DNA of 64,000 nucleotides. Origin: Candidatus Dormiibacterota bacterium (GTDB lineage: Bacteria; Chloroflexota; Dormibacteria; Aeolococcales; Aeolococcaceae). How positions within the stretch are numbered: position 1 is the first letter of the stretch; each line of letters opens with the position of its first letter. Both the position numbers and the translations under genes were made by a program. The notes beneath the pieces are model-generated. The model was given only the letters and a program-made list of their open reading frames with translations. It was not told the DNA's origin and did not search any database. Positions 1 to 64,000 of this stretch are shown one piece after another. The DNA lies in the NCBI GenBank assembly GCA_963709585.1, contig CAVPXI010000007.1:32001-96000 (forward strand). The letters are read 5' to 3'.

Positions 1-177
1 GAACTCGATGTCATCCGGGTAATGCGCGGCATAGTCGAGGTGCGTGTTGAGGGGATGCGCCATCCCGAAGAACGACACCGTGTGCCCGGCCGCAATCTGC
101 AGATCGGCCAGGTCCTCCATGTACGCTTCCGCGCCACCACGACGGTAGAGGAACTTGTTGACGTGGAGTATCCGCAC
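1..177 (-). CDS. Glycosyltransferase family 4, N-terminal part (runs off window edge)
   Basis: Manual translation from GTG at 177: MRILHVNKFLYRRGGAEAYMEDLADLQIAAGHTVSFFGM, a typical GT4 N-terminus; not in the ORF track. Confidence 0.85.
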   Translation of the reverse strand, partial: MRILHVNKFLYRRGGAEAYMEDLADLQIAAGHTVSFFGMAHPLNTHLDYAAHYPDDIEF

Positions 178-226
178 TAGCGGCCTGCCTGCCAGATCTG
201 GGGTGTGGCTCGGGACAATCGGCCCG

Positions 227-1717
227 CTACACGCCCACCAACACGGGGGCGGGTTCCTCCACCGGAGGCGGCAGGCCGAGCAGTTCGGCGTTCTCGCGGT
301 ATCTCGTCACGGCATATGCAGCCGCCGCAAAGGCGACGTAATACCAGAGGACGACGACCTGGGTGATCACATTCGACACCAGGCTGATGAGCATGAAGGC
401 GATGACGCAGGAGGCGAAGCCGACCGCGATTGATCGTTCATAGCTCCACATTCGCCGTCGCGTGAATTTCATGGCCTGTCGGGCGACAAGCACCATGCTG
501 ACGAGGAGCGCAAGGTATGCGATGGTCCCGACGATTCCGGTCTCCACGTAGGCGCGAAGGAAGTCGTTGTGGGGCTCCTTCTGCTGACTGGTCGCCAGCG
601 AGCTCATGTTCAGCCCGATGCCGGTGATGGGATCCTTGTTCGCGAGCGGGAGCACCTGGTTCCAGTAGTCGAAACGCCACGAGAGCGAATTGGACGCGTA
701 GCCGGTCGCGCTGTTCGAGCTGCCCAGGTCGGCGAAACGCTGCAGGATCGTCGGGACAGCCACCAGCGAGACCATGACTGCGACGAGCATCACTCCGAGC
801 ATGAGCCGGCGCCGCCCCATGATCGCGACGGCGAACACGCCGACCACGGCTGCGATCCAGGCACTCCGGGTGAACGTGAAGTAGAGACAGATCGCGCAGC
901 ACGCCAGCAGTATCGACATGCCGATCTTCTTCTTCTGCGCCAGGTGAGGCAGCAGCGCGACCCCCATGATGATGAGCATCGTCAGGTAGATCGCGAAGGG
1001 ATTTGGCTGGGCGAACGTCCCCTCGAATCGGGAGAACCCACCGCTCGTGAACTGGGAGTGATGGGTGATCACGTTGAAGAGCGTGTAGCCGACCGGAAGA
1101 AGTGCCGAGACGTAGATCGATGCGATCAGCCGCTTGATCATCTCGCGATCGACGAGCATCACTTCGAGCACAGCGAGCATGGTCACGACGGCCGTCACCC
1201 GAAGGGCCTCCAGTGCGCTGACGGTCACGCTCGCGGAATCGATGACGCTGAGGAAGCCCGCGAGCGCGAAGAGGATCAGACACACACGATGGATCGACAT
1301 CGGCGGCGACTTCCGGCCCGCGCGCATCCGCGTGAGCATCCAGAAGAAGGCGGTCACGATGAACAGGATTGCCAGGGCTCCGGTCGGATCGAGCCCGGCG
1401 GCCGAGGAGGTCGCGGCGTTGACCCCGGCGGCGCCGCCGTTACCCGCACCGGTCTTGGTGATGTCGAGGCTGGCACGAATCGCGATCGTCGTGAACACGA
1501 AGTTCTCGAAGTTGACGATGCCGAGCGCGAAAAGGCCAAGTCCGACGAACGCGCTGACCGGAACAACGAGCAGCAGCTTGTTGCCGCCGAGTGCCGCCTC
1601 GACGCTCGTCTCGACCGCGAGCGCGAGGATGACGATCGCAATCAGCAGGAACCCGGCCTTGGCACGCGGGGTCATCTCCCCAACACCCGTGGGCCGTCGC
1701 ACACTGACCGTCGACAT
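227..1717 (-). CDS. O-antigen ligase/Wzy-type polysaccharide polymerase family membrane protein
   Basis: Many TM segments; motifs GTFAQPN, TFTRSAW, WRFDYW, GIG and EPHNDFLRAYVETGIVG match Wzy_C; start placed at MSTV. Confidence 0.85.
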   Translation of the reverse strand: MSTVSVRRPTGVGEMTPRAKAGFLLIAIVILALAVETSVEAALGGNKLLLVVPVSAFVGLGLFALGIVNFENFVFTTIAIRASLDITKTGAGNGGAAGVNAATSSAAGLDPTGALAILFIVTAFFWMLTRMRAGRKSPPMSIHRVCLILFALAGFLSVIDSASVTVSALEALRVTAVVTMLAVLEVMLVDREMIKRLIASIYVSALLPVGYTLFNVITHHSQFTSGGFSRFEGTFAQPNPFAIYLTMLIIMGVALLPHLAQKKKIGMSILLACCAICLYFTFTRSAWIAAVVGVFAVAIMGRRRLMLGVMLVAVMVSLVAVPTILQRFADLGSSNSATGYASNSLSWRFDYWNQVLPLANKDPITGIGLNMSSLATSQQKEPHNDFLRAYVETGIVGTIAYLALLVSMVLVARQAMKFTRRRMWSYERSIAVGFASCVIAFMLISLVSNVITQVVVLWYYVAFAAAAYAVTRYRENAELLGLPPPVEEPAPVLVGV

Positions 1718-1853
1718 CAACCCGTTCCCCTCGTTCTCAGACAACTCGCACCGCACGTCACGCGCGGAGCCACCTCCCGTTGCGCCGCACCAGCGTTCCC
1801 CGAGTGATCCCCTCGGATGCCGTTCGCCTCTTCAGTGTACGGGCAGCCGCCGC

Positions 1854-3611
1854 TCATGGCAAGTTTGCGGTTATTACCGTGCTCTCGACATCGGCATCGG
1901 AATCGAGATCGACACCATCTTCGACCACCGGCGCGACGTCAGCGGACACCGGTGGCGCCGAGCGCTCGGCGGCACCGCCGGCGTGCCCCGAGGGACGAGC
2001 GCGCCGCAGCGCACGGCGCCAACCCGCGATCTCGTGGCCCGTGAGCACGTACATCGAGGCGGCGAGCACCGCAAGGCCAGCGAGCCCGGCCACCGGTGTG
2101 CGGATCAGCAGGTGAGTCCGGTCAAGCGATCCGTCGAGATCGAACGCTATGGACGCCGCGATCATCGCCGCAGCGCTGAGCACTGATGCGACGGCGAGCT
2201 TGAGCGCGAAAGGGACCAGCCCTCGAGCTGGGCTGCCGTCGAGACGCGACAGCCGATACCACGCGTGCCCCACGTTCACGAACTGCGAGAGCGAGTAGGC
2301 GAGGGCGACGCCGATGATGGCCTGCTGGGTGCCGAACCCGAATGGGAGCATCAAGAGGGGCAGCAGCACCAGGTTCGCCGCGACGCCGTATATCGTGTTG
2401 CGCAGGGGCATGCGAGTGTCGAGCCGGGCGAAGAAGGGCGCGAGCAGCGCTCGCTGCACGGCGGACCCGACGAGGCTGATCGAGTAGATCGCGAGCACCG
2501 TGCCCAGAAGGGCGGCACTGGTGCGGGTGAAGTTGCCACGCTGAAAGACGGCCAGGACCGCCGGCTTTGCGAGGACCGCCATGAACGCCGTCAGGGGCAG
2601 GCTGATCGCCAGCATGATGCGCAGGCCGAGCCCGGTGAAGCGGCGCACCTCCTCCTGATCACCGCGATTGTGCGCGTCGGTGAGTCGTGGAATCAGCGCG
2701 ACGCTGACCGAACGGAAGAAGACCGTGCCGCCAACCGCTGACACCAGCAGATAGCCGTAATTGAGGATGGTGATCGAACCGGTCGGTAGGAGCGACACCA
2801 GCACCTGCTCGCCGAGGCGGGCAACCGGGTTGAGGCCGGCGCCGCCGAGCGGACGGACGCACAGCTTTGCGATGCCGCGCAGATGCTCATCGCGAACATC
2901 GAGCGCCGGGCGGAACCTCAGGCCCTGACGCGCGGCCATCAGCGACATGAAGACGGCTTGTGCGCCGGCCCCGGCCAGGAATGCGAACGCGACCACGTGG
3001 ACGTCGGGCTGCAGACCGCCGACGAAAACCAGGATCAACGCGGCGGCCAGGCCGTTGAGCACCACGGTCATCAGCGCGGGTGCGACAAAGGCGTATCGGG
3101 CGTTCAGGTACGCGCGGAGCACCTCCGCCACCGCCACCAACGGGACCATCGCGAAGACGACCGGAACCATTGAGGCAGCAGTCTTGATCTCGTCGAATCC
3201 ATGAAGCGAGCCCTGCGGGATGCCTGGTGCCGTGAGATGCACCAGTGGGGTGGCGACGAGCCACGACACGAGCACCAGCGCGCCACCGGCCACGATGACG
3301 GCGCAGAGGACCATCGAGATGAGATGGTCGGTAGGACGCTCTCCACGTCGGGTGGCCGATGTCCGGAAAGCCGGGACGAGCGCCTGGTTTGCGGCGACCA
3401 TCACCACCGCGATCAGCCCCAAGGGTATTCGTGATGCCACGAAAAACGCGTCGGTCCTTTGGCCCGCACCGAAGCGGATCGCGATGGTGAAATCGAGCAC
3501 CAACCCGGCCGCAACGCCCGCAGCTGCGGCGATTCCTGTCAGGCCCGACTGGCGCACCACGTTGCGGCTCGACTGGCGTTCCGAGCCGGGCACGCTCGCT
3601 TGTGCGTTCAC
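1854..3611 (-). CDS. MurJ/MviN-like lipid-linked oligosaccharide flippase
   Basis: FGAGQRTDAFFVA, LIPRLT, FQRGNFT and FFARLDTRMP motifs of the MurJ family; about 14 TMs. Confidence 0.85.
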   Translation of the reverse strand: MNAQASVPGSERQSSRNVVRQSGLTGIAAAAGVAAGLVLDFTIAIRFGAGQRTDAFFVASRIPLGLIAVVMVAANQALVPAFRTSATRRGERPTDHLISMVLCAVIVAGGALVLVSWLVATPLVHLTAPGIPQGSLHGFDEIKTAASMVPVVFAMVPLVAVAEVLRAYLNARYAFVAPALMTVVLNGLAAALILVFVGGLQPDVHVVAFAFLAGAGAQAVFMSLMAARQGLRFRPALDVRDEHLRGIAKLCVRPLGGAGLNPVARLGEQVLVSLLPTGSITILNYGYLLVSAVGGTVFFRSVSVALIPRLTDAHNRGDQEEVRRFTGLGLRIMLAISLPLTAFMAVLAKPAVLAVFQRGNFTRTSAALLGTVLAIYSISLVGSAVQRALLAPFFARLDTRMPLRNTIYGVAANLVLLPLLMLPFGFGTQQAIIGVALAYSLSQFVNVGHAWYRLSRLDGSPARGLVPFALKLAVASVLSAAAMIAASIAFDLDGSLDRTHLLIRTPVAGLAGLAVLAASMYVLTGHEIAGWRRALRRARPSGHAGGAAERSAPPVSADVAPVVEDGVDLDSDADVESTVITANLP

Positions 3612-3619
3612 CGTACCGG

Positions 3620-5536
3620 CTAGGCGGCCCGGCCCTCGGCCTGGAGACGCAGGGCCTCATCGAGGCGGTCCTGAAGCTGATCGCACAGCGCTCGAACCCG
3701 AGGATCGATCTCGAGTTGACGCTGCCCACTCGGAGCGCGGGGCGCGATGTGCTCGATGAGCTCTGGCCGGAACGGGAAGCCGAGAAACTGGCAGATGGAC
3801 TGCATCGCGCTTGATGGCGACGCCAGCACATGCTGGTAGGAGGTGAGCAGGATGTCATCGCGACGATCGAGTCCCAGCTCAAAGTAGAGACCGTTGCGCG
3901 TCCACCAGAACAGGGCCGCCGCCGTCTCCGGGGACATCGTCGCGTAGTCAAAGCTGCGCAACTGCTCGAGCGTGGCGTCGGAGAGTCCCTGAGCCTGCCA
4001 CATCCCGGGTTGCCTGCCTGCCGCGATGTCACCGAGAACGAGCAGATTGTTGCGCCCGAATTTCGACACTGCGGACCGAGCCCGGCCGTCGACATCGCGG
4101 TACGCCCAGATCGCGCGACCCGGACTTGGGGTCGCGATCGAGTCCAGAAGGTGCGTGACGCGATGAGAATCGCAGAGCGGCTTGAAGAGGACGAATTGAT
4201 GCCTGCTCGCGGTCACGATGCGCCGTATCGCAGCGTCGTCCCGGAGCATGTAGCGATCGAACGCGGCGCGATCGTTCTCGTTGTGGATCTCGAACTCGGG
4301 CGCGGTGTCGAGGCCGCGCGCGAGCATGTTCGTTCCCGACCGCTGCAGACCAACCAGGTAGACCGGGATGGCGGATCCAGGGATATGCGGATGTGATCTC
4401 CGCCACCGCCATTTTGCTGACGCCACCTGCACCCGGGTCAAGGGGTTGAGTTGATCCTCCTCGACCACGCGGGCAAGGCCCTCGGTCCGGATCCAGCGAA
4501 CGTGTCTGCGCACGCGGCGTGCGGTCCGGGCGGCCGCGCCCTCTCCGAGCGCAGCCCGATCAAAGATCGTCTCGGACGCCGGCGTGGGCGTGATCTGCGA
4601 GCGCAGCGTGTACCCGTAATGCAGGAGAAGGGGCAGCGTGAGAGCGCCGACCAGACGTTGATCGCGCCGCGGCATCGCGGTGCGCCAACGATCGTCCGGG
4701 CGGAGATGTATCGAGCCATGACGAAGGCGGTCCGGATTCCCCGCAACACTGTGGTTGAGCGAGGTGACCGCCCCGCCGCCGGCGACCAATGGCAGGCTGG
4801 CGTCCTCCATTTCCACCATCGAGAGGATTCGGCGGAGCGACGCCTCTGGATGCGCGATGAAGTCCTCGTAGCGGACTCGGACGTATCGATCCGGAGGGCC
4901 GCCGAAGAGCAGGCCGCCCGCCACATTCCAGAGATCCCACAAGACCGCGCTCTTGGCCGGTCCGATCTGCTCCATATGGGACCGGGAAGCTCCATCGGTC
5001 AGAGGTTTGCGGCTCGACCACGAGTGTGCGGCACCCCGCGGATCCCTGATCAGGTGGACGACGCGAAGGTCGATGTCAGGGGTCGCCGCCAGCACGTTTG
5101 CGTATGCAGGAAGCTTTGACGAGTCGATGATGACCCGGCTTCCGGTCACGTGTGCCATGGCTGCGTAGACATCGCCGAGCGCGGCCCGGTCACGCACGCC
5201 CGAGAGGGATCGCGCCGGGTCGAGCTCGGGTCGCAGGCTGCCGACCAGGATCGCGGGGAGGTTGCGAATCCTGCCAGTGCGCGCGAGCAGGGAGACGACG
5301 CCCTCGATGCGGTCGGGATTGTCGAGATGGCCGGATTCTGCGAGCACACGCTTCCATACGGGGCACTCGCGCACGGGCACGCCGCAGCCGCAGAGACGGC
5401 GCTCGGCGAGACCGCGCTGCCACAGGTAGCGGACTTCGCCGGCCGCAAAGCAACCCTCGACCTCGCCGAGAAGGCTGGCAAGGAGCGTGCTACCGCTCCG
5501 GCCGGTCCCGGCGATGTAGATGACTGACGTAGACAT
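3620..5536 (-). CDS. Tandem two-domain PAPS-dependent sulfotransferase
   Basis: Domain 1 has GTGRSGSTLL, LIRDPR and VRYEDF; domain 2 has GLQRSGTNML, AYRDVD and SYQHV. Confidence 0.8.
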   Translation of the reverse strand: MSTSVIYIAGTGRSGSTLLASLLGEVEGCFAAGEVRYLWQRGLAERRLCGCGVPVRECPVWKRVLAESGHLDNPDRIEGVVSLLARTGRIRNLPAILVGSLRPELDPARSLSGVRDRAALGDVYAAMAHVTGSRVIIDSSKLPAYANVLAATPDIDLRVVHLIRDPRGAAHSWSSRKPLTDGASRSHMEQIGPAKSAVLWDLWNVAGGLLFGGPPDRYVRVRYEDFIAHPEASLRRILSMVEMEDASLPLVAGGGAVTSLNHSVAGNPDRLRHGSIHLRPDDRWRTAMPRRDQRLVGALTLPLLLHYGYTLRSQITPTPASETIFDRAALGEGAAARTARRVRRHVRWIRTEGLARVVEEDQLNPLTRVQVASAKWRWRRSHPHIPGSAIPVYLVGLQRSGTNMLARGLDTAPEFEIHNENDRAAFDRYMLRDDAAIRRIVTASRHQFVLFKPLCDSHRVTHLLDSIATPSPGRAIWAYRDVDGRARSAVSKFGRNNLLVLGDIAAGRQPGMWQAQGLSDATLEQLRSFDYATMSPETAAALFWWTRNGLYFELGLDRRDDILLTSYQHVLASPSSAMQSICQFLGFPFRPELIEHIAPRAPSGQRQLEIDPRVRALCDQLQDRLDEALRLQAEGRAA

Positions 5537-5580
5537 CGGTTTAGCGCGTCCCGCCGCCGCCAACGTATGGCGGCATCACG

Positions 5581-6984
5581 CTACCGGCTCGGAACGGCCT
5601 GCTGAGGGTCGGCCTCAGGATCGACCACTGCCGCACGGTCGGCGTGGCCGTTCCCGTTCGCATGGCCGTTCCCGTTGGCGCGCCCGTTGCCATTGGCATG
5701 GGCGTTCCCGTTGGCATGGGCGTTCCCGTTGGCATGGGCGTTCCCGTTGGCATGACCGTTCCCGTTGCCATTGCCGTTGCCGTTCGCGTGGCCGTTGCCA
5801 TTCCCAAACGGCGTTGTGGCTGGGGCCACGGCCGCAGCCGCGGGGCGGGCAAACGTCGCTGCGGGAGTCGCTGCAGGGCTCGGGCGCCACGGGTCTCGAG
5901 GCGCCACCGGCGCCACAGGGGCCAAGGGGGCCACCGCCGCCGCCGTATGCGCTGCAGATACGGGTTCTGCAACGGTGGCCGGTGTTGCGGCAACGCCAGT
6001 ACGCGGTACCAGCTGCGGATCCCAGGCGAAGGCTCCCTGCGCGAGCTCGGGCTTGGCGACCGAGCTTCGGTTCGATCGCATCAACTCGAGGACGAGGATG
6101 AGGCCCAACATCATCAGAAGGCCGAGAGCGAACGCGATCCCGACGAACTTGATGGTGTTCGAGAGCTTCGACAGGCGACCGACGTCGTAGGCACTGACTG
6201 TGGCCGCGTTCCCGTCGGTGGCGATGAGCGCCTGGGCGTCAACGACTTCCTGGGTGGCGTGGTCGTTCGCGCTGATCGCGGCAGCCCTGGCATTCGAAAG
6301 GTCCTGAAACTGGGACACCTCATTGCCATACAGGGTCACCAGCTTCTCATCGTTCGCGATGAGCACGAGAGCGCCGTTTTCGGCTCTCACGTCGCCGGCT
6401 GCTTTGGCCCGTGCGTAGATGGCTTGTTCGATAAGGAGCTGCGACTGCGCGGTGTTGTACGCGCTCTGTGGCGATGTGGTCCCGTTCGTCGCGACCCAGT
6501 TGGTGATGTTGGTGTTCGCCAAGTTGAGCAGCGTCGTAGCGTTCTTCTGTGCGGCCAACGCATCTGCGAGGCGTGGCTGGGCGATCGCATTCATCGCATC
6601 CACCGTGGCTTCGCGCACCGCCCCCACGAGGTTCTGACCGTGCTTACCCTGCAAGGTCACGTGAATGATGTTGCTTCCGGCTGTGATCGTGCTGGCACTG
6701 AGGCCGGCGGCGAGATCACTGATCGGGATCTGGTATTTCTGAGAGACCTCCGTCAGGACCGGCTGGGACACAAGGACGTCCTTGAAACCGGCGACGTACT
6801 GGGTTGCGGCGCTGGAGGACGAGCCGTTCCCGCTGATGGCCGGCACCACGACAGTCGCGTCCGCCTCGTAGATCGAGGGCTGCAACTCCATGAAGCCCCC
6901 GGTGAGCAGTGCCGCGGCGATTGGCACGGCGATGACCAACCATAGAATGCGCCGGATTGCGCGTAGGTAGTCGCGAATCTCCAT
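5581..6984 (-). CDS. Wzz/CpsC-like polysaccharide chain-length determinant with low-complexity C-tail
   Basis: MEIRDYLRAIRR start, TM, YEADATVVV, helical region, second TM, then Ala/Pro-rich and Asn-Gly-His repeat tail. Confidence 0.7.
   Translation of the reverse strand: MEIRDYLRAIRRILWLVIAVPIAAALLTGGFMELQPSIYEADATVVVPAISGNGSSSSAATQYVAGFKDVLVSQPVLTEVSQKYQIPISDLAAGLSASTITAGSNIIHVTLQGKHGQNLVGAVREATVDAMNAIAQPRLADALAAQKNATTLLNLANTNITNWVATNGTTSPQSAYNTAQSQLLIEQAIYARAKAAGDVRAENGALVLIANDEKLVTLYGNEVSQFQDLSNARAAAISANDHATQEVVDAQALIATDGNAATVSAYDVGRLSKLSNTIKFVGIAFALGLLMMLGLILVLELMRSNRSSVAKPELAQGAFAWDPQLVPRTGVAATPATVAEPVSAAHTAAAVAPLAPVAPVAPRDPWRPSPAATPAATFARPAAAAVAPATTPFGNGNGHANGNGNGNGNGHANGNAHANGNAHANGNAHANGNGRANGNGHANGNGHADRAAVVDPEADPQQAVPSR
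5640..5810 (-). repeat. 18-bp tandem repeat encoding (NGNAHA/NGNGHA)n
   Basis: Repeated GCGTTCCCGTTGGCATGG-like units; protein NGNGHANGNAHANGNAHANGNAHA. Confidence 0.9.
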
Positions 6985-7010
6985 GACCTGTTCAGACCCC
7001 CTTCAAGATT

Positions 7011-7811
7011 TCAGACATCGACGCCGCGACGGCGGACGCCACGCACAAGCATACCGGCACCAGCGATGAGAAGAACAACGCCCAACGTGAGCCACCCACC
7101 ACCGGCGCCCGTCGAGGGTGTGGAGGTGGTGATCCCCAGAACGCCTCCAACAGGTGTGGGGGTGCTTGTCGCGTCACCCACGCCACCAGTCGGTGTTGGG
7201 GTCGGCGTGGCACCGCCCACGCCACCGGTCGGTGACGGCGTCGGCGTCGGTGCCGCAGTGCAGCCGAGGACACGGATGAAGCCCGATGCGAGTGTTGCGC
7301 GATCTCTGCCGGGCACACCCTTCCACGGGGCCCAGACGTCCAGCTGGAAATAGCCACACGTGTCGAATGCGTAGGTCAACGAGATCGTCTGGCTGGCGTT
7401 CGGAGCCCAGGTCTCGCTAAACGCCTGCGTACCGGGGATCAGCGCTTGTGTGGTCCCGGTTGGACCATTGAAGGTGATCCCGGGTTGCCCGGGCTGACCG
7501 TCAGCGACATTTGTGCCGTTGTACGTGAGGATGTGATGAGCAGAAAAGTTGAGCGCAACGGTATGTGCCTGGCTGGTGAGGTTCTTCGTGGCGACGTCGA
7601 AGTTGATCATCACCGGCCCACCCGAGATGTCGTACGACGCCGGACTGCTCATGAACCCTGTCGGAGCAGCGGCGGACACGATGCCTTCGAAGTCGGGGTT
7701 CCCGGCCGCCATCACCGCCTGCGACGTCAATAGAGCTGCGCCGATTGTCACTGTTCCGGCCAGCCCGCACAGGCCACCCAATCGCTTCAACATGACTCCC
7801 TTCCTATCCAT
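7011..7811 (-). CDS. Secreted protein with PT-rich linker and sortase-like C-terminal anchor
   Basis: Signal peptide ending AVMA; PTPTP repeats; TPSTG, hydrophobic helix and RRR tail. Confidence 0.7.
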   Translation of the reverse strand: MDRKGVMLKRLGGLCGLAGTVTIGAALLTSQAVMAAGNPDFEGIVSAAAPTGFMSSPASYDISGGPVMINFDVATKNLTSQAHTVALNFSAHHILTYNGTNVADGQPGQPGITFNGPTGTTQALIPGTQAFSETWAPNASQTISLTYAFDTCGYFQLDVWAPWKGVPGRDRATLASGFIRVLGCTAAPTPTPSPTGGVGGATPTPTPTGGVGDATSTPTPVGGVLGITTSTPSTGAGGGWLTLGVVLLIAGAGMLVRGVRRRGVDV

Positions 7812-7904
7812 GATCCTCCCCTCTCCGCGATGCTGCTCGCTCTGCGCGAGCGTCCTCAACCTCATGCATGAACATTATTCATCAATTCGGAAGAAGGGCA
7901 AGAA

Positions 7905-8817
7905 TCAATTCGCCAGCAGGGCATTGATCGCAGCGACGTCGGCCTTGGCCTCGAAGAGCTTGCCCGAGGGCGAGCGCAAGGAGACAAGCGCGTTACGAAC
8001 CGCAGTGACCGTCGCCTTGTTGGCTGGGAACCCGCTCGGGCTGAGGCTCATGACCGCCGCGACCGCTGACTCCACAACCTGCCTTGCGGCGGCGATCGAA
8101 GCCGATAGATCGGCGAGTCTGGCGACCTCAAGGCTGTGATTCGGGTTGCTGCCGGCCACGCCCGCGACGGCGGACTGGAGCTGCTGATACCGAGTTGCGA
8201 GGTCGTTGAGCTCACGCAGCTCCCCGCCACCGGCGATGGCCAGGTGCGTCATGGGCAGGATCAGGCCGGCAACGCGAGTTCGACGGACCGATGCTGGTGA
8301 CATCGCTCCGGAGCACGTCGGGAAGCGAATCGTTCACGATGCTCGAGCCGAGCCCAGCGAGCTGGGCGTTGACGCCGTAGAGCATGGACAGGAGCGTCGC
8401 CGAAAGGCTGCTGCCGGAAAGCGTGACGCTGTTCAGGAACGTGTCGGCCCGGACATCCGCGATCAGCGTGTTGACATACCCCTGGCGCTTGGCGATCTCT
8501 TTTGCCCCTGTCGTCTGGAGGCTGGTGAAAGCCTCGGAGCGAATCAGGGCGGTGACGCTGGTCAGCGCATTGATCTCGACTTGGACGCCGGCGGGTGCAC
8601 CGTCGCTCTGGACGGCGTTCGCCGCAGCCAGCTCAGCCTGGACGGCCTGGTCGATAGCGCTGTCGATGGTGTTGCCGGCCTGGGTGTACGAGGGAGGTGC
8701 GCTGGCCGGGATCCCGACCACGGCATTGCCGGCGACAGCCGAACAGCCGGCCAAGAGGAACCCGATTGCGGCCGCGCTTGCGATCAGCGACGATGATCTC
8801 GCCACAGGTCGTTCCAT
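7905..8817 (-). CDS. Putative helical lipoprotein (apparent frameshift near 8280)
   Basis: Lipobox LAGC; ORFs 8212-8907 and 7905-8303 join if one base is removed at GAGTTC 8276-8281. Confidence 0.6.
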
Positions 8818-9164
8818 GTCCCAACCACCCCCACGTGTTATCCCGGAGAAGTGTCCCCGACGGCTGCGCGTCGCCCTTCCGAGATTGGATCTGTCCGAAC
8901 GCATCATGACGTAGTGTGCCGTGTTTTGTCAAAAGTTTGGAGTTCATCTGCGCCCTCACGGGAGGGCATGAGAGCCACCGCTCGGCCCGAGGCCACGAAG
9001 CCCCGACGGCCGCGGGCGGAATCGCGTCAAGCGAACGGATAGCGTCATTTGATTTTCGCGGCTGGCAGCCGTACACTCAGCCGAAGGAACGGGTCCGGGA
9101 GCGCTGGCGGGCACCCAAGTCGCCGTTGGCGGCAGCGCTTCGTATCGACAGGGGGAAACGGGTC

Positions 9165-10691
9165 GTGGAACTTGCTGAGGATGCACACCTAGGTTCAAAG
9201 CTGTCGCCGGACACGAGCTGGGCTCCGCCGGCGGACCTCGAATTGGTCGGGGAGGCGCAGAGCAGGCGCCTGGGAGCCGCCCCATCGGCTCCCGCCGAAC
9301 ATATCTCGCGACAGAGCAACTGGCCGATGGTGCTCGCCATCGCCACGTTCGCGGTCGATGTGATAGCGGTCATCGCCGGGTACGACCTCGCGAGGGCCAT
9401 TCTCGACACGACTACGACTCAGATCTTCCGTCCGTTCGTCTTCGCGACGGTTGCGATCTGGCCCGTTGTCTTTGCGATCTACGGCCTGTACGACCTCCGC
9501 CGGCCGACGCACATTGCCGCCGAGCTTCGACAACTCTTCAACGCGGTCGTGATGTCCGTGCTCCTCGTGGTGCTGGTGACCTTTGCGGCTCAAACCGAGC
9601 CTCGCCGCTCTTTCATCCCGGTCCTCCTGGTGACATGCCTTCTGACAGTCACAGCCGGGAGAATCTCCATCCGGCGGCTCACTCACGGCCTGAACAGTCG
9701 CGCGATCACGAGCCAGGTGACGCTGATCGCCGGGACGAACGACGAGGCGCGAGCACTGGCTCGGACGCTGCAGCGACGCCCGTGGATGGGCTACCACGTC
9801 TGTGGCTTCGTCGAAGTGACCGGGTCCGGCCTGGCCGTCATGGACGGGATCCCTGTTCTGGGTACCGTGGAGGACATCACCGAGATCACCGAGACGCATA
9901 AGGTCGGCGCCGTGATCATCGCGGGGAGCGCGGTCGGCGGCGCCACTCTTCAACTCATCGATTCGGCTCTCTCCGCGGATGTGAGCGTTCGCGTTTCGCC
10001 CGGACTTCCCAACCTCGGTGCGGCGAGAGTCATTCTCGAGCCGCTCGACGGCATGGCGCTTTTCTCCCTTCGGCGGCACCGGTTCTCGCGTCGTCAGCGA
10101 GTCCAGAAACGGTGCCTCGATCTCGTCGTGACCTCACTTGCGCTCGTCGTCGGCGCCCCGCTGATGCTCGGCATCGCCGTGATGGTTCGACTGAGCAGTC
10201 CCGGTCCGATTCTGTTCCGGCAGAAGAGGGTCGGCGAACAGGAACGGGGCTTCACGATGTTCAAGTTCCGGACCATGGTCAGAAACGCAGACTCGCAACG
10301 CGATGAACTCGCGGAAAAGAACGAGGCCGACGGTCTGCTGTTCAAGATGCGCAATGATCCGCGGGTGACCAAGGTGGGACGCGTTCTGCGTCGCACCTCG
10401 ATGGACGAACTGCCGCAGCTGTTCAATGTTCTGCGCGGCGAGATGAGCCTCGTCGGCCCAAGGCCTGCTCTGCCCGAGGAGACCACGCGTTACGCCGAGC
10501 TGCAACGTGGACGGTTGCGCGTCAAGCCGGGTGTGACCGGGCTCTGGCAGGTGAATGGCCGCCACGATCTCGCGTTCGAGGACTACGTGCGTTACGACCT
10601 CTTCTACGTCGAGAACTGGTCGCTGACGATGGACCTCTACATCCTCGCCAAGACGATTCCTGCGTTGCTCACCGCTCGCGGCTCGTACTGA
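9165..10691 (+). CDS. Priming polyprenyl-phosphate glycosylphosphotransferase (WcaJ/CpsE family)
   Basis: KRCLDL, FKFRTM, DPRVT, SMDELPQLFNVLRGEMSLVGPRP and KPGVTGLWQV motifs; start position approximate. Confidence 0.92.
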   Translation: MELAEDAHLGSKLSPDTSWAPPADLELVGEAQSRRLGAAPSAPAEHISRQSNWPMVLAIATFAVDVIAVIAGYDLARAILDTTTTQIFRPFVFATVAIWPVVFAIYGLYDLRRPTHIAAELRQLFNAVVMSVLLVVLVTFAAQTEPRRSFIPVLLVTCLLTVTAGRISIRRLTHGLNSRAITSQVTLIAGTNDEARALARTLQRRPWMGYHVCGFVEVTGSGLAVMDGIPVLGTVEDITEITETHKVGAVIIAGSAVGGATLQLIDSALSADVSVRVSPGLPNLGAARVILEPLDGMALFSLRRHRFSRRQRVQKRCLDLVVTSLALVVGAPLMLGIAVMVRLSSPGPILFRQKRVGEQERGFTMFKFRTMVRNADSQRDELAEKNEADGLLFKMRNDPRVTKVGRVLRRTSMDELPQLFNVLRGEMSLVGPRPALPEETTRYAELQRGRLRVKPGVTGLWQVNGRHDLAFEDYVRYDLFYVENWSLTMDLYILAKTIPALLTARGSY

Positions 10692-10731
10692 TCCGCGCCC
10701 CCGAGCAGGGGATTCCGGCCACTCGCCCGAT

Positions 10732-11094
10732 GTGAATACGATCCACCTCGACCCCGAGGGCCTCGAAGAGGCAGCGAACCCGGACCCGCCGCCAGTGCTG
10801 GTTGGGAAGCGGACCGGCCCTTTCAAGATCGCCGGGTTCGTTCTCCTCTTTCTGGTTCTTTCGCTCCTTGCAGTCGCGGTCTTCCTGGGTATCACCATCG
10901 GCGTCACGATCCTTGTGACGTTGCTCCTGCCGAAGGCCGGCCTTCTCAACCTGATCGCCCCGGTCGTCGGTGTCGGCGTGGCCGGCCTGTGCTTCGGCGC
11001 CGCCTCGCGGTTCCGCAAGGGGATGTTCAAGAACCGCTACGGCCTGTTCCACCGCCCACCGCGAGATCCGGGAAAGCGGCCGGCCGGGCGCTAG
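10732..11094 (+). CDS. Small hypothetical membrane protein
   Basis: Two to three hydrophobic segments; followed by a strong hairpin. Confidence 0.55.
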   Translation: MNTIHLDPEGLEEAANPDPPPVLVGKRTGPFKIAGFVLLFLVLSLLAVAVFLGITIGVTILVTLLLPKAGLLNLIAPVVGVGVAGLCFGAASRFRKGMFKNRYGLFHRPPRDPGKRPAGR

Positions 11095-11108
11095 CAATCT
11101 CCACCCAG

Positions 11109-11149
11109 GACGGCAGCGGCGCGGCCCCGGAGGGCCGCGCGCCGCCGTC
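11109..11149. terminator. GC-rich hairpin between convergent genes
   Basis: GACGGCAGCGGCGCGGCCC-CGGA-GGGCCGCGCGCCGCCGTC imperfect inverted repeat. Confidence 0.55.
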
Positions 11150-11163
11150 ACCGGTTACCGCCA

Positions 11164-11790
11164 TCAGACGGGCAATACGGTCCTCTTGAAGTTGGCATTC
11201 GTGACAAACGCGAACGAGCAATAGATCGCCGCGACCGCTGTGAGCAGGGCAAGGATGCCGGAGATCTGGTTCCAGCCCGCGCTCGGCAGGCTCTTGCCCC
11301 AGAAGGCAATCGCCAGCGTGATGAACGTGAGAGCGAGAAGGAAGAACACCAGCGACACCCCACGCGAAGCCCCACCCAGCGAGGCGACGAACATGTAGGC
11401 CGTGAAGATGCCCCATGCAAGTGCATACAGGCCGAGGATGGGAGTCGGGTCCTTGGGAAGACCCGGCGCGAACGTTGTGTTGATCAGCACGAAGCTGATC
11501 CAGAACAACCCGTAACTCGTGAATGCGGTTGCCCCGAATGTGTTACCGACCTTGAACTCCCACATGCCGGCCAGGATCTGTCCGACCCCACCGAAAGCGA
11601 TGGCCATTGCCAGGACAACGACCGCCGAGCCGGCAGTCGGTCCCGGAGCCGCGGTGATGAAGCCCGCGTTGATGGCCCCGAGCAAGAGCGTCGTCATGCC
11701 GAATCCGATCAGCCCGAGAGGAGCTGGGTTTGCGACCGGTGCCACCGTCTCAGCAATCCCTGAGGAGACGGGTGAAGCTGCGGTTGCCAT
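11164..11790 (-). CDS. satP: Acetate uptake transporter (SatP/GPR1/FUN34/YaaH family)
   Basis: Signature ANPAPLGLIGFGMTT and GNTFGATAFTSYGLFW; lies downstream of acs. Confidence 0.9.
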   Translation of the reverse strand: MATAASPVSSGIAETVAPVANPAPLGLIGFGMTTLLLGAINAGFITAAPGPTAGSAVVVLAMAIAFGGVGQILAGMWEFKVGNTFGATAFTSYGLFWISFVLINTTFAPGLPKDPTPILGLYALAWGIFTAYMFVASLGGASRGVSLVFFLLALTFITLAIAFWGKSLPSAGWNQISGILALLTAVAAIYCSFAFVTNANFKRTVLPV

Positions 11791-11873
11791 AGGTTTGTAG
11801 CCCTCCAATGAGTCCGGAGCGAGTCGCACTCCGGCGCGTGTTCGAAATCGAACTGTCCCCCATCGCGACGGAT

Positions 11874-12446
11874 CTACTGTTCTTTGGCTTCCTCCTCCGT
11901 GGCGCGGCGCTGGAGATCCGCGACGATGCTCGAATCTGCGAGCGTCGTGGTATCGCCGAGCTTGCGGTTCTCGGCGATGTCGCGGAGCAGGCGGCGCATG
12001 ATCTTTCCGCTTCTGGTTTTGGGCAGATCTGGCGTGAACGCGATCCATTTCGGCTTTGCGATCGGTCCGATCAACTTTGCGACGTGGTCGCGCAACTCGG
12101 CGATCAGCTCGGTCGATTCCTCGAAGCCGGATTGCACCGTCACGAAGGCCGAGATCGCCTGTCCGGTTTCGGGATCGCTCTTGGCCACCACTGCGGCTTC
12201 GGCAACCGCCGGGTGATCGACCAGGGCGGACTCGACCTCGGCGGTGGAGATGCGGTGCCCGGCGACGTTCATGACGTCATCGACGTACTTCCTCGCCTGC
12301 TCCGCCCAGAAGCCTTCGTTGTCAGCCTCGGCGGCCTCGAAGAGACTCTGGTCGGTGACCCTCGCCCTGGACAGGAACTCCGCGCTCGGTGCGAACGTGC
12401 GCCGCTCGTCGAGCAAGGTGTCGATGGTCTTGGCCCGCTCGCTCAT
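11874..12446 (-). pseudogene. acs: Acetyl-CoA synthetase with a large in-frame internal deletion
   Basis: ACS N-terminus (FWAEQA) fused directly to the C-terminal domain ([31 protein letters not shown]); adenylation core absent. Confidence 0.85.
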
Positions 12447-12697
12447 CGCGACCTCCTGGAGGGCGTCTGACGAAATTGGTTGCCGCGCATTAATTGCACT
12501 AGTGCGGCAGCTTAGGCAAGCACTTCCGGTTCCTCAGCGTCGACTGACTTGACTCCGCTGCGTCCCGCCCGCTGGTTGGCCGGCCGACCCAAGGCACACG
12601 CATAACCCCGCCCTTGGGGCCGCTGGTCACGGCTCTCACAGCGGACTCTGAGCTTCCGCCCAGATCGCCATGAGCCGTCCACGGCACCGTGAAGACC

Positions 12698-14761
12698 ATG
12701 GCTTCGCGTCCGTTTTTCGACGAGCCGCCGCCGGCGATGCCGCCTGCTCTCCCCGCGCCGCCACGGACCCGGAGCGGAGTCGGCGTCGCAGCGGCACCAA
12801 CCCGGTGGGTCAGGCTGCTGGTACGCGGCCGTGAGGACGATGCGGCCTGGGTTCGACCGTCGCTGATCGGGCTGCTCGGCATCGCCGCCCTCCTCTACCT
12901 CTGGGACCTCGGTGCGTCGGGCTGGGCGAACGCCTTCTACTCGGCCGCGGTCCAGGCCGGGTCGACGAGCTGGAAGGCGTTCTTCTTCGGGTCCTTCGAC
13001 GCGCCGAACTTCATCACCGTGGACAAGTCGCCGGCCGCGTTGTGGGTGATGGACCTGTCGGCGCGCGTTTTCGGCGTCAACGCCTGGAGCATCCTCGTCC
13101 CCCAGGCGCTCGAGGGTGTGGCCACCGTCGGCTTCACCTATCTGATCGTCCGGCGGTGGTTCCCGCCCGCAGCGGCTCTGATCGCCGGGGCGACCGTGGC
13201 GCTCACGCCCGTGGCGGCGCTCATGTTCCGCTTCGACAATCCCGACGCGCTGCTCGTGCTCCTGCTCACCATCGCCACATTCGCGACGGTGCGCGCGATC
13301 GAGGCCGGCAAGACCAGGTGGCTCGTGCTCGCGGCGACCCTGGTGGGCTTCGCCTTCCTGACCAAGATGCTGCAAGCGTTTCTCGTGGTCCCGGCGTTTG
13401 GCCTCGTGTACCTGATGGCGGCGCCGGTGTCGCTGCGACGGCGGATGACCCAGCTCGTTGTGGCGACGGCGGTTATGGTCGCCGCGTCGGGGTGGTGGGT
13501 CGCGATCGTGCAGCTCACGCCCGCAGCCGACCGTCCGTACATCGGCGGATCGCAGAACAACAGCCTTCTCAACCTGATCTTCGGCTACAACGGGTTCGGC
13601 AGGTTGACCGGGAACGAGACGGGCAGCGTGGGGACCACGGGTGCCGCCGGATCGATGTGGGGACCGACCGGCCTCGGCCGGCTCTTCAACGCGAGCTTCG
13701 GCGGCCAGGTCTCCTGGCTTCTTCCGGCCGCGCTCGTCCTGCTGGTCGCGGGGCTCGGACTCACGCTGACGCGAGCGCGCACGGATCGCACCCGCGCTGC
13801 ATTCCTGCTCTGGGGCGGTTCGCTGGTTGTGACCGCGCTCGTCTTCAGCCTGGCGGCCGGGATCATCCATCCCTACTACACCGTGGCCCTGGCTCCTTCG
13901 ATCGGGGCCCTGGTCGGCATGGGCAGCGTGCTGCTCTGGCGGCAACGATCACGAACATGGGCACGCCTCGTGCTCGCCGCCGCCGTCGGCGGCACCAGCG
14001 TGTGGTCGGCGCTGCTGCTGGAACGCAGCCCCGAGTTCGCCTCCGGGCTCGGCGCTGCTGTCGCGATCGTCGGCATCGGCGCGGCGATCGCGATCGTGGG
14101 CATGCCGCTCCTCCACCGGGCGGCGGTCGCAGCCGTGGTCGCCGTCGGGCTTGTGGCGGCGTTCGCCGGACCGACCGCCTACACCATCGACACCGTGCTG
14201 ACGACTCACTCCGGCGCCATCCCGTCGGCCGGTCCGGCGGTCACGGCCTCAGCCTCAGGCGGTGGTCCCGGCGGTTTCCCGGGCGGCTTCGGCGGCGGGG
14301 GCAGGCGTGGATTCCCCGGCGGCTTCGGAGGAGGTGGCTTCGGGGGCCGCGGAGGCATCCCGGGCGGCTTCGGCGGCGGTGGTCTCGGTCGAGGCGGCGG
14401 GTCGTTTCTCAACGCGGGTACACCGGGAGCCGCGCTGGTCGCACTGCTCGAAACCAACGCCGGCCAGTACACCTGGGTTGGTGCCACTATCGACGCTAAC
14501 TCGGCGGCAGGCTACCAGCTCGCCACCGACCTACCGATCATGGCGATCGGCGGATTCAACGGGACCGATCCGGCACCGACACTCGCTCAGTTCGAGCAGT
14601 ACGTCGCGCAGGGTCGCATCCACTACGTCCTCGCATCGGGCGGCAGACCAGGAGGCGGAAGCGGTACATCGGGGGCGATCGCCCAGTGGGTCGAGCAACA
14701 CTTCGCGTCGACGACCGTCGACGGCGTGGCCGTATACGACCTCACCCAGCCCGCGGGTTGA
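12698..14761 (+). CDS. GT39/PMT_2 (ArnT-like) membrane glycosyltransferase with Gly-rich insert
   Basis: WANAFYSAAV, FITVDKSP, DNPDALL and RPYIGGS motifs; GGFPGGFGG repeats at about 14255-14400. Confidence 0.85.
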   Translation: MASRPFFDEPPPAMPPALPAPPRTRSGVGVAAAPTRWVRLLVRGREDDAAWVRPSLIGLLGIAALLYLWDLGASGWANAFYSAAVQAGSTSWKAFFFGSFDAPNFITVDKSPAALWVMDLSARVFGVNAWSILVPQALEGVATVGFTYLIVRRWFPPAAALIAGATVALTPVAALMFRFDNPDALLVLLLTIATFATVRAIEAGKTRWLVLAATLVGFAFLTKMLQAFLVVPAFGLVYLMAAPVSLRRRMTQLVVATAVMVAASGWWVAIVQLTPAADRPYIGGSQNNSLLNLIFGYNGFGRLTGNETGSVGTTGAAGSMWGPTGLGRLFNASFGGQVSWLLPAALVLLVAGLGLTLTRARTDRTRAAFLLWGGSLVVTALVFSLAAGIIHPYYTVALAPSIGALVGMGSVLLWRQRSRTWARLVLAAAVGGTSVWSALLLERSPEFASGLGAAVAIVGIGAAIAIVGMPLLHRAAVAAVVAVGLVAAFAGPTAYTIDTVLTTHSGAIPSAGPAVTASASGGGPGGFPGGFGGGGRRGFPGGFGGGGFGGRGGIPGGFGGGGLGRGGGSFLNAGTPGAALVALLETNAGQYTWVGATIDANSAAGYQLATDLPIMAIGGFNGTDPAPTLAQFEQYVAQGRIHYVLASGGRPGGGSGTSGAIAQWVEQHFASTTVDGVAVYDLTQPAG

Positions 14762-14764
14762 TCG

Positions 14765-15817
14765 CTACCGGCTCGACCACGCAGCGGCCGACGTCGCGTC
14801 CAGGTCGACGCTGGCGTCGGTGACGCGACGCGTCGCGCCCGGGTGAGCGCCGCCCGCATGGGCGATGTACCAGAGCCCGAAGGTTCCGTCCGGGTCCGCG
14901 GCATTCATATAGAGAAGGTTGTCGCCCGATGGGGACCATGACGGCGAGTTGCACAGACAGTTGGCGGCCAGCACGCGCGCCGGACCGAGCGAATTCCCCT
15001 CGAGGGTCGCGATCTCGAGATCCGCACTCTGTCCCGTATGGGTGCACACCATCGCCACGGTCACGCCGTCCGGCGCGACCGCCGGCGCGCCACAGTCCTG
15101 CTGTGGGGTGGTGAGCGTTCGCATCGCGCTGGTCGGGCTCGTCTGCAGGCCGAGCACGGTCACCACCGTCCCCTTCCCGGTGTTCGCGTAGCTCGAATAG
15201 AGCACGCTCCCGTCCGGCAGCGGCACCGGCGCGATGTCACCGCCGGTGTAAAGGTCGGGCACCGACCAGCGGGTTCCGGCGCTCACTCCAGTGATACCGA
15301 TGCTGAACGCCGCGCTGAGCGGTGCGGACCAGAGCGAGAAGTCCACCTCATAGCTCTGGTTGGGCGCCGGCTTGGGCGCGTCGGTTGCGAAGTACACGTC
15401 GCTCCCGTTGGGGCTGATCGACGGCCAAAGAATCCAATGGTCGAGAGACAGCGTCCCGTTAGTCGTCGACTGATCGTCGGACGTCATCCGGGTGAGGACC
15501 CGTCCCGAAGCCGCCACGTGATACAGGTCGGAGTACGCATCGAACCTGCGGATGACCAGCAGCGAACCGTCCGCCAGGACGCGCGGTTGTGTCCAGTCGC
15601 CACCCGACGGCAGCGCGAGCCGGCGGACGCTCGAACCGGAGATCGCATAGATCGAGCCCTCCTGGCTCACGTAGATCGTGCCTTGCAGCTGCACCTGCGG
15701 GCTGGTCGTGTTGATGAGCGCGGCGGCGGTCGTGTGTGTCTGCAGCATCGCCAGGGCCCGGTTCGCGGAAAGTCCGCTGGCGATCATCAGCACGATGACG
15801 AGGGAGGTACGCCTCAT
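14765..15817 (-). CDS. Secreted TolB-like/PD40 beta-propeller protein
   Basis: Signal peptide; repeats PSISPNG, PAVAPDG and PSWSPSG. Confidence 0.7.
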   Translation of the reverse strand: MRRTSLVIVLMIASGLSANRALAMLQTHTTAAALINTTSPQVQLQGTIYVSQEGSIYAISGSSVRRLALPSGGDWTQPRVLADGSLLVIRRFDAYSDLYHVAASGRVLTRMTSDDQSTTNGTLSLDHWILWPSISPNGSDVYFATDAPKPAPNQSYEVDFSLWSAPLSAAFSIGITGVSAGTRWSVPDLYTGGDIAPVPLPDGSVLYSSYANTGKGTVVTVLGLQTSPTSAMRTLTTPQQDCGAPAVAPDGVTVAMVCTHTGQSADLEIATLEGNSLGPARVLAANCLCNSPSWSPSGDNLLYMNAADPDGTFGLWYIAHAGGAHPGATRRVTDASVDLDATSAAAWSSR

Positions 15818-15818
15818 C

Positions 15819-16856
15819 TCACGCCGCCGCCGGGAAGTATGCCGCGACCTCCGGCCTGATCAACGACCAGTCGGGCATCAGCGCATCCTGCCCACCCACG
15901 CGCACGCTGCTCGTGTACGGAGGCAGCAACACCACCTGCGTGATCGACGCGAGCGGCACCGACCCCGCAATCGGGAGCAGCCCGCTCACCTGGCCGATGC
16001 CCATGTCCGTCTGGAAGTTCGACCCGAGCGACGTCGCCAGGTTCGGAATGTCCGCGAATGAGATGTGCTTGGTCTTGGCGCGCAGCGCGATCAGGATCTG
16101 TTGCTGACGCTGCGACCGCGCAAAGTCGCCGTACGCATCATCGTGGCGCGCGCGCACGTACTCGAGTGCGAGCGAGCCGCTCATGTGCTGCGCACCCGGA
16201 AGCACGAGGATTCGCTGGTAGTCGAAGGGATTGCCGCCCGAGAGGTCCGCCGGGTAGTAGTCGTCCATCACCGGGTTGTTGGCGATCACGTTGACCCCGC
16301 CGAGGTCGTTCAGAACCGACACCAGCCCCTGCAGCCCGATCCACGCGTAGTAGTCGATGTGGACCCTGAGGTCGCGCTCCACGGTCTGGATCGCGCACTG
16401 GGCGCCGCCATGCAGGAATGCCTGGTCGATCTTGCCGTTGCTGCCGGTGCAGAGGCGGACCCAGAGATCGCGCGGAATCGAGAGCATGGTCACGTGCCTG
16501 GTCGACGGGTCGACCCGGGTGAGAATCATCGACTGGGTCAGGTAGTCGCCCTTGAACTTCGAATCGCTGTCGGAGCCGAGGAGGAGGAGCGTGAACGGCG
16601 ACTTCGACGAAAGGTTCTCGCTCGCCGCCACCGGCTTTAGCTGCGCGGTGCCGCCCAGCGAGGTGTTGACCTGGCCGGTGTCGCGGAGCGCGACCTGGAT
16701 CGCGGGCATGAAATACAGCGCGACGCCGGTGATGATCGAGACCACGAAGCCGGCCGCGACAAAGGATCCCCTGGTCACGCGCCGCCGGCCCGACTTCAGT
16801 GACGCGCGACGCCGGCGCACGGAGCGACGCCCTGAAAGATCGTACGAACGAGACAA
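15819..16856 (-). CDS. LCP (LytR-CpsA-Psr) family glycopolymer transferase
   Basis: TM anchor, LLLGSD, LSIPRDL, YVRARH and DFARSQRQQ. Confidence 0.92.
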   Translation of the reverse strand: MSRSYDLSGRRSVRRRRASLKSGRRRVTRGSFVAAGFVVSIITGVALYFMPAIQVALRDTGQVNTSLGGTAQLKPVAASENLSSKSPFTLLLLGSDSDSKFKGDYLTQSMILTRVDPSTRHVTMLSIPRDLWVRLCTGSNGKIDQAFLHGGAQCAIQTVERDLRVHIDYYAWIGLQGLVSVLNDLGGVNVIANNPVMDDYYPADLSGGNPFDYQRILVLPGAQHMSGSLALEYVRARHDDAYGDFARSQRQQQILIALRAKTKHISFADIPNLATSLGSNFQTDMGIGQVSGLLPIAGSVPLASITQVVLLPPYTSSVRVGGQDALMPDWSLIRPEVAAYFPAAA

Positions 16857-16980
16857 CCTCGAACCTCAGGTGAGACGTTGAGTGGAACGGCGAGTTCAAG
16901 GACGGGCTGCGACGGTGCGCGCCGCGGCCGTCAGATGGTACCCCGAGGTCGGCTCTCGCGCCTGTACGCTCTCCGCGGAG

Positions 16981-17613
16981 ATGAGCAAGGCACGCCTCGA
17001 GGCCTTCAGTGACGGCATCATGGCCGTGGCGATCACCCTGCTCGCGCTCGACCTCACCGTCCCCGAACCGGGACGGGCCGCGCTGTTGACCCAGCTCGGC
17101 GACCACTGGCCGCAGTTCGCTGCGTATGCGGTGAGCTTCTTCACCATCGGGATCATCTGGGTGAACCACCACGCACGGGTGAGCCAGATCGCCGTGGTCG
17201 ACAGGACGCTGCTGTTTCTCAACCTCCTGCTGCTCATGTTCGTCGTGCTCATCCCGTTTGCGACCGCGACGATGGCCACGTATCTCACCAGCGGCAAGGA
17301 GGATTCGCACATCGCGATGGCGGTCTACGCGGTTGTTCTCGAGGGCATGGCGCTGAGCTTCAGCGCCATGTTCGAGTGGTCGCTCGGCGAAGGCCGCACC
17401 CACGTCAGCGTTCCGATCGATCAGCGCCGCAACGCGCGAGTGCGCACCTCGATCGGAACCCTGGTGTACGCGATCGTCTTCGCCGTCGCATTCATCAGTG
17501 CGCCCGTGTCGCTGGGGCTCGCCGGCGCCACCGCGATCTACTACATCTTTGCCCCGGTGCCCCGGGTGAGCGCCGGTGCCCGGGTCGAGGAGCGGACGTC
17601 CGGTCCTTCGTGA
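16981..17613 (+). CDS. TMEM175 family potassium channel
   Basis: RLEAFSDGIMAVAITL and WVNHH motifs. Confidence 0.9.
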   Translation: MSKARLEAFSDGIMAVAITLLALDLTVPEPGRAALLTQLGDHWPQFAAYAVSFFTIGIIWVNHHARVSQIAVVDRTLLFLNLLLLMFVVLIPFATATMATYLTSGKEDSHIAMAVYAVVLEGMALSFSAMFEWSLGEGRTHVSVPIDQRRNARVRTSIGTLVYAIVFAVAFISAPVSLGLAGATAIYYIFAPVPRVSAGARVEERTSGPS

Positions 17614-17724
17614 ATCCGATCCTCGCGTCCGGGGTCTCAGGGATGTCACAGACTCGGCTCAGGCCACACTGAGCATCGAGCGTCATGCTCTGGAGCGTCA
17701 CCCAATCGAAAACCTCGGAGCCGG

Positions 17725-19038
17725 ATGATGACCAACGAGATGCACGACTTCCTTCCCCCCGATCCGCCACCGCCCCCGGCCGATCCGGCCGGCGCTGCCT
17801 ACGGTCCCTGGTCATCCGACCCCCAGTGGGGGCCGCCCAACTGGCCGCCGGCGCCACAGCGCGGCCGGGGCAGCTCCGGATTTCGCCGCACCCCGCTCGC
17901 GGTCTTCGCGATCGCCTGCGTCGGCGCCGGCGGCGGCACCGCCTGGGCGCTCACCACCACGTCCGCCACCACCCCCTCGCCGACGCTCCCTGCGGGAGGC
18001 TCGACCGGCAGCGGCGCGGCTCCGAACAGCGGCGGCAGCGTTCCATCGACCGGCGGCACGCTCTCGGCGGCGACCATCGCCAAGCTCAACTCGTCGATCG
18101 TGGACATCACCGCCGACACGGCCTCCCCCGGGGGCCAGGTCGCGGGCACCGGCATGATCATCACCTCGAACGGCGAGGTCCTGACCAACAACCACGTGAT
18201 CGACGACACCGTGAACATCCGAGCCCAGATCGACGGGACCGGGCCCCAGTACCAGGTGAAGGTGATCGGCTACGACCTCAGTGACGACGTCGCGCTCGTC
18301 CAGCTCGTCGGGGCATCGAACCTCCCCACCATTTCGATCGGCAACTCGTCGGCGCTGTCGACCGGCGACCCGATCACGGTGCTCGGCAACGCCCTGGGCA
18401 AGGGTGGGACGCCTGCGGTGTCCAGCGGCACCGTCACACAGACCAGCACCACGATCACGGCGAGCGACAACGGCGGCAACAACGAGACCCTGACCGGCAT
18501 GATCCAGGTCAGCGCCTCGATCGAGCCCGGTGATTCGGGCGGCCCCGAGGTCAACGCCGCCGGACAGGTCATCGGCATGACGACCGCGGGCCAGACCTCC
18601 GGCAATTTCAACCAGCAGTCCGGCTCCACGATCGGGTTCGCGATCCCGGTCAACAAGGCGATGCAGATCGTTTCCGAGATCCGCGCCGGCGGCGGCGCCA
18701 ACATCCACATCGGCCTCGCTGCGCTGCTTGGCGTGGCGGTCGCCGACAGGCAGCCCGTGCCTGCACCCGACGGCAGCGGGACAGACTGCAGCGCCTCTCG
18801 GGCGACGACCGGTGCGTGGGTGAGTGGCGTCACGGGGAACCCGGCGGCCAGCGCGGGGGTGACCGCCTGCGTGCGTATCACCAGCATCGGCGGCACCACC
18901 ATCACGAACACGTCGAACCTGCACACCGCGATGGCGTCGTTCAGCGTCGGGCAGACCGTGACCCTCACCTGGGTGGACGCCTCGGCCGTGAGCCACAGCG
19001 CTTCGGTCACCCTCGGACAGGCCACCTTCCCGGACTGA
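17725..19038 (+). CDS. Membrane-anchored HtrA/S1C serine protease with PDZ-like domain
   Basis: LTNNHV, DVAL and PGDSGGP catalytic triad motifs; GFAIP. Confidence 0.9.
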   Translation: MMTNEMHDFLPPDPPPPPADPAGAAYGPWSSDPQWGPPNWPPAPQRGRGSSGFRRTPLAVFAIACVGAGGGTAWALTTTSATTPSPTLPAGGSTGSGAAPNSGGSVPSTGGTLSAATIAKLNSSIVDITADTASPGGQVAGTGMIITSNGEVLTNNHVIDDTVNIRAQIDGTGPQYQVKVIGYDLSDDVALVQLVGASNLPTISIGNSSALSTGDPITVLGNALGKGGTPAVSSGTVTQTSTTITASDNGGNNETLTGMIQVSASIEPGDSGGPEVNAAGQVIGMTTAGQTSGNFNQQSGSTIGFAIPVNKAMQIVSEIRAGGGANIHIGLAALLGVAVADRQPVPAPDGSGTDCSASRATTGAWVSGVTGNPAASAGVTACVRITSIGGTTITNTSNLHTAMASFSVGQTVTLTWVDASAVSHSASVTLGQATFPD

Positions 19039-19209
19039 TCTCGCGGGGGGCGCCCTGCGCCGTCCCACCGGGCCGTAACACCCGCGATTCCGGCGCGTCA
19101 TGACGCGTTTGCAGCGTCAGCGATATAACTCAGTGAGCCCCTGAGGGGGGCCGGCCCGAGCCGGCGACAGGCTCGCGCGGGAGATCGCGATGCACAGGAC
19201 ACACGACGT

Positions 19210-21886
19210 GTGACCGCCAAGCAGCGCGCGGACGATGCCAGGGTCGACCCGGAGAACCGGCCCGCGGCGAGTGCCGGCAGCGTCGCGCCCATCTGGGTCC
19301 TGAATGTCGTCATGACGCTGGTGGTGGCCATCGTCTACGTGCTGGCGGTCGCGCCGTTGCACCAGGAGGGCGGAACGACGCTCCTTTCGATCGCTCTGTT
19401 GGTGGTGGCGTTTGCCGCCGGCGAGTGGTGGCGGGTGTACATCCACTTCCGTCGCGAGTCTCAGTCGTTCTCGCTGAGCGAGATCCCGCTGGTGATCGGC
19501 GTGTTCGTGCTCGCGGGCAATCCAGGGCAGCTGGTGCTCGCGCGGGTGCTCGGCGCCGCGATCGGGCTGGGTGTGCTCCGCCGCCAGGAGCCGATGAAGC
19601 TGATCTTCAATCTCGCGAGCTTCGCGCTCGAGACTGAGACGGTCACGCTCCTCGTCCATCACATCTCCGGGACCAATCCCACCAGCCCGCCCGTGTGGCT
19701 GTGGCTGCTGCTTTTCATGTCGATCGCTTCACTGGTCGGATTCGGGCTGACAACCGTCGCGATCTCGCTCGCCGCGGGATGGCAGTCACACCGGCAGTGG
19801 TTCCAGCCGATCGTGATCCTGCTGATCGGCGGATTCGCCAACTCCAGCCTCGGGTTGGTTGTCGTCGCGCTGTATAACGCCGACCCCAGGACACTATGGC
19901 TGCTGCTCACCCCGCTCGCGGCGATCGGCGCTTCGTACGTTCTCTACACGCGCGAACACGAGAAGAACCAGCGTCTCAAGAACCTTTACGAATCGAGCGA
20001 CATGCTCCAACGCGCCAGCTCGGACGGCGCGGCGGTTCCCGAATTGCTCGACCATCTCTGCAAGGTCTTCCGGGCTGAAGTCGCCGTAGTGTCGTTGCTG
20101 CCGGCGGCGACGGGAACCAACTCGTGGCGCACGATCAGCACGTCGCGCGGCGCCCGCGACAATGTCGACACCCCGCTGGACGTTGAGCACCTGGAGCGGC
20201 TGCTGCCGCTTCTCCATGAGACCAAGTCCGCGGCCGTCGACCCCGGGAGTCAGGTGGTTCAGCGAGGTCTCATCGCCACGCCTTCCACGTCGAACCGCGA
20301 GCTGCGCGAGTGGTTGAGCGAGCAGGGGTTCAGGGATGCGATGGCGACGCTCCTGCAGGGCGAAGGCATGCTCCTCGGGACCTTGATCGTCGCCAACCGG
20401 TTGACCGACGGGAGCCCGTTCGACAGCGACGATCTCCATCACTTCGATGCCTCGGCGGCGCAGATCACGGTTGCCGTCGAGAACACGCGCCTCGGCCACC
20501 GCCTTCGCCGGCAGGCGTTTCACGACACCCTCACCGGCCTCGCCAACCGCGCGCTCTTCATGGACCGGCTCGAGCACGCACTCACGCGCCGCGAGCGCCA
20601 CGACGAGTCATTGGGGGTGCTGTTCGTCGACCTCGACGACTTCAAGGAGATCAACGACAGCCTCGGACACATGGCCGGCGACGAGCTGCTCACCAAGGTG
20701 GCGGATCGCCTGAAGCTGGTGCTCCGCGCGTCCGACACTCCGGCTCGCTTCGGCGGCGACGAGTTCGCGATCCTCGTCGAGGAAACCGCGGATCCCGAGG
20801 ACATCATGCGGGTCGCCGAGCGCGTGATGTCCGTCTTCACGCCACGATTCGTTGTCGCCGGGCGCGAAGTCACGATCAGCGCCTCTGTGGGAGTCGCCGT
20901 GACCGCGTCTCGCGACGTCACCGCGGAGGAGCTCGTGGGTCGCGCGGACGTCGCGATGTATCGCGGCAAGCTCAAGGGGAAGGACACCTACGAGGTCTTC
21001 GAACCGGGCATGCAGGACGTCGTCGCGCGTCGCCTCGAGGTACGCACCGACCTGGAGCGCGCCATCGATCGACACGAGCTCGTGGTCCTGTACCAGCCGA
21101 TCGTGGACATCACCAACAGCACCCCGGTCGGCGTCGAAGCGCTGGTTCGCTGGAAGCATCCTCGCTGGGGCATGGTCGTGCCCTCGGAATTCATCGGCAT
21201 CGCCGAAGAGACCGGCATGATCCGCGAGCTCGGCCTGCACGTGCTCGAGGAGGCGTGCAGGCAGTTGCAGGCGTGGCAGACCGAGATCGATGAGCCCGCG
21301 TTCACGGTGAGCGTCAACGTTTCTCGCCGGCAGTTGCGTGACCCGACCTTCGTCAGCGATGTTTCGCGCATCCTGACCAAGGCGGGACTTCCCGCCCTCG
21401 CATCTCGCGCTCGAGATCACCGAGAGCTTCATGGTCGACGATCCCGAGAGCGCGCGCGTGTGCCTGCGTGAGTTGAAGGCGCTCGGTGTTCGGATCTCGA
21501 TGGACGACTTCGGCACCGGGTATTCATCGCTGGCATCGCTCCAGGACCTGCCGCTCGACATCCTCAAGATCGACAAGCTGTTCATCGACCATGTCGCCGA
21601 GGATCCGCGCCGGACGGCGTTCGCCCAGGCGATCATCCGGATGGGGAAGACGCTCGGGCTCGGGTTGATCGCCGAGGGCGTGGAGACCGCCGCTCAGGCC
21701 GAGCGGCTCCAGAGCCTCGGCTGCCGGCTCGCCCAGGGCTTCTACTTCTCGAGGCCGGTGCCCGCCGAAGAGATCCTGCGAATGCTGCGCACGTCACATG
21801 CGATGCGCGTCGCCGGAGGCAGATGGCCCGAGGCCGAACCGGCGGAGCGGCGTGCACGGCTCCGGGTGCTCGAGCAGAGCGCTTAG
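19210..21886 (+). CDS. Membrane GAF-GGDEF-EAL protein (apparent frameshift near 21395)
   Basis: N-terminal TMs, RFGGDEF and EAL; DDFGTGYSS and AEGVE lie in the overlapping ORF 21431-21886; extra C in a GCCCTCG run. Confidence 0.85.
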
Positions 21887-22846
21887 AAGATCGCGTCGAT
21901 GCGCTTGAGGACCTCGGGGGTGAGGCGATCGAGGACGTCGAGCGCGCCGAGATTCTCGCGGACCTGTTCGACGCAACTCGCGCCGGTGATCACCGTCGAG
22001 ACATGCGGGTTGGATGCGCACCACGCGATCGCGAGCTGCGCGAGGCTGACCCCGAGCTCGCCGGCAATCGCACCGAGCTCACGCACACGCCGGTTGGCAT
22101 CGGCGTCGGTGACATCGGCCTGGAGCCATCCGTACCCGCGGAGTGCGGCGCGGCTTCCAGGCGGGATCCCGTCCTTGTACTTGCCGGTGAGCAGGCCCGA
22201 GGCCAGCGGGCTCCAGGTCGTCAGGCCGAGACCGATCCGGTCGTAGAGCGGAGCGAACTCGTTCTCGACCTTGTCCCGCTCGAAGAGGTTGTACTGCGGC
22301 TGCTCCATCACCGGCTTGTGGAGGTGGTGGCGCTCGGCGATGTCCCACGCCTCGGTGATCGCCGCAGCACTCCATTCGGACGTCCCCCAGTACAGCGCGC
22401 GACCGGAGGTGATGATCTCGTGCATCACGCGCACCGTCTCCTCGATCGGGGTCTCGGGATCGGCGCGGTGGCAGAAGATCAGGTCGAGGAAATCCAGGCC
22501 GAGGCGGCGCAGCGACCCGTCGACCGCATGGAGCAGGTATTTGCGGTTGAGGGTGTTCCTCGTGTTGACCGAGTTCCTCGATGCCCCAGAAGAACTTGCT
22601 CGAGATGACAAACGTGTGCCGGGGCCAGCCGAGCTCCGCGATCGCTTCGCCCATGATCAACTCCGATCGCCCCCCGGAGTAGACCTCGGCGTTGTCGAAG
22701 AAGTTGACGCCGGCATCGTAGGCGGCGGCCAGGCAGTCGCGCGCGCTCCCCCCGGCGAGCTGGGGACCGAAGCTCACCCACGAGCCGAACGACAGGGCGC
22801 TCACCTTGAGCCCTGAGCGCCCGAGGCGTCGATACTGCATTTCCAT
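21883..22846 (-). CDS. Aldo/keto reductase, Kv-beta-like (apparent frameshift near 22573)
   Basis: [26 protein letters not shown] and QPQYN split across two ORFs; joined at GAGTTC 22571-22576. Confidence 0.85.
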
Positions 22847-22897
22847 GACGAGCGAGCATAGATGCCGGGGGAGGAGTCACGGGCGGGCTCGCCGGCG

Positions 22898-23305
22898 ATG
22901 AGTCAGATCGACGCGCTCACCGGTTGGATCGCCGCCGGACTCTTCGGTGTGGCCGTCGCATCGTCGCTCGTGAACCGGTGGCGGCTCTCCGAAGGGCGCA
23001 GTTTCTCCATGGGCTGGTTCCGCGCCCACAACTGGCTCGGCGCGGTGGCGGCCGTCGCCGGCATCGCCCATTGCCTGTCCTCGGTGACCAGGTCGACGCT
23101 GCCCGCCGGTGAGGAGGTCGGCATCTGGGCCGGCGCCGCCGCGGTCGGCCTGCTCGTCCTGACCGCCTTCGCGGGCAGCGGCCTCTCCGGCGCGAAGCGC
23201 GACGCGCGCCGCCGGATCCGGCGCAACCACGTCGCTACCATGTTCGCGGTGCTGGCGGTGGGCGCCGTGCACACCGCGCTCAACGGACCGCTCGGCGCGA
23301 GATGA
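22898..23305 (+). CDS. Hypothetical 4-TM protein with conserved-looking His residues
   Basis: HNWLG, IAH, NHV and VH in four helices; cytochrome b-like pattern; start uncertain. Confidence 0.5.
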   Translation: MSQIDALTGWIAAGLFGVAVASSLVNRWRLSEGRSFSMGWFRAHNWLGAVAAVAGIAHCLSSVTRSTLPAGEEVGIWAGAAAVGLLVLTAFAGSGLSGAKRDARRRIRRNHVATMFAVLAVGAVHTALNGPLGAR

Positions 23306-23399
23306 CAGACGCCGGACGCGCGGGACTCTGGCAATATGAACCTCCGCATCCGCGGGCTTGTGACAGGAACTCGACGCGCGATCGTGGGAGGCATGCCTG

Positions 23400-25121
23400 A
23401 TGACCGAGACGACTGAGGCTGCGCCCCCTTCCGGGGCACCAGCCTCGCCCGTGCCGTCCGTTCCCGTGGCGAGCGACCTCGACCCGCGCCGCTGGCTCGC
23501 ACTCGGAAGCGTGATGACCGCGCTGTTCATGGTGTTGCTCGACGTCTCCATCGTGAACGTGGCGGTCCCGGCGATCCGCTCCAATCTTGGAGCGAACAAT
23601 GCCGACATCCAGTTCGTCATCGCCGGCTACGGGCTCGCCTATGCGGTGCTGCTGATCACGGGTGGCCGACTTGGTGACATCTTTGGCAGAAAGAAGTTGT
23701 TCATCATCGGGATGTCGGGGTTCGTGGCCGCCTCTGCACTGTGCGGTCTCGCCCAGAGCGCGATCATGCTCGACCTCTCACGGGTGCTCCAGGGAGCCAT
23801 GGCGGCGATGATGTATCCGCAGGTGCTCTCGGTGATTCAGGTGAGCTTTCCACCCCGTGAGCGTGCCCGGGTGTTCGGCTTCGTCGGCGCGGTGATCGGG
23901 ATCGCCACCATCACCGGACCGCTCGCCGGTGGACTGATCATCCGCAACGACATCACCGGCGGCTCGTGGCGGTGGATCTTCCTCGTGAACCTGCCGATCG
24001 GTATCGCCGCGCTCATCGCCGCGACCCGGCTGGTCAGCGAGTCGCGCGCGCCCAACGCCACGCGTCTCGACGTGGGCGGCGTGTTGCTGTCGACCGCCGG
24101 AATCCTGCTGCTCGTCTACCCGCTCGTCGAGGGGCAGGTGGCTGGATGGCCGCTATGGACGTTCATCTGCATGGCCATCAGCCCGGTGATGCTGGTGCTC
24201 TTCATCCTGTACGAGCGATCGCTGCCCTCGACGAGGTTCCCTCTCGTCCAGCTCTCACTGTTTCGCATCAGGTCGTTCAGCGTCGGAGTGGCGATCTCCG
24301 CCGTGTTCATCGCGGGTATTCCAGCGTTCTTCTTCACCTTCAGCCTGATGGTCCAGGTCGGGCTGGGATTCAGCGCGCTCAACGCCGGCTTGACGACGAT
24401 CCCCTGGAGCCTCGCCTCGGCGTTCGCCTCCGCAATGTCCACGCGGGTCGCGCCGCGTCTCGGCAAGTGGACGATCGCGATCGGTTCGGCGCTCCTGGTG
24501 ATCGGAATCCTCGGTGTCATCGTCACGCTCAACCTCCAGGGCACGAATGTCACCGGGTGGGACCTGATCCCCTCGTTCCTGGTCAGCGGGCTTGGCCTGG
24601 GCACGGTGATCGCCCCCTTGCTCAACATCATCCTGGCCGGCGTCCCGGCCAGGGATGCCGGGTCGGCCTCGGGTGTGCTCACGACCTTCCAGCAGCTCGG
24701 CGGCGCCATCGGCGTCGCGGTCGTGGGCGTGGTGTTCTTCGGCCTGCTCTCGAGCCGCGCGACGGATGCCGTCGCCACGGTCACCCCGCAACTCCACTCG
24801 CAGCTCGCGGCCGCGCAACTGCCGGCGCCTGTGGCGGACGCCGCCATCTCGAAGTTCACGACCTGCTTCGAGGAGCAGGCCTCCTCGAGTGATCCGTCGG
24901 CGCCGGTCCCCGGCTGTGCAAGCGCGCCCACCACCAAGGCTGTGAGCACCGCATTCGCGACCGCCGCGCAGCGTGCCCTCGGACTCGACTTCGTCACAAC
25001 GGTCGAGCGCATCCTCTACTTCAACGTCGGCTTCTGGGCACTCACCGGCTTGCTCTCGATGCTGCTGCCACGAACGCGTCCGCAGCCGGCCGCCGGAGCC
25101 GCAGCCGCTCACGCCGCCTGA
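23400..25121 (+). CDS. MFS drug:H+ antiporter (DHA2, 14 TM)
   Basis: LDVSIVNVA, GRLGDIFGRK and WRWIFLVNLPIG. Confidence 0.92.
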   Translation: MTETTEAAPPSGAPASPVPSVPVASDLDPRRWLALGSVMTALFMVLLDVSIVNVAVPAIRSNLGANNADIQFVIAGYGLAYAVLLITGGRLGDIFGRKKLFIIGMSGFVAASALCGLAQSAIMLDLSRVLQGAMAAMMYPQVLSVIQVSFPPRERARVFGFVGAVIGIATITGPLAGGLIIRNDITGGSWRWIFLVNLPIGIAALIAATRLVSESRAPNATRLDVGGVLLSTAGILLLVYPLVEGQVAGWPLWTFICMAISPVMLVLFILYERSLPSTRFPLVQLSLFRIRSFSVGVAISAVFIAGIPAFFFTFSLMVQVGLGFSALNAGLTTIPWSLASAFASAMSTRVAPRLGKWTIAIGSALLVIGILGVIVTLNLQGTNVTGWDLIPSFLVSGLGLGTVIAPLLNIILAGVPARDAGSASGVLTTFQQLGGAIGVAVVGVVFFGLLSSRATDAVATVTPQLHSQLAAAQLPAPVADAAISKFTTCFEEQASSSDPSAPVPGCASAPTTKAVSTAFATAAQRALGLDFVTTVERILYFNVGFWALTGLLSMLLPRTRPQPAAGAAAAHAA

Positions 25122-25161
25122 CCTGGCGACCGGCTCCCGAGTAACTCGAGACGTGCCGGTG

Positions 25162-25749
25162 ATGCCGGACCTCGTCGCCGCCGACGGCGACCTGGTGATA
25201 CGCCCGCTGCAGGATCGCGGCGGCGACTACGAACAACTCGCGGCGTGGAGGAACAGCGCGTACGTCAAAGAGTGGTGGGACCCCGACGATCCGCCGGTGA
25301 CGCCGGCGCTGGTCGCGGCCGAGCTCGGCCCCGGCCGCGCAGACGACCTGACAACCTCGTGCATCATCGAGCTCGCCGGGGAGCCGGTCGGCTTCATCCA
25401 GTTCTACCCGTGGGACGCCGAGCTCGCATATCTCGCGGAGGTCGGGTTGAGCATGCCGGAGGGGTCGTGGGGGCTGGACATCTTCATCGGCGAGAGCGCG
25501 CTCGCCGGCAAGGGGATCGGGTCACGGACCGTGAGGCTCCTCTCCGACCACCTGTTCGCCGATCGGGGGGCGACCGCGGTGGCGCTCATCACCGAAGCCG
25601 GCAACGCCCGCGCCCAGGCTGCGTACGTCCGCGGGGGAATGCGCGTGTCCGGGGCGCCGTTTCGTGACACCGACACACGTGCTGGTCAGCGGGTCGAGTC
25701 GATCCTCATGATCCGCGACCGGCCCGGCGGAACAGCTGGCGGGCGATGA
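25162..25749 (+). CDS. GNAT acetyltransferase (AAC(6')-Ib/Acetyltransf_8-like)
   Basis: VKEWWD, PVGFIQ, GLDIFIGE, GKGIG and NARAQAAY. Confidence 0.8.
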   Translation: MPDLVAADGDLVIRPLQDRGGDYEQLAAWRNSAYVKEWWDPDDPPVTPALVAAELGPGRADDLTTSCIIELAGEPVGFIQFYPWDAELAYLAEVGLSMPEGSWGLDIFIGESALAGKGIGSRTVRLLSDHLFADRGATAVALITEAGNARAQAAYVRGGMRVSGAPFRDTDTRAGQRVESILMIRDRPGGTAGGR

Positions 25750-26851
25750 TCTCGCGCTGCACCTCCGAAGCGCCCTCGTAGATCCGGGTGCCGCGGACGT
25801 CGCGGTAGAGGTGTTCGAGGAGGTGTCCGCGCTCGAGTGCCCTGGCGCCGTGCACCTGGATGGCCACGTCGACAGCGAGCATCGCGGTCTCGGTGGCGAA
25901 GAGCTTCGCCATCGCCGCGGCCTCGGTGTTGGGGCTGATGCCGGCGTCGTGCGCGGCGGCGGCCGAATGGACGAGCAGCCGCGACGCCTGGACCCGGGTC
26001 GCGACATCGGCGAGCTGATGGCTGACTCCCTGAAGGGCGGACAGCGGCTTACCGAACGCCTGGCGCCCGGCAGCATGCGTGACCGCGGCGTCGAGCGCCG
26101 CCTGGGCCATGCCGACGGCGCAGGCACCGACGCTCGGGCGGAACAGGTCGAGGGTGCGCATCGCGACCCCGAAGCCGTGATCGACCTCCCCGAGGACGTG
26201 CCCTGCAGGCACCGGGACGCCGTCGAATCGAAGCCGGCCGATGGGATGGTCGGCGACAAACGGGATCGACTCCCCGGACAAGCCTGGGCTCTCCCGAGGG
26301 ACCGCGAACGCAGTGATGCCCCTGGCGCCCGCGCCCGCCGTGGTGCGCGCGAACACGGTGTAGATATCGGCGTCGGGGGCGTTGGAGATGAAGACCTTGT
26401 CTCCGCTCAGCCGGAATCCAGCGCCGTCGGGTTCGGCGGCGAGCGCGATCGCGGCAACGTCGGATCCGGCGTCGGGCTCGGTCAGCGCGAACGCGGCGAC
26501 GGCCTCGCCGCTGGAGACCCTGGGGATCCAGCGGTCGACGACCTCGGCGCGGCCCGCTGCCAGGATGGGATGGGCGCCCAGTCCCTGGAGCGCGAAGGCG
26601 GTCTCGGACTCGGTTGAGTAGCGCGCCAGGCCCTCGCGGACGAGGCACAGGGTGAGCGCCGGGACCTCACGACCTGGGCGGAGCACCTCGGGCACGAGCC
26701 CGTGCGTGGAGAGCGCGGCAATCAGCTCACGATTGACCCTTCCCGGTTCGCCACTCTGCGCGATCGGCGCCAGGATGTCTCGCGCTAGTGTCTCGGTCCG
26801 CGCCAGGAGGTCGCGATGAGCCTCGCTCAGATGCGCATAGGTGGCGCTCAG
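25706..26851 (-). CDS. Acyl-CoA dehydrogenase
   Basis: AFALTEPDAGSD, GDKVFISNA, RQAFG and RIYEGASEVQ; start uncertain (CTG overlapping the ridA stop). Confidence 0.88.
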   Translation of the reverse strand: MSATYAHLSEAHRDLLARTETLARDILAPIAQSGEPGRVNRELIAALSTHGLVPEVLRPGREVPALTLCLVREGLARYSTESETAFALQGLGAHPILAAGRAEVVDRWIPRVSSGEAVAAFALTEPDAGSDVAAIALAAEPDGAGFRLSGDKVFISNAPDADIYTVFARTTAGAGARGITAFAVPRESPGLSGESIPFVADHPIGRLRFDGVPVPAGHVLGEVDHGFGVAMRTLDLFRPSVGACAVGMAQAALDAAVTHAAGRQAFGKPLSALQGVSHQLADVATRVQASRLLVHSAAAAHDAGISPNTEAAAMAKLFATETAMLAVDVAIQVHGARALERGHLLEHLYRDVRGTRIYEGASEVQREIIARQLFRRAGRGS

Positions 26852-27255
26852 GGGATGACCGCCACACCGACTAGCTCGACCAGGGCACTCGGGTCGAACA
26901 GCCCGGTCACCCCGAGCACCGCCATCGCCGGATACCGGCGGCCGAAATGGGTCCGCCAGACGCTGCCCAGCTCGCGCAGTGACGCTCGGTACGCGGGGAG
27001 ATCGGTCACGTAGACCTGGATCGAGACCATGTCGTCCGGCTGCCCCCCGGCGGCATGGAGCGCAGCGACGAGGTTTCGCGCGGCGAGGTCGAACTGCTCG
27101 ACCATTGTCGCCCCGAAGATCGTCCCGTCCTGGGCCTGTGCGGTCTGCCCGCCCAGGTGGACGGTTCGTCCCGATGAGGCGATGACCGCGTGGGCATATC
27201 CCACCGGAACCGCCAGCTCTCGCGACGTGACGATCTCGTGCTCGTCGTGGGTCAT
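26848..27255 (-). CDS. RidA/YjgF family protein
   Basis: GYAHAV, GGQT, YPAMAVLGV and LVEL. Confidence 0.88.
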   Translation of the reverse strand: MTHDEHEIVTSRELAVPVGYAHAVIASSGRTVHLGGQTAQAQDGTIFGATMVEQFDLAARNLVAALHAAGGQPDDMVSIQVYVTDLPAYRASLRELGSVWRTHFGRRYPAMAVLGVTGLFDPSALVELVGVAVIP

Positions 27256-28079
27256 CTCCCCTCCCACACCGGCGGGCGCCCTTCGGTCCAGGCGCGATGG
27301 TACTCGGCATGATCGTGACTGCCCATGAGCAGCGCCTGGGTCATCGCGTCGAGCTCGAGGGAGCCGCCGAGACCCATGTCGAGCTCGCGGGTGAGCAACA
27401 CCTTGGTTGTTGAGTAGGCAAGGGCCGGGCCTTCGGCCAGCCGGCGCGCCACGGTCTGCGCCGCCTCTGCGAGTGCCTCGTCTTCGACAACCGCCGTGGC
27501 GAGACCGATCTCGAGCGCGCGCTCTGCGTCGACAGTGTCTCCGAGCAACAGCAGCTCGGTGGCGCGCCCGAACCCGATCACGCGGGGCAGCAGGTACGCC
27601 GAACCCATGTCGGCGCCGGCCAGGCCAACCCTGGTGAAGAGAAACGCGAACCGGGCTGATCGCGCCAGCAGACGAAGATCCGCGGCGAGCGCGATCACCG
27701 CTCCGGCGCCGGCGGCGACGCCGTTGACCGCGGCGATCACCGGGAGCGGACACTCGCGGAGCGCGCGGACGACGGATCCGGTCATCCGGGTGAACTCGAG
27801 GCGATCCCCCGCCTGCATCGACTGCAGCGCGCCGATGATCTCGACGACGTCGCCCCCCGAGCAGAATCCGCGCCCGCTGCCGGTGATCACCAGCACACGC
27901 GCGTCGCTGCGATGGGGCAGCTCGGCAAGCAGGTCGCGGAGATCGGCGTAGGCATCGAATGTCAGCGCCCCGAGCTTCTCCGGACGCGTCAGCGTGATCG
28001 TCGCCACGCCCCCGGAGACGTCGAGGTCGAAGTTCTGCCAGCGTTCCGTGAACCCGGCGGAAGCCCGGAATCGGGTCAA
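27252..28079 (-). CDS. Enoyl-CoA hydratase/isomerase family
   Basis: FCSGGDV, AAVNGVAAGAG and LAGADMG. Confidence 0.9.
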   Translation of the reverse strand: MTRFRASAGFTERWQNFDLDVSGGVATITLTRPEKLGALTFDAYADLRDLLAELPHRSDARVLVITGSGRGFCSGGDVVEIIGALQSMQAGDRLEFTRMTGSVVRALRECPLPVIAAVNGVAAGAGAVIALAADLRLLARSARFAFLFTRVGLAGADMGSAYLLPRVIGFGRATELLLLGDTVDAERALEIGLATAVVEDEALAEAAQTVARRLAEGPALAYSTTKVLLTRELDMGLGGSLELDAMTQALLMGSHDHAEYHRAWTEGRPPVWEGR

Positions 28080-29659
28080 CCCTGCCTACCTCCTGTACCG
28101 CCTGCCGGCGTGAGCCGGCGCAGCGCGCTTCGATCGATCTTGCCCGATCCGGTCCGCGGCAGTGCGTCGAGGAGACGGACCTCGCGCGGGACCTTGTGCG
28201 GTGCGAGCCGCTGTCGGACGAAATCCTGCAATTCTTCGGCGGTCGCCCCCGCGCCCGGCTTGAGCACAACCCACGCGCAGCCGCGCGTCAGGCCGTTGCG
28301 TTCGGCCGCGACCACCGCGCACTCGACGACGTCAGGGTGGGTGGCGAGGCACCGCTCGATCTCGGCCGGCGCCACCCAGATGCCACCCACCTTGAGCAGA
28401 TCGTCGGCCCGTCCTCGGTAGAGGAAGTACCCGCTGGGATCACGCTCCACAAGATCCTCGCTCATGACCAGGGAGCCTGCGAAGGTGCGCGCCGATGCCG
28501 TCTCGTCCTCCCAGTACATCAGCGACGCGCTCTCGCCGCGAACCCAGAGCCGCCCGATGTGCCCGTCCGGCAGCGGTTGGCCGTGGTCATCGACCACCTC
28601 AGCGGCATAGCCGGGAACCACTTCGCCGATCGACCCGGGGCGGACGCGCCCGGGTCGGTTCGAGATGTAGATGTGATAGGCCTCGGACGACCCGATCCCG
28701 TCGAGGACCTCGACGCCGAAGGCGTCGTCCCAGCGATGGTGCAGCGGTTCGGGGAGAGCCTCGCCCGCGGACGTGCACAGGCGAAGGCAGCTCAGGTCCT
28801 GGCCGGCCGCGCTCGGATGGTCGAGCATCGCCTGCATCATGGTGGGGACGTTGACGAGGATGGTCGGCCGGTGGCGCGCGATCAATTCGAAGATCAGCGC
28901 CGGGGTCGTCCGATCCGCGAAGATCACCCCAGTGGCGCCGACGCCGAACGGAAAGAGCGCCGCCAGGTCGCGCGCATAGCCGAAGAACAGCTTCGGGACC
29001 GGCAGGACGACGTCATCCGCACGGATGTCAAGAACGCCCCGGGCGTAGCCCTCATAGCTGGCGATCGGGCTCCGCGCCGTGTGCACGCACGCTTTCGGCC
29101 TGCCCGTGCTGCCGGTGGTGAACTTCCAGATCGCGATGTCGTCCCGCCCCGTCGGCTCCGCGTCAAGATGCGCCGGCTGGCGCGCGACCAGCGACTCGAA
29201 CGACACCTCACCATCGCGCAGCGCGGTATCCCGGGCGCCGACCACCAGCAGCGTCGGCCGCGCGCGGGTGGCGGTCGATGCTTCGCGGATCCGTTCGAGC
29301 GTGGCGCCGTCGACGACCACGACCGTGGCGTCCGTGTAGTCCAGGTAGTACGCGTAGTCCTTCGGCAGGAGGAACGTGTACACCTCCGCGGTGACGGCCC
29401 CGATCTTCTGGACCGCGTACCAGGTCGCCACGAACGCCGGTGAGTCTGCGAGCGCGAGGAGCACGCGCTGATGGGGTCGGACGCCGAGCTCGAGGAGCGC
29501 GTTGCCCACCCGGTTGGTGAGCTCCGCGAGCTCGGCGTACGTGGTCCTGCCCGCGGGTCCGACCAGCGCGGTGCGGCCGCCCCGCCCCTCATCGGCGTTG
29601 CGGTCCAGGAAGAGGGTCGCCAGGTTCAGACCGGGCTCGGTCACGCCCGCGGCGCTCAC
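28076..29659 (-). CDS. Benzoate/aminobenzoate-CoA ligase family
   Basis: FTTGSTGRPK, PKLFFGY, SAGEALP, DGIGSSE and KVGGIWV. Confidence 0.88.
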   Translation of the reverse strand: MSAAGVTEPGLNLATLFLDRNADEGRGGRTALVGPAGRTTYAELAELTNRVGNALLELGVRPHQRVLLALADSPAFVATWYAVQKIGAVTAEVYTFLLPKDYAYYLDYTDATVVVVDGATLERIREASTATRARPTLLVVGARDTALRDGEVSFESLVARQPAHLDAEPTGRDDIAIWKFTTGSTGRPKACVHTARSPIASYEGYARGVLDIRADDVVLPVPKLFFGYARDLAALFPFGVGATGVIFADRTTPALIFELIARHRPTILVNVPTMMQAMLDHPSAAGQDLSCLRLCTSAGEALPEPLHHRWDDAFGVEVLDGIGSSEAYHIYISNRPGRVRPGSIGEVVPGYAAEVVDDHGQPLPDGHIGRLWVRGESASLMYWEDETASARTFAGSLVMSEDLVERDPSGYFLYRGRADDLLKVGGIWVAPAEIERCLATHPDVVECAVVAAERNGLTRGCAWVVLKPGAGATAEELQDFVRQRLAPHKVPREVRLLDALPRTGSGKIDRSALRRLTPAGGTGGRQG

Positions 29660-30417
29660 GGCCCGGGCTTGGTCTCGACCTGTTCACGGATCAGGTCGAC
29701 CAGGAGACGCGTCAGCGTCGCCAGGGTCGCGTCACCCTCGGGAGCGGTCGCCTCGGCCGGGGCGCCGCAGTACGCCCGGTCCATGCCCATGGCGAGGAAG
29801 TCGGTGTGCCCTGCCGCCATCGCGGCGGGCATGTTCAGCTCGAATGCTGGCAGGCGGCGCATGATCTCGGCCTCGACCAGCTCGGGACGGGTCGCCAGCA
29901 CCAGAGAGGTCTCGTAGCGCCCGGCATGGGCCGCCCCGCTCTGGAACTCCGGGGTCAGGTGCTCCGCGACGGCGCGCCGGGTGAGATCGAGGAATCCCAC
30001 CCTGGCCTCCTCGGCTGCCCGCCGCAGGGTGGCGACGTGGGCGGGCTCGAAGTGGCTGTTGACGATCACGAGGTGAGCGAAGCCCTGGGCGCGCAACGAC
30101 GCGCAGACCTCGACAACCATCGCATTGAGGGTCCCTTCGCTGATCGTGACCGCGCCGGTGAACGCCGCCGCGTAGCGGGTCACACCGAAGGCGATCTCGG
30201 GGAGCACGAGCGCGCGCACCGCGCTGTCGCCGGAGAGCGCCACGGCCGCGCGCTCGCAGATTGCCGTCGAGATGATCGAATCGGTACCCAGTGGCGCGTG
30301 CGGGCCGTGCGGCTCCACCGCGCCGACGGGCAGGAGCAGCACGGGCGCCGGGCCGGCGTCGAGCAGGGCTCGCGCGCGCGGCGATGTCAGGTCGGCGAAA
30401 CGAATCGATGCAGGCAT
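29656..30417 (-). CDS. Creatininase/MftE family amidohydrolase
   Basis: PVGAVEPHGPHAPLGTD, NSH and HAGRYETS. Confidence 0.85.
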   Translation of the reverse strand: MPASIRFADLTSPRARALLDAGPAPVLLLPVGAVEPHGPHAPLGTDSIISTAICERAAVALSGDSAVRALVLPEIAFGVTRYAAAFTGAVTISEGTLNAMVVEVCASLRAQGFAHLVIVNSHFEPAHVATLRRAAEEARVGFLDLTRRAVAEHLTPEFQSGAAHAGRYETSLVLATRPELVEAEIMRRLPAFELNMPAAMAAGHTDFLAMGMDRAYCGAPAEATAPEGDATLATLTRLLVDLIREQVETKPGP

Positions 30418-30472
30418 GCTGAGGACGCCACATTCACGAGGTTGCACACTTTACAGTTGCGCCCAGACTCAC

Positions 30473-32833
30473 ATGCGAATTGCGGTTGTCGGGGGCGGGC
30501 CGGGCGGACTTTACTTCGCGGCGCTCGCCAAGCAGCTCGATCCGAGCCACGAGATCACCGTATGGGAGCGCAACGCCGACGACGACACCTTCGGGTTCGG
30601 GGTGGTGTTCTCGGACGAGACGCTCGGCGGCATCGAGCACGCCGACCCGACGATCCACGCCGCGATGTCGCGCGAGTTCGCGCGCTGGGACGACATCGAC
30701 ATCCATTACCGAGGCGAGGTGATCACATCCGGGGGACACGGTTTTGCGGCGATGAGCCGCAAGCGGTTGCTCCACATCATGCACGCCCGGTGTCTCGAGC
30801 TTGGGGTGATGCTGTTGTTCAACAGCGAGGCTCCGCACGCGGACGAGCTCGCCGTGACCCATGACCTCGTGGTCGGCGCCGACGGCGTGAACTCGGCGAC
30901 GCGGGCTCGATATGCGGAGACGTTTCGCCCGACGCTCGACGTCCGTCAATGCAAGTTCATGTGGCTCGGAACCGACCTCGTCTTCGACGCCTTCAAGTTC
31001 TACATCGTCGAGACGCCGCACGGCATCATGCAGATTCACGGGTATCCGTACGACGCCACCGGCAGCACCTTCATCGTCGAGATGAACGATGCAGTCTGGC
31101 ACCGCGCAGGCTTCGACGCGCTGGCCGGCCGTGGCTTCGCTCCGGGCGAGAGTGATGTCGCGAGTATCGTCGAGATCCGCCGGCTCTTCGCGCAGATCCT
31201 TGACGGTCACGCGGTCAACGCGAACAACTCGAAGTGGATCAGCTTCACGACGGTGCGCAACGAGCGCTGGCATCACGGTAATGTCGTGCTCCTCGGCGAC
31301 GCCGCCCACACGGCGCATTTCTCGATCGGGTCGGGCACGAAGCTGGCCATGGAGGACGCGCTCGCGCTGGCCGCATGCCTGCACGAGAATGAGAGCGTCG
31401 CGCTCGCGCTCGAGGCGTATGAGGCAGAGCGCAAGCCGGTGGTGGTGTCGACGCAGCGGGCCGCGCAGGCGAGCCTCGAATGGTTCGAGAACCTCGGACA
31501 GTACACCCGTCAGGAACCGCTGCAGTTCGCGTTCAACATCCTCACCCGGAGCCGCCGGGTCACCTACGAGAACCTGCGCCTGCGAGACCCCGAATTCGTG
31601 CGCGACGTCGACGCCTGGTTTGCGAGCCAGGTCGACGCACACGACCGGCGCGCTGAGGCCGATACCCCGCCGATGTTCCAGCCGTTCCGGCTCCGTGACC
31701 TCGAGTTGAAGAATCGCGTCATCGTCTCGGCGATGGACATGTACTCGGCGAGCGATGGCATGCCCGACGATTTTCACCTCGTGCACATCGGCAGCAAGGC
31801 ACTCGGAGGTGCGGCGCTGGTGATGACCGAGATGGTCTGCGTCTCGGCGACCGGCCGGATCACGCCGGGCTGCACCGGCATGTACGCGCCGGAGCACGAG
31901 TCCGGGTGGCGCCGAATCGTGGATTTCGTGCACGACCAGACCACCGCGCGCATCGGTCTGCAGCTCGGACACTCCGGGCGAAAAGGATCGACCCGGCTCA
32001 TGTGGGAGGGGATGGACGAGCCGCTGCCTTCAGCGAACTGGGGGGTTGTGGCGCCCTCCCCGATTCCCTACTCGGGCGCAAACCAGGTGCCCCGCGAGCT
32101 GAGCACTGACGAGATGGTGGAGATCCGCGAGCAGTTCGTCCGCGCGGCCGCTGCCGGTGAGCGGGCCGGGTTCGACCTCCTCGAGCTCCACAGCGCGCAT
32201 GGGTACCTGCTCTCCAGCTTCATCTCGCCGATCTCGAACCAACGGTCGGACGCGTACGGCGGAACACTGGAGAACCGGCTTCGCTTTCCGCTCGAGGTCT
32301 TTGACGCCGTGCGCGCCGTGTGGCCCGGGCACAAGCCGATGACCGTGCGCATCTCCGCAACCGACTGGTACCCCGGGGGCATCGACGCCGACGACGCAGT
32401 CGAGATCGCGCGCGCGTTCGCCGGACTCGGAGCCGACGCCATCGACGTTTCCACGGGTCAGGTGACCAAGGACGAGAGCCCGGCGTTCGGCCGTTCGTAT
32501 CAGACGCCGTATGCGGACCGCATCCGAAACCAGCTGGGGATCGCGACCATCGCGGTCGGCGTCATCTCCTCGTACGACGACGTCAACTCACTCGTGCTCG
32601 CGGGGCGCGCCGATCTCTGCGCGCTGGCGCGCGCACATCTCTACGACCCGCAGTGGACGCTTCACGCGGCTGCCGACCAGGGCTACTCGGGACCGGGAGC
32701 CGAGTGGCCGGATCCGTTGCGTGCAGGCAGCCGCAAGCCGCAGGCGGGACGCAGCGACGGGCCCAAACCCAGGCTGCAGCTCATCCGCGAAGGCGAGGCG
32801 AAGACCCGGCACAGCCGCTGGCGGCCGCGCTGA
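30473..32833 (+). CDS. Bifunctional salicylyl/anthraniloyl-CoA monooxygenase-reductase (FAD monooxygenase plus OYE domain)
   Basis: GGGPGGL, TFGFGVVFS and GDAAHTAHFSIGSGTKLAMED; C-terminal ELHSAHGYLLSSF. Confidence 0.9.
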   Translation: MRIAVVGGGPGGLYFAALAKQLDPSHEITVWERNADDDTFGFGVVFSDETLGGIEHADPTIHAAMSREFARWDDIDIHYRGEVITSGGHGFAAMSRKRLLHIMHARCLELGVMLLFNSEAPHADELAVTHDLVVGADGVNSATRARYAETFRPTLDVRQCKFMWLGTDLVFDAFKFYIVETPHGIMQIHGYPYDATGSTFIVEMNDAVWHRAGFDALAGRGFAPGESDVASIVEIRRLFAQILDGHAVNANNSKWISFTTVRNERWHHGNVVLLGDAAHTAHFSIGSGTKLAMEDALALAACLHENESVALALEAYEAERKPVVVSTQRAAQASLEWFENLGQYTRQEPLQFAFNILTRSRRVTYENLRLRDPEFVRDVDAWFASQVDAHDRRAEADTPPMFQPFRLRDLELKNRVIVSAMDMYSASDGMPDDFHLVHIGSKALGGAALVMTEMVCVSATGRITPGCTGMYAPEHESGWRRIVDFVHDQTTARIGLQLGHSGRKGSTRLMWEGMDEPLPSANWGVVAPSPIPYSGANQVPRELSTDEMVEIREQFVRAAAAGERAGFDLLELHSAHGYLLSSFISPISNQRSDAYGGTLENRLRFPLEVFDAVRAVWPGHKPMTVRISATDWYPGGIDADDAVEIARAFAGLGADAIDVSTGQVTKDESPAFGRSYQTPYADRIRNQLGIATIAVGVISSYDDVNSLVLAGRADLCALARAHLYDPQWTLHAAADQGYSGPGAEWPDPLRAGSRKPQAGRSDGPKPRLQLIREGEAKTRHSRWRPR

Positions 32834-32840
32834 GGCCCGC

Positions 32841-33566
32841 TCAGGACGCGGGCAGTGACGAGCGAGCGGCCAGCGCGCTCGCCACGGTGTCGAGGAACCA
32901 CTTGCGCTCGCGCGCGAGGAAGAAGAGGTGCCCGCCGCCGAAGGTCACCAGATGCGATCCGCTGATGCCACGACGCATCGTCTCGGCGTCTCGCAAAGGG
33001 ACGATCCTGTCCCTCCTTCCGTGCAGGATGGTGGTGGGGACATGGATCTGGTCGAGGCGGTCGGTGCACTCATACGCGCGCGAGGCCTGACGCTGGCGGG
33101 CGAACGCGTAGCGCGGCTGCGGATACTTGCCTCTGAACACGAGGCTCGACAGCATCCTCAGCATCTCCATGCGCGAGGTCGGTGTTTCCGGCCGCGCTGA
33201 TGCCGACGTGCTGACGAGGATGAGCCGGGCGACCCGAGCCGGGTGCTCGAGCGCCAGGTCGAGCGCGATCCGCCCGCCCATGGAAATTCCGAGCACGGTG
33301 GTGTGCGACATGCCGACCGATTCCATGAGCGCGTCGGTGTCGGCGGCCATCATCGGGATCGTGTACGGCGCGTCGGGCGTGTCGGTGCGTCCGGCGCCGC
33401 GGTTGTCGAAGGCCAGCACCTGGCTGGTCTGCGCGCACCAGTCCGTGAGCCACCCCCACTGCGAGATATCACTGGCGAGTCCACCGATGATCACGAGCGG
33501 CTCCCCTGACCCATGCAGCTCGTAGTACATGTCGATGTCGCCGGCGCGTGCGACCGGCACGGTCAT
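32841..33566 (-). CDS. Alpha/beta hydrolase
   Basis: FDNRGAG, GISMGG nucleophile elbow and GGHLF. Confidence 0.85.
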   Translation of the reverse strand: MTVPVARAGDIDMYYELHGSGEPLVIIGGLASDISQWGWLTDWCAQTSQVLAFDNRGAGRTDTPDAPYTIPMMAADTDALMESVGMSHTTVLGISMGGRIALDLALEHPARVARLILVSTSASARPETPTSRMEMLRMLSSLVFRGKYPQPRYAFARQRQASRAYECTDRLDQIHVPTTILHGRRDRIVPLRDAETMRRGISGSHLVTFGGGHLFFLARERKWFLDTVASALAARSSLPAS

Positions 33567-34396
33567 GCCCCCAGGCGCGTGGATGTCTGCGCACCCCGTC
33601 GACCCAGATCCTCTTCGATGCCGCGTGCCGCGGCAAGCAGGTGCGGCAGGAACTCGCTGCGGACCAGGTCGGCGCTCCCGCGGCTCACCGGCGATGAGAC
33701 ATTGACGGCGGCGATCACCCGTCCCGAGAGGTCATTGATCGGAGCGGCGATCGCCCGGAGCCCTTCCTCGAGCTCCTCGTCGACGAATGCCCAACCCTGC
33801 TCTCGTACCTGGAGCAACTCCGCGCGCAAGGCTGGAGCATCGGTGACGGTCCGCGTGGTCAGCCGGCGCAGCTCCACTGTCGCGAAGTATCCGTCGAGCC
33901 ATTCGTCGCTCTGTCCGGCTAGGAGCACGCGACCCATCGACGTCGCATACGCGGGGAACCGCGTGCCGACACTGATGGTGATGGTCATGATCCGGCGTGT
34001 CGGCACCCGGGCGACGTAGACGACATCGTCGGCATCGAGCACCGAGACGGACGACGACTCGCGGAGCAGGCTCACCAGGCGCTCGAGGTGCGGCTGCGCA
34101 ACCTCGTGGAGGCTGAGGCTCGACAGGTACGCGTATCCGAGCTCGAGCACTCGAGGGCGCAGTGCAAAGAGGCGTCCGTTGCTGCGCACGTACCCGAGCT
34201 CGGCCAGTGTGCGCAGGAACCGCCGCGCCGATGCGCGCGTCAGCCCCGCCACCCGGGCGACCTCACTCAGCGTGAGCTCGGGGTGTTCCGCGTCGAAGGC
34301 GCGGATGACCGCGAGTCCACGCTCGAGGGACTGCACGAAATCCGTGCCGATGCCGCGATCCACGCGTGCGCGAGCCGGTCGATCAGCGTCGGTCAC
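33563..34396 (-). CDS. pcaR: IclR-family regulator of the beta-ketoadipate pathway
   Basis: FVQSLERGLAVI, RRFLRTL and ATSMGRVLL; last genes of the pca operon. Confidence 0.88.
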   Translation of the reverse strand: MTDADRPARARVDRGIGTDFVQSLERGLAVIRAFDAEHPELTLSEVARVAGLTRASARRFLRTLAELGYVRSNGRLFALRPRVLELGYAYLSSLSLHEVAQPHLERLVSLLRESSSVSVLDADDVVYVARVPTRRIMTITISVGTRFPAYATSMGRVLLAGQSDEWLDGYFATVELRRLTTRTVTDAPALRAELLQVREQGWAFVDEELEEGLRAIAAPINDLSGRVIAAVNVSSPVSRGSADLVRSEFLPHLLAAARGIEEDLGRRGAQTSTRLGA

Positions 34397-34785
34397 ATCG
34401 GCTCTCTCGCTGGTGCATCGCCGGCGAGCACGTCACAAGCGATGCTGAACGCACGATTCGCACGCGGAACGCCGGCATAGACGGCGACCTGGATCAGGAT
34501 CTCCTTGAGCTCTTCGACGCTGACGCCGTTGCGCAGCGCCGCACGCACGTGCAGCGCAAGCTCATGCTCTGAGCCCTGCGCAGCCAGCATCGCCACGGTG
34601 ATGCAACTGCGCGTGCGTCGATCCAAGCCCGGACGCGACCAGACAGCGCCCCACGCATAGCGGGTGATGTGGTCCTGGAAATCCGCGGTGAACGGATCCG
34701 CGCCGGCCGTCGCACGATCGACGTGCTCGTCACCGAGGACCTCGCGCCGCGTGGTCATTCCCTGTTCTTGAATATCGTCACTCAC
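34393..34785 (-). CDS. pcaC: 4-carboxymuconolactone decarboxylase
   Basis: RREVLGDEHV, WGAVWSRPGL and YAGVP. Confidence 0.9.
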   Translation of the reverse strand: MSDDIQEQGMTTRREVLGDEHVDRATAGADPFTADFQDHITRYAWGAVWSRPGLDRRTRSCITVAMLAAQGSEHELALHVRAALRNGVSVEELKEILIQVAVYAGVPRANRAFSIACDVLAGDAPAREPM

Positions 34786-35561
34786 GGCGCTCCTCCATCA
34801 CCCTCGCTCAGATGCTCGAGCACCAGCCCGTTCACGATGTCCGGTTGCTCGACGTTCACAAGGTGGGCGGCATCCGGAACCACCGCGACGTTCGCGTCGC
34901 GAAACGATGCGCCGAACATGACCGCGCTTGACGCCGGAACAACCGGATCCTCCGCTCCAACGATGATCAGCGTCGGCGCATCCACCTTGTGAATGTCGGT
35001 GCGCAGATCCCCCGTCGCGATCGCCTCGCAACAACTGGCATAGCCCTCGGCATCCATTGCGGCGAGGGTCTCCTCGTAGCCGCGCAGCGTCTCCGGGTGC
35101 TCACGTGCGAACCCTGCCGTGAACCATCGAGCCACCACGCTCGAGGCAATCGAGCCTGTGCCGTCCGCTCGTACCGTCGCTGCGCGGTCGGTGTACCGGG
35201 TGGCCGGCTGGAGTTGGGAGAGAGTCGCCATGACCACAAGCCGGTTGATGCGTTGTGGGTGGTGCGCCGCCATCCAGAGACCGACCATGCCTCCCAGGGA
35301 CACGCCGCAGAATGACACGGCTCCAGCGCCGAACTTGTCGAGCAGGGCGATGACATCGCCACCGAGTTCCTCGATGCTGTACGGGCCTCGAGGTGCCGGC
35401 GACGCACCGAGGCCGCGATGATCGTAGAGCAGGAGGGAGTAGCGAGCCGTCAGCGCATTTTGCGCATCCCACATGGCCCTGGTTGTGCCGAGCGCGGAGC
35501 TCATCACGACCATCGGCCTGTCTGGATCGCCGAGCAACGTCGAGGCGACCTCCACGCTCAT
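34782..35561 (-). CDS. pcaD: 3-oxoadipate enol-lactonase
   Basis: SALGTTRAMW, YDHRG, GVSLGG and AAHLVNVE. Confidence 0.88.
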   Translation of the reverse strand: MSVEVASTLLGDPDRPMVVMSSALGTTRAMWDAQNALTARYSLLLYDHRGLGASPAPRGPYSIEELGGDVIALLDKFGAGAVSFCGVSLGGMVGLWMAAHHPQRINRLVVMATLSQLQPATRYTDRAATVRADGTGSIASSVVARWFTAGFAREHPETLRGYEETLAAMDAEGYASCCEAIATGDLRTDIHKVDAPTLIIVGAEDPVVPASSAVMFGASFRDANVAVVPDAAHLVNVEQPDIVNGLVLEHLSEGDGGAP

Positions 35562-36958
35562 GGCTGCGCGCCGACGGCACGGTGAGCGTCCTGCGCACGC
35601 TGGATGAGCTCGTCGATCGACCCGAGGTACCCGGCTGGATCGAGCGCCGCCAGCACCTCCAACTCGGAGAGATGGCTGCGCACCTCGGGATCCTCGCGCA
35701 CGATCTCCGCAAACGCGACGTGGCGCACGATCGAGTCCTCGCTGCACCGGCTCACGATCGCTCGAGCGGTGGATCGTCCCGCGTGGCGGGACAGCTGCAG
35801 GGCGAGATGCTCCGCCATGACCAGCCCACCGTCCGAGGCGAGGTTCTCCTCCATGCGCTGAGGGTCGACGTGCAGTGAGCCGAGCATCGCCCCTGCGTGA
35901 TGGCTCGCGCCACCTGCGATATGGAGCAGCTGGCGGACCGTCTCCCACTCCGCATGCCATGCGCCGGCGGCACGCTCGTGCTCCTGCACCATGGTGGTGA
36001 ACACGGTGCCGACCAGACCCGCCGCGCGCTCCGCCGCAGCCAGAACGAGCACGGCACGCACCGGATTTCGCTTCTGCGGCAACGTCGACGACGTCCCGTG
36101 CTCGGCCTCCCCGACCTCTGCTACCTCCGCCTGTGCGAGCAGGATGACGTCGCGGGCGATCTTGCCGAGAACGCCGATCGCAGTGCCGAGCGCCGCGGCG
36201 AGCTCCGCGACACGGGTGCGGTCGGTGTGCCACGGAAGCACCGGCTCCTCGAGCTCGAGGCGAGCAGCCAGACGATGCACGACCTCGACACCTCGGCCCT
36301 CCAGCGACGCCAGCGTGCCTGTGGCTCCGCCAAGCTGCACCGCCAGCCGGTCAGCTCGCACGTGCGTGAGCAGCGCGCGAGCTTCGTCGAGGCTCACCAA
36401 CCAGCCGGCGGCTTTATAGCCGAACGTGGTCGGTGTGGCCGGCTGCAACAGCGTGCGCGCGGTCATGAGGGTGCGCCGGTGCGTCTCCGCCAGGGTCGAG
36501 CACGCGGAGCCGGCTGCCGACAGCTCGTCGATGATCACGCCGAGCGCGCGTTTCGCCATCAGTGAGAAGGCAGTGTCGATGACATCCTGGCTGGTGGCGC
36601 CGAGATGCACGTACTGCGCTGCACCGGCCGATACGGCGTCGCTGAGCGACTGGATCAAGGGTGCCGCCGGGTTGCCAGACAAGATCGAGCTCCTCCCGAT
36701 CTCCGCCGGGTCGAACGACGTAGCACTGCAAGCTGCTGCGATCTCGGTTGCAACGTCCAGCGGTACCAGGCCCGCGTCCGCCTCGGCGTGTGCCAGCGCC
36801 GCTTCGAAATCGAGCATTGCCTGGAGCCAGGCGGTGTCACTCACGGCCGCGTCGACGGCGGGACTGCCGAACAGCGGATCGACGAGTCCCTCAGCGATCG
36901 AAGAAGACTGTCTCACGCGCGCCCTGAAGGTGGATGTCGAATCGGAGACCACCCTCAT
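35558..36958 (-). CDS. pcaB: 3-carboxy-cis,cis-muconate cycloisomerase
   Basis: VHLGATSQD, SSTLPQKRNP and QEHERAAG; true start may be near 36898. Confidence 0.9.
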   Translation of the reverse strand: MRVVSDSTSTFRARVRQSSSIAEGLVDPLFGSPAVDAAVSDTAWLQAMLDFEAALAHAEADAGLVPLDVATEIAAACSATSFDPAEIGRSSILSGNPAAPLIQSLSDAVSAGAAQYVHLGATSQDVIDTAFSLMAKRALGVIIDELSAAGSACSTLAETHRRTLMTARTLLQPATPTTFGYKAAGWLVSLDEARALLTHVRADRLAVQLGGATGTLASLEGRGVEVVHRLAARLELEEPVLPWHTDRTRVAELAAALGTAIGVLGKIARDVILLAQAEVAEVGEAEHGTSSTLPQKRNPVRAVLVLAAAERAAGLVGTVFTTMVQEHERAAGAWHAEWETVRQLLHIAGGASHHAGAMLGSLHVDPQRMEENLASDGGLVMAEHLALQLSRHAGRSTARAIVSRCSEDSIVRHVAFAEIVREDPEVRSHLSELEVLAALDPAGYLGSIDELIQRAQDAHRAVGAQP

Positions 36959-37376
36959 GCCTCACCGCCACGAGGGTTGAACGCTCAGCCGAAGAAAGGG
37001 ATTGGAGCACCGGGTCCGCGTCATTGGCCTCGTCTTCGTCGGGGAAGTAGATGCGTGTCACCAGGCGGGTGAGCAGGCCGCGCGCGAAGACCGACACGTC
37101 GAGATGCGGCGCGTCCGGAGCACCGTTGCGCGCTGGTTTGGTGGTGACGATCGCGAAGTGCCCCTCGTCGTCGGTCCCGCAACGGCCGGCGCCCTCGGCC
37201 TGCCAGGTCTCGACCAGCGCATCGGGCACCGGTTCACCGGCACCATCGAGCACCTGCCCGGAGATGCGCACCGCGCCCGGCGACCCCTCGCCGGCGACGT
37301 GCGCCCCGATCGTGGTCGCAAGTCCGATTCGGAAGAACGGTCCAACGGTCTGCGACGGGGTGAGCGGCAGCGTCAT
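36891..37376 (-). CDS. pcaG: Protocatechuate 3,4-dioxygenase alpha subunit
   Basis: TPSQTVGPFF, FARGLL and ETVFFD. Confidence 0.9.
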   Translation of the reverse strand: MTLPLTPSQTVGPFFRIGLATTIGAHVAGEGSPGAVRISGQVLDGAGEPVPDALVETWQAEGAGRCGTDDEGHFAIVTTKPARNGAPDAPHLDVSVFARGLLTRLVTRIYFPDEDEANDADPVLQSLSSAERSTLVAVRHEGGLRFDIHLQGARETVFFDR

Positions 37377-38071
37377 TCGGACGCATCATCGTCGAGCGGC
37401 GTGGCGTCACGCCCCGCGACCACAATGTCCCACGCGTACCCGAGCGACCACTCCGGCTCGGTGAGCTCGAGCGACCACGATGCGACCAGACGCCGCCGCG
37501 CGGCGTCGTCGGGCACCGAGTTGAACACCGGGTCCTGTACGAGCAGCGGGTCGCCGGGGAAATACATCTGCGTGATCAGACGCTGCGCGAACGCGGGCGA
37601 GAACACGGAGAAATGCACGTGCGCGGGACGCCATGCGTTGGGATGGTTGAGCCATGGATACGCGCCCGGCCTGATCGTGACGAACCGATAGCCTCCTGCC
37701 GCGTCGGTGAGGCACCGGCCCGCGCCGCTGAAGTTGGGATCGAGCGGGGCCTGATGCTGATCCGAGAGGTGCGCATAGCGGCCCGCCGCGTTCGCCTGCC
37801 AGACCTCGATGAGCGCGCCTGCCAGCGGGTTCGCGTTCTCATCGAGCACCCGCCCGCTGATGGTGATCCGCTCGCCGACTGGCTCTCCATCGTGCTGCCG
37901 GGTGAGGTCGTGGTCGAGGGCGCCGATGGTCTCGCCCGCCAGCAGCGGTGCGGCGAGCTCGCCGAGCCGCCCCGGGAGCACCCGCAGTGGCTGTTTCGGG
38001 GCGCGCAGCCGGCTCGAAGCGTATGCCGAAGCGTCATTCGGCGGATGCACCGAGCGCGTCGACGCCGGCAT
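37373..38071 (-). CDS. pcaH: Protocatechuate 3,4-dioxygenase beta subunit
   Basis: WQANAAGRY and PGAYPW..NAWRPAHVHFS. Confidence 0.93.
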   Translation of the reverse strand: MPASTRSVHPPNDASAYASSRLRAPKQPLRVLPGRLGELAAPLLAGETIGALDHDLTRQHDGEPVGERITISGRVLDENANPLAGALIEVWQANAAGRYAHLSDQHQAPLDPNFSGAGRCLTDAAGGYRFVTIRPGAYPWLNHPNAWRPAHVHFSVFSPAFAQRLITQMYFPGDPLLVQDPVFNSVPDDAARRRLVASWSLELTEPEWSLGYAWDIVVAGRDATPLDDDASE

Positions 38072-39254
38072 TCAGCCTTCCAGAACCACGGCGAGCCCCT
38101 GGCCGACGCCGATGCAGATCGCCGCAAGGCCGAAGCCCCCGCCACGACGTCGCAACTCGTGGGCGAGCGAGCCGAGGATGCGCGCCCCGGAACAGCCGAT
38201 GGGATGGCCGATCGCGATCGCCCCACCATTTGGATTCACCTTCTCGGGGTCGAGCTCCGGCCAGTCGCACAGACAGGCGAGCGATTGCGCCGCGAACGCC
38301 TCGTTGAGCTCGACGACCGCAAGATCCTTCCACCCGATTCCCGCGCGACCGAGCGCCAGGTTGGCCGCCGCAACCGGTCCGATTCCGTACAGCGGCGGCT
38401 CCACCGCGCTCACGCCGCGAGCAACGATGCGGGCCAGCGGCTCGCGATCCGCGCGTCGCGCACCCGCCGCATCAGCGAGCAGGATCGCGGCGGCGCCGTC
38501 GTTGAGCGGGGAGGCATTCCCCGCGGTCACCGTGCCGTCGGGCCGGAACGCCGGTCGCAGTGACGCGAGGGCGTTGATGGACGTGCCGGCGCGGATGCTT
38601 TCGTCGCGGCGAAGGTCAAGTCCGGGTACCGCGACGACCTCGCCGTCGTACCGCCCTGCGTCCCAGGCCGCAGCCCCCTGGCGATGGCTGCGCAGCGCGA
38701 ATTCGTCCTGCTGCTCGCGACTGATCGAATATTTTGAGGCGAGCAACTCCGCGCCCTCCCCGAGCGAGATCGTCCATTCCGCGGGCATCCGCGGGTTGAC
38801 CATGCGCCAGCCGAGCGTGGTCGAGAACAGCGTCTCGTTGGTGCGCGCATATGCGCGTTCCGGCTTGAGCATCACCCATGGCGCGCGGCTCATCGACTCG
38901 ACTCCGCCGGCGATGCAGAGGGAATGATCCCCGACCGCGATCGCCCGGCTCGCCGCGATCACCGCCTCGAGTTCCTGAGCCGCACAGCCGGTTGACGGTC
39001 GTGCCCGGCACGCCCGGCGGCATCCCGGCGAGCAGGAGCGCCATCCTCGCGAGGTTGCGATTGTCCTCGCCCGCACCGTTGCCGTCTCCAAACACCACGT
39101 CGCCGACCTCTGCCGGGTCGAGCGCCGGGCTCCGCGTCACGAGCTCGGAGATCACGCAGGCCGCAAGGTCATCCGGACGCACCCCCGCGAGCGCACCGCC
39201 GTGGCGGCCGATCGGCGTGCGCACCGCGTCCAGGACGTAGACGTCCTCGGTCAC
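38072..39254 (-). CDS. pcaF: 3-oxoadipyl-CoA thiolase (apparent frameshift near 38972)
   Basis: VNRLCGSG, NEAFAAQ, GHPIGCSG and CIGVGQG split across two ORFs; joined at GAGTTC 38969-38974. Confidence 0.85.
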
Positions 39255-40013
39255 GAGCCCTTGGTCGCCTCGAGGCGGCGCAGCACCGTGAGCTCCTCCT
39301 CGGTGGGCGGGTCGGTGGTCGCGAGGTCTGACGACACCGCAAGCGGCCAGCCGGTCGCGGCGCGCGCGTCCTCGGCCGTCGAGCCGTGGTGCACGCTGAC
39401 CAGCGTGAGCTCGCAGGTGCCCGGGGCAGGCGACAGGATGCCGAAGTCGGTGATCACGACCCGCGGTCCGGACCCGGTGAGACCGTGCCGCCGGCGCTCG
39501 TCAGATCCTCTCCCGAAGCCGGCCGAGGTGACGAAGTCGACGCGATCGACGAACGTCCGCGGAGTTCTGGCGGACCACAACCACGACCTCACGGCACGAC
39601 GCGGCGATCTCGGGGGCGCCTCCCGCACCCGGGAGCCGCACCGTCGGGTGGCGGTAGTCGGCGCCGATCACAGTGGTGTTGATATTGGCGTAGCGGTCGA
39701 TCTGCGCAGCGCTGAGGAAGCCGACGTCGATCCTTCCGGGTTGCAGCCAGTAGTTGAAGACCTCGGGGACACTGACCACCGCGTCAGCCGTTTCCGCAAG
39801 GATGCCGTCGCCGATCGAGAGCGGCAGACGGTCGGGCTTGGCGCCGATCGTTCCCGACTCGTAGATGAGCACGACGTCGGGGGCGTGGGTGACGCGCGCG
39901 AGATTCGCCGCGGTGCTCGGCAGCCCGATGCCGACAAAGCAGACGGTCCCGTTGTGCAGCTGGCGTGCTGCCGCGATGGTCATCATCTCGTCCGACGTGT
40001 ACGCCGCGCTCAC
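39251..40013 (-). CDS. 3-oxoadipate CoA-transferase beta subunit, CatJ/GctB type (apparent frameshift near 39565)
   Basis: FVGIGLP, LIYESG and RLPGAGGAPEIA, then FVDRVDFVTS in the next frame. Confidence 0.85.
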
Positions 40014-40828
40014 GCGGCGGGAGCTCGGCGCATCACGTTCTCGTCCATCCAGCGCAGGAACGTGTCCCGCTGCCTGCTGATGGTGTCCCATTCTGTATAG
40101 AACGCGTTGTCCCGCAAGGAATATCCCTGCGCATACGAGGGATGCGATCCTCCCGGCGCGACCGCGACGTAGGTCGTCGCGAAGGAGGGAAGCACGACCT
40201 CCTGGGCTTTGGGGTCAAGGCTGTCGACGATCTCCTCGACGGTGATCAGCGAGCGTTTCGCGGCGAGCACGGCTTCCTTCTGGACGCCGAGGATGCCCCA
40301 CATCTGCACGTTGCCCTTCCGGTCCGCGCGCTGCGCATGGATGATCGTGACGTCGGGCGAGAGCGCGGGAAGCGCGGTCAGCACCTCGCCGGTGAACGGA
40401 CACGTGATCGGCCTGATCGTGTCCGTCTGCGCCACAAGATCGGTGCCGACATACCCGCGGAGCACGGCGAACGGAAGCCCGCTCGCTCCGGCGAGGTATC
40501 GGTTGGCCATGCCCGCATGGCTGTGCTCCTCCAGCTCCAGCGGGAGTGGCCAGGCGTTCTCCACCGCGTCGCGGAATCTGTGGAGAGAGCCGACGCCGGG
40601 GTTGCCGCCCCACGAGAAGATGAGCTTGGACGCGCACCCCATCCCGATCAGCTGGTCGTAGATGAGATCCGGAGTCATTCGCACCAGGGTGAGATTGCGA
40701 CGCCCCTGGCGAATGATCTCGTGACCGGCCGCGAACGGGATGAGATGGGTGAACCCCTCCATGACAAGCGTGTCGCCGTCGTGGACGAGCGCGGCGATCC
40801 CGTCGCGCAGCGAGACGATCTCAGCCAT
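40010..40828 (-). CDS. 3-oxoadipate CoA-transferase alpha subunit, CatI/GctA type
   Basis: EGFTHLIPFAAGHE, WGGNPGVGSLHR and HPSYAQGY. Confidence 0.88.
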   Translation of the reverse strand: MAEIVSLRDGIAALVHDGDTLVMEGFTHLIPFAAGHEIIRQGRRNLTLVRMTPDLIYDQLIGMGCASKLIFSWGGNPGVGSLHRFRDAVENAWPLPLELEEHSHAGMANRYLAGASGLPFAVLRGYVGTDLVAQTDTIRPITCPFTGEVLTALPALSPDVTIIHAQRADRKGNVQMWGILGVQKEAVLAAKRSLITVEEIVDSLDPKAQEVVLPSFATTYVAVAPGGSHPSYAQGYSLRDNAFYTEWDTISRQRDTFLRWMDENVMRRAPAA

Positions 40829-40844
40829 GCTCAAGGATCAGCAT

Positions 40845-40870
40845 GTTCGCGTAGCGCACACTCGTGTTCG
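40845..40870. promoter_or_regulatory. PcaR/PcaU/PobR-type operator (palindrome plus downstream half site)
   Basis: GTTCG-CGTAG-CGCAC at 40845-40859 plus a direct GTTCG at 40866-40870; matches the IclR aromatic-regulator GTTCG-N5-CG(A/C)AC pattern. Confidence 0.75.
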
Positions 40871-40937
40871 CAACCTTAGCTTTTCAGGGGTTTTCTTGCC
40901 GTCACAGAGATATGTTACGTTCAGGTAGAGAACTTAG

Positions 40938-40952
40938 GTTCGCTATACGAAC
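40938..40952. promoter_or_regulatory. Second IclR operator, upstream of pobA
   Basis: GTTCG-CTATA-CGAAC with perfectly complementary arms. Confidence 0.75.
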
Positions 40953-40984
40953 ACTCGGGCCCATCGGATTAGAGCGGGGTAGGC

Positions 40985-42163
40985 GTGCGCACCCAGGTTG
41001 CGATCCTCGGGGCCGGTCCCGCCGGCCTGATGCTTGCCCACCTGCTGAGCATCGCCGGCATCGAGACGATCGTCATCGAGTCGCGGACGCGCGAGTATGT
41101 GGAGCACCGTCTGCGCGCCGGCGTGCTCGAACAGGGAAGCGCTGATCTGCTCGAATCCACGGGTGTCGGGGCGAGGATGCGGCGCGAGGGCCTCGTGCAT
41201 CACGGTATCCGGCTGCGCTTCGGCGGTCGCGACCACCGCATCGACTTCGGTGCGCTCACCGGCGGGCGTGGGATCACCGTGTACGGACAGCAGGAGATCG
41301 TCAAGGATCTGATCGCAGTCCGCCTGTCGGCGGGCCAACCCATCCTGTTCGAGATCGGCGACGTACGGTTGCACGGCATCGACACCGAACAGCCGTCGGT
41401 CAGCTTCGTCCTCGACGGTGCCGGCGCCACCATCGACTGCGACATCATCGCCGGGTGCGACGGATTCCACGGCGTTTCGCGTGACAGCATCCCGCCCGGG
41501 GTGCTCACCGCGTACGCACACGAGTACCCGTTCGCCTGGCTTGGAATCCTTGCCGGTGTCGCTCCGTCAAGTGAGGAGCTGATCTACTGCTATCACGAGC
41601 ATGGCTTCGCGCTCCTCAGCATGCGATCCCCCACCGTGAGCCGTCTGTACCTCCAGGTACCCGCCGGCGAGCGCGTCGCAGACTGGTCTGACGCGCGCAT
41701 CTGGGAGGAGTTGCGGACCAGGCTGGCCGCGGACAGTTGGTCACTCACCGAAGGCCCGATCACGGAGAAGGGCATCACGGGCATGCGCAGCTTCGTCGTC
41801 GAACCCATGCAGTTCGGGCGCCTGTTCCTGAGCGGCGACGCGGCGCACATCGTGCCGCCCACGGGCGCCAAGGGGATGAATCTTGCGCTCCGCGACGTGA
41901 GCGTCCTCGCGCAGGCGGTGGTCGCGTTTTCCAGCACTGGCGACACGCGATTGCTCGACGAGTATTCCGCCAATTGTCTGCGCCGGGCCTGGAGGGCGCA
42001 GCACTTCTCATGGTGGATGACATCGATGCTGCATCGCTTTCCCGACGCTGACGCGTACCAGGTGCGCTTGCAGCTGGCCCAGCTCGCATATACCGTCAAC
42101 TCACGTGCGGCTTCGACGAGCCTCGCGGAGAATTACGTGGGGTACGAATGGACGACAACATGA
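40985..42163 (+). CDS. pobA: 4-hydroxybenzoate 3-monooxygenase
   Basis: RAGVLEQG, GCDGFHGVSR, ELIY..SMRS..RLYLQ, GDAAHIVPPTGAKG and AENYVG. Confidence 0.93.
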   Translation: MRTQVAILGAGPAGLMLAHLLSIAGIETIVIESRTREYVEHRLRAGVLEQGSADLLESTGVGARMRREGLVHHGIRLRFGGRDHRIDFGALTGGRGITVYGQQEIVKDLIAVRLSAGQPILFEIGDVRLHGIDTEQPSVSFVLDGAGATIDCDIIAGCDGFHGVSRDSIPPGVLTAYAHEYPFAWLGILAGVAPSSEELIYCYHEHGFALLSMRSPTVSRLYLQVPAGERVADWSDARIWEELRTRLAADSWSLTEGPITEKGITGMRSFVVEPMQFGRLFLSGDAAHIVPPTGAKGMNLALRDVSVLAQAVVAFSSTGDTRLLDEYSANCLRRAWRAQHFSWWMTSMLHRFPDADAYQVRLQLAQLAYTVNSRAASTSLAENYVGYEWTTT

Positions 42164-43030
42164 CAGCACACGCTCTGACCCGGCAGGTGATCGAGCGCCT
42201 GGAGCAATGTCCGGATCCCAGGCTGCGGGAGCTGGTCGGTGGCGTCATCCGCCATGTCCACGAGTTCGCCGTGGAGCAGGCGCTCACCGAAGCGGAATTG
42301 ATGGCGGGCATTGGTTTTCTCACCGAGGTCGGACAGATGTGCACCGACCGGCGCCAGGAGTTCATCCTGCTCTCGGACACGCTCGGTCTCTCGATGCTTG
42401 TCGACCTGATCAACCACGGGGCCGGGAGCAGCGCCACCGAGTTCGACCGTGCTCGGGCCGTTCTACGTCGAGGGTTCGCCCTGGCGATCGAATGGGGACG
42501 CGATCACCGACGATCTCGGAGCCCAACCGCTGCTGGTCAGCGGCCACGTGCGCGACACGGCCGGCCAGCCGTTGCCGGGTGCCACCGTCGACGTCTGGCA
42601 GAACGCGACCAATCGACTCTACGCGGTGCAGGATGACGGGCAGTCAGCCGAAAACCTTCGAGGTCGGTTTCGCACCGACGGCGACGGCGCGTTCGCCTTC
42701 CGCACCGTCCGACCGGTGGACTACCCGATTCCCGACGACGGCCCGGTCGGCAGGATGCTGCGGGCCACGGGCCGCCATCCGTGGCGCCCGGCGCACATTC
42801 ACCTCATCGTGTCAGCGGACGGGTACATCCCGGTGACCACGCACGTCTTCGACTCCGAGAGCGCGTATCTCGAATCAGACGTGGTGTTCGGCGTCAAGCA
42901 GTCGCTGGTGCGAACGCTCGTCGCCCACGATCCTGCTGTTGAAGCCCCACCTGCCGGCATACAGGGACGCTGGTACACGGTCGACATCGGCGTGGCCCTG
43001 GCGCCCGTCGCGTCATCGTCGCTGGGCTAG
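42160..43030 (+). CDS. Intradiol dioxygenase, hydroxyquinol/catechol 1,2-dioxygenase type (apparent frameshift near 42442)
   Basis: RQEFILLSDTLGLS, VLGPFYV, YPIPDDGPVG and RPAHIH. Confidence 0.85.
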
Positions 43031-43085
43031 GTGCCTGCAGCCGACCGCAGAGCTGTGCTGCGCGCGGCCCCCGTCGCGCGGTGCT

Positions 43086-44057
43086 TCAGCGCCGATGCCT
43101 CAAACGGCCCACCGCTCGAATGCTCGCCATCGCCTTGCGCTTCGCCTCGATGAGAGCAAGTTCGCGCTCCGAGAGTACGTAGCGGGGAAGCGACGATGCA
43201 GCCGCGGCGACACCGTTGCCGGATGATTTCGACGTCGCCGAGGGAAGTGATGGGATGCTGGCCAGACACCGTGCTCGAATCTCTTCCGGCGTCAGGTCAT
43301 CATCGGCCCGCTCGAGGGTGACAAAGAACTCAAAGTCCCCAGGTTGCGTGGGTCGATAGGCGACGAAGGGAAGCGTGACAAGTCGCATCTGCATGAGCGT
43401 GGCCATCAGCTCAACGAAGGTGGCGTCGGAGAACACCCAGCAATGTGTGTCGAGGTATGCATCAGTCGTCGCGGCTTTGGTGGCGAAGGCGATGGCCGTT
43501 TCGGCGTCCAGCGGCGGGTTGTCGTGACCCGGCAGGCCTGCCCAGATGGCACCCGGATCGACAACCACGAACCGGTAGAAGTGATCGAACGTGGCGCGCA
43601 CAGCCGGGCGGCGGAGGTGCAGCAGATAGGCCTCCACAACCTCCGAGACGTCGCTATCGCGGCGGCGGACATCGAAGGTATATCGGCGATCCGGCATCGC
43701 CAGGCTCAGACGTCCTCCGGGTCGCAGGACGCTTCCGATCTCCTGCAGCCAGCCCACGAGATCCGGCACATGCTCGAGGACGTGCGATGCCACGACGTAA
43801 TCGAACGGCGCCGACGAGCCGACCGCTTCGGCAAGCGTGTTCGCGCCCCAGACGAAGTCGGTCGAGACGATCATCCGCTCATCAACGTTGGGATCAGGGG
43901 TGTATTTGGCAATCAGGTCATCGGTCGCCAGGTGGTCGACGTAGTAGACGTCGCCGAGTTTCCGCGGCACGACCGGTGACGCCAGCGGGCCGATCTCGAG
44001 CCCGCGGCCGTTCGCCACGTCGATGTGCTCTCGCAGTCGATCGAACCGGTCCATCAC
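43086..44057 (-). CDS. Class I SAM-dependent methyltransferase
   Basis: LEIGP, FDYVVASHVLEHVPD and LRPGG. Confidence 0.8.
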   Translation of the reverse strand: MMDRFDRLREHIDVANGRGLEIGPLASPVVPRKLGDVYYVDHLATDDLIAKYTPDPNVDERMIVSTDFVWGANTLAEAVGSSAPFDYVVASHVLEHVPDLVGWLQEIGSVLRPGGRLSLAMPDRRYTFDVRRRDSDVSEVVEAYLLHLRRPAVRATFDHFYRFVVVDPGAIWAGLPGHDNPPLDAETAIAFATKAATTDAYLDTHCWVFSDATFVELMATLMQMRLVTLPFVAYRPTQPGDFEFFVTLERADDDLTPEEIRARCLASIPSLPSATSKSSGNGVAAAASSLPRYVLSERELALIEAKRKAMASIRAVGRLRHRR

Positions 44058-44839
44058 TGCTGCAGCGTCCCCTGCTCCAACTGCTGCTGCACCCGGCGCA
44101 TCCCCTGCAGCCAGCGTTCCGGGTCATCGGTCTTGCGGTGCATCCAGGTTTCCGCAATCGGATCCGAGACTATCAGGAAGCACTCCTCGCTGATTGCCTC
44201 GACGACCAGCCCGGCCACGTAATCGGCGTCCTTGATCGGACCCGCCACGGCAGCCGCGAACCTGGGATCGGCCCGTTCGAGCATCGGCGTGCTCACGCCC
44301 AGCGGCGCAAGCAGCGACACGCCGATACCGCGATGGTGATACGTGATCGACAGCCACTCGGCGAGCCCGACCACCGCGTGCTTGGTCGTCGCGTATGTGA
44401 CGTTGCCGTGGCTGGTGAGAATGCCCGCCATCGATGCGGTGTGCACGAGATACCCCGTTCCTCGCGCGAGCATTCCCGGGAGCACCGCGCGGACCGCGTA
44501 CACGTGGGCCATCACGTTGACCGCCCACTGGTCGTGCCATACCTCAGGCTCGGTTTCAAGGATGTCGCCGCCGGTGGCGATGCCGGCGTTGCTGAAGCAG
44601 ACGTCGATCGGACCGAGCCGGGCGCTGACCTCGGCGACCATCGCGTTCACCGAGCCTTCGTCGCCGACATCGGTCCTGATCGCAATACCGCCGACCTCGG
44701 TGGCGATGGCCTCGCAACCCTCCCAGTCACGATCGACGACGGCGATGCTCGCGCCTGCGGCGGCGAACGCGCGGCACGCGGCCGCTCCGATCCCACTCGC
44801 TCCACCGGTGACGATCGCCACCTTCCCGATCAGTTCGAT
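44054..44839 (-). CDS. Short-chain dehydrogenase/reductase
   Basis: TGGASGIG, NAGI and YATTK; start uncertain. Confidence 0.88.
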   Translation of the reverse strand: MELIGKVAIVTGGASGIGAAACRAFAAAGASIAVVDRDWEGCEAIATEVGGIAIRTDVGDEGSVNAMVAEVSARLGPIDVCFSNAGIATGGDILETEPEVWHDQWAVNVMAHVYAVRAVLPGMLARGTGYLVHTASMAGILTSHGNVTYATTKHAVVGLAEWLSITYHHRGIGVSLLAPLGVSTPMLERADPRFAAAVAGPIKDADYVAGLVVEAISEECFLIVSDPIAETWMHRKTDDPERWLQGMRRVQQQLEQGTLQQ

Positions 44840-44852
44840 GAGGGCACCCCCA

Positions 44853-45269
44853 TCATTCCAGCTCGTAATCGAGGTGCAGGGTGTGCGAGCCGTCGTCGGC
44901 AATCGTGATCAGCCCCACTCCAGAGATCCCCGTCAGCTCCCCGGTGCCCGAGCGGGGCGAGATGAGATATCGGCTCAACGGCGGCTCGTTCCCGAGAACG
45001 GTCGAGATGTGGAGCAGCGCGAAGCTGCCCTGGCGGCCGTCGACAGTAGCGGAGATGCGCTCCAGGGCCACGTACCCCGCGCCGGCAAACGCCCCGTCGG
45101 CACCAGGCGTCCGCGTGTACAGCATCTCCACCGTGCTGGTGCCGTCGATCGCACCCGTGAACGTCTTCGCGAGCTCGAGACCGCCGTAGTCGACGCCCAT
45201 CTCCGTCGCGAACTCGAACGCACGCGGTTTCTGCGAGTTGATGACAAAGGCCGAGCTGGTGTGGGGCAC
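44853..45269 (-). CDS. DUF3224 family protein
   Basis: KTFTG, GYVALERI, GSFALLH and SGTGELTGISG. Confidence 0.8.
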   Translation of the reverse strand: MPHTSSAFVINSQKPRAFEFATEMGVDYGGLELAKTFTGAIDGTSTVEMLYTRTPGADGAFAGAGYVALERISATVDGRQGSFALLHISTVLGNEPPLSRYLISPRSGTGELTGISGVGLITIADDGSHTLHLDYELE

Positions 45270-45298
45270 GAGGCAAGTCTAGTGCCGCGTCACGGCTG

Positions 45299-46069
45299 TC
45301 AGTGCTTGACCTCCTCGGGGGTCTCATACCATCGGACGCGTTCACCGACTCGGCTGCGCAGCCGCCACGCCCGGGACTTCGGTGCATCTTCGATCGCCTG
45401 CCGCAGCGTCGCGACCTGGGCCGCGACATCGTGCGTCGCCGCGGGCAGTGGCTCCAGTGACCACAGCTCGGCGACCTTGAGCGCGTTTCGCAGGACGGTG
45501 TGGCAGAAGCCCCAATCCTTGCCGAGCACCGAGCGTACCCGAGGGAGGCTGACTCCCTCGACATCACCGTCGTCCTCGGCGAGCGCGTGATCGGCGAGCA
45601 GACAGAGGGTGTCGCCGAGATCCTTCCGGTTGATCTCCCACACCTGGAGTTTCGTGAGCAGGAGGTCGGCGAGGGTGATCGTGGGTGCGGGCCCGTCGAG
45701 CCTGGCCGCGCAGGTCGAGCTTGTGCGACATCGCCAGCTCGTCGATGACCACGTCGATTGACCATCGACCGGCCGGCTTCCCCGTAATACAGTCGCGTGG
45801 CGCCATGTAGACCGTTGAAGAACTGGTCCGGAAGATAACCCTGGCTGATGAGCAGGGCCTTGAACTTGGTGGCGGCCGCGGCACCGATCGCGAAGTCCAT
45901 GTCGTCGTACGTCCGGGCGAACGGTCCGTCGTGCACGCTCGGACATCGCAGCCAGATCGCCACCCCACCGATCAGTCGCGCCGACATTCCCAGGCTCACG
46001 GTGGCTTCCGCGAGTTCTCCTGGCCTCCTCGCGGATATCGGAGAGGATCGGCGACTTGGGGTCCGCCAT
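45299..46069 (-). CDS. Uncharacterised nucleotidyltransferase-fold protein (three apparent +1 indels)
   Basis: Reconstructed ARLIGGVAI..RTYDDMDF..ADLLLTKLQV..INRKDLGD; indels near 46014, 45778 and 45703. Confidence 0.6.
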   Translation of the reverse strand: MADPKSPILSDIREEARRTRGSHREPGNVGATDRWGGDLAAMSERARRTVRPDVRRHGLRDRCRGRHQVQGPAHQPGLSSGPVLQRSTWRHATVLRGSRPVDGQSTWSSTSWRCRTSSTCAARLDGPAPTITLADLLLTKLQVWEINRKDLGDTLCLLADHALAEDDGDVEGVSLPRVRSVLGKDWGFCHTVLRNALKVAELWSLEPLPAATHDVAAQVATLRQAIEDAPKSRAWRLRSRVGERVRWYETPEEVKH

Positions 46070-46100
46070 CACCAGGATCCGATCAGCATCAGGACATAGT

Positions 46101-46132
46101 AAGGGCGGCCGGTGCGATCACCGACCGCCCTT
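46101..46132 (-). terminator. Intergenic stem-loop after the permease (terminator or processing element)
   Basis: Minus strand AAGGGCGGUCGGUG-AUCG-CACCGGCCGCCCUU: 14-bp stem with one G-U pair. Confidence 0.6.
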
Positions 46133-46155
46133 CCAAGAAGGGGGCAAAAGGTCGC

Positions 46156-47793
46156 TCACTCCGGCGGGAGTTCCTTATAGACGAACCCGATGTTGACGCC
46201 CTGCTGGGCGCGGATGAAACGCGGCACGTAGTAGAGGAGCCCTCCGCCGACGATGAGGCCGCCCAGCCACGCCCATATCCACCATGCATCGGCCGGGTTG
46301 CCGGTCATCACCAGCGCAGGGTATTGAAATGAGATCCAGATGATGTAGATGAACTCGGCGATCGAAAGCGGTCCCACGATCCACAGCACGGGGATCCCGA
46401 GAAACTTGACGTTGGCCGGCGACGCCTGATACAGGTCTGGCCGTCGTATCGGCAGGGCGATAGCGGCAAGCCCGACGATTATCACCGCGAGAGCACCGGC
46501 GAGCACGATCAACCCGAGGACAAGCTGGAACTGGTTCCCGTACACGCTCCAGATCACCAGGGCCGCGATGATCACATTGGTGACGATGATCGCGTTGACC
46601 GGGGAATGAGTGCGCTCGTTGATGTTCGCAAGGCTCTCCGGCATGAGCCGGTCGAACGACCAGGCAAAGAAAGACCTGATCGGCATGAAGGTGTTCGCGA
46701 TCATGGATGGCAGTGACCAGAACAGGAACGACCCCATGATCAGGACGGTGAGGATCGGCGTGTTGAAAACGAGCGATGCCAGGAAGGGGTAGAAGGGTCC
46801 CGACGGAATCGCATAGATCGGATGTGCCCCGGCTCCCACCAGCGCACTGTTGTTCAGAGCGTAGACAAAGTTGTAGCCCGCGACGCGGAACAAGAGGAGG
46901 ACGCCAATGACGAGCAGAATGGTGTCCCAACCCAGGGCACCGAACATCACGGAGAGTTGCCGGCGACGGTTGGACGCGCTCTTCAGCTCACCCGACATGT
47001 ACACCGACCAGAAGTTCCACATCATGAAACCCTGGATCGAGAAGAGCGTGGGCAGAGTTGCGTTGCCGTTGAAGAAGTTCGGTGCTGCGCCCGCGCCGCC
47101 GCCCTTGGCGATGACCTGGGCAACAGTGCCGCCTCCGAAGCTCTTGTTGAGAACGTTGAAGTGCGAGAAGAAATCCGTCTGGCTGCCGAAGAGCAGCACC
47201 AAGAACGCGATCAGCGTCCCCGCCATCGCGATGATGAACGCACCGTTCTGCCAGCGGAAGGTCGCCTTGGTGCCTCGGATGAGGATCAGCGTCTGGAGCG
47301 CGACCATGAAGAGCGATGCGCCGAGGATCCAGCTGTTGTTGTTCCCGAAGGAGGTCCCCCAGCTGATGAGCGTGGTGTTATTGGCGAACGACCCCAATGC
47401 AACCAGCACCGGCCCGAGCGCGAGCACTGAGAAGAACTTTGCGAAGAACGCGGCTCCGAGGAGCCCGCCCATGATCATGCAGAGGTTGGATATCAGCGCC
47501 AGGGGCGGCGACAGCACGCGGCTGACCCAGACGTAATCACCGCCCACTCTCGGCATGCTCGCTCCGAGCAGCGCGAACATGATGAGCACCGGAATGTTGA
47601 TGGCCGCGACGAGCAGGATCACGGTGGCGACGTCGGCACCGGGGAACGCGACCAGCGCGAAGAAGATGGAGTACGCGATCGTCGATCCGACCGGTGCCGA
47701 GATGACCGCGTTGAAGATCGTCGCATCGATAGCCGACGCAGAGCGCACCAGCCCAGTGCTGTTGCGGACGAACAGCCTGCTCGCGGTTGCCAT
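46156..47793 (-). CDS. APC-family amino acid/amine permease
   Basis: FVRNSTGLVR, MPRVGGDYVWVSR, GELK and RSFFAWSFDR; about 12-14 TMs. Confidence 0.88.
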   Translation of the reverse strand: MATASRLFVRNSTGLVRSASAIDATIFNAVISAPVGSTIAYSIFFALVAFPGADVATVILLVAAINIPVLIMFALLGASMPRVGGDYVWVSRVLSPPLALISNLCMIMGGLLGAAFFAKFFSVLALGPVLVALGSFANNTTLISWGTSFGNNNSWILGASLFMVALQTLILIRGTKATFRWQNGAFIIAMAGTLIAFLVLLFGSQTDFFSHFNVLNKSFGGGTVAQVIAKGGGAGAAPNFFNGNATLPTLFSIQGFMMWNFWSVYMSGELKSASNRRRQLSVMFGALGWDTILLVIGVLLLFRVAGYNFVYALNNSALVGAGAHPIYAIPSGPFYPFLASLVFNTPILTVLIMGSFLFWSLPSMIANTFMPIRSFFAWSFDRLMPESLANINERTHSPVNAIIVTNVIIAALVIWSVYGNQFQLVLGLIVLAGALAVIIVGLAAIALPIRRPDLYQASPANVKFLGIPVLWIVGPLSIAEFIYIIWISFQYPALVMTGNPADAWWIWAWLGGLIVGGGLLYYVPRFIRAQQGVNIGFVYKELPPE

Positions 47794-47824
47794 GGCGATC
47801 CTCCGGCGGCCCGACCGCCTCGAA

Positions 47825-47882
47825 CTTGACACACGCGTCGAAAACCTGCAGAGTTTGAACACAATCGAACACCAGTGTCAAG
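47825..47882. promoter_or_regulatory. Overlapping divergent promoters with candidate DeoR direct repeats
   Basis: TTGACA on + (47826-47831) and on - (47876-47881); GAACAC direct repeats 10 bp apart at 47857 and 47867. Confidence 0.55.
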
Positions 47883-47975
47883 AGGCTCATGGACACGGAG
47901 GGACAACTTCCGGTCAAGACCCGACAAACCTAGCTGAGTAATCCGGGCGAGTAGTTCAAGGAGGAGTCGCGCAAG

Positions 47976-48806
47976 GTGTTAGCTGTCGAGCGGCGTTTGA
48001 AGGTGTTGGAACGGGTCGCGGAAGACCAGGCGATCGAGGTCAGCACCCTCGCGCGCGACTTCCAGGTTTCGGAGATGACGATCCGCCGGGACCTCCGCCG
48101 TCTGGAACGCGACGGTTTCGTGCGGCGCACCTATGGAGGCGCCACCACCCACCTGGTGCGGACGTTCGAGGTCGGCGCCAATGCGCGCACCCTGCACCAC
48201 GCCAGGGAGAAGCGCATCATCGCCAAGCGCGCGGCTGAGTTGACCGTGGGGGTGCGCGCCATGTTCCTCGGCATCGGCACGACCGTCGAGCATTTCGCGC
48301 GACTCCTGCCGGCGCGCGAGGACCTCATGGTGGTCACGCCGTCGCTCGCAGTGGCGAGCCTGCTCGGCACCCGCAACGTCCGCGTGATCATCGCGGGCGG
48401 CCTGGTTCGCCAGGACGAGCTGACGTGCATCGGTGCCTCGGCGGTCGAGGCCGTGCGCCGCTACAACACCGACACCGCGGTGATCGGCGCCGCGGGACTC
48501 TCCGCCCGCCGCGGGATCACCGAGCTCGACGATCGCGACGCGGACGTGATCCGCGGCGGCCTCGAGCGGACCGAGCGGATCATCGTGATCGCCGACGGCT
48601 CGAAGTTCGGCGCTGTCGCGATGAGCACGGTGGCGTCGATCGAGCAGATCTCCACCATCGTGACCGACGGCAGCGCCGATCCCGAGGAGATACTGCGCAT
48701 CGAGCAGGCGGGCATCGAGGTGGTGGTCGCCGGGCTCGAGACATCACTGCTCCGCCCGATGGAGAACGGCCGGACACGCCTCACCGACGTCAGGAGGCCG
48801 GCGTGA
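47976..48806 (+). CDS. DeoR/GlpR family transcriptional regulator
   Basis: VSEMTIRRDL, RTYGGA and ADGSKF. Confidence 0.92.
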   Translation: MLAVERRLKVLERVAEDQAIEVSTLARDFQVSEMTIRRDLRRLERDGFVRRTYGGATTHLVRTFEVGANARTLHHAREKRIIAKRAAELTVGVRAMFLGIGTTVEHFARLLPAREDLMVVTPSLAVASLLGTRNVRVIIAGGLVRQDELTCIGASAVEAVRRYNTDTAVIGAAGLSARRGITELDDRDADVIRGGLERTERIIVIADGSKFGAVAMSTVASIEQISTIVTDGSADPEEILRIEQAGIEVVVAGLETSLLRPMENGRTRLTDVRRPA

Positions 48807-49618
48807 CTCTTCTGCGCCGCTTGTTCGGCGTGGACAAACCGGTGATTGCGATGCTCCACCTCCCGGCGATGCCCGGCCGCCCCCGGCACGACCGATCGGC
48901 TGGGATGCGATACCTCGTCGACACCGTCGAGCGCGATCTCGAATCGCTTCAGGCTGCCGGCGTCGACGCGTTTCTCTTCTGCAACGAGGCGGACCTGCCG
49001 TATCAGATGCGCGTTGGCCCCGAGGTTGCAGCGGCGATGGCGGCGGTGATCGGCCAGGTTCGTGACCTGATCACACGACCCTTCGGCATCGACCTCGTCT
49101 GGGACCCGGTGTCGAGCCTCGCGGTGGCGCGCGCGACCGGCGCGTCCTTTGTCCGCGAAGTGTTCACCGGTGTCTTCGAGAGCGACCTCGGCCTCATGCA
49201 GCCGGACTTCGGAGCGATCGCCGCGTACCGCGAGCAGATCGGCGCCGAGTCCGTGGCCATGTTCGCCAACATCACGCCGGAATTCGCGAGCAGCCTCGGG
49301 AATCGCTCGATCGCGATGCGAGCGAGAAGTGCTGCGTATCTCGGCGTCGACGCGATCCTCATCAGCGGTCAGATCACCGGGACCGACACGCACATCTCGG
49401 AGCTGCACGAGGCCAAGGAAGCGGTGCCGGAGATGCCCGTCCTCGCCAACACCGGCGTGCGTGAGGAAACCGTCGATGCGATTCTCGCGATCGCAGACGG
49501 GCTCCTTGTCGGCACCAGCCTGAAACGTGACGGCGTCACCTGGAACCCCGTCGACCCCGATCGAGCCGGACGCTTCATGACCGCGGTACACCGCGCACGC
49601 GAGGCGGTTCCCGCCTGA
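48803..49618 (+). CDS. BtpA/SgcQ family TIM-barrel protein (copy 1)
   Basis: KPVIAMLHLPAMPG, FCNEADLPY, ANTGV and VGTSLK. Confidence 0.88.
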   Translation: MTLLRRLFGVDKPVIAMLHLPAMPGRPRHDRSAGMRYLVDTVERDLESLQAAGVDAFLFCNEADLPYQMRVGPEVAAAMAAVIGQVRDLITRPFGIDLVWDPVSSLAVARATGASFVREVFTGVFESDLGLMQPDFGAIAAYREQIGAESVAMFANITPEFASSLGNRSIAMRARSAAYLGVDAILISGQITGTDTHISELHEAKEAVPEMPVLANTGVREETVDAILAIADGLLVGTSLKRDGVTWNPVDPDRAGRFMTAVHRAREAVPA

Positions 49619-49619
49619 C

Positions 49620-50570
49620 ATGTCGAAGACGAGGATCTACTTCGTCAGCGACCTGCACGGATCGAGCGTGTGCTTTCGAAAGTTCGTCAACGCAGCAAAG
49701 ATCTACCAGGCCGACATCCTGATTCTCGGTGGCGACGTTGCCGGCAAGGCGATCCAGTCGATCGTCCGCGCCCCGGGCGGGCACTGGCAATGCCGGTTCG
49801 TCGGCACCGACTACGACGTCGTCGAAGGAGCCGAGCTGAACGCGCTCGAGAAGCTGATCGCCGATCATGGCTATTACCCGTACCGCGCCGACCCCGGCGA
49901 GCTCGAGGCCAAGGAGGCGAACGGCGGTCTCGACGACCTCTTCCTGCGCCTCATGCGCGAGCGGCTGACCGAATGGCTCGAGCTTGCCGACGCCCGCCTC
50001 CGGCCCCTGAACATTCCGCTGTACTTCATGCTGGGCAATGACGACCCTGAGGAGCTTGGAGCGTTGCTGGACAGCGCTCCATGGGGCACGCACGACGAGG
50101 GCAAGGTCGTCTGGCTCGACGACGAGCACGAGATGATCAGCTGGGGGTTCTCGAACGTGACGCCCTGGCACACGTATCGCGAGCAGGATGAGGGCCATCT
50201 GCGGGCGACGATCGACGCGATGGTGCGCGAGCTTCAGCACCCGGAGCGGGCCGTTTTCAACCTGCACGCGCCGCCGTTCGGAACCCAGCTCGACGAGGCG
50301 CCGCTCCTGGACGCGAATCTGCAGGTGCAGGCGACCCTCGGTCAGGTGCGGATGGTGGCGGTGGGGAGCACAGCGGTCCGTGACGCCGAGCAGGCCTATC
50401 AGCCGCTGCTCGGGCTCCACGGACACATTCACGAGTCCGCGGGCATCCGGCGGATCGGCCGTACGGTGGTCATCAACCCGGGCAGTGACTACTCGACGGG
50501 AGCGCTGAACGGCGCGTTGATGACGCTCGACGGCGGCAACGTCAAGGCGCAGCAGCTGGTTCGCGGGTAG
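49620..50570 (+). CDS. Calcineurin-like metallophosphoesterase (Icc-related)
   Basis: DLHGS, GGD, GNDD, HAPP, GLHGHIHES and INPGS. Confidence 0.88.
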   Translation: MSKTRIYFVSDLHGSSVCFRKFVNAAKIYQADILILGGDVAGKAIQSIVRAPGGHWQCRFVGTDYDVVEGAELNALEKLIADHGYYPYRADPGELEAKEANGGLDDLFLRLMRERLTEWLELADARLRPLNIPLYFMLGNDDPEELGALLDSAPWGTHDEGKVVWLDDEHEMISWGFSNVTPWHTYREQDEGHLRATIDAMVRELQHPERAVFNLHAPPFGTQLDEAPLLDANLQVQATLGQVRMVAVGSTAVRDAEQAYQPLLGLHGHIHESAGIRRIGRTVVINPGSDYSTGALNGALMTLDGGNVKAQQLVRG

Positions 50571-50576
50571 CCCGCG

Positions 50577-52139
50577 GTGGCCACGACCGCGAATCCGACC
50601 GACGCCCTCCTGTCCGTCGACGTGGGCACGTCAGGTGCTCGCGCGACCGCGTACGACACCGCGGGGGCGATGCTCCTCGAGGTCCGCCGCAGCTACCCGA
50701 CGCGCACACCGCGCGAAGGATGGGCGGAGCAGGATGCGAACAGCTGGCGTTCGTCATCGCTCTCCGCCCTGGGCGCGCTCATCAAACAACTGGGGAGCGG
50801 GCACACGATCCACGCGATCGGGTTGACCGGGCAGTGCCCGTCTGTGGTTCCCATCGATGGCCACGGGGAACCGCTCCGGCCGGGTCTCATCTACCGGGAC
50901 AACCGCGCCGTCGCGGAAGCGGCGTGGCTGCGAGAAACATTCGGCGCCGAAGCGCTGCACACGTTGACCGGACACGTACCGGCCGCGTTTCACGTCGCAG
51001 CCAAGATCCTCTGGATCCGCGCCGAGGAGCCGGACGTCTTCAAGTCGGCGCGCCTCTTTCTGCAGCCGACGGAGCTTCTCGCGTTGACCCTCACCGGCGA
51101 GGCGGTAACCGACTGGACCATGGCGGCGTCGAGCGCGCTGCTGAACCTCCGAGAGCGCCGATGGGCACCCGCCCTCGTGGCCGCGGTGGGTCTCGACCCG
51201 GCGCAACTGCCGGTCCCCCAGCCGTCCTGGAGCATCGTCGGCGAGTTGCGCCCGTCGCTGGTCCGGCGCTTCGGGCTGGGCGCGACGATTCCGATCGTCG
51301 CCGGCGGCGGTGACAGCATCGCCTGCGCCTTCGGGGCCGGCGTAACCACGCCCGGACCGGTGAGCGAGATGGCCGGCAGCTCGACCTGCCTCAACACGGT
51401 CGTGAGCGAGCCGACCCGTGACCTGGCGGTGACTCACTACCCGAGCGCCGTCGGCCCCGATGGCTACGTCACCGAGGTGGGGATCAACACCGCGGGCGAA
51501 GCGGTGGATTGGCTCGCCTCGCTGACCTACGGCGGCCGATCCGGCCGGCTGCGAGCCGCCGACTTCGACCGGCTCGACCGCGAGGCAGCCGAGGTCGCCC
51601 CCGGGTCGGACGGTCTGCTCTTCGTGGCGGTCCTCGGGGACGGCGAGCGTGACGATCCGGAACTCCGCGGCGGCGCGATCGGCCTGTCGGTCCGGCACGA
51701 CCGTCGATCACTGGCACGAGCTGCGCTGGAGGGCGTCGCCTTCGCGATTCGAGCGCACGTGGAGCGCCTCGGAAACGCGAGCACGCCCGCAACCGAGATG
51801 CGCGTCTCCGGGCGCGCAGCCTCCCTGCGGACGTGGAATCACATCAAGGCCGACGTGCTCGGCATCCCGGTGCTGCGCATCCCCGGCGACGCGACCACCG
51901 CCGGCGTCGCGATGCTCGCCGGGCTCGGAATCGGCGTCTATCCGAACGCGGAGTCGGCGATCGCGACCGCCTGCCGCCCCGATGCGCCCATCGAGCCAGA
52001 TCTTGCCAATCACGACAGATACGCGGCTGTCTACGAACGCTACCGAGCAGTGGTCGCATCCACCGCGCTTCACCCCGGCGCCGCGGCGGTGGGCGCCGAC
52101 GACAGGCCGTCGCGGCCGTATCCGGAAGAGCGCGCATGA
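50577..52139 (+). CDS. FGGY carbohydrate kinase (xylulokinase-like)
   Basis: VDVGTSG, GWAEQD, DNRA, GGGD and ALEGVAF. Confidence 0.9.
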   Translation: MATTANPTDALLSVDVGTSGARATAYDTAGAMLLEVRRSYPTRTPREGWAEQDANSWRSSSLSALGALIKQLGSGHTIHAIGLTGQCPSVVPIDGHGEPLRPGLIYRDNRAVAEAAWLRETFGAEALHTLTGHVPAAFHVAAKILWIRAEEPDVFKSARLFLQPTELLALTLTGEAVTDWTMAASSALLNLRERRWAPALVAAVGLDPAQLPVPQPSWSIVGELRPSLVRRFGLGATIPIVAGGGDSIACAFGAGVTTPGPVSEMAGSSTCLNTVVSEPTRDLAVTHYPSAVGPDGYVTEVGINTAGEAVDWLASLTYGGRSGRLRAADFDRLDREAAEVAPGSDGLLFVAVLGDGERDDPELRGGAIGLSVRHDRRSLARAALEGVAFAIRAHVERLGNASTPATEMRVSGRAASLRTWNHIKADVLGIPVLRIPGDATTAGVAMLAGLGIGVYPNAESAIATACRPDAPIEPDLANHDRYAAVYERYRAVVASTALHPGAAAVGADDRPSRPYPEERA

Positions 52140-53053
52140 GGGTCAACCTCGGCATCAACAACTGCTTCGCCCTGAAACGCTGGCCGCGCCCCGCTGACTG
52201 GGCGTCGGTCGTTCGCAATGACCTCGGGTTGGATCTCGTCGAGCTGTCACTCGACCTCATCGAGGGCATCGAGACCTTCGCCGGCGGCCGAGATGCCGTC
52301 GAACGTCACCGCGCTGCTCTCGACGCCAACCGGCTGGCGGCCCACGCCACCTTCACCGGCTTGTCGGCGTACTCGCTCGACCTCCTCATGCACCCCGACC
52401 AGGGGCGGCGTGAAGCGGCGCTGCAGTGGTACCGCGGCATCATCGATCTCACCGCGGCGCTGGGAGCCCGGGCCACCGGGGGGCACGTCGGAGCGATGAG
52501 CGTCCCGGACTGGAGTATTCCCGAGCGCCGAGCCGAACGCTGGGACGGTCTGAAGCGGGACCTCGAGACCATCGCCGCTCATGCAACCGCGGTGGGGCTC
52601 GAATACCTCCTCGTCGAAAATCTGGTGGCAGTGCGCGAGCCGTCGACGATGGCGCAGGTCGAGGATCTGCTCACCGACGGCGATCGCGAGCACGCCCCGT
52701 GGCGGCTCTGCCTCGACGTCGGCCACCAGTGCGTGCCCGGAACCGAAGGCGCCGAGCGCGATCCATACGCCTGGCTGCAGCACTTCGGGAGCCGGCTCGT
52801 GGAGGTGCAGTTGCAGCAGTCGGACGGGATCGCCGATCACCACTGGGCTTTCACCGCGGAGCACAACGCCACCGGGCGCATCGACCCGGCACGAGTCCTC
52901 GAGACCCTGGAAACCGCCGGCGCCGGGACCGTCGACCTGATCTTCGAGATCATTCCCGGTTGGGAGGATCCTGACGATCGGGTCATAGCAGACCTGCTTT
53001 CCTCGGTCGATCAGTGGCGCGGAGCGATCAACGCTCGCGGCCTCGGGGGTTAG
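52136..53053 (+). CDS. Sugar-phosphate epimerase/isomerase (AP_endonuc_2 barrel, EryC-like)
   Basis: LGINNCFALKRWP, VEN, CLDVGH, QQSDG..DHHW and FEII. Confidence 0.7.
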   Translation: MRVNLGINNCFALKRWPRPADWASVVRNDLGLDLVELSLDLIEGIETFAGGRDAVERHRAALDANRLAAHATFTGLSAYSLDLLMHPDQGRREAALQWYRGIIDLTAALGARATGGHVGAMSVPDWSIPERRAERWDGLKRDLETIAAHATAVGLEYLLVENLVAVREPSTMAQVEDLLTDGDREHAPWRLCLDVGHQCVPGTEGAERDPYAWLQHFGSRLVEVQLQQSDGIADHHWAFTAEHNATGRIDPARVLETLETAGAGTVDLIFEIIPGWEDPDDRVIADLLSSVDQWRGAINARGLGG

Positions 53054-53057
53054 GCGG

Positions 53058-53867
53058 ATGCCCCTCGTCCACGCCAACGGCCTCGACATCCACTACCGCA
53101 TCAGCGGGGAGAGTTCCGAGACCGTCGTGCTCGTCAACGGCGTGGGTGACGACCTCGAGTGCTGGACGATGCAGGTCGCTCCCCTCGTGGCCGCAGGTCT
53201 ACGCGTGATCACCTTCGACAACCGCGGTGTCGGGCGCACGTCGCTGCCGCCCGGCCCGTACTCGAGCCGCGAGATGGCCGCGGACACCAAGGCTCTCGCC
53301 GACGCGCTCGGGCTGGCGTCCTTCCACCTGGTCGGCGTCTCCCTCGGCGGCCTGATCGCCCAGGAATATGCACTGTCCTACCCCTCGGATCTCCGCTCGG
53401 TCGTGCTCGCGAACGCCTACGCCCGGCCCGACGCCTATACGCGGGCTGCCTTCGACGCCTGGAGGCAGATCGCCGAAGCCGGCGGGATGCCGTTGATGAT
53501 GCGCCAGCAGGCCCCCTGGGTTTTCAGCCCAGCCTTCTTCGAGGCACAGCCCGAGCGGCTCGCGACCATCGTCGCCGAGGCGGAGCAGAGCACCCAGCCG
53601 GCCGGGTCGTTTTCGGCGCAGATCGCCGCGCTCGCCACCCACGACTGCGCGGACCGTCTCGGTGCGCTGCACACCCCGGCGCTGGTGATCGCAGCCGACG
53701 ACGACATCGTCATCCGGCTGTCGCTCTCCCACCGTTTGTTCGAGGAACTGCCGCGCGGGTCCTGGGCAATCGTCCCCGGAGGACATGCGGCTTTCGTGGA
53801 GAATCCCGACCCGTGGAATCAAGCCGTCATTGCATTCATTGATCGGCACCGCGCAACGGTGCACTGA
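53058..53867 (+). CDS. Alpha/beta hydrolase
   Basis: FDNRGVG, GVSLGG and GGH. Confidence 0.85.
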   Translation: MPLVHANGLDIHYRISGESSETVVLVNGVGDDLECWTMQVAPLVAAGLRVITFDNRGVGRTSLPPGPYSSREMAADTKALADALGLASFHLVGVSLGGLIAQEYALSYPSDLRSVVLANAYARPDAYTRAAFDAWRQIAEAGGMPLMMRQQAPWVFSPAFFEAQPERLATIVAEAEQSTQPAGSFSAQIAALATHDCADRLGALHTPALVIAADDDIVIRLSLSHRLFEELPRGSWAIVPGGHAAFVENPDPWNQAVIAFIDRHRATVH

Positions 53868-53876
53868 GGAGATGGG

Positions 53877-54692
53877 ATGAACCTGTCGCTGGCCCAGCGA
53901 TTCGGAACCCCGAAGCCGGTGATCGCGATGCTCCACTTCCCGGGGCTGCCCGGGCGGCCGCGTCACAACCGCGAGCTCGGAAGGAGCCACCTCGTCGAAG
54001 TGGTCGGCCGCGACCTCGAGACCCTCCAGGGGGCCGGCGTCGACGGCGTGCTCTTCTGCAATGAGAACGACATCCCCTATCAGCTGGTGGTCGGGCCGGA
54101 GATTCCCGCGGCGATGGCCGCGGTGATCGGCGAGCTGCGTGCGTCGGTGCGCGTCCCCTTCGGGGTCAACATCCTCTGGGACGCGAAGTCGAGCCTCGCG
54201 CTTGCTCGAGCCACGGGGGCGTCCTTCGTTCGAGAAGTCCTCACCGGCGTGTACGAGAGTGACCTCGGGGTCATCGCACCCGCCATCGGAGATCTCGCCG
54301 GCTATCGCACCGCGATCGGAGCCGATGACGTCGCCTTCTTCGACAACATCTCGCCGGAGTTCAGCAGCGCCCTGGGCACCCGTGGCATCGGCGATCGCGC
54401 CCGTAGCGCCGCGTTCCTCGGGGTGGACGCGATCCTCATCTCCGGGCCGGCGGCCGGGGTTTCGTTCACGATGAGCGACCTGAGAACCGCCAAGGACGCG
54501 GTGCCCGACATGCCGGTCTTCGCGAACACCGGCGTCAACGCGGAACGGCTCGACGAGATCCTCGCCGTCGCCGACGGGGTCATCGTGGGCACGAGCCTGA
54601 AGGTCAACGGCGACACATGGAGCCGGGTCGATCCAGCACGCGCGGAGCGCCTCATGGACGCCGCTCGCGCGATACGCTCGAAGGGATCCTGA
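53877..54692 (+). CDS. BtpA/SgcQ family protein (copy 2)
   Basis: KPVIAMLHFPGLPG, FCNENDIPY, ANTGV and VGTSLK; clear paralog of copy 1. Confidence 0.88.
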   Translation: MNLSLAQRFGTPKPVIAMLHFPGLPGRPRHNRELGRSHLVEVVGRDLETLQGAGVDGVLFCNENDIPYQLVVGPEIPAAMAAVIGELRASVRVPFGVNILWDAKSSLALARATGASFVREVLTGVYESDLGVIAPAIGDLAGYRTAIGADDVAFFDNISPEFSSALGTRGIGDRARSAAFLGVDAILISGPAAGVSFTMSDLRTAKDAVPDMPVFANTGVNAERLDEILAVADGVIVGTSLKVNGDTWSRVDPARAERLMDAARAIRSKGS

Positions 54693-54741
54693 GCAGACGA
54701 CGTCGCGATGGTCCAATCCATGAGATGAGGAGCGTGTGAGG

Positions 54742-56442
54742 ATGGAATTCAGAGCCGCCCGCGACTTCCTGCTCTCGCATCGGGGGGATTACGAGACGGC
54801 CTACGCCGGCTTTCAATGGCCGCACCCCGAGACCTTCAACTGGGCTCTCGACTGGTTCGACGCCATCGCCGCCGGCAACGACCGGCCGGCGCTCTGGATC
54901 GTCGATGACGACGACACCGAGACACGGCTGTCGTTCGCCGAGCTGACCGCCCGCTCCAACGCTCTCGCCACATGGCTGCGCGACCAGGGCGTGCGTCGCG
55001 GCGACCGAACCCTGCTCATGCTCGGCAACCGCGCCGCGCTGTGGGAGTGCATCCTCGCGCTGACCAAACTGGGCGCGGTGATGATTCCATCGACCACCCT
55101 GCTCACCCCGTCCGACATCGCCGATCGGGTCGAGCGCGGCCACGTCGCGCACGTCATCGTCGAGTCCGCGCAGACGGGTCACTTCGCGCAGATCACCGGC
55201 GCGTTCACCCGTATCGCCGTGGGTGAGGCGGTCGATGGATGGCTCCGGTACGACGATTTCAAGACCGGCGAGAGCGGGTTCACGCCCGACGGGCCGACAC
55301 CGGCGAGCGATCCGCTCTTCCTGTACTTCACGTCCGGGACGACGGCGCAGCCGAAGCTGGTCGAGCACACCCATGTGAGCTATCCGGTGGGCCATCTCTC
55401 GACGATGTACTGGCTCGGTCTGCAGCCCGGCGATGTGCACCTCAACATCTCGTCACCGGGCTGGGCGAAGCACGCGTGGAGCAACGTCTTCGCGCCGTGG
55501 AATGCCGAGGCGACCGTCCTGATCCTCAACTCCGCGCGCTTTTCCGCGCGACGCCTGCTCGAGACGCTGACGCGATGCTCGGTGACGAGCCTGTGCGCTC
55601 CCCCGACGGTCTGGCGGATGGTCATCCAGGAGGACCTCCAGGCCTGGCACCCGCCGCTGCGCGAAGTGCTCAGCGCCGGCGAGCCGCTCAACCCGGAGGT
55701 CATCGAGCAGGTACGACGAGCATGGGACCTCATCATTCGCGACGGGTACGGTCAGACCGAGACCACCGCACAGATCGCCAACACGACGGGACAGCCGGTC
55801 AAGCCGGGCTCGATGGGCCGGCCGCTCCCCGGGTATGTGATCGATCTCATCGATCCGGCGAGCGGCGCCCACGGTGCGACCGGTGAGATCTGCATCGATC
55901 TCGCACGCCGACCGCTGGCGCTGATGGTCGGGTATCGCGACGACAGCGAGCACACCGCCGAAGTGATGCGCGACGGCTTCTATCACACCGGGGACGTCGC
56001 ATCCCGCGACGGCGACGGGTACATCACCTACGTCGGCCGGTCCGACGACGTCTTCAAGTCGTCGGACTATCGCATCTCCCCGTTCGAGCTCGAGAGCGTG
56101 CTCATCGAGCATCCGGCGGTGGCAGAAGCAGCCGTGGTGCCGTCACCGGATCCTGTGCGTCTTTCGGTTCCGAAGGCATTCATCGCCGTCGGCGGCGGGT
56201 ACGTTGCGTCGGAGGAGGTCGCACGCTCGATCTTCGAGCATTCACAGGCCAACCTTGCCGCCTACAAGCGCATCCGACGGCTGGAGTTCGCAGAGCTGCC
56301 CAAGACCATCTCAGGGAAGATCCGCCGCGTCGATCTGCGCGCGAAGGAGCTTACGCTGCGTAAGCAGACGGAGCGCGCACGCGCAGAGAACGAGTACTGG
56401 GAAGAGGATTTTCCCGATCTGCGAACGGCGCCGACGCGCTGA
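54742..56442 (+). CDS. Short/medium-chain acyl-CoA synthetase
   Basis: YFTSGTTAQPK, DGYGQTE, GRSDDVFK and LPKTISGKIRR. Confidence 0.9.
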   Translation: MEFRAARDFLLSHRGDYETAYAGFQWPHPETFNWALDWFDAIAAGNDRPALWIVDDDDTETRLSFAELTARSNALATWLRDQGVRRGDRTLLMLGNRAALWECILALTKLGAVMIPSTTLLTPSDIADRVERGHVAHVIVESAQTGHFAQITGAFTRIAVGEAVDGWLRYDDFKTGESGFTPDGPTPASDPLFLYFTSGTTAQPKLVEHTHVSYPVGHLSTMYWLGLQPGDVHLNISSPGWAKHAWSNVFAPWNAEATVLILNSARFSARRLLETLTRCSVTSLCAPPTVWRMVIQEDLQAWHPPLREVLSAGEPLNPEVIEQVRRAWDLIIRDGYGQTETTAQIANTTGQPVKPGSMGRPLPGYVIDLIDPASGAHGATGEICIDLARRPLALMVGYRDDSEHTAEVMRDGFYHTGDVASRDGDGYITYVGRSDDVFKSSDYRISPFELESVLIEHPAVAEAAVVPSPDPVRLSVPKAFIAVGGGYVASEEVARSIFEHSQANLAAYKRIRRLEFAELPKTISGKIRRVDLRAKELTLRKQTERARAENEYWEEDFPDLRTAPTR

Positions 56443-56471
56443 TCCGATGCTGGATCGGGCGGATACGCAGG

Positions 56472-56930
56472 TCAGACGTAGAAGCGATACAGCCCCTGTG
56501 CGATGCAGCACGGCTTCTCGGCACCTTCACGCTCGATCACGAAGTCCACAACAATCTGCAGACTGCCGTCGGTGACGGTCTCGACCGACACGAGCGTCGC
56601 GCCGGTGCGGATCAGCGAGCCAACCGGAACCGGGGAAACAAACCGCACCTTGTTCAACCCGTAGTTGATGCCCAGGCGCACGCCCTCGAAATGCAGGATC
56701 TCGCTCCACATCGGGACGAGCAACGAAAGCGTGAGGAATCCATGCGCGATGGTGGTGCCGAACGGTCCCGCCGCCGCGCGCTCCGCGTCGACATGAATCC
56801 ACTGATGGTCGTCGGTCGCGTCGGCGAATGCGTTGATCTGCTCCTGGGTGATCTCGCGCCACTCGCAATACCCGAGGTGTTTGCCGGTCAGGGCCGTCAA
56901 CTCGGCGACGCTCGCGACGGTCGTGGTCAC
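56472..56930 (-). CDS. MaoC-family dehydratase
   Basis: FADATDDHQWIHVD, IAHGFLTLS and NYGLNKVRF. Confidence 0.9.
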   Translation of the reverse strand: MTTTVASVAELTALTGKHLGYCEWREITQEQINAFADATDDHQWIHVDAERAAAGPFGTTIAHGFLTLSLLVPMWSEILHFEGVRLGINYGLNKVRFVSPVPVGSLIRTGATLVSVETVTDGSLQIVVDFVIEREGAEKPCCIAQGLYRFYV

Positions 56931-56966
56931 GGTGTTCTCCTCAGTCCCAACTCGTTCTGGCATGCG

Positions 56967-57371
56967 TCAGTCGCGCGTCAGGATGACCACCGGAATCTCC
57001 CGCTCGGTGCGCTGCTGGTATTGATCGTAGTCCGGCCAGACCGCGGTCATCGTCTTCCACAGCTCCGGTTTCTCCTCGGCCGTCGCCGTCCGCGCGTGGG
57101 CGGCAAAGCGATCTGCCTTGACCTGGACCTGAACTTCGGGGTCTGCCGCCAGGTTCACGTACCACGCGGGTGGTGCGGGAGCTCCGCCCTTGGAGCCGAC
57201 GACCAGGTAGTCGTCACCGTGACGTCCGAAGATGAGCGCATTGCTGCGCATCGCACCGGACTTGCGCCCCTTGGTGGTGAGGATCAGGATCTCGACGCCG
57301 TCGCGCCAGCTGTACCCTTCTTCGCCGTTGGTCTCGACATATCGATCGACGTGCTCTCTGCCGTACAGCAT
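56967..57371 (-). CDS. Deazaflavin (F420)-dependent nitroreductase, Ddn family
   Basis: LTTKGRKSG, SKGG..P.WYVNL and YQQRTEREIPVV. Confidence 0.9.
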   Translation of the reverse strand: MLYGREHVDRYVETNGEEGYSWRDGVEILILTTKGRKSGAMRSNALIFGRHGDDYLVVGSKGGAPAPPAWYVNLAADPEVQVQVKADRFAAHARTATAEEKPELWKTMTAVWPDYDQYQQRTEREIPVVILTRD

Positions 57372-57492
57372 CCATGATCTCCAGAGGTGCGATTGTCTCC
57401 GACGCCGGGAAGCGCTCCTTCGAGTGTAATTTACCGGTGCACTTCGAAGACCCGCGGTCCTCGCGACCCCGCGCGACCAGGTCCGTCTGAGC

Positions 57493-58509
57493 ATGGGAGC
57501 GAGAACCGGCGGTCTCATCGGGCGGATGGGGCCCTTGGCGGTGGCCATCGCCGCCGCGATGTGGGCGACCGATCCCTACTTCCGCCCCGCGCTGACGAAA
57601 CAACTGACGGCGAGCCAGATCGTGTTCGTCGAGTCACTGCTCATCGCGCTGTGCTTCCTTCCCGTTGCCGGGCGGGTCCGCCGAGAGTTGCGCCATCTCC
57701 CCCTCCGCCAGTGGATCGCCATGGGCATCATCGCGCTCGGCGCGCAGGCCTTCGCGACAGTGCTCTTCACCCAGGCGCTGAGCTATGCATTCCCCGCGCG
57801 CGCCGCTCCGGATTTCAACGTCGAGAACGAGGTTTATCTCCTCTACATGCTGCAGCCGGTGTTCGGCATCGCCATGGCGCGCATCTTCCTCAAGGAGCGG
57901 CGCAAGCCATACTTCTGGCCCCTGGCGGCCTGCGCGATGGTGGGGGTCTATCTGATCGTGTTTCCGCAGAACCCGCTGGCTCCGTTCTCCTCGGTGCAGC
58001 ATGGTCAATTGCTCGCTGCGGTATTGATTCTCGGCGCCGTTATCCTCTGGGCCTCGGGGACGGTGTTCGGGCGCTACAGCCTCTCCAACGTCTCGTTCGT
58101 CACCACCGCGGCGATGCGTTTTACGCTCGCTCTGCCGGTGCTGCTCGTGCTCATGCTCACCGGGGTCGGCGGGGGGCACCTGGGCGCGTTCACAGTGCAA
58201 CAGATCCCCGGGTTCATCGGAATCGCGCTTATCCCGGGGCTGCTGGCGATGCTGCTGTACTACCGCGCGCTCGCGAGCACCCCTGCATCCATGGCCTCGA
58301 TCGCCGAGCTGGGCTACCCGTGCACCCTTTTTCTGGTCTTCTCGCTGCCGGCTCCAGTCGGACTCGGCCTCCGGCTGTACGGGATCGAGATCGTCGGCGC
58401 GCTGGTGCTCATCGCGGTGGTCACGACGCTGAACCTGCTCAAGGATCGCGACGTCGTCGAGACGCCACGCCGCACCGACGTGACCCTGGCCGCTGAAGGG
58501 AGCCGGTAG
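57493..58509 (+). CDS. EamA/DMT family transporter
   Basis: About 10 TMs in two repeats; LQPVF and SIAELGYP. Confidence 0.8.
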   Translation: MGARTGGLIGRMGPLAVAIAAAMWATDPYFRPALTKQLTASQIVFVESLLIALCFLPVAGRVRRELRHLPLRQWIAMGIIALGAQAFATVLFTQALSYAFPARAAPDFNVENEVYLLYMLQPVFGIAMARIFLKERRKPYFWPLAACAMVGVYLIVFPQNPLAPFSSVQHGQLLAAVLILGAVILWASGTVFGRYSLSNVSFVTTAAMRFTLALPVLLVLMLTGVGGGHLGAFTVQQIPGFIGIALIPGLLAMLLYYRALASTPASMASIAELGYPCTLFLVFSLPAPVGLGLRLYGIEIVGALVLIAVVTTLNLLKDRDVVETPRRTDVTLAAEGSR

Positions 58510-58515
58510 CACCCG

Positions 58516-59121
58516 ATGCCACCGTCGTTCTGGATCGTCGTGCTGATCAAGGACTTCACGACCGCGAAGAGCCGGCTGGCACCGGTCCTGGGGCCTGTGC
58601 CCCGTCGCCGGCTGGCCGAGATGACCGCGGCGCGTGCGCTGGATGCGGCACGGGCGCTGGCACCGACGCTCGCCGTCTGCGGATCGGAGGAAGCCGCCGG
58701 CCTCGCCCGCCTCCGGGGCGCGGCCCTCGTCGTGGAGCCCTCGCCGAGCGGGCAGAACCAGGCGGCCACGCGCGGTCTCGTCGAGGTCATGCAGCGCGGC
58801 GCGGCGGCGGCGCTGCTCCTGAGCTCTGATCTTCCGCTCGTCGACGAAGCAGCGCTGCGCCGGCTCCTGGCTCACACGGACGCTCCCGGAGGCCTCGTGG
58901 TCGCCGCTCCGGCGGACGGCCGCCAGGGGACGAACGCGCTCTATCTGCGCCCGCCCGGCGACTTCTCCCTTCACTTCGGAGCAGCCTCGCTGCCGAAGTT
59001 CGCTGAGGAAGCCCGGCTGCGCGGCCGTAGGTTCATCGTCCACGATGACCCACGCCTCGCGCTCGATCTTGACGAACCGTCAGACCTCTCAGCATGGCGC
59101 CGGCTCGAGCCGACTGGGTGA
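58516..59121 (+). CDS. cofC: 2-phospho-L-lactate/PEP guanylyltransferase
   Basis: AKSRLA, SDLPL, GTNAL, FG..S and LDLDEPSDL. Confidence 0.9.
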   Translation: MPPSFWIVVLIKDFTTAKSRLAPVLGPVPRRRLAEMTAARALDAARALAPTLAVCGSEEAAGLARLRGAALVVEPSPSGQNQAATRGLVEVMQRGAAAALLLSSDLPLVDEAALRRLLAHTDAPGGLVVAAPADGRQGTNALYLRPPGDFSLHFGAASLPKFAEEARLRGRRFIVHDDPRLALDLDEPSDLSAWRRLEPTG

Positions 59122-59856
59122 ACCTCGAGCTGCGCGGCGTCGAAGGACTCCCCGAGATCCGCCCCGGCGACGACCTTGCGGCGCTCATCGTCCAGAATTC
59201 CGGGCCAATCCGTGGCGGCGATGTCGTCGTCGTGGCCCAGAAGGTGGTCTCCAAAGCGGAAGGCCGGATTCGCAGCCTCGCGGATGTCACGCCATCGGAG
59301 CGCGCGATCGCACTCGCGCGTAAGCTCGACGCGGATCCCCGCATGGTCCAGGTGATCCTCGACGAGACCACCAGTGTGGTGCGCGACGACCGCGTGCTGA
59401 TCGTCGAGACCCACCAGGGATTCGTCTGCGCCAACGCGGGCGTCGACCGGTCGAACGTCGACGGGGAGGACGACGTCTCCCTGCTTCCCGTCGATTGCGA
59501 CGCCAGCGCGCGTGCGCTTCGTGATCGGATCCACGCGCTGGCAGGCGTGCACGCCGGGGTGATCGTCAGCGACACCTTCGGGCGCGCGTGGCGGATGGGG
59601 CTTGTCAACGTGGCGCTCGGCGTCGCGGGGATACCGGCGATGATCGACTACCGCGGCCGGCCGGACGACTTCGGGATGCCGTTGCAGGCGACGCTGGTGG
59701 CGATCGCCGACGAGCTGGCGGCCGCCGCCGAGCTGCTGATGGGCAAGAACTCGACGCGTTCCCGCGGTCATCGTGCACGGACTCGATGAGCTCGACGCGG
59801 CGCCGGGCACCGGTCAGGAGTTGGTGCGCCCAACTGAGCTGGACCTCTTCCGGTGA
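59118..59856 (+). CDS. cofE: Coenzyme F420-0:L-glutamate ligase (apparent frameshift near 59749)
   Basis: QKVVSKAEGR, ANAGVDRSN and DTFGRAWR; C-terminus VPAVIVHG..DLFR lies in the shifted frame. Confidence 0.88.
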
Positions 59857-60779
59857 GGGTGGCGCTGCTCTCGGGAGGCACAGGGGGCGCGCGGCTCGCA
59901 ACCGGCCTGGCGGCGGTGCTCTCACCCGACGAACTGTCCATCGTGGCCAACACCGCCGACGACGACGAGTTCTGGGGTCTGCTCGTGAGCCCTGACGTCG
60001 ACGCGATCCTCTACCGGCTCGCCGGCATCTTCAACGAAGCGACCGGATTTGGCGTGCGCGACGACACGTTTCACGCGCAGGCGATGCTCGGGAACCTTGG
60101 CGAGCAGACGTGGTTCCAACTCGGAGACCGGGATATCGGCATGCACCTGCTCCGGGCCACGCTGCTGCGTGGTGGGCAGCGTCTGGCAGAGGCGGTGGCG
60201 CATCTGGCTCGGAGCTTCGGCATCAGGGTGCGGGTGATCCCGATGAGCGACGACCCAGTGCGCACCCGGATCCTCACCGATTCCGGCGAGCTGAGCATGC
60301 AGGAGTGGTTCGTGGGACAGCGGTGCCGGCCGGCGGTACGCGGGATGCGCCTCGCGGGGATCGAATCGGCGCGCCCCGCGCCGGAAGCCGTCGACGCTGT
60401 CGCCAACGCCGAGGTCGTGATCATCGGACCGTCGAATCCACTCCTGAGCGTCGATCCCATCCTCGCCGTCCTCGGCAAGGAGCTCCACCGGGAGCGCGTT
60501 GCCGTGGTCTCCCCGGTGGTCGGCGGCCGGTCGCTGAAAGGACCGACCGTGGACATGCTCCGGCAGATGGGCGAGGAGGCGAGCGCCCTGGGTGTGGCCC
60601 GCCGCTACGCCGGCATCGCAGCCACCATGGTCATCGACCGCGATGACGGGGCATTGGCCGAGCCGATCCGGGCGTTGGGAATGCGCCCGCTGGTCGAGGA
60701 CACGGTGATGGACGGCGCGCAGGGCGAGCGGCGTCTGGCGGCGTCGCTGCTCCGCGCCCTAGACATCCCACGGGGATAA
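59853..60779 (+). CDS. cofD: 2-phospho-L-lactate transferase (last codons supplied by the IS110 end)
   Basis: SGGTGGA, NTADD, SPDVD, LGDRD, PMSDD and GPSNP. Confidence 0.92.
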   Translation: MRVALLSGGTGGARLATGLAAVLSPDELSIVANTADDDEFWGLLVSPDVDAILYRLAGIFNEATGFGVRDDTFHAQAMLGNLGEQTWFQLGDRDIGMHLLRATLLRGGQRLAEAVAHLARSFGIRVRVIPMSDDPVRTRILTDSGELSMQEWFVGQRCRPAVRGMRLAGIESARPAPEAVDAVANAEVVIIGPSNPLLSVDPILAVLGKELHRERVAVVSPVVGGRSLKGPTVDMLRQMGEEASALGVARRYAGIAATMVIDRDDGALAEPIRALGMRPLVEDTVMDGAQGERRLAASLLRALDIPRG

Positions 60780-60783
60780 GTCG

Positions 60784-61998
60784 TCAAGCAGCAGCCTGAC
60801 GGATGGGTGGCCAGGCCACGCGTTCGGAGTAGCAGCAGCGATGTTCGAGACAGCCGTGGAGGATGCCGACGAGACGGTTGGCGAGGGCACGCAGCGCCTG
60901 ATGGTGGGTGTGGCCGCGGGCACGATGAGCCGCGTAATAGGCACGTGCGCCCGCTGAATGCGTCAGGGTGCAGAAGGCCCACAGGTAGAGCGCATCGGCG
61001 AGACGGCGGTTGCGCGTCACACGCGCCAGGACCACCGACCGAGTGCCTGAGGCACGAGTGATCGGAGCGCTGCCGGCATAGCAGCGTCGCGCTCTGGCAT
61101 TCTCATAGCGGGTCCGGTCGTCACCGAACTCCGCCAAGACCCGGGCGCCGAGGATCACACCAAGTCCGGGCAGACTGCGCAGGATCTCGGCGTCCGGGTG
61201 ATCTTCAAAAGCCTCGGCAAGCTCGGCCTCGAGGGTGGCGATCTGCGCATTGAACTCGCTGATCACGCGCACCATGGCCAGCACCGAGCTGCCATACGCC
61301 CTGGCGAGCAGCGGCGGCGGCGCCAGTTGCGGCGCACGCAGTGCGCGTTGCAAGGCCGCAGCGCGGGGGGCGATCCCGCGACGGCGCCCGCTACGCGCCA
61401 GCACCACCCGGAGCTGGTTGAAAGTCAGCCGCCGTCCTTGCTCGGGCGTGGGTGCTCGGCTGAGCAACGCCAGTGCGTCCCGACCGGCCAACTCCGTGCC
61501 CAGCGCGTCCAGTGCAGCGGGATAGAACTCCCGCAGCGCGCTGCGCAGCTGATTGGCATGCCGGACGCGCGCCCACACCAACGTCTGATGGGTGCGGGCG
61601 AGCACTTTCAGACTCTCCGCGAGCTCGCTGTCGCCCGCCATCGGGCGATGGTTCTGGCGATCGGTGCGGACCAACTCGGCCAACACCTTGGCGTCGCCCG
61701 GATCCGACTTCGCCCGCGACACGGTATGGCGATCGCGGTAGCGACTCACCGCGAACGGATTCAGGGCATACACCTGATACCCGGTGGCCACCAACCCTTG
61801 CACCAGCAGACCGCGGTCGGTTTCGATGCCAACCACCACGGTCTCGGGTTTCGAGGTGTGCGCCCCGACCAGCTCATGGATGCGTGCCAGGCCTTCGATC
61901 CCATCGGGGACGCGCGCCTTGTCGAGACGGGCTCCTGCCTCGTCAAGGAGACACACGTCGTGGTGCGCCTCCGCCCAATCGATGCCGAGGTAGACCAT
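60784..61998 (-). CDS. IS110 DEDD recombinase/transposase
   Basis: GIDWA, GIET and KSDPGDA (DEDD); SLPGLG; YAGSAPITRASG (catalytic Ser region); RBS AGGAGG before ATG 61998. Confidence 0.95.
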   Translation of the reverse strand: MVYLGIDWAEAHHDVCLLDEAGARLDKARVPDGIEGLARIHELVGAHTSKPETVVVGIETDRGLLVQGLVATGYQVYALNPFAVSRYRDRHTVSRAKSDPGDAKVLAELVRTDRQNHRPMAGDSELAESLKVLARTHQTLVWARVRHANQLRSALREFYPAALDALGTELAGRDALALLSRAPTPEQGRRLTFNQLRVVLARSGRRRGIAPRAAALQRALRAPQLAPPPLLARAYGSSVLAMVRVISEFNAQIATLEAELAEAFEDHPDAEILRSLPGLGVILGARVLAEFGDDRTRYENARARRCYAGSAPITRASGTRSVVLARVTRNRRLADALYLWAFCTLTHSAGARAYYAAHRARGHTHHQALRALANRLVGILHGCLEHRCCYSERVAWPPIRQAAA

Positions 61999-62039
61999 GT
62001 GGCGCTCCTCCTGTGTGAACGCGACAACGAGCCGGAGGA

Positions 62040-62212
62040 GCATCGCGGCGCCCTAATGGATCAGTGCTCGGGGCACGACATCCCACCGGCCGTCTTGTCT
62101 CCTCGCCAACCGTCGGGGCCACGGTCTAGGCCTGGAGCTCAGCGCTCTGAGTTCGAAGAGTGGTCACCCGCCGGCGGCTCGGGAGCAGCTTGCTCCTCAG
62201 CCGAGCTGCTCG
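62040..62212 (-). ncRNA. Putative IS110 bridge RNA (5' stem-loop, target-binding loop, donor-binding loop)
   Basis: Guide segments match the element junction (GTGGGATGTC and CCATTAG) and the insertion target (..ACTC and CCTAGA); each pair brackets a 4-bp hairpin; RNA ends approximate. Confidence 0.8.
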
Positions 62213-62232
62213 CCACCCATTAGAGTCAACCG

Positions 62233-62643
62233 ATGGCCCATGAGCTTGCACTCGAGTACCTCCGCGCGAACCCGCGAGGCGTGCTCGCGACCTATCGACG
62301 CGACGGCCAGGCACAGCTCTCGCCGGTGCTCGCCGGCGTCGACGCGGAGGCTCGCGTGGTGATCAGCACGCGTGAGGGGGCGATGAAGGCGCTCAACCTT
62401 CGCCGCAACCCGCGCGCCGGTCTCTGCGTGCTCAGCGAACGCTTCTTCGGCGAGTGGCATGCCCTCGAGGGCGACGCCGAGGTTCTCAGCCTTCCCGATG
62501 CGCTGGAACCGCTCGTCGACTACTACCGTCGGGTCAGTGGAGAACACCCCGACTGGCAGGACTATCGCGATGCCATGGCACGCGAGCGCCGTGTGCTGCT
62601 GCGCATCACCGTCGATCGCAGCGGGCCGACGACGCAGGGATAA
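62233..62643 (+). CDS. PPOX-class F420-dependent oxidoreductase
   Basis: GVLATYRRDG.AQLSPV, KALNLRRNPR and HPDW.DYRDAM..ERRV. Confidence 0.88.
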   Translation: MAHELALEYLRANPRGVLATYRRDGQAQLSPVLAGVDAEARVVISTREGAMKALNLRRNPRAGLCVLSERFFGEWHALEGDAEVLSLPDALEPLVDYYRRVSGEHPDWQDYRDAMARERRVLLRITVDRSGPTTQG

Positions 62644-62650
62644 ACTCGGC

Positions 62651-63685
62651 TCAGGCCCCGCCCTCGCGCGTCCGGAGGCTGCGGAGGCGGGGCAACACGT
62701 CGCGGGCGTACAGCTCGAGAAATCGACGCTGGTCAGGGCCCGGGGCGTGAAAGATCAGATGGGTGAATCCGAGGTCCAGGTATGGACGGATGCGTTCCAC
62801 ATGCTCGTCGGGATCTGACGAAACGATCCAGCGGCCGGCGGCTCGCTCGATGGAAAGCTCGTCGGCGAGGCGCTCCATCTCGACCGCGTCCTCGACGCCC
62901 ATCTTCTCCTCGGCAGACAGCGCCAGCGCTGCCCAGTGCCGCGTGTCCGCACGCGCTCGGTCGCGATCGCTGTCGAATGAGACCTTCATCTCGATGGCCA
63001 GCTCGACATCGGCCGGGTCTCGCCCGGCTGCGCGTGCGCCCTCCATCACCGCCGGGAGCAGCGTGTCGGAGTACAGCTCCATGCCCTTGCCGCTGGTGCA
63101 GATGAGTCCGTCGGCGACCCGGCCGGCGAGCCGTGCGGCCGACGCTCCCGCGGCGGCGATGTAGATCGGGATCGGCGTCGCCGGCCGATCGTAGATGGTG
63201 GCGTTCCGGGTCCGGTAGTACGTGCCGTCGAAGGTGACCCGGTCGCTCGTCAACAGCGTCTGGATGAGCGTGACCGCTTCCTTGAGCCGCGCGAACCGCT
63301 CCTTGGTGTCCGGCCAATCGATGTCGAGCGGCGCCTCGTTCATCAACTCACCGGTACCGACTCCGAGCCAGATGCGGCCGGGGAAGAGGGTCCCGAGCGT
63401 GCCCATAGCCTGCGCGACGATCGCCGGGTGATAGCGGAAGGTCGGGGTGAGCACGCTGGTGCCGAGCGCGATCCGGCTGGTCGCCTGACCGGCCGCCCCC
63501 AGCCACGTCAGCGAGAAGGGGGCGTGACCGCCGCTGTGCCGCCAGGGTTGAAAGTGATCGCTGATCGCGGCGGTGTCGAAGCCGCACTGCTCCGCGACCA
63601 CCGTGAAATCGAGCAGGTCGGAGGGACTGAACTGCTCCGCCGAGACCTTGTATCCGAACCGACGCTGGCGAGACAAGGCGCCCAT
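62651..63685 (-). CDS. fgd: F420-dependent glucose-6-phosphate dehydrogenase (LLM family)
   Basis: SAEQF, SDHFQPWRH, GTSVLTPTFRYHP, ICTSGKG and FHAPG; start approximate. Confidence 0.9.
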   Translation of the reverse strand: MGALSRQRRFGYKVSAEQFSPSDLLDFTVVAEQCGFDTAAISDHFQPWRHSGGHAPFSLTWLGAAGQATSRIALGTSVLTPTFRYHPAIVAQAMGTLGTLFPGRIWLGVGTGELMNEAPLDIDWPDTKERFARLKEAVTLIQTLLTSDRVTFDGTYYRTRNATIYDRPATPIPIYIAAAGASAARLAGRVADGLICTSGKGMELYSDTLLPAVMEGARAAGRDPADVELAIEMKVSFDSDRDRARADTRHWAALALSAEEKMGVEDAVEMERLADELSIERAAGRWIVSSDPDEHVERIRPYLDLGFTHLIFHAPGPDQRRFLELYARDVLPRLRSLRTREGGA

Positions 63686-63754
63686 CGTCTCATGAGGGCG
63701 CTTCAGATCAGGTCGCGCAGCATGCCGGGGCGCATAGAGCACCGGCAAGCGCCG

Positions 63755-64000
63755 TCATCCGACGGCCAGACCCTCGGGGTCAGGCGCTGCGGAGAAGCCG
63801 GCGTCGGCCGTCATCCGTCGAGCAGATTCGATCTTCGCCATCAAGGCTTCCGGGGCGAAGGGTTTGCCGAGGTATTCGCACTCGAGGTCGTAGGCTCGGT
63901 TGAGAACCTCGGCGCTGTCGAGCAGTCCAGTCATCACGACGATCGGAATACGAGCATGCATGGTGCCCGCGCGCACGTCGCTGATCAGGTCCCAACCGTC
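63755..64000 (-). CDS. Response regulator receiver domain, C-terminal part (truncated by window edge)
   Basis: DGWDLISDVR..IPIVVMTG..YLGKPF. Confidence 0.8.
   Translation of the reverse strand, partial: DGWDLISDVRAGTMHARIPIVVMTGLLDSAEVLNRAYDLECEYLGKPFAPEALMAKIESARRMTADAGFSAAPDPEGLAVG

Follow-up and report, generated by a model that had tools for sequence, protein, structure and literature searches.

The DNA between positions 60761 and 62223 of the window (the whole stretch of 64,000 nucleotides that was analysed, from a Candidatus Dormiibacterota bacterium), read on the minus strand, can be assigned with a probability of about 0.9 to an intact insertion sequence of the IS110 group which carries a bridge RNA and has a life cycle similar to that of IS621. 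The element is a well-preserved, ordinary member of the IS110 family; the kind of system to which it belongs is already known, and what it adds is a new orthologue. The evidence that carries this reading comes from the anatomy of the element, its copy number and target motif, the covariation of its RNA guides with the host flanks and of its stems across relatives, the catalytic residues of the recombinase and a promoter motif at the circle junction. All the features of the element named below lie on the minus strand, and all coordinates are those of the window.

Anatomy, recombinase and insertion sites

The window copy measures 1463 bp and each of its two sister copies 1462 bp, the CT core dinucleotide being counted at both ends. 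It is composed of a long left non-coding end of 225 nt (62223-61999), starting with CTAATGG (62223-62217), of the recombinase gene (60784-61998), and of a short right non-coding end of 23 nt (60761-60783), finishing with GTGGGATGTCT (60771-60761). The left core dinucleotide (62222-62223) marks the junction between left target and left end (..GACT/CT AATGG), while the right one (60761-60762) marks that between right end and right target (..GGGATGT CT/AGG), and both junctions read the same in 3/3 copies. A long left end, a short right end, a CT core at both junctions and the absence of terminal inverted repeats are the layout of the IS110 group. As to the boundaries, the identity to the sister copies (L002 and L003) is lost at both termini, beyond the shared 9-bp target motif; in the 80 related loci the homology begins at CTAAT in nearly all cases, with CTAATGG as the start, and stops at GGGRTRTCT, a terminus found about 23 nt past the stop codon. 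A cofD-like gene (59853-60779, plus strand) is interrupted by the element in its 3' end, and a PNPOx-like gene (62233-62643, plus strand) adjoins the element on the other side.

The recombinase is a protein of 404 aa with a DEDD RuvC-like domain and a Tnp (Ser) domain, corresponding to PF01548 (residues 4-160, E=1e-37) and PF02371 (residues 270-355, E=2.9e-15), and its gene is preceded by the Shine-Dalgarno sequence GGAGGAG (62005-62011), with 6 nt between it and the ATG at 61998; among 66 related left ends, 62 have GGAG or GAGG at the same position. The NCBIfam equivalog model NF033542, named 'IS110 family RNA-guided transposase', recognises the protein with 202.8 bits against a cut-off of 140; the pair of recombinase and RNA, presented as new in the initial annotation, is thus new as an orthologue, whereas the protein already has its name. 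A single-protein phmmer search of the solved structures returned 0 matches at E<=0.001, IS621 included; a profile built on 20 homologues and compared with the Protein Data Bank found the ISCro4 transposase as its best match (PDB 9t56, E=4.3e-16), together with the IS621 transposase (E=2.1e-15). Six residues (D7, E59, D99, D102, S317 and G318) are invariant in the 20 homologues, and in the profile alignment D7, D99, D102, S317 and G318 fall on D11, D102, D105, S241 and G242 of IS621, the catalytic roles of which are taken from the part of PMC11208158 that was consulted. Residue E59 stands two columns off E60 of IS621 in the HMM alignment, and the equivalence of the two glutamates is therefore presumed. 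Approximately 75 residues (roughly 155-228) are without a counterpart in the solved chains of IS621 and ISCro4.

Three copies of the element are present in the genome, all of them at GACT-CT-AGG, the flanks being ..cggttGACT/CT..CT/AGGgcg, ..ctccaGACT/CT..CT/AGGtca and ..gaagtGACT/CT..CT/AGGctc; given that these flanks are unrelated outside the motif, GACT-CT-AGG is taken as the target. The initial annotation had proposed a reconstruction of the empty target, and this is confirmed both by the same-genus loci, 6/11 of those examined having an empty site ..GCC-CTAG-AGTC.. with a single CTAG, and by a diverged contig of run X16, which joins 60763 to 62252 over the empty site. The intact 9-mer target, GACTCTAGG, occurs 0 times in the assembled genome, so that each perfect 9-mer is already filled (3/3 occupied); the unoccupied near-target sites are six of ACTCTAGG and two of GACTCTAG. 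None of the contigs of the sequencing runs compared joins the circle junction. In run X1 no contig spans the empty site, and contigs of this run that end at 60763 and at 62221 give only a faint indication of occupied and vacant alleles side by side. Among the runs listed for this stretch, none is recorded as RNA; X16-X20, which contain small shares of it, are RNA by guess only. Contigs of run X16 cover parts of the element; the contigs give neither strand, ends nor level.

A predicted two-loop RNA in the left end

From its sequence and from the comparison with its relatives, the left end is predicted, with good support, to encode a two-loop bridge RNA of the known kind. The order of its parts is the same as in IS621, that is a 5' hairpin, a target loop and a donor loop, and they occupy the long left end, ahead of the gene for a DEDD/Ser recombinase; the initial annotation, whose motif coordinates on the minus strand all proved correct, had recognised this architecture. 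The 5' stem-loop (62183-62211) is formed by GAGCAGCT (62211-62204) with AGCTGCTC (62190-62183).

The target-binding stem-loop (62105-62178) follows, with an outer stem made by 62178-62160 and 62122-62105, an internal loop bearing the guides, and an inner hairpin GAGC/gctga/GCTC (62147-62135); the stem is closed at the loop by CCAC (62163-62160) with GTGG (62122-62119). On the 5' side of the loop, the left target guide CTTCGAACTC (62149-62158; CTTCGACTC in the sister copies), previously read as TTCGAACTC (62157-62149; TTCGACTC in both sister copies), has the sense of the top strand of the left target followed by the core C, and it ends in GACTC, five letters that agree with GACT and the core C at 3/3 insertion sites. 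On the 3' side, the right target guide GGCCTAG (62126-62132) is the reverse complement of CT-AGGCC, i.e., of the core and of right target positions +1 to +5; the right flanks of the three sites are AGGGC, AGGTC and AGGCT, and CTAGG is matched in 3/3. The initial annotation had suggested a check on other copies and their insertion sites; both sister copies lie in GACT-CT-AGG and fit the guides GACTC and CTAGG. The two nucleotides that follow the right guide, AC (62124-62125), are the handshake guide of the target loop, and are complementary to donor positions 6-7 (the GT before the right-end CT).

The donor-binding stem-loop (62035-62104) repeats this plan. Its outer stem pairs GAGGAG (62104-62099) and CGGC (62092-62089) with GCCG (62049-62046) and CTCCTC (62040-62035), and its inner hairpin is GTGC/cccga/GCAC (62076-62064). 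The left donor guide, GTGGGATGTC (62077-62086), has the same sense and the same letters as the right end (60771-60762), the right donor guide, CCATTAG (62053-62059), is the reverse complement of the start of the left end, CTAATGG, and the handshake guide of this loop, GG (62051-62052), can pair with target positions 6-7 (CT). The concept of handshake guides is that of PMC11208158, as far as the text consulted describes it.

The single-sequence fold of the left end is no better than that of its shuffled versions (z = -0.75), and it is uninformative; the structure rests accordingly on comparative evidence, so that of the folding check proposed by the initial annotation only the comparative form gave support. 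In an alignment of 66 distinct left ends (A2), analysed with RNAalifold and by pair counts, 97.1% of the cells overall are paired, compared with 90.1% in shuffled alignments and with 32-46% in slid controls, and 17 of the 32 pairs have changed on both sides (155 cells), a result reached in 0/500 shuffles. Double changes involve 11 of the 17 pairs of the target outer stem and 4/4 pairs of the target inner hairpin; the donor inner hairpin hardly varies. RNAalifold does not recover the donor outer stem or the 5' hairpin, a failure ascribed to the gappy blocks of the alignment, and these two helices were tested alignment-free instead: the donor outer stem reaches -19.0 kcal/mol with its own arms and -16.3 kcal/mol with swapped arms (0/5000 permutations), while 60 of the 61 distinct sequences of the 5' hairpin fold to at least seven pairs, with a mean of -15.5 against -8.8 kcal/mol for shuffled sequences. 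A further, candidate closing helix, CGAGC with GCTCG, has all six pairs changed on both sides. It competes with the RNAalifold pairs 68-69/162-163 and 73-75/157-159, which show little covariation (one pair, a value reached by 169/500 shuffles).

No Rfam family was found on 61999-62223, on the strand of the element, even at E<=10, and the only Rfam match over threshold is Ms_AS-4, antisense within the recombinase gene. The null result is no argument against an RNA in the left end; as Rfam contains no matching family, the membership of this RNA in a family rests on the alignment presented here.

Guides, flanks and the extra base of the window copy

The relationship between guides and insertion sites was analysed in 80 related loci (L004-L083), with a recombinase identity of 53-94%; assemblies of Candidatus Dormibacterota contain the nearest relatives, and many of the others come from Acidimicrobiia (metagenome-assembled genomes). 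The three own copies and 78 of the 80 related loci gave 81 aligned loci; 21 of them, in which one junction is missing (contig ends or atypical ends), were dropped, and the remaining 60, with both junctions, correspond to 46 distinct target loops. In these 46 loops the 5' side matches the left flank at 5.07 of 8 positions (permutation mean 2.49), and the right flank is matched at 4.78 of 7 positions by the 3' side, read as its reverse complement (permutation mean 2.63), neither value being reached in any of 5000 permutations (0/5000); as the related loci are not independent, these permutation figures overstate the significance. The covariation of target guides and flanks in other elements, which had been put forward in the initial annotation as a test of the guide reading, is thus found on both sides. 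The signal is confined to positions -6..-1 and +1..+5, with background beyond: family-wide, the left guide agrees with the flank at -1 to -4 in fractions of 0.93, 0.87, 0.89 and 0.70 (null 0.5 to 0.3), and the right guide at +1 to +5 in fractions of 1.0, 0.96, 0.80, 0.85 and 0.70. The four elements L004-L007, whose recombinases are 83-94% identical, have different target loops, each of which broadly fits its own flanks with at least one mismatch. A search for the left end in 117 same-family genomes recovered mostly known loci, and no further copy with the exact target loop; locus L089, from a genome flagged as unpublished, supports none of the conclusions.

The match of the right guide ends with CTAG. 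The letter A that follows agrees with the flank in only 15% of the 46 distinct target loops, and the pairing with TCTAGG originally assigned to CCTAGA (62130-62125) is thus one letter too long: the target loop itself stands, its guides matching the three sites and tracking the flanks, whereas the last A of CCTAGA appears to match the target T by coincidence only and to be a handshake position for the donor. Indeed, this first letter of the target-loop handshake guide, a conserved A, can pair with donor position 7, an invariant T, in 46/46 loops, and the second letter with donor position 6 in 36/46, wobble included. For the donor-loop handshake guide, the first letter can pair with target position 7 in 44/46 loops (38 of them Watson-Crick), against 31.9 (26.0) under the null (0/5000); the second handshake positions are weaker than the first. 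The donor loop as a whole is nearly invariant among the related loci and matches both ends of the element, GTGGGATGTC with the right end and CCATTAG, complementarily, with the left one, as already read in the initial annotation; in four elements CTAATGG has changed to CTAATAG jointly with the change of CCATTAG to CTATTAG, and the variants GGGATGTC and GGGGTGTC of donor guide and right end co-occur in most loci, with exceptions.

It might be argued that in a GC-rich sequence the matches between left end and junctions arise by chance, the more so as the single-sequence fold is indistinguishable from shuffles and the matches of the element to its target are only 5 and 5-7 nt long. With permutations at 0/5000 and 0/500, and three perfect 9-mers all occupied and none free, this explanation is practically negligible, and the comparative data refute it as far as the relatedness among loci allows. 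Only slightly less improbable, and still very unlikely, is that the left end is a 5' untranslated leader joined to a terminus recognised by protein, in which the guides are binding sites of the recombinase or elements of a promoter or attenuator, and the protein picks the target. Such an origin would agree with the near-invariance of the donor loop, as expected of a protein site, and with the complementarity of the 3' arm CTCCTCC also to the Shine-Dalgarno sequence, which suggests a leader function; however, base-by-base covariation with the host flanks, on opposite strands on the two sides, is not to be expected of an internal protein site, nor would such a site account for relatives with 83-94% identical proteins that combine different target loops with correspondingly different sites, or for the maintenance of stem pairing through 155 double changes. 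In addition, the precedent of IS621 is an experimental one (PMC11208160, in the part consulted).

A different question is raised by the left target guide of the window copy, where one extra A (62153/62152) gives TTCGAACTC in place of the TTCGACTC of both sisters, the sole indel among the copies; a second difference, T for C at 61422, falls again inside a GACTC word. It had been guessed in the initial annotation that GACTC is the true reading of the guide, and this suspicion is probably right, since neither the sister copies nor the contigs of runs X1 and X3, which read GACTC, contain the extra base; judging from these sequences, GACTC is likely to be the true guide of the window copy. The accompanying idea that GAACTC is mis-called elsewhere in the window found no support: GAACTC occurs genome-wide at 0.98 of expectation, and in a crude test frameshifts were found at 4 of 39 GAACTC sites against 21 of 186 sites of four control motifs. 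The word GACTC occurs in the genome at 0.75 of expectation, the 8th lowest value of 512 five-letter words.

That a real one-nucleotide insertion impairs the bridge RNA of the window copy, which would then rely on the RNA of its sisters in trans or be retargeted, is unlikely, but clearly less so than the two explanations dismissed above. In its favour, the extra base is part of the assembly, the 1463 bp of this copy against the 1462 bp of the sisters are due to an indel placed inside the guide, and the relative L004, with GAACC facing a flank GACC, points to a possible tolerance of a bulged A, or to its possible recurrence. On the other hand, one of the contigs without the base, that of run X1 (record 7), extends 22 nt into the flank of the same insertion site, albeit in a strain that is about 6% diverged; the difference at 61422, for which contigs of runs X1 and X5 carry the sister state, also lies in a GACTC word, as would fit consensus errors at one motif; and the ancestral guide would be GACTC either way. 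The extra A, if real, would shift the register of the RNA of the window copy itself.

Expression, proposed mechanism and place in the family

A promoter motif apparently forms only across the circle junction. The -35 hexamer TTGACG (60782-60787) overlaps the stop codon of the recombinase gene and, once the element is circular, would stand 18 nt upstream of a -10 hexamer, TCTAAT, put together from 60763-60761 and 62221-62219 by circularisation. A scan of the integrated element found 0 sigma-70-like promoters and 0 terminators. Of 49 distinct contexts in which right end and left end are joined, 37 have TTGACA as the -35 hexamer, 11 have TTGACN and 1 has another sequence, and the spacer to TCTAAT is 17-18 nt long in 48/49, as judged by a motif test. 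A circle-junction promoter is described for IS621 in the part of PMC11208160 that was consulted.

The following sequence of events, in which transcription, binding of the RNA to the protein, the circle and the chemistry are modelled by analogy on IS621, is proposed for the bridge-RNA element. The element would excise as a circle, and the joining of right end and left end would create the promoter TTGACG-N18-TCTAAT over the CT core. Transcription from this promoter would yield a bridge RNA some 180 nt long (approximately 62211 to 62030) and, further on, the mRNA of the recombinase; in a transcript that starts near the 5' hairpin, the left-end start would not be there to occupy the right donor guide. 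The RNA would fold into the 5' hairpin and two stem-loops with an internal loop in each. [quoted passage not shown] Strand exchange at the CT core, carried out by a tetramer of the DEDD/Ser recombinase, would finally bring the circle into GACT-CT-AGG.

It is conceivable, although we regard it as a speculation somewhat less probable than a genuine insertion of the extra base, that bridge RNA and recombinase mRNA form a single transcript which contains its own switch. The arm CTCCTCC (62040-62034), on the 3' side of the donor stem-loop, could either pair with GAGGAG (62104-62099), completing the donor loop, or with the Shine-Dalgarno GGAGGAG (62011-62005), blocking translation, and the extra helix between CGAGC (62180-62176) and GCTCG (62032-62028) might hold the two loops together like a clamp. 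If this were true, the folding of the bridge RNA would be coupled in cis to the translation of the recombinase after circle formation; no comparable control of folding or translation was met in the parts of the IS621 accounts that were consulted (PMC11208160, PMC11208158).

The best term of comparison is IS621 of Escherichia coli, whose bridge RNA is 177 nt long and which, according to the portions of PMC11208160 and PMC11208158 consulted, shares with the present element a DEDD RuvC-like domain and a Tnp domain with the catalytic Ser-Gly, the long left end, the short right end and the CT core, the succession of 5' hairpin, target loop and donor loop (in an RNA whose length, about 180 nt, is a prediction here), the handshake positions, and the promoter rebuilt over the circle junction, here known as a motif only. 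In both systems the 5' guides have the sense of the top strand and the 3' guides are reverse complements, a rule that holds across the family (PMC11208160, as far as consulted). They differ in the length of the recombinase (326 aa in IS621, 404 aa here), in the host, which is here an uncultured soil bacterium with 67% GC, and in the natural match between guides and target, which is shorter here, amounting to 4 + 2 core + 3-4 nt in a motif defined by three insertion sites only; moreover, the present element is known from sequence alone. ISCro4 (PDB 9t56) and IS622 (bioRxiv 10.1101/2025.05.14.653916) are, according to the parts of these sources consulted, distant members of the same family, characterised or engineered as orthologues.

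Attribution to the IS1111 group was considered and rejected, the right end of the element being only 23 nt long and all the structured, covarying RNA being located in the left end. The RNA of that group is reportedly the subject of the seekRNA study. IS1111 elements have in common with the present one a DEDD/Ser recombinase and an RNA-guided choice of the target, and differ from it in that a long right end encodes their RNA and that they have subterminal inverted repeats of 7-17 bp (PMC11208160, in the part consulted). The relatives in Dormibacterota and Acidimicrobiia (L004-L083) share the left-end architecture, the donor loop, the ends and the junction promoter, and differ in their target loops and insertion-site sequences, which are particular to each of them; a limited literature search found no individual description of these elements. 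Within the IS110 family as a whole, bridge RNAs have been predicted by Durrant et al. in 85.7% of the catalogued elements, with thousands of orthologues (PMC11208160, in the part consulted).

The known mechanism is left unchanged by the element. For annotation, it is a case in which both loops and the target could be called correctly from the sequence alone, and for tool building it is a further orthologue, whose recombinase is longer and whose RNA scaffold is GC-rich. What it provides is a bridge-recombinase system that is complete, present in several copies and apparently mobile until recently, in a soil lineage that is uncultured and rich in GC; its clade, in which recombinases 83-94% identical and identical donor loops are combined with different target loops and correspondingly different sites, is a clear natural case of retargeting.

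Possible alternative pairings in the predicted left-end RNA

In the 225-nt non-coding left end of the IS110-group element, from which a bridge RNA is predicted, the donor stem-loop has CTCCTCC (62034-62040) as its 3' arm, a sequence with two complements, GAGGAG (62099-62104) on the other side of the stem and the Shine-Dalgarno sequence GGAGGAG (62005-62011); across 66 left ends, the duplex between this arm and the Shine-Dalgarno sequence has a mean energy of -15.2 kcal/mol, compared with -11.9 kcal/mol when the arms are shuffled. A candidate long-range helix, CGAGC (62176-62180) with GCTCG (62028-62032), would enclose both the target and the donor loop; it shows changes on both sides in six of six pairs (shuffles, 0/500), and is incompatible with other predicted pairs.

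Matches of 88-96%, confined to the outermost 40-54 nt of the left end (the end itself and the 5' hairpin), occur in several genomes of the same genus (G094:C183:6456-6509, G114:C15:71331-71384, G099:C8:228737-228778, G080:C167:1975-2015, G102:C4:308400-308442); these matches could be remnants, or different elements carrying the same hairpin.

Related sequences and words in the genome

Outside the window, the same genome (G000) carries three copies of another element of the IS110 family, together with one partial DEDD domain (C4:323803-324267, C7:267329-267793, C8:73574-74038, C13:130955-131260), the PF01548 matches in this genome amounting to seven. Within the recombinase gene, a match to RF02464 (Ms_AS-4), an actinobacterial sRNA family, is found at 61093-61174 on the plus strand, with 54.8 bits against the Rfam threshold of 50; it runs antisense to the gene, in its most conserved part, and probably represents conserved IS110 coding sequence rather than a separate RNA gene.

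The two differences between the window copy and its two sister copies both fall inside GACTC words (62149-62154, 61420-61426). Genome-wide, GACTC occurs at 0.75 of expectation, being the eighth most under-represented among 512 five-letter words; the candidate explanations are avoidance of a restriction-modification motif, consensus errors linked to modification, and chance.

The insertion site and its CTAG word

The IS110 insertion has given the cofD-like protein (59853-60779, plus strand) a new C-terminal end in place of its final residues: in relatives the frame continues via CTAGAGTC.. to a TGA overlapping the ATG of the next gene, while in the window it terminates inside the right end of the element. 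Two contigs from the soil sequencing run X1, one stopping and one starting exactly where filled and empty alleles would diverge (60763, 62221), hint that both alleles occur side by side in the soil sample; none of the X1 contigs listed spans this site.

In a genome of the same genus (G076), the homologue of the junction between the cofD-like and PNPOx-like genes (60755-60765 and 62220-62235 in the window) is also occupied, by a related element (L006 / L087 / L121) in the opposite orientation; its recombinase is 88% identical to that of the window copy, and the target loops differ. Both insertions fall in one and the same CTAG, this element using its CT and the window copy the AG directly beside it. 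CTAG is the insertion word of nearly all elements in the clade of the window copy and is scarce in the genomes carrying that clade; this may make coincidences of shared sites likelier.
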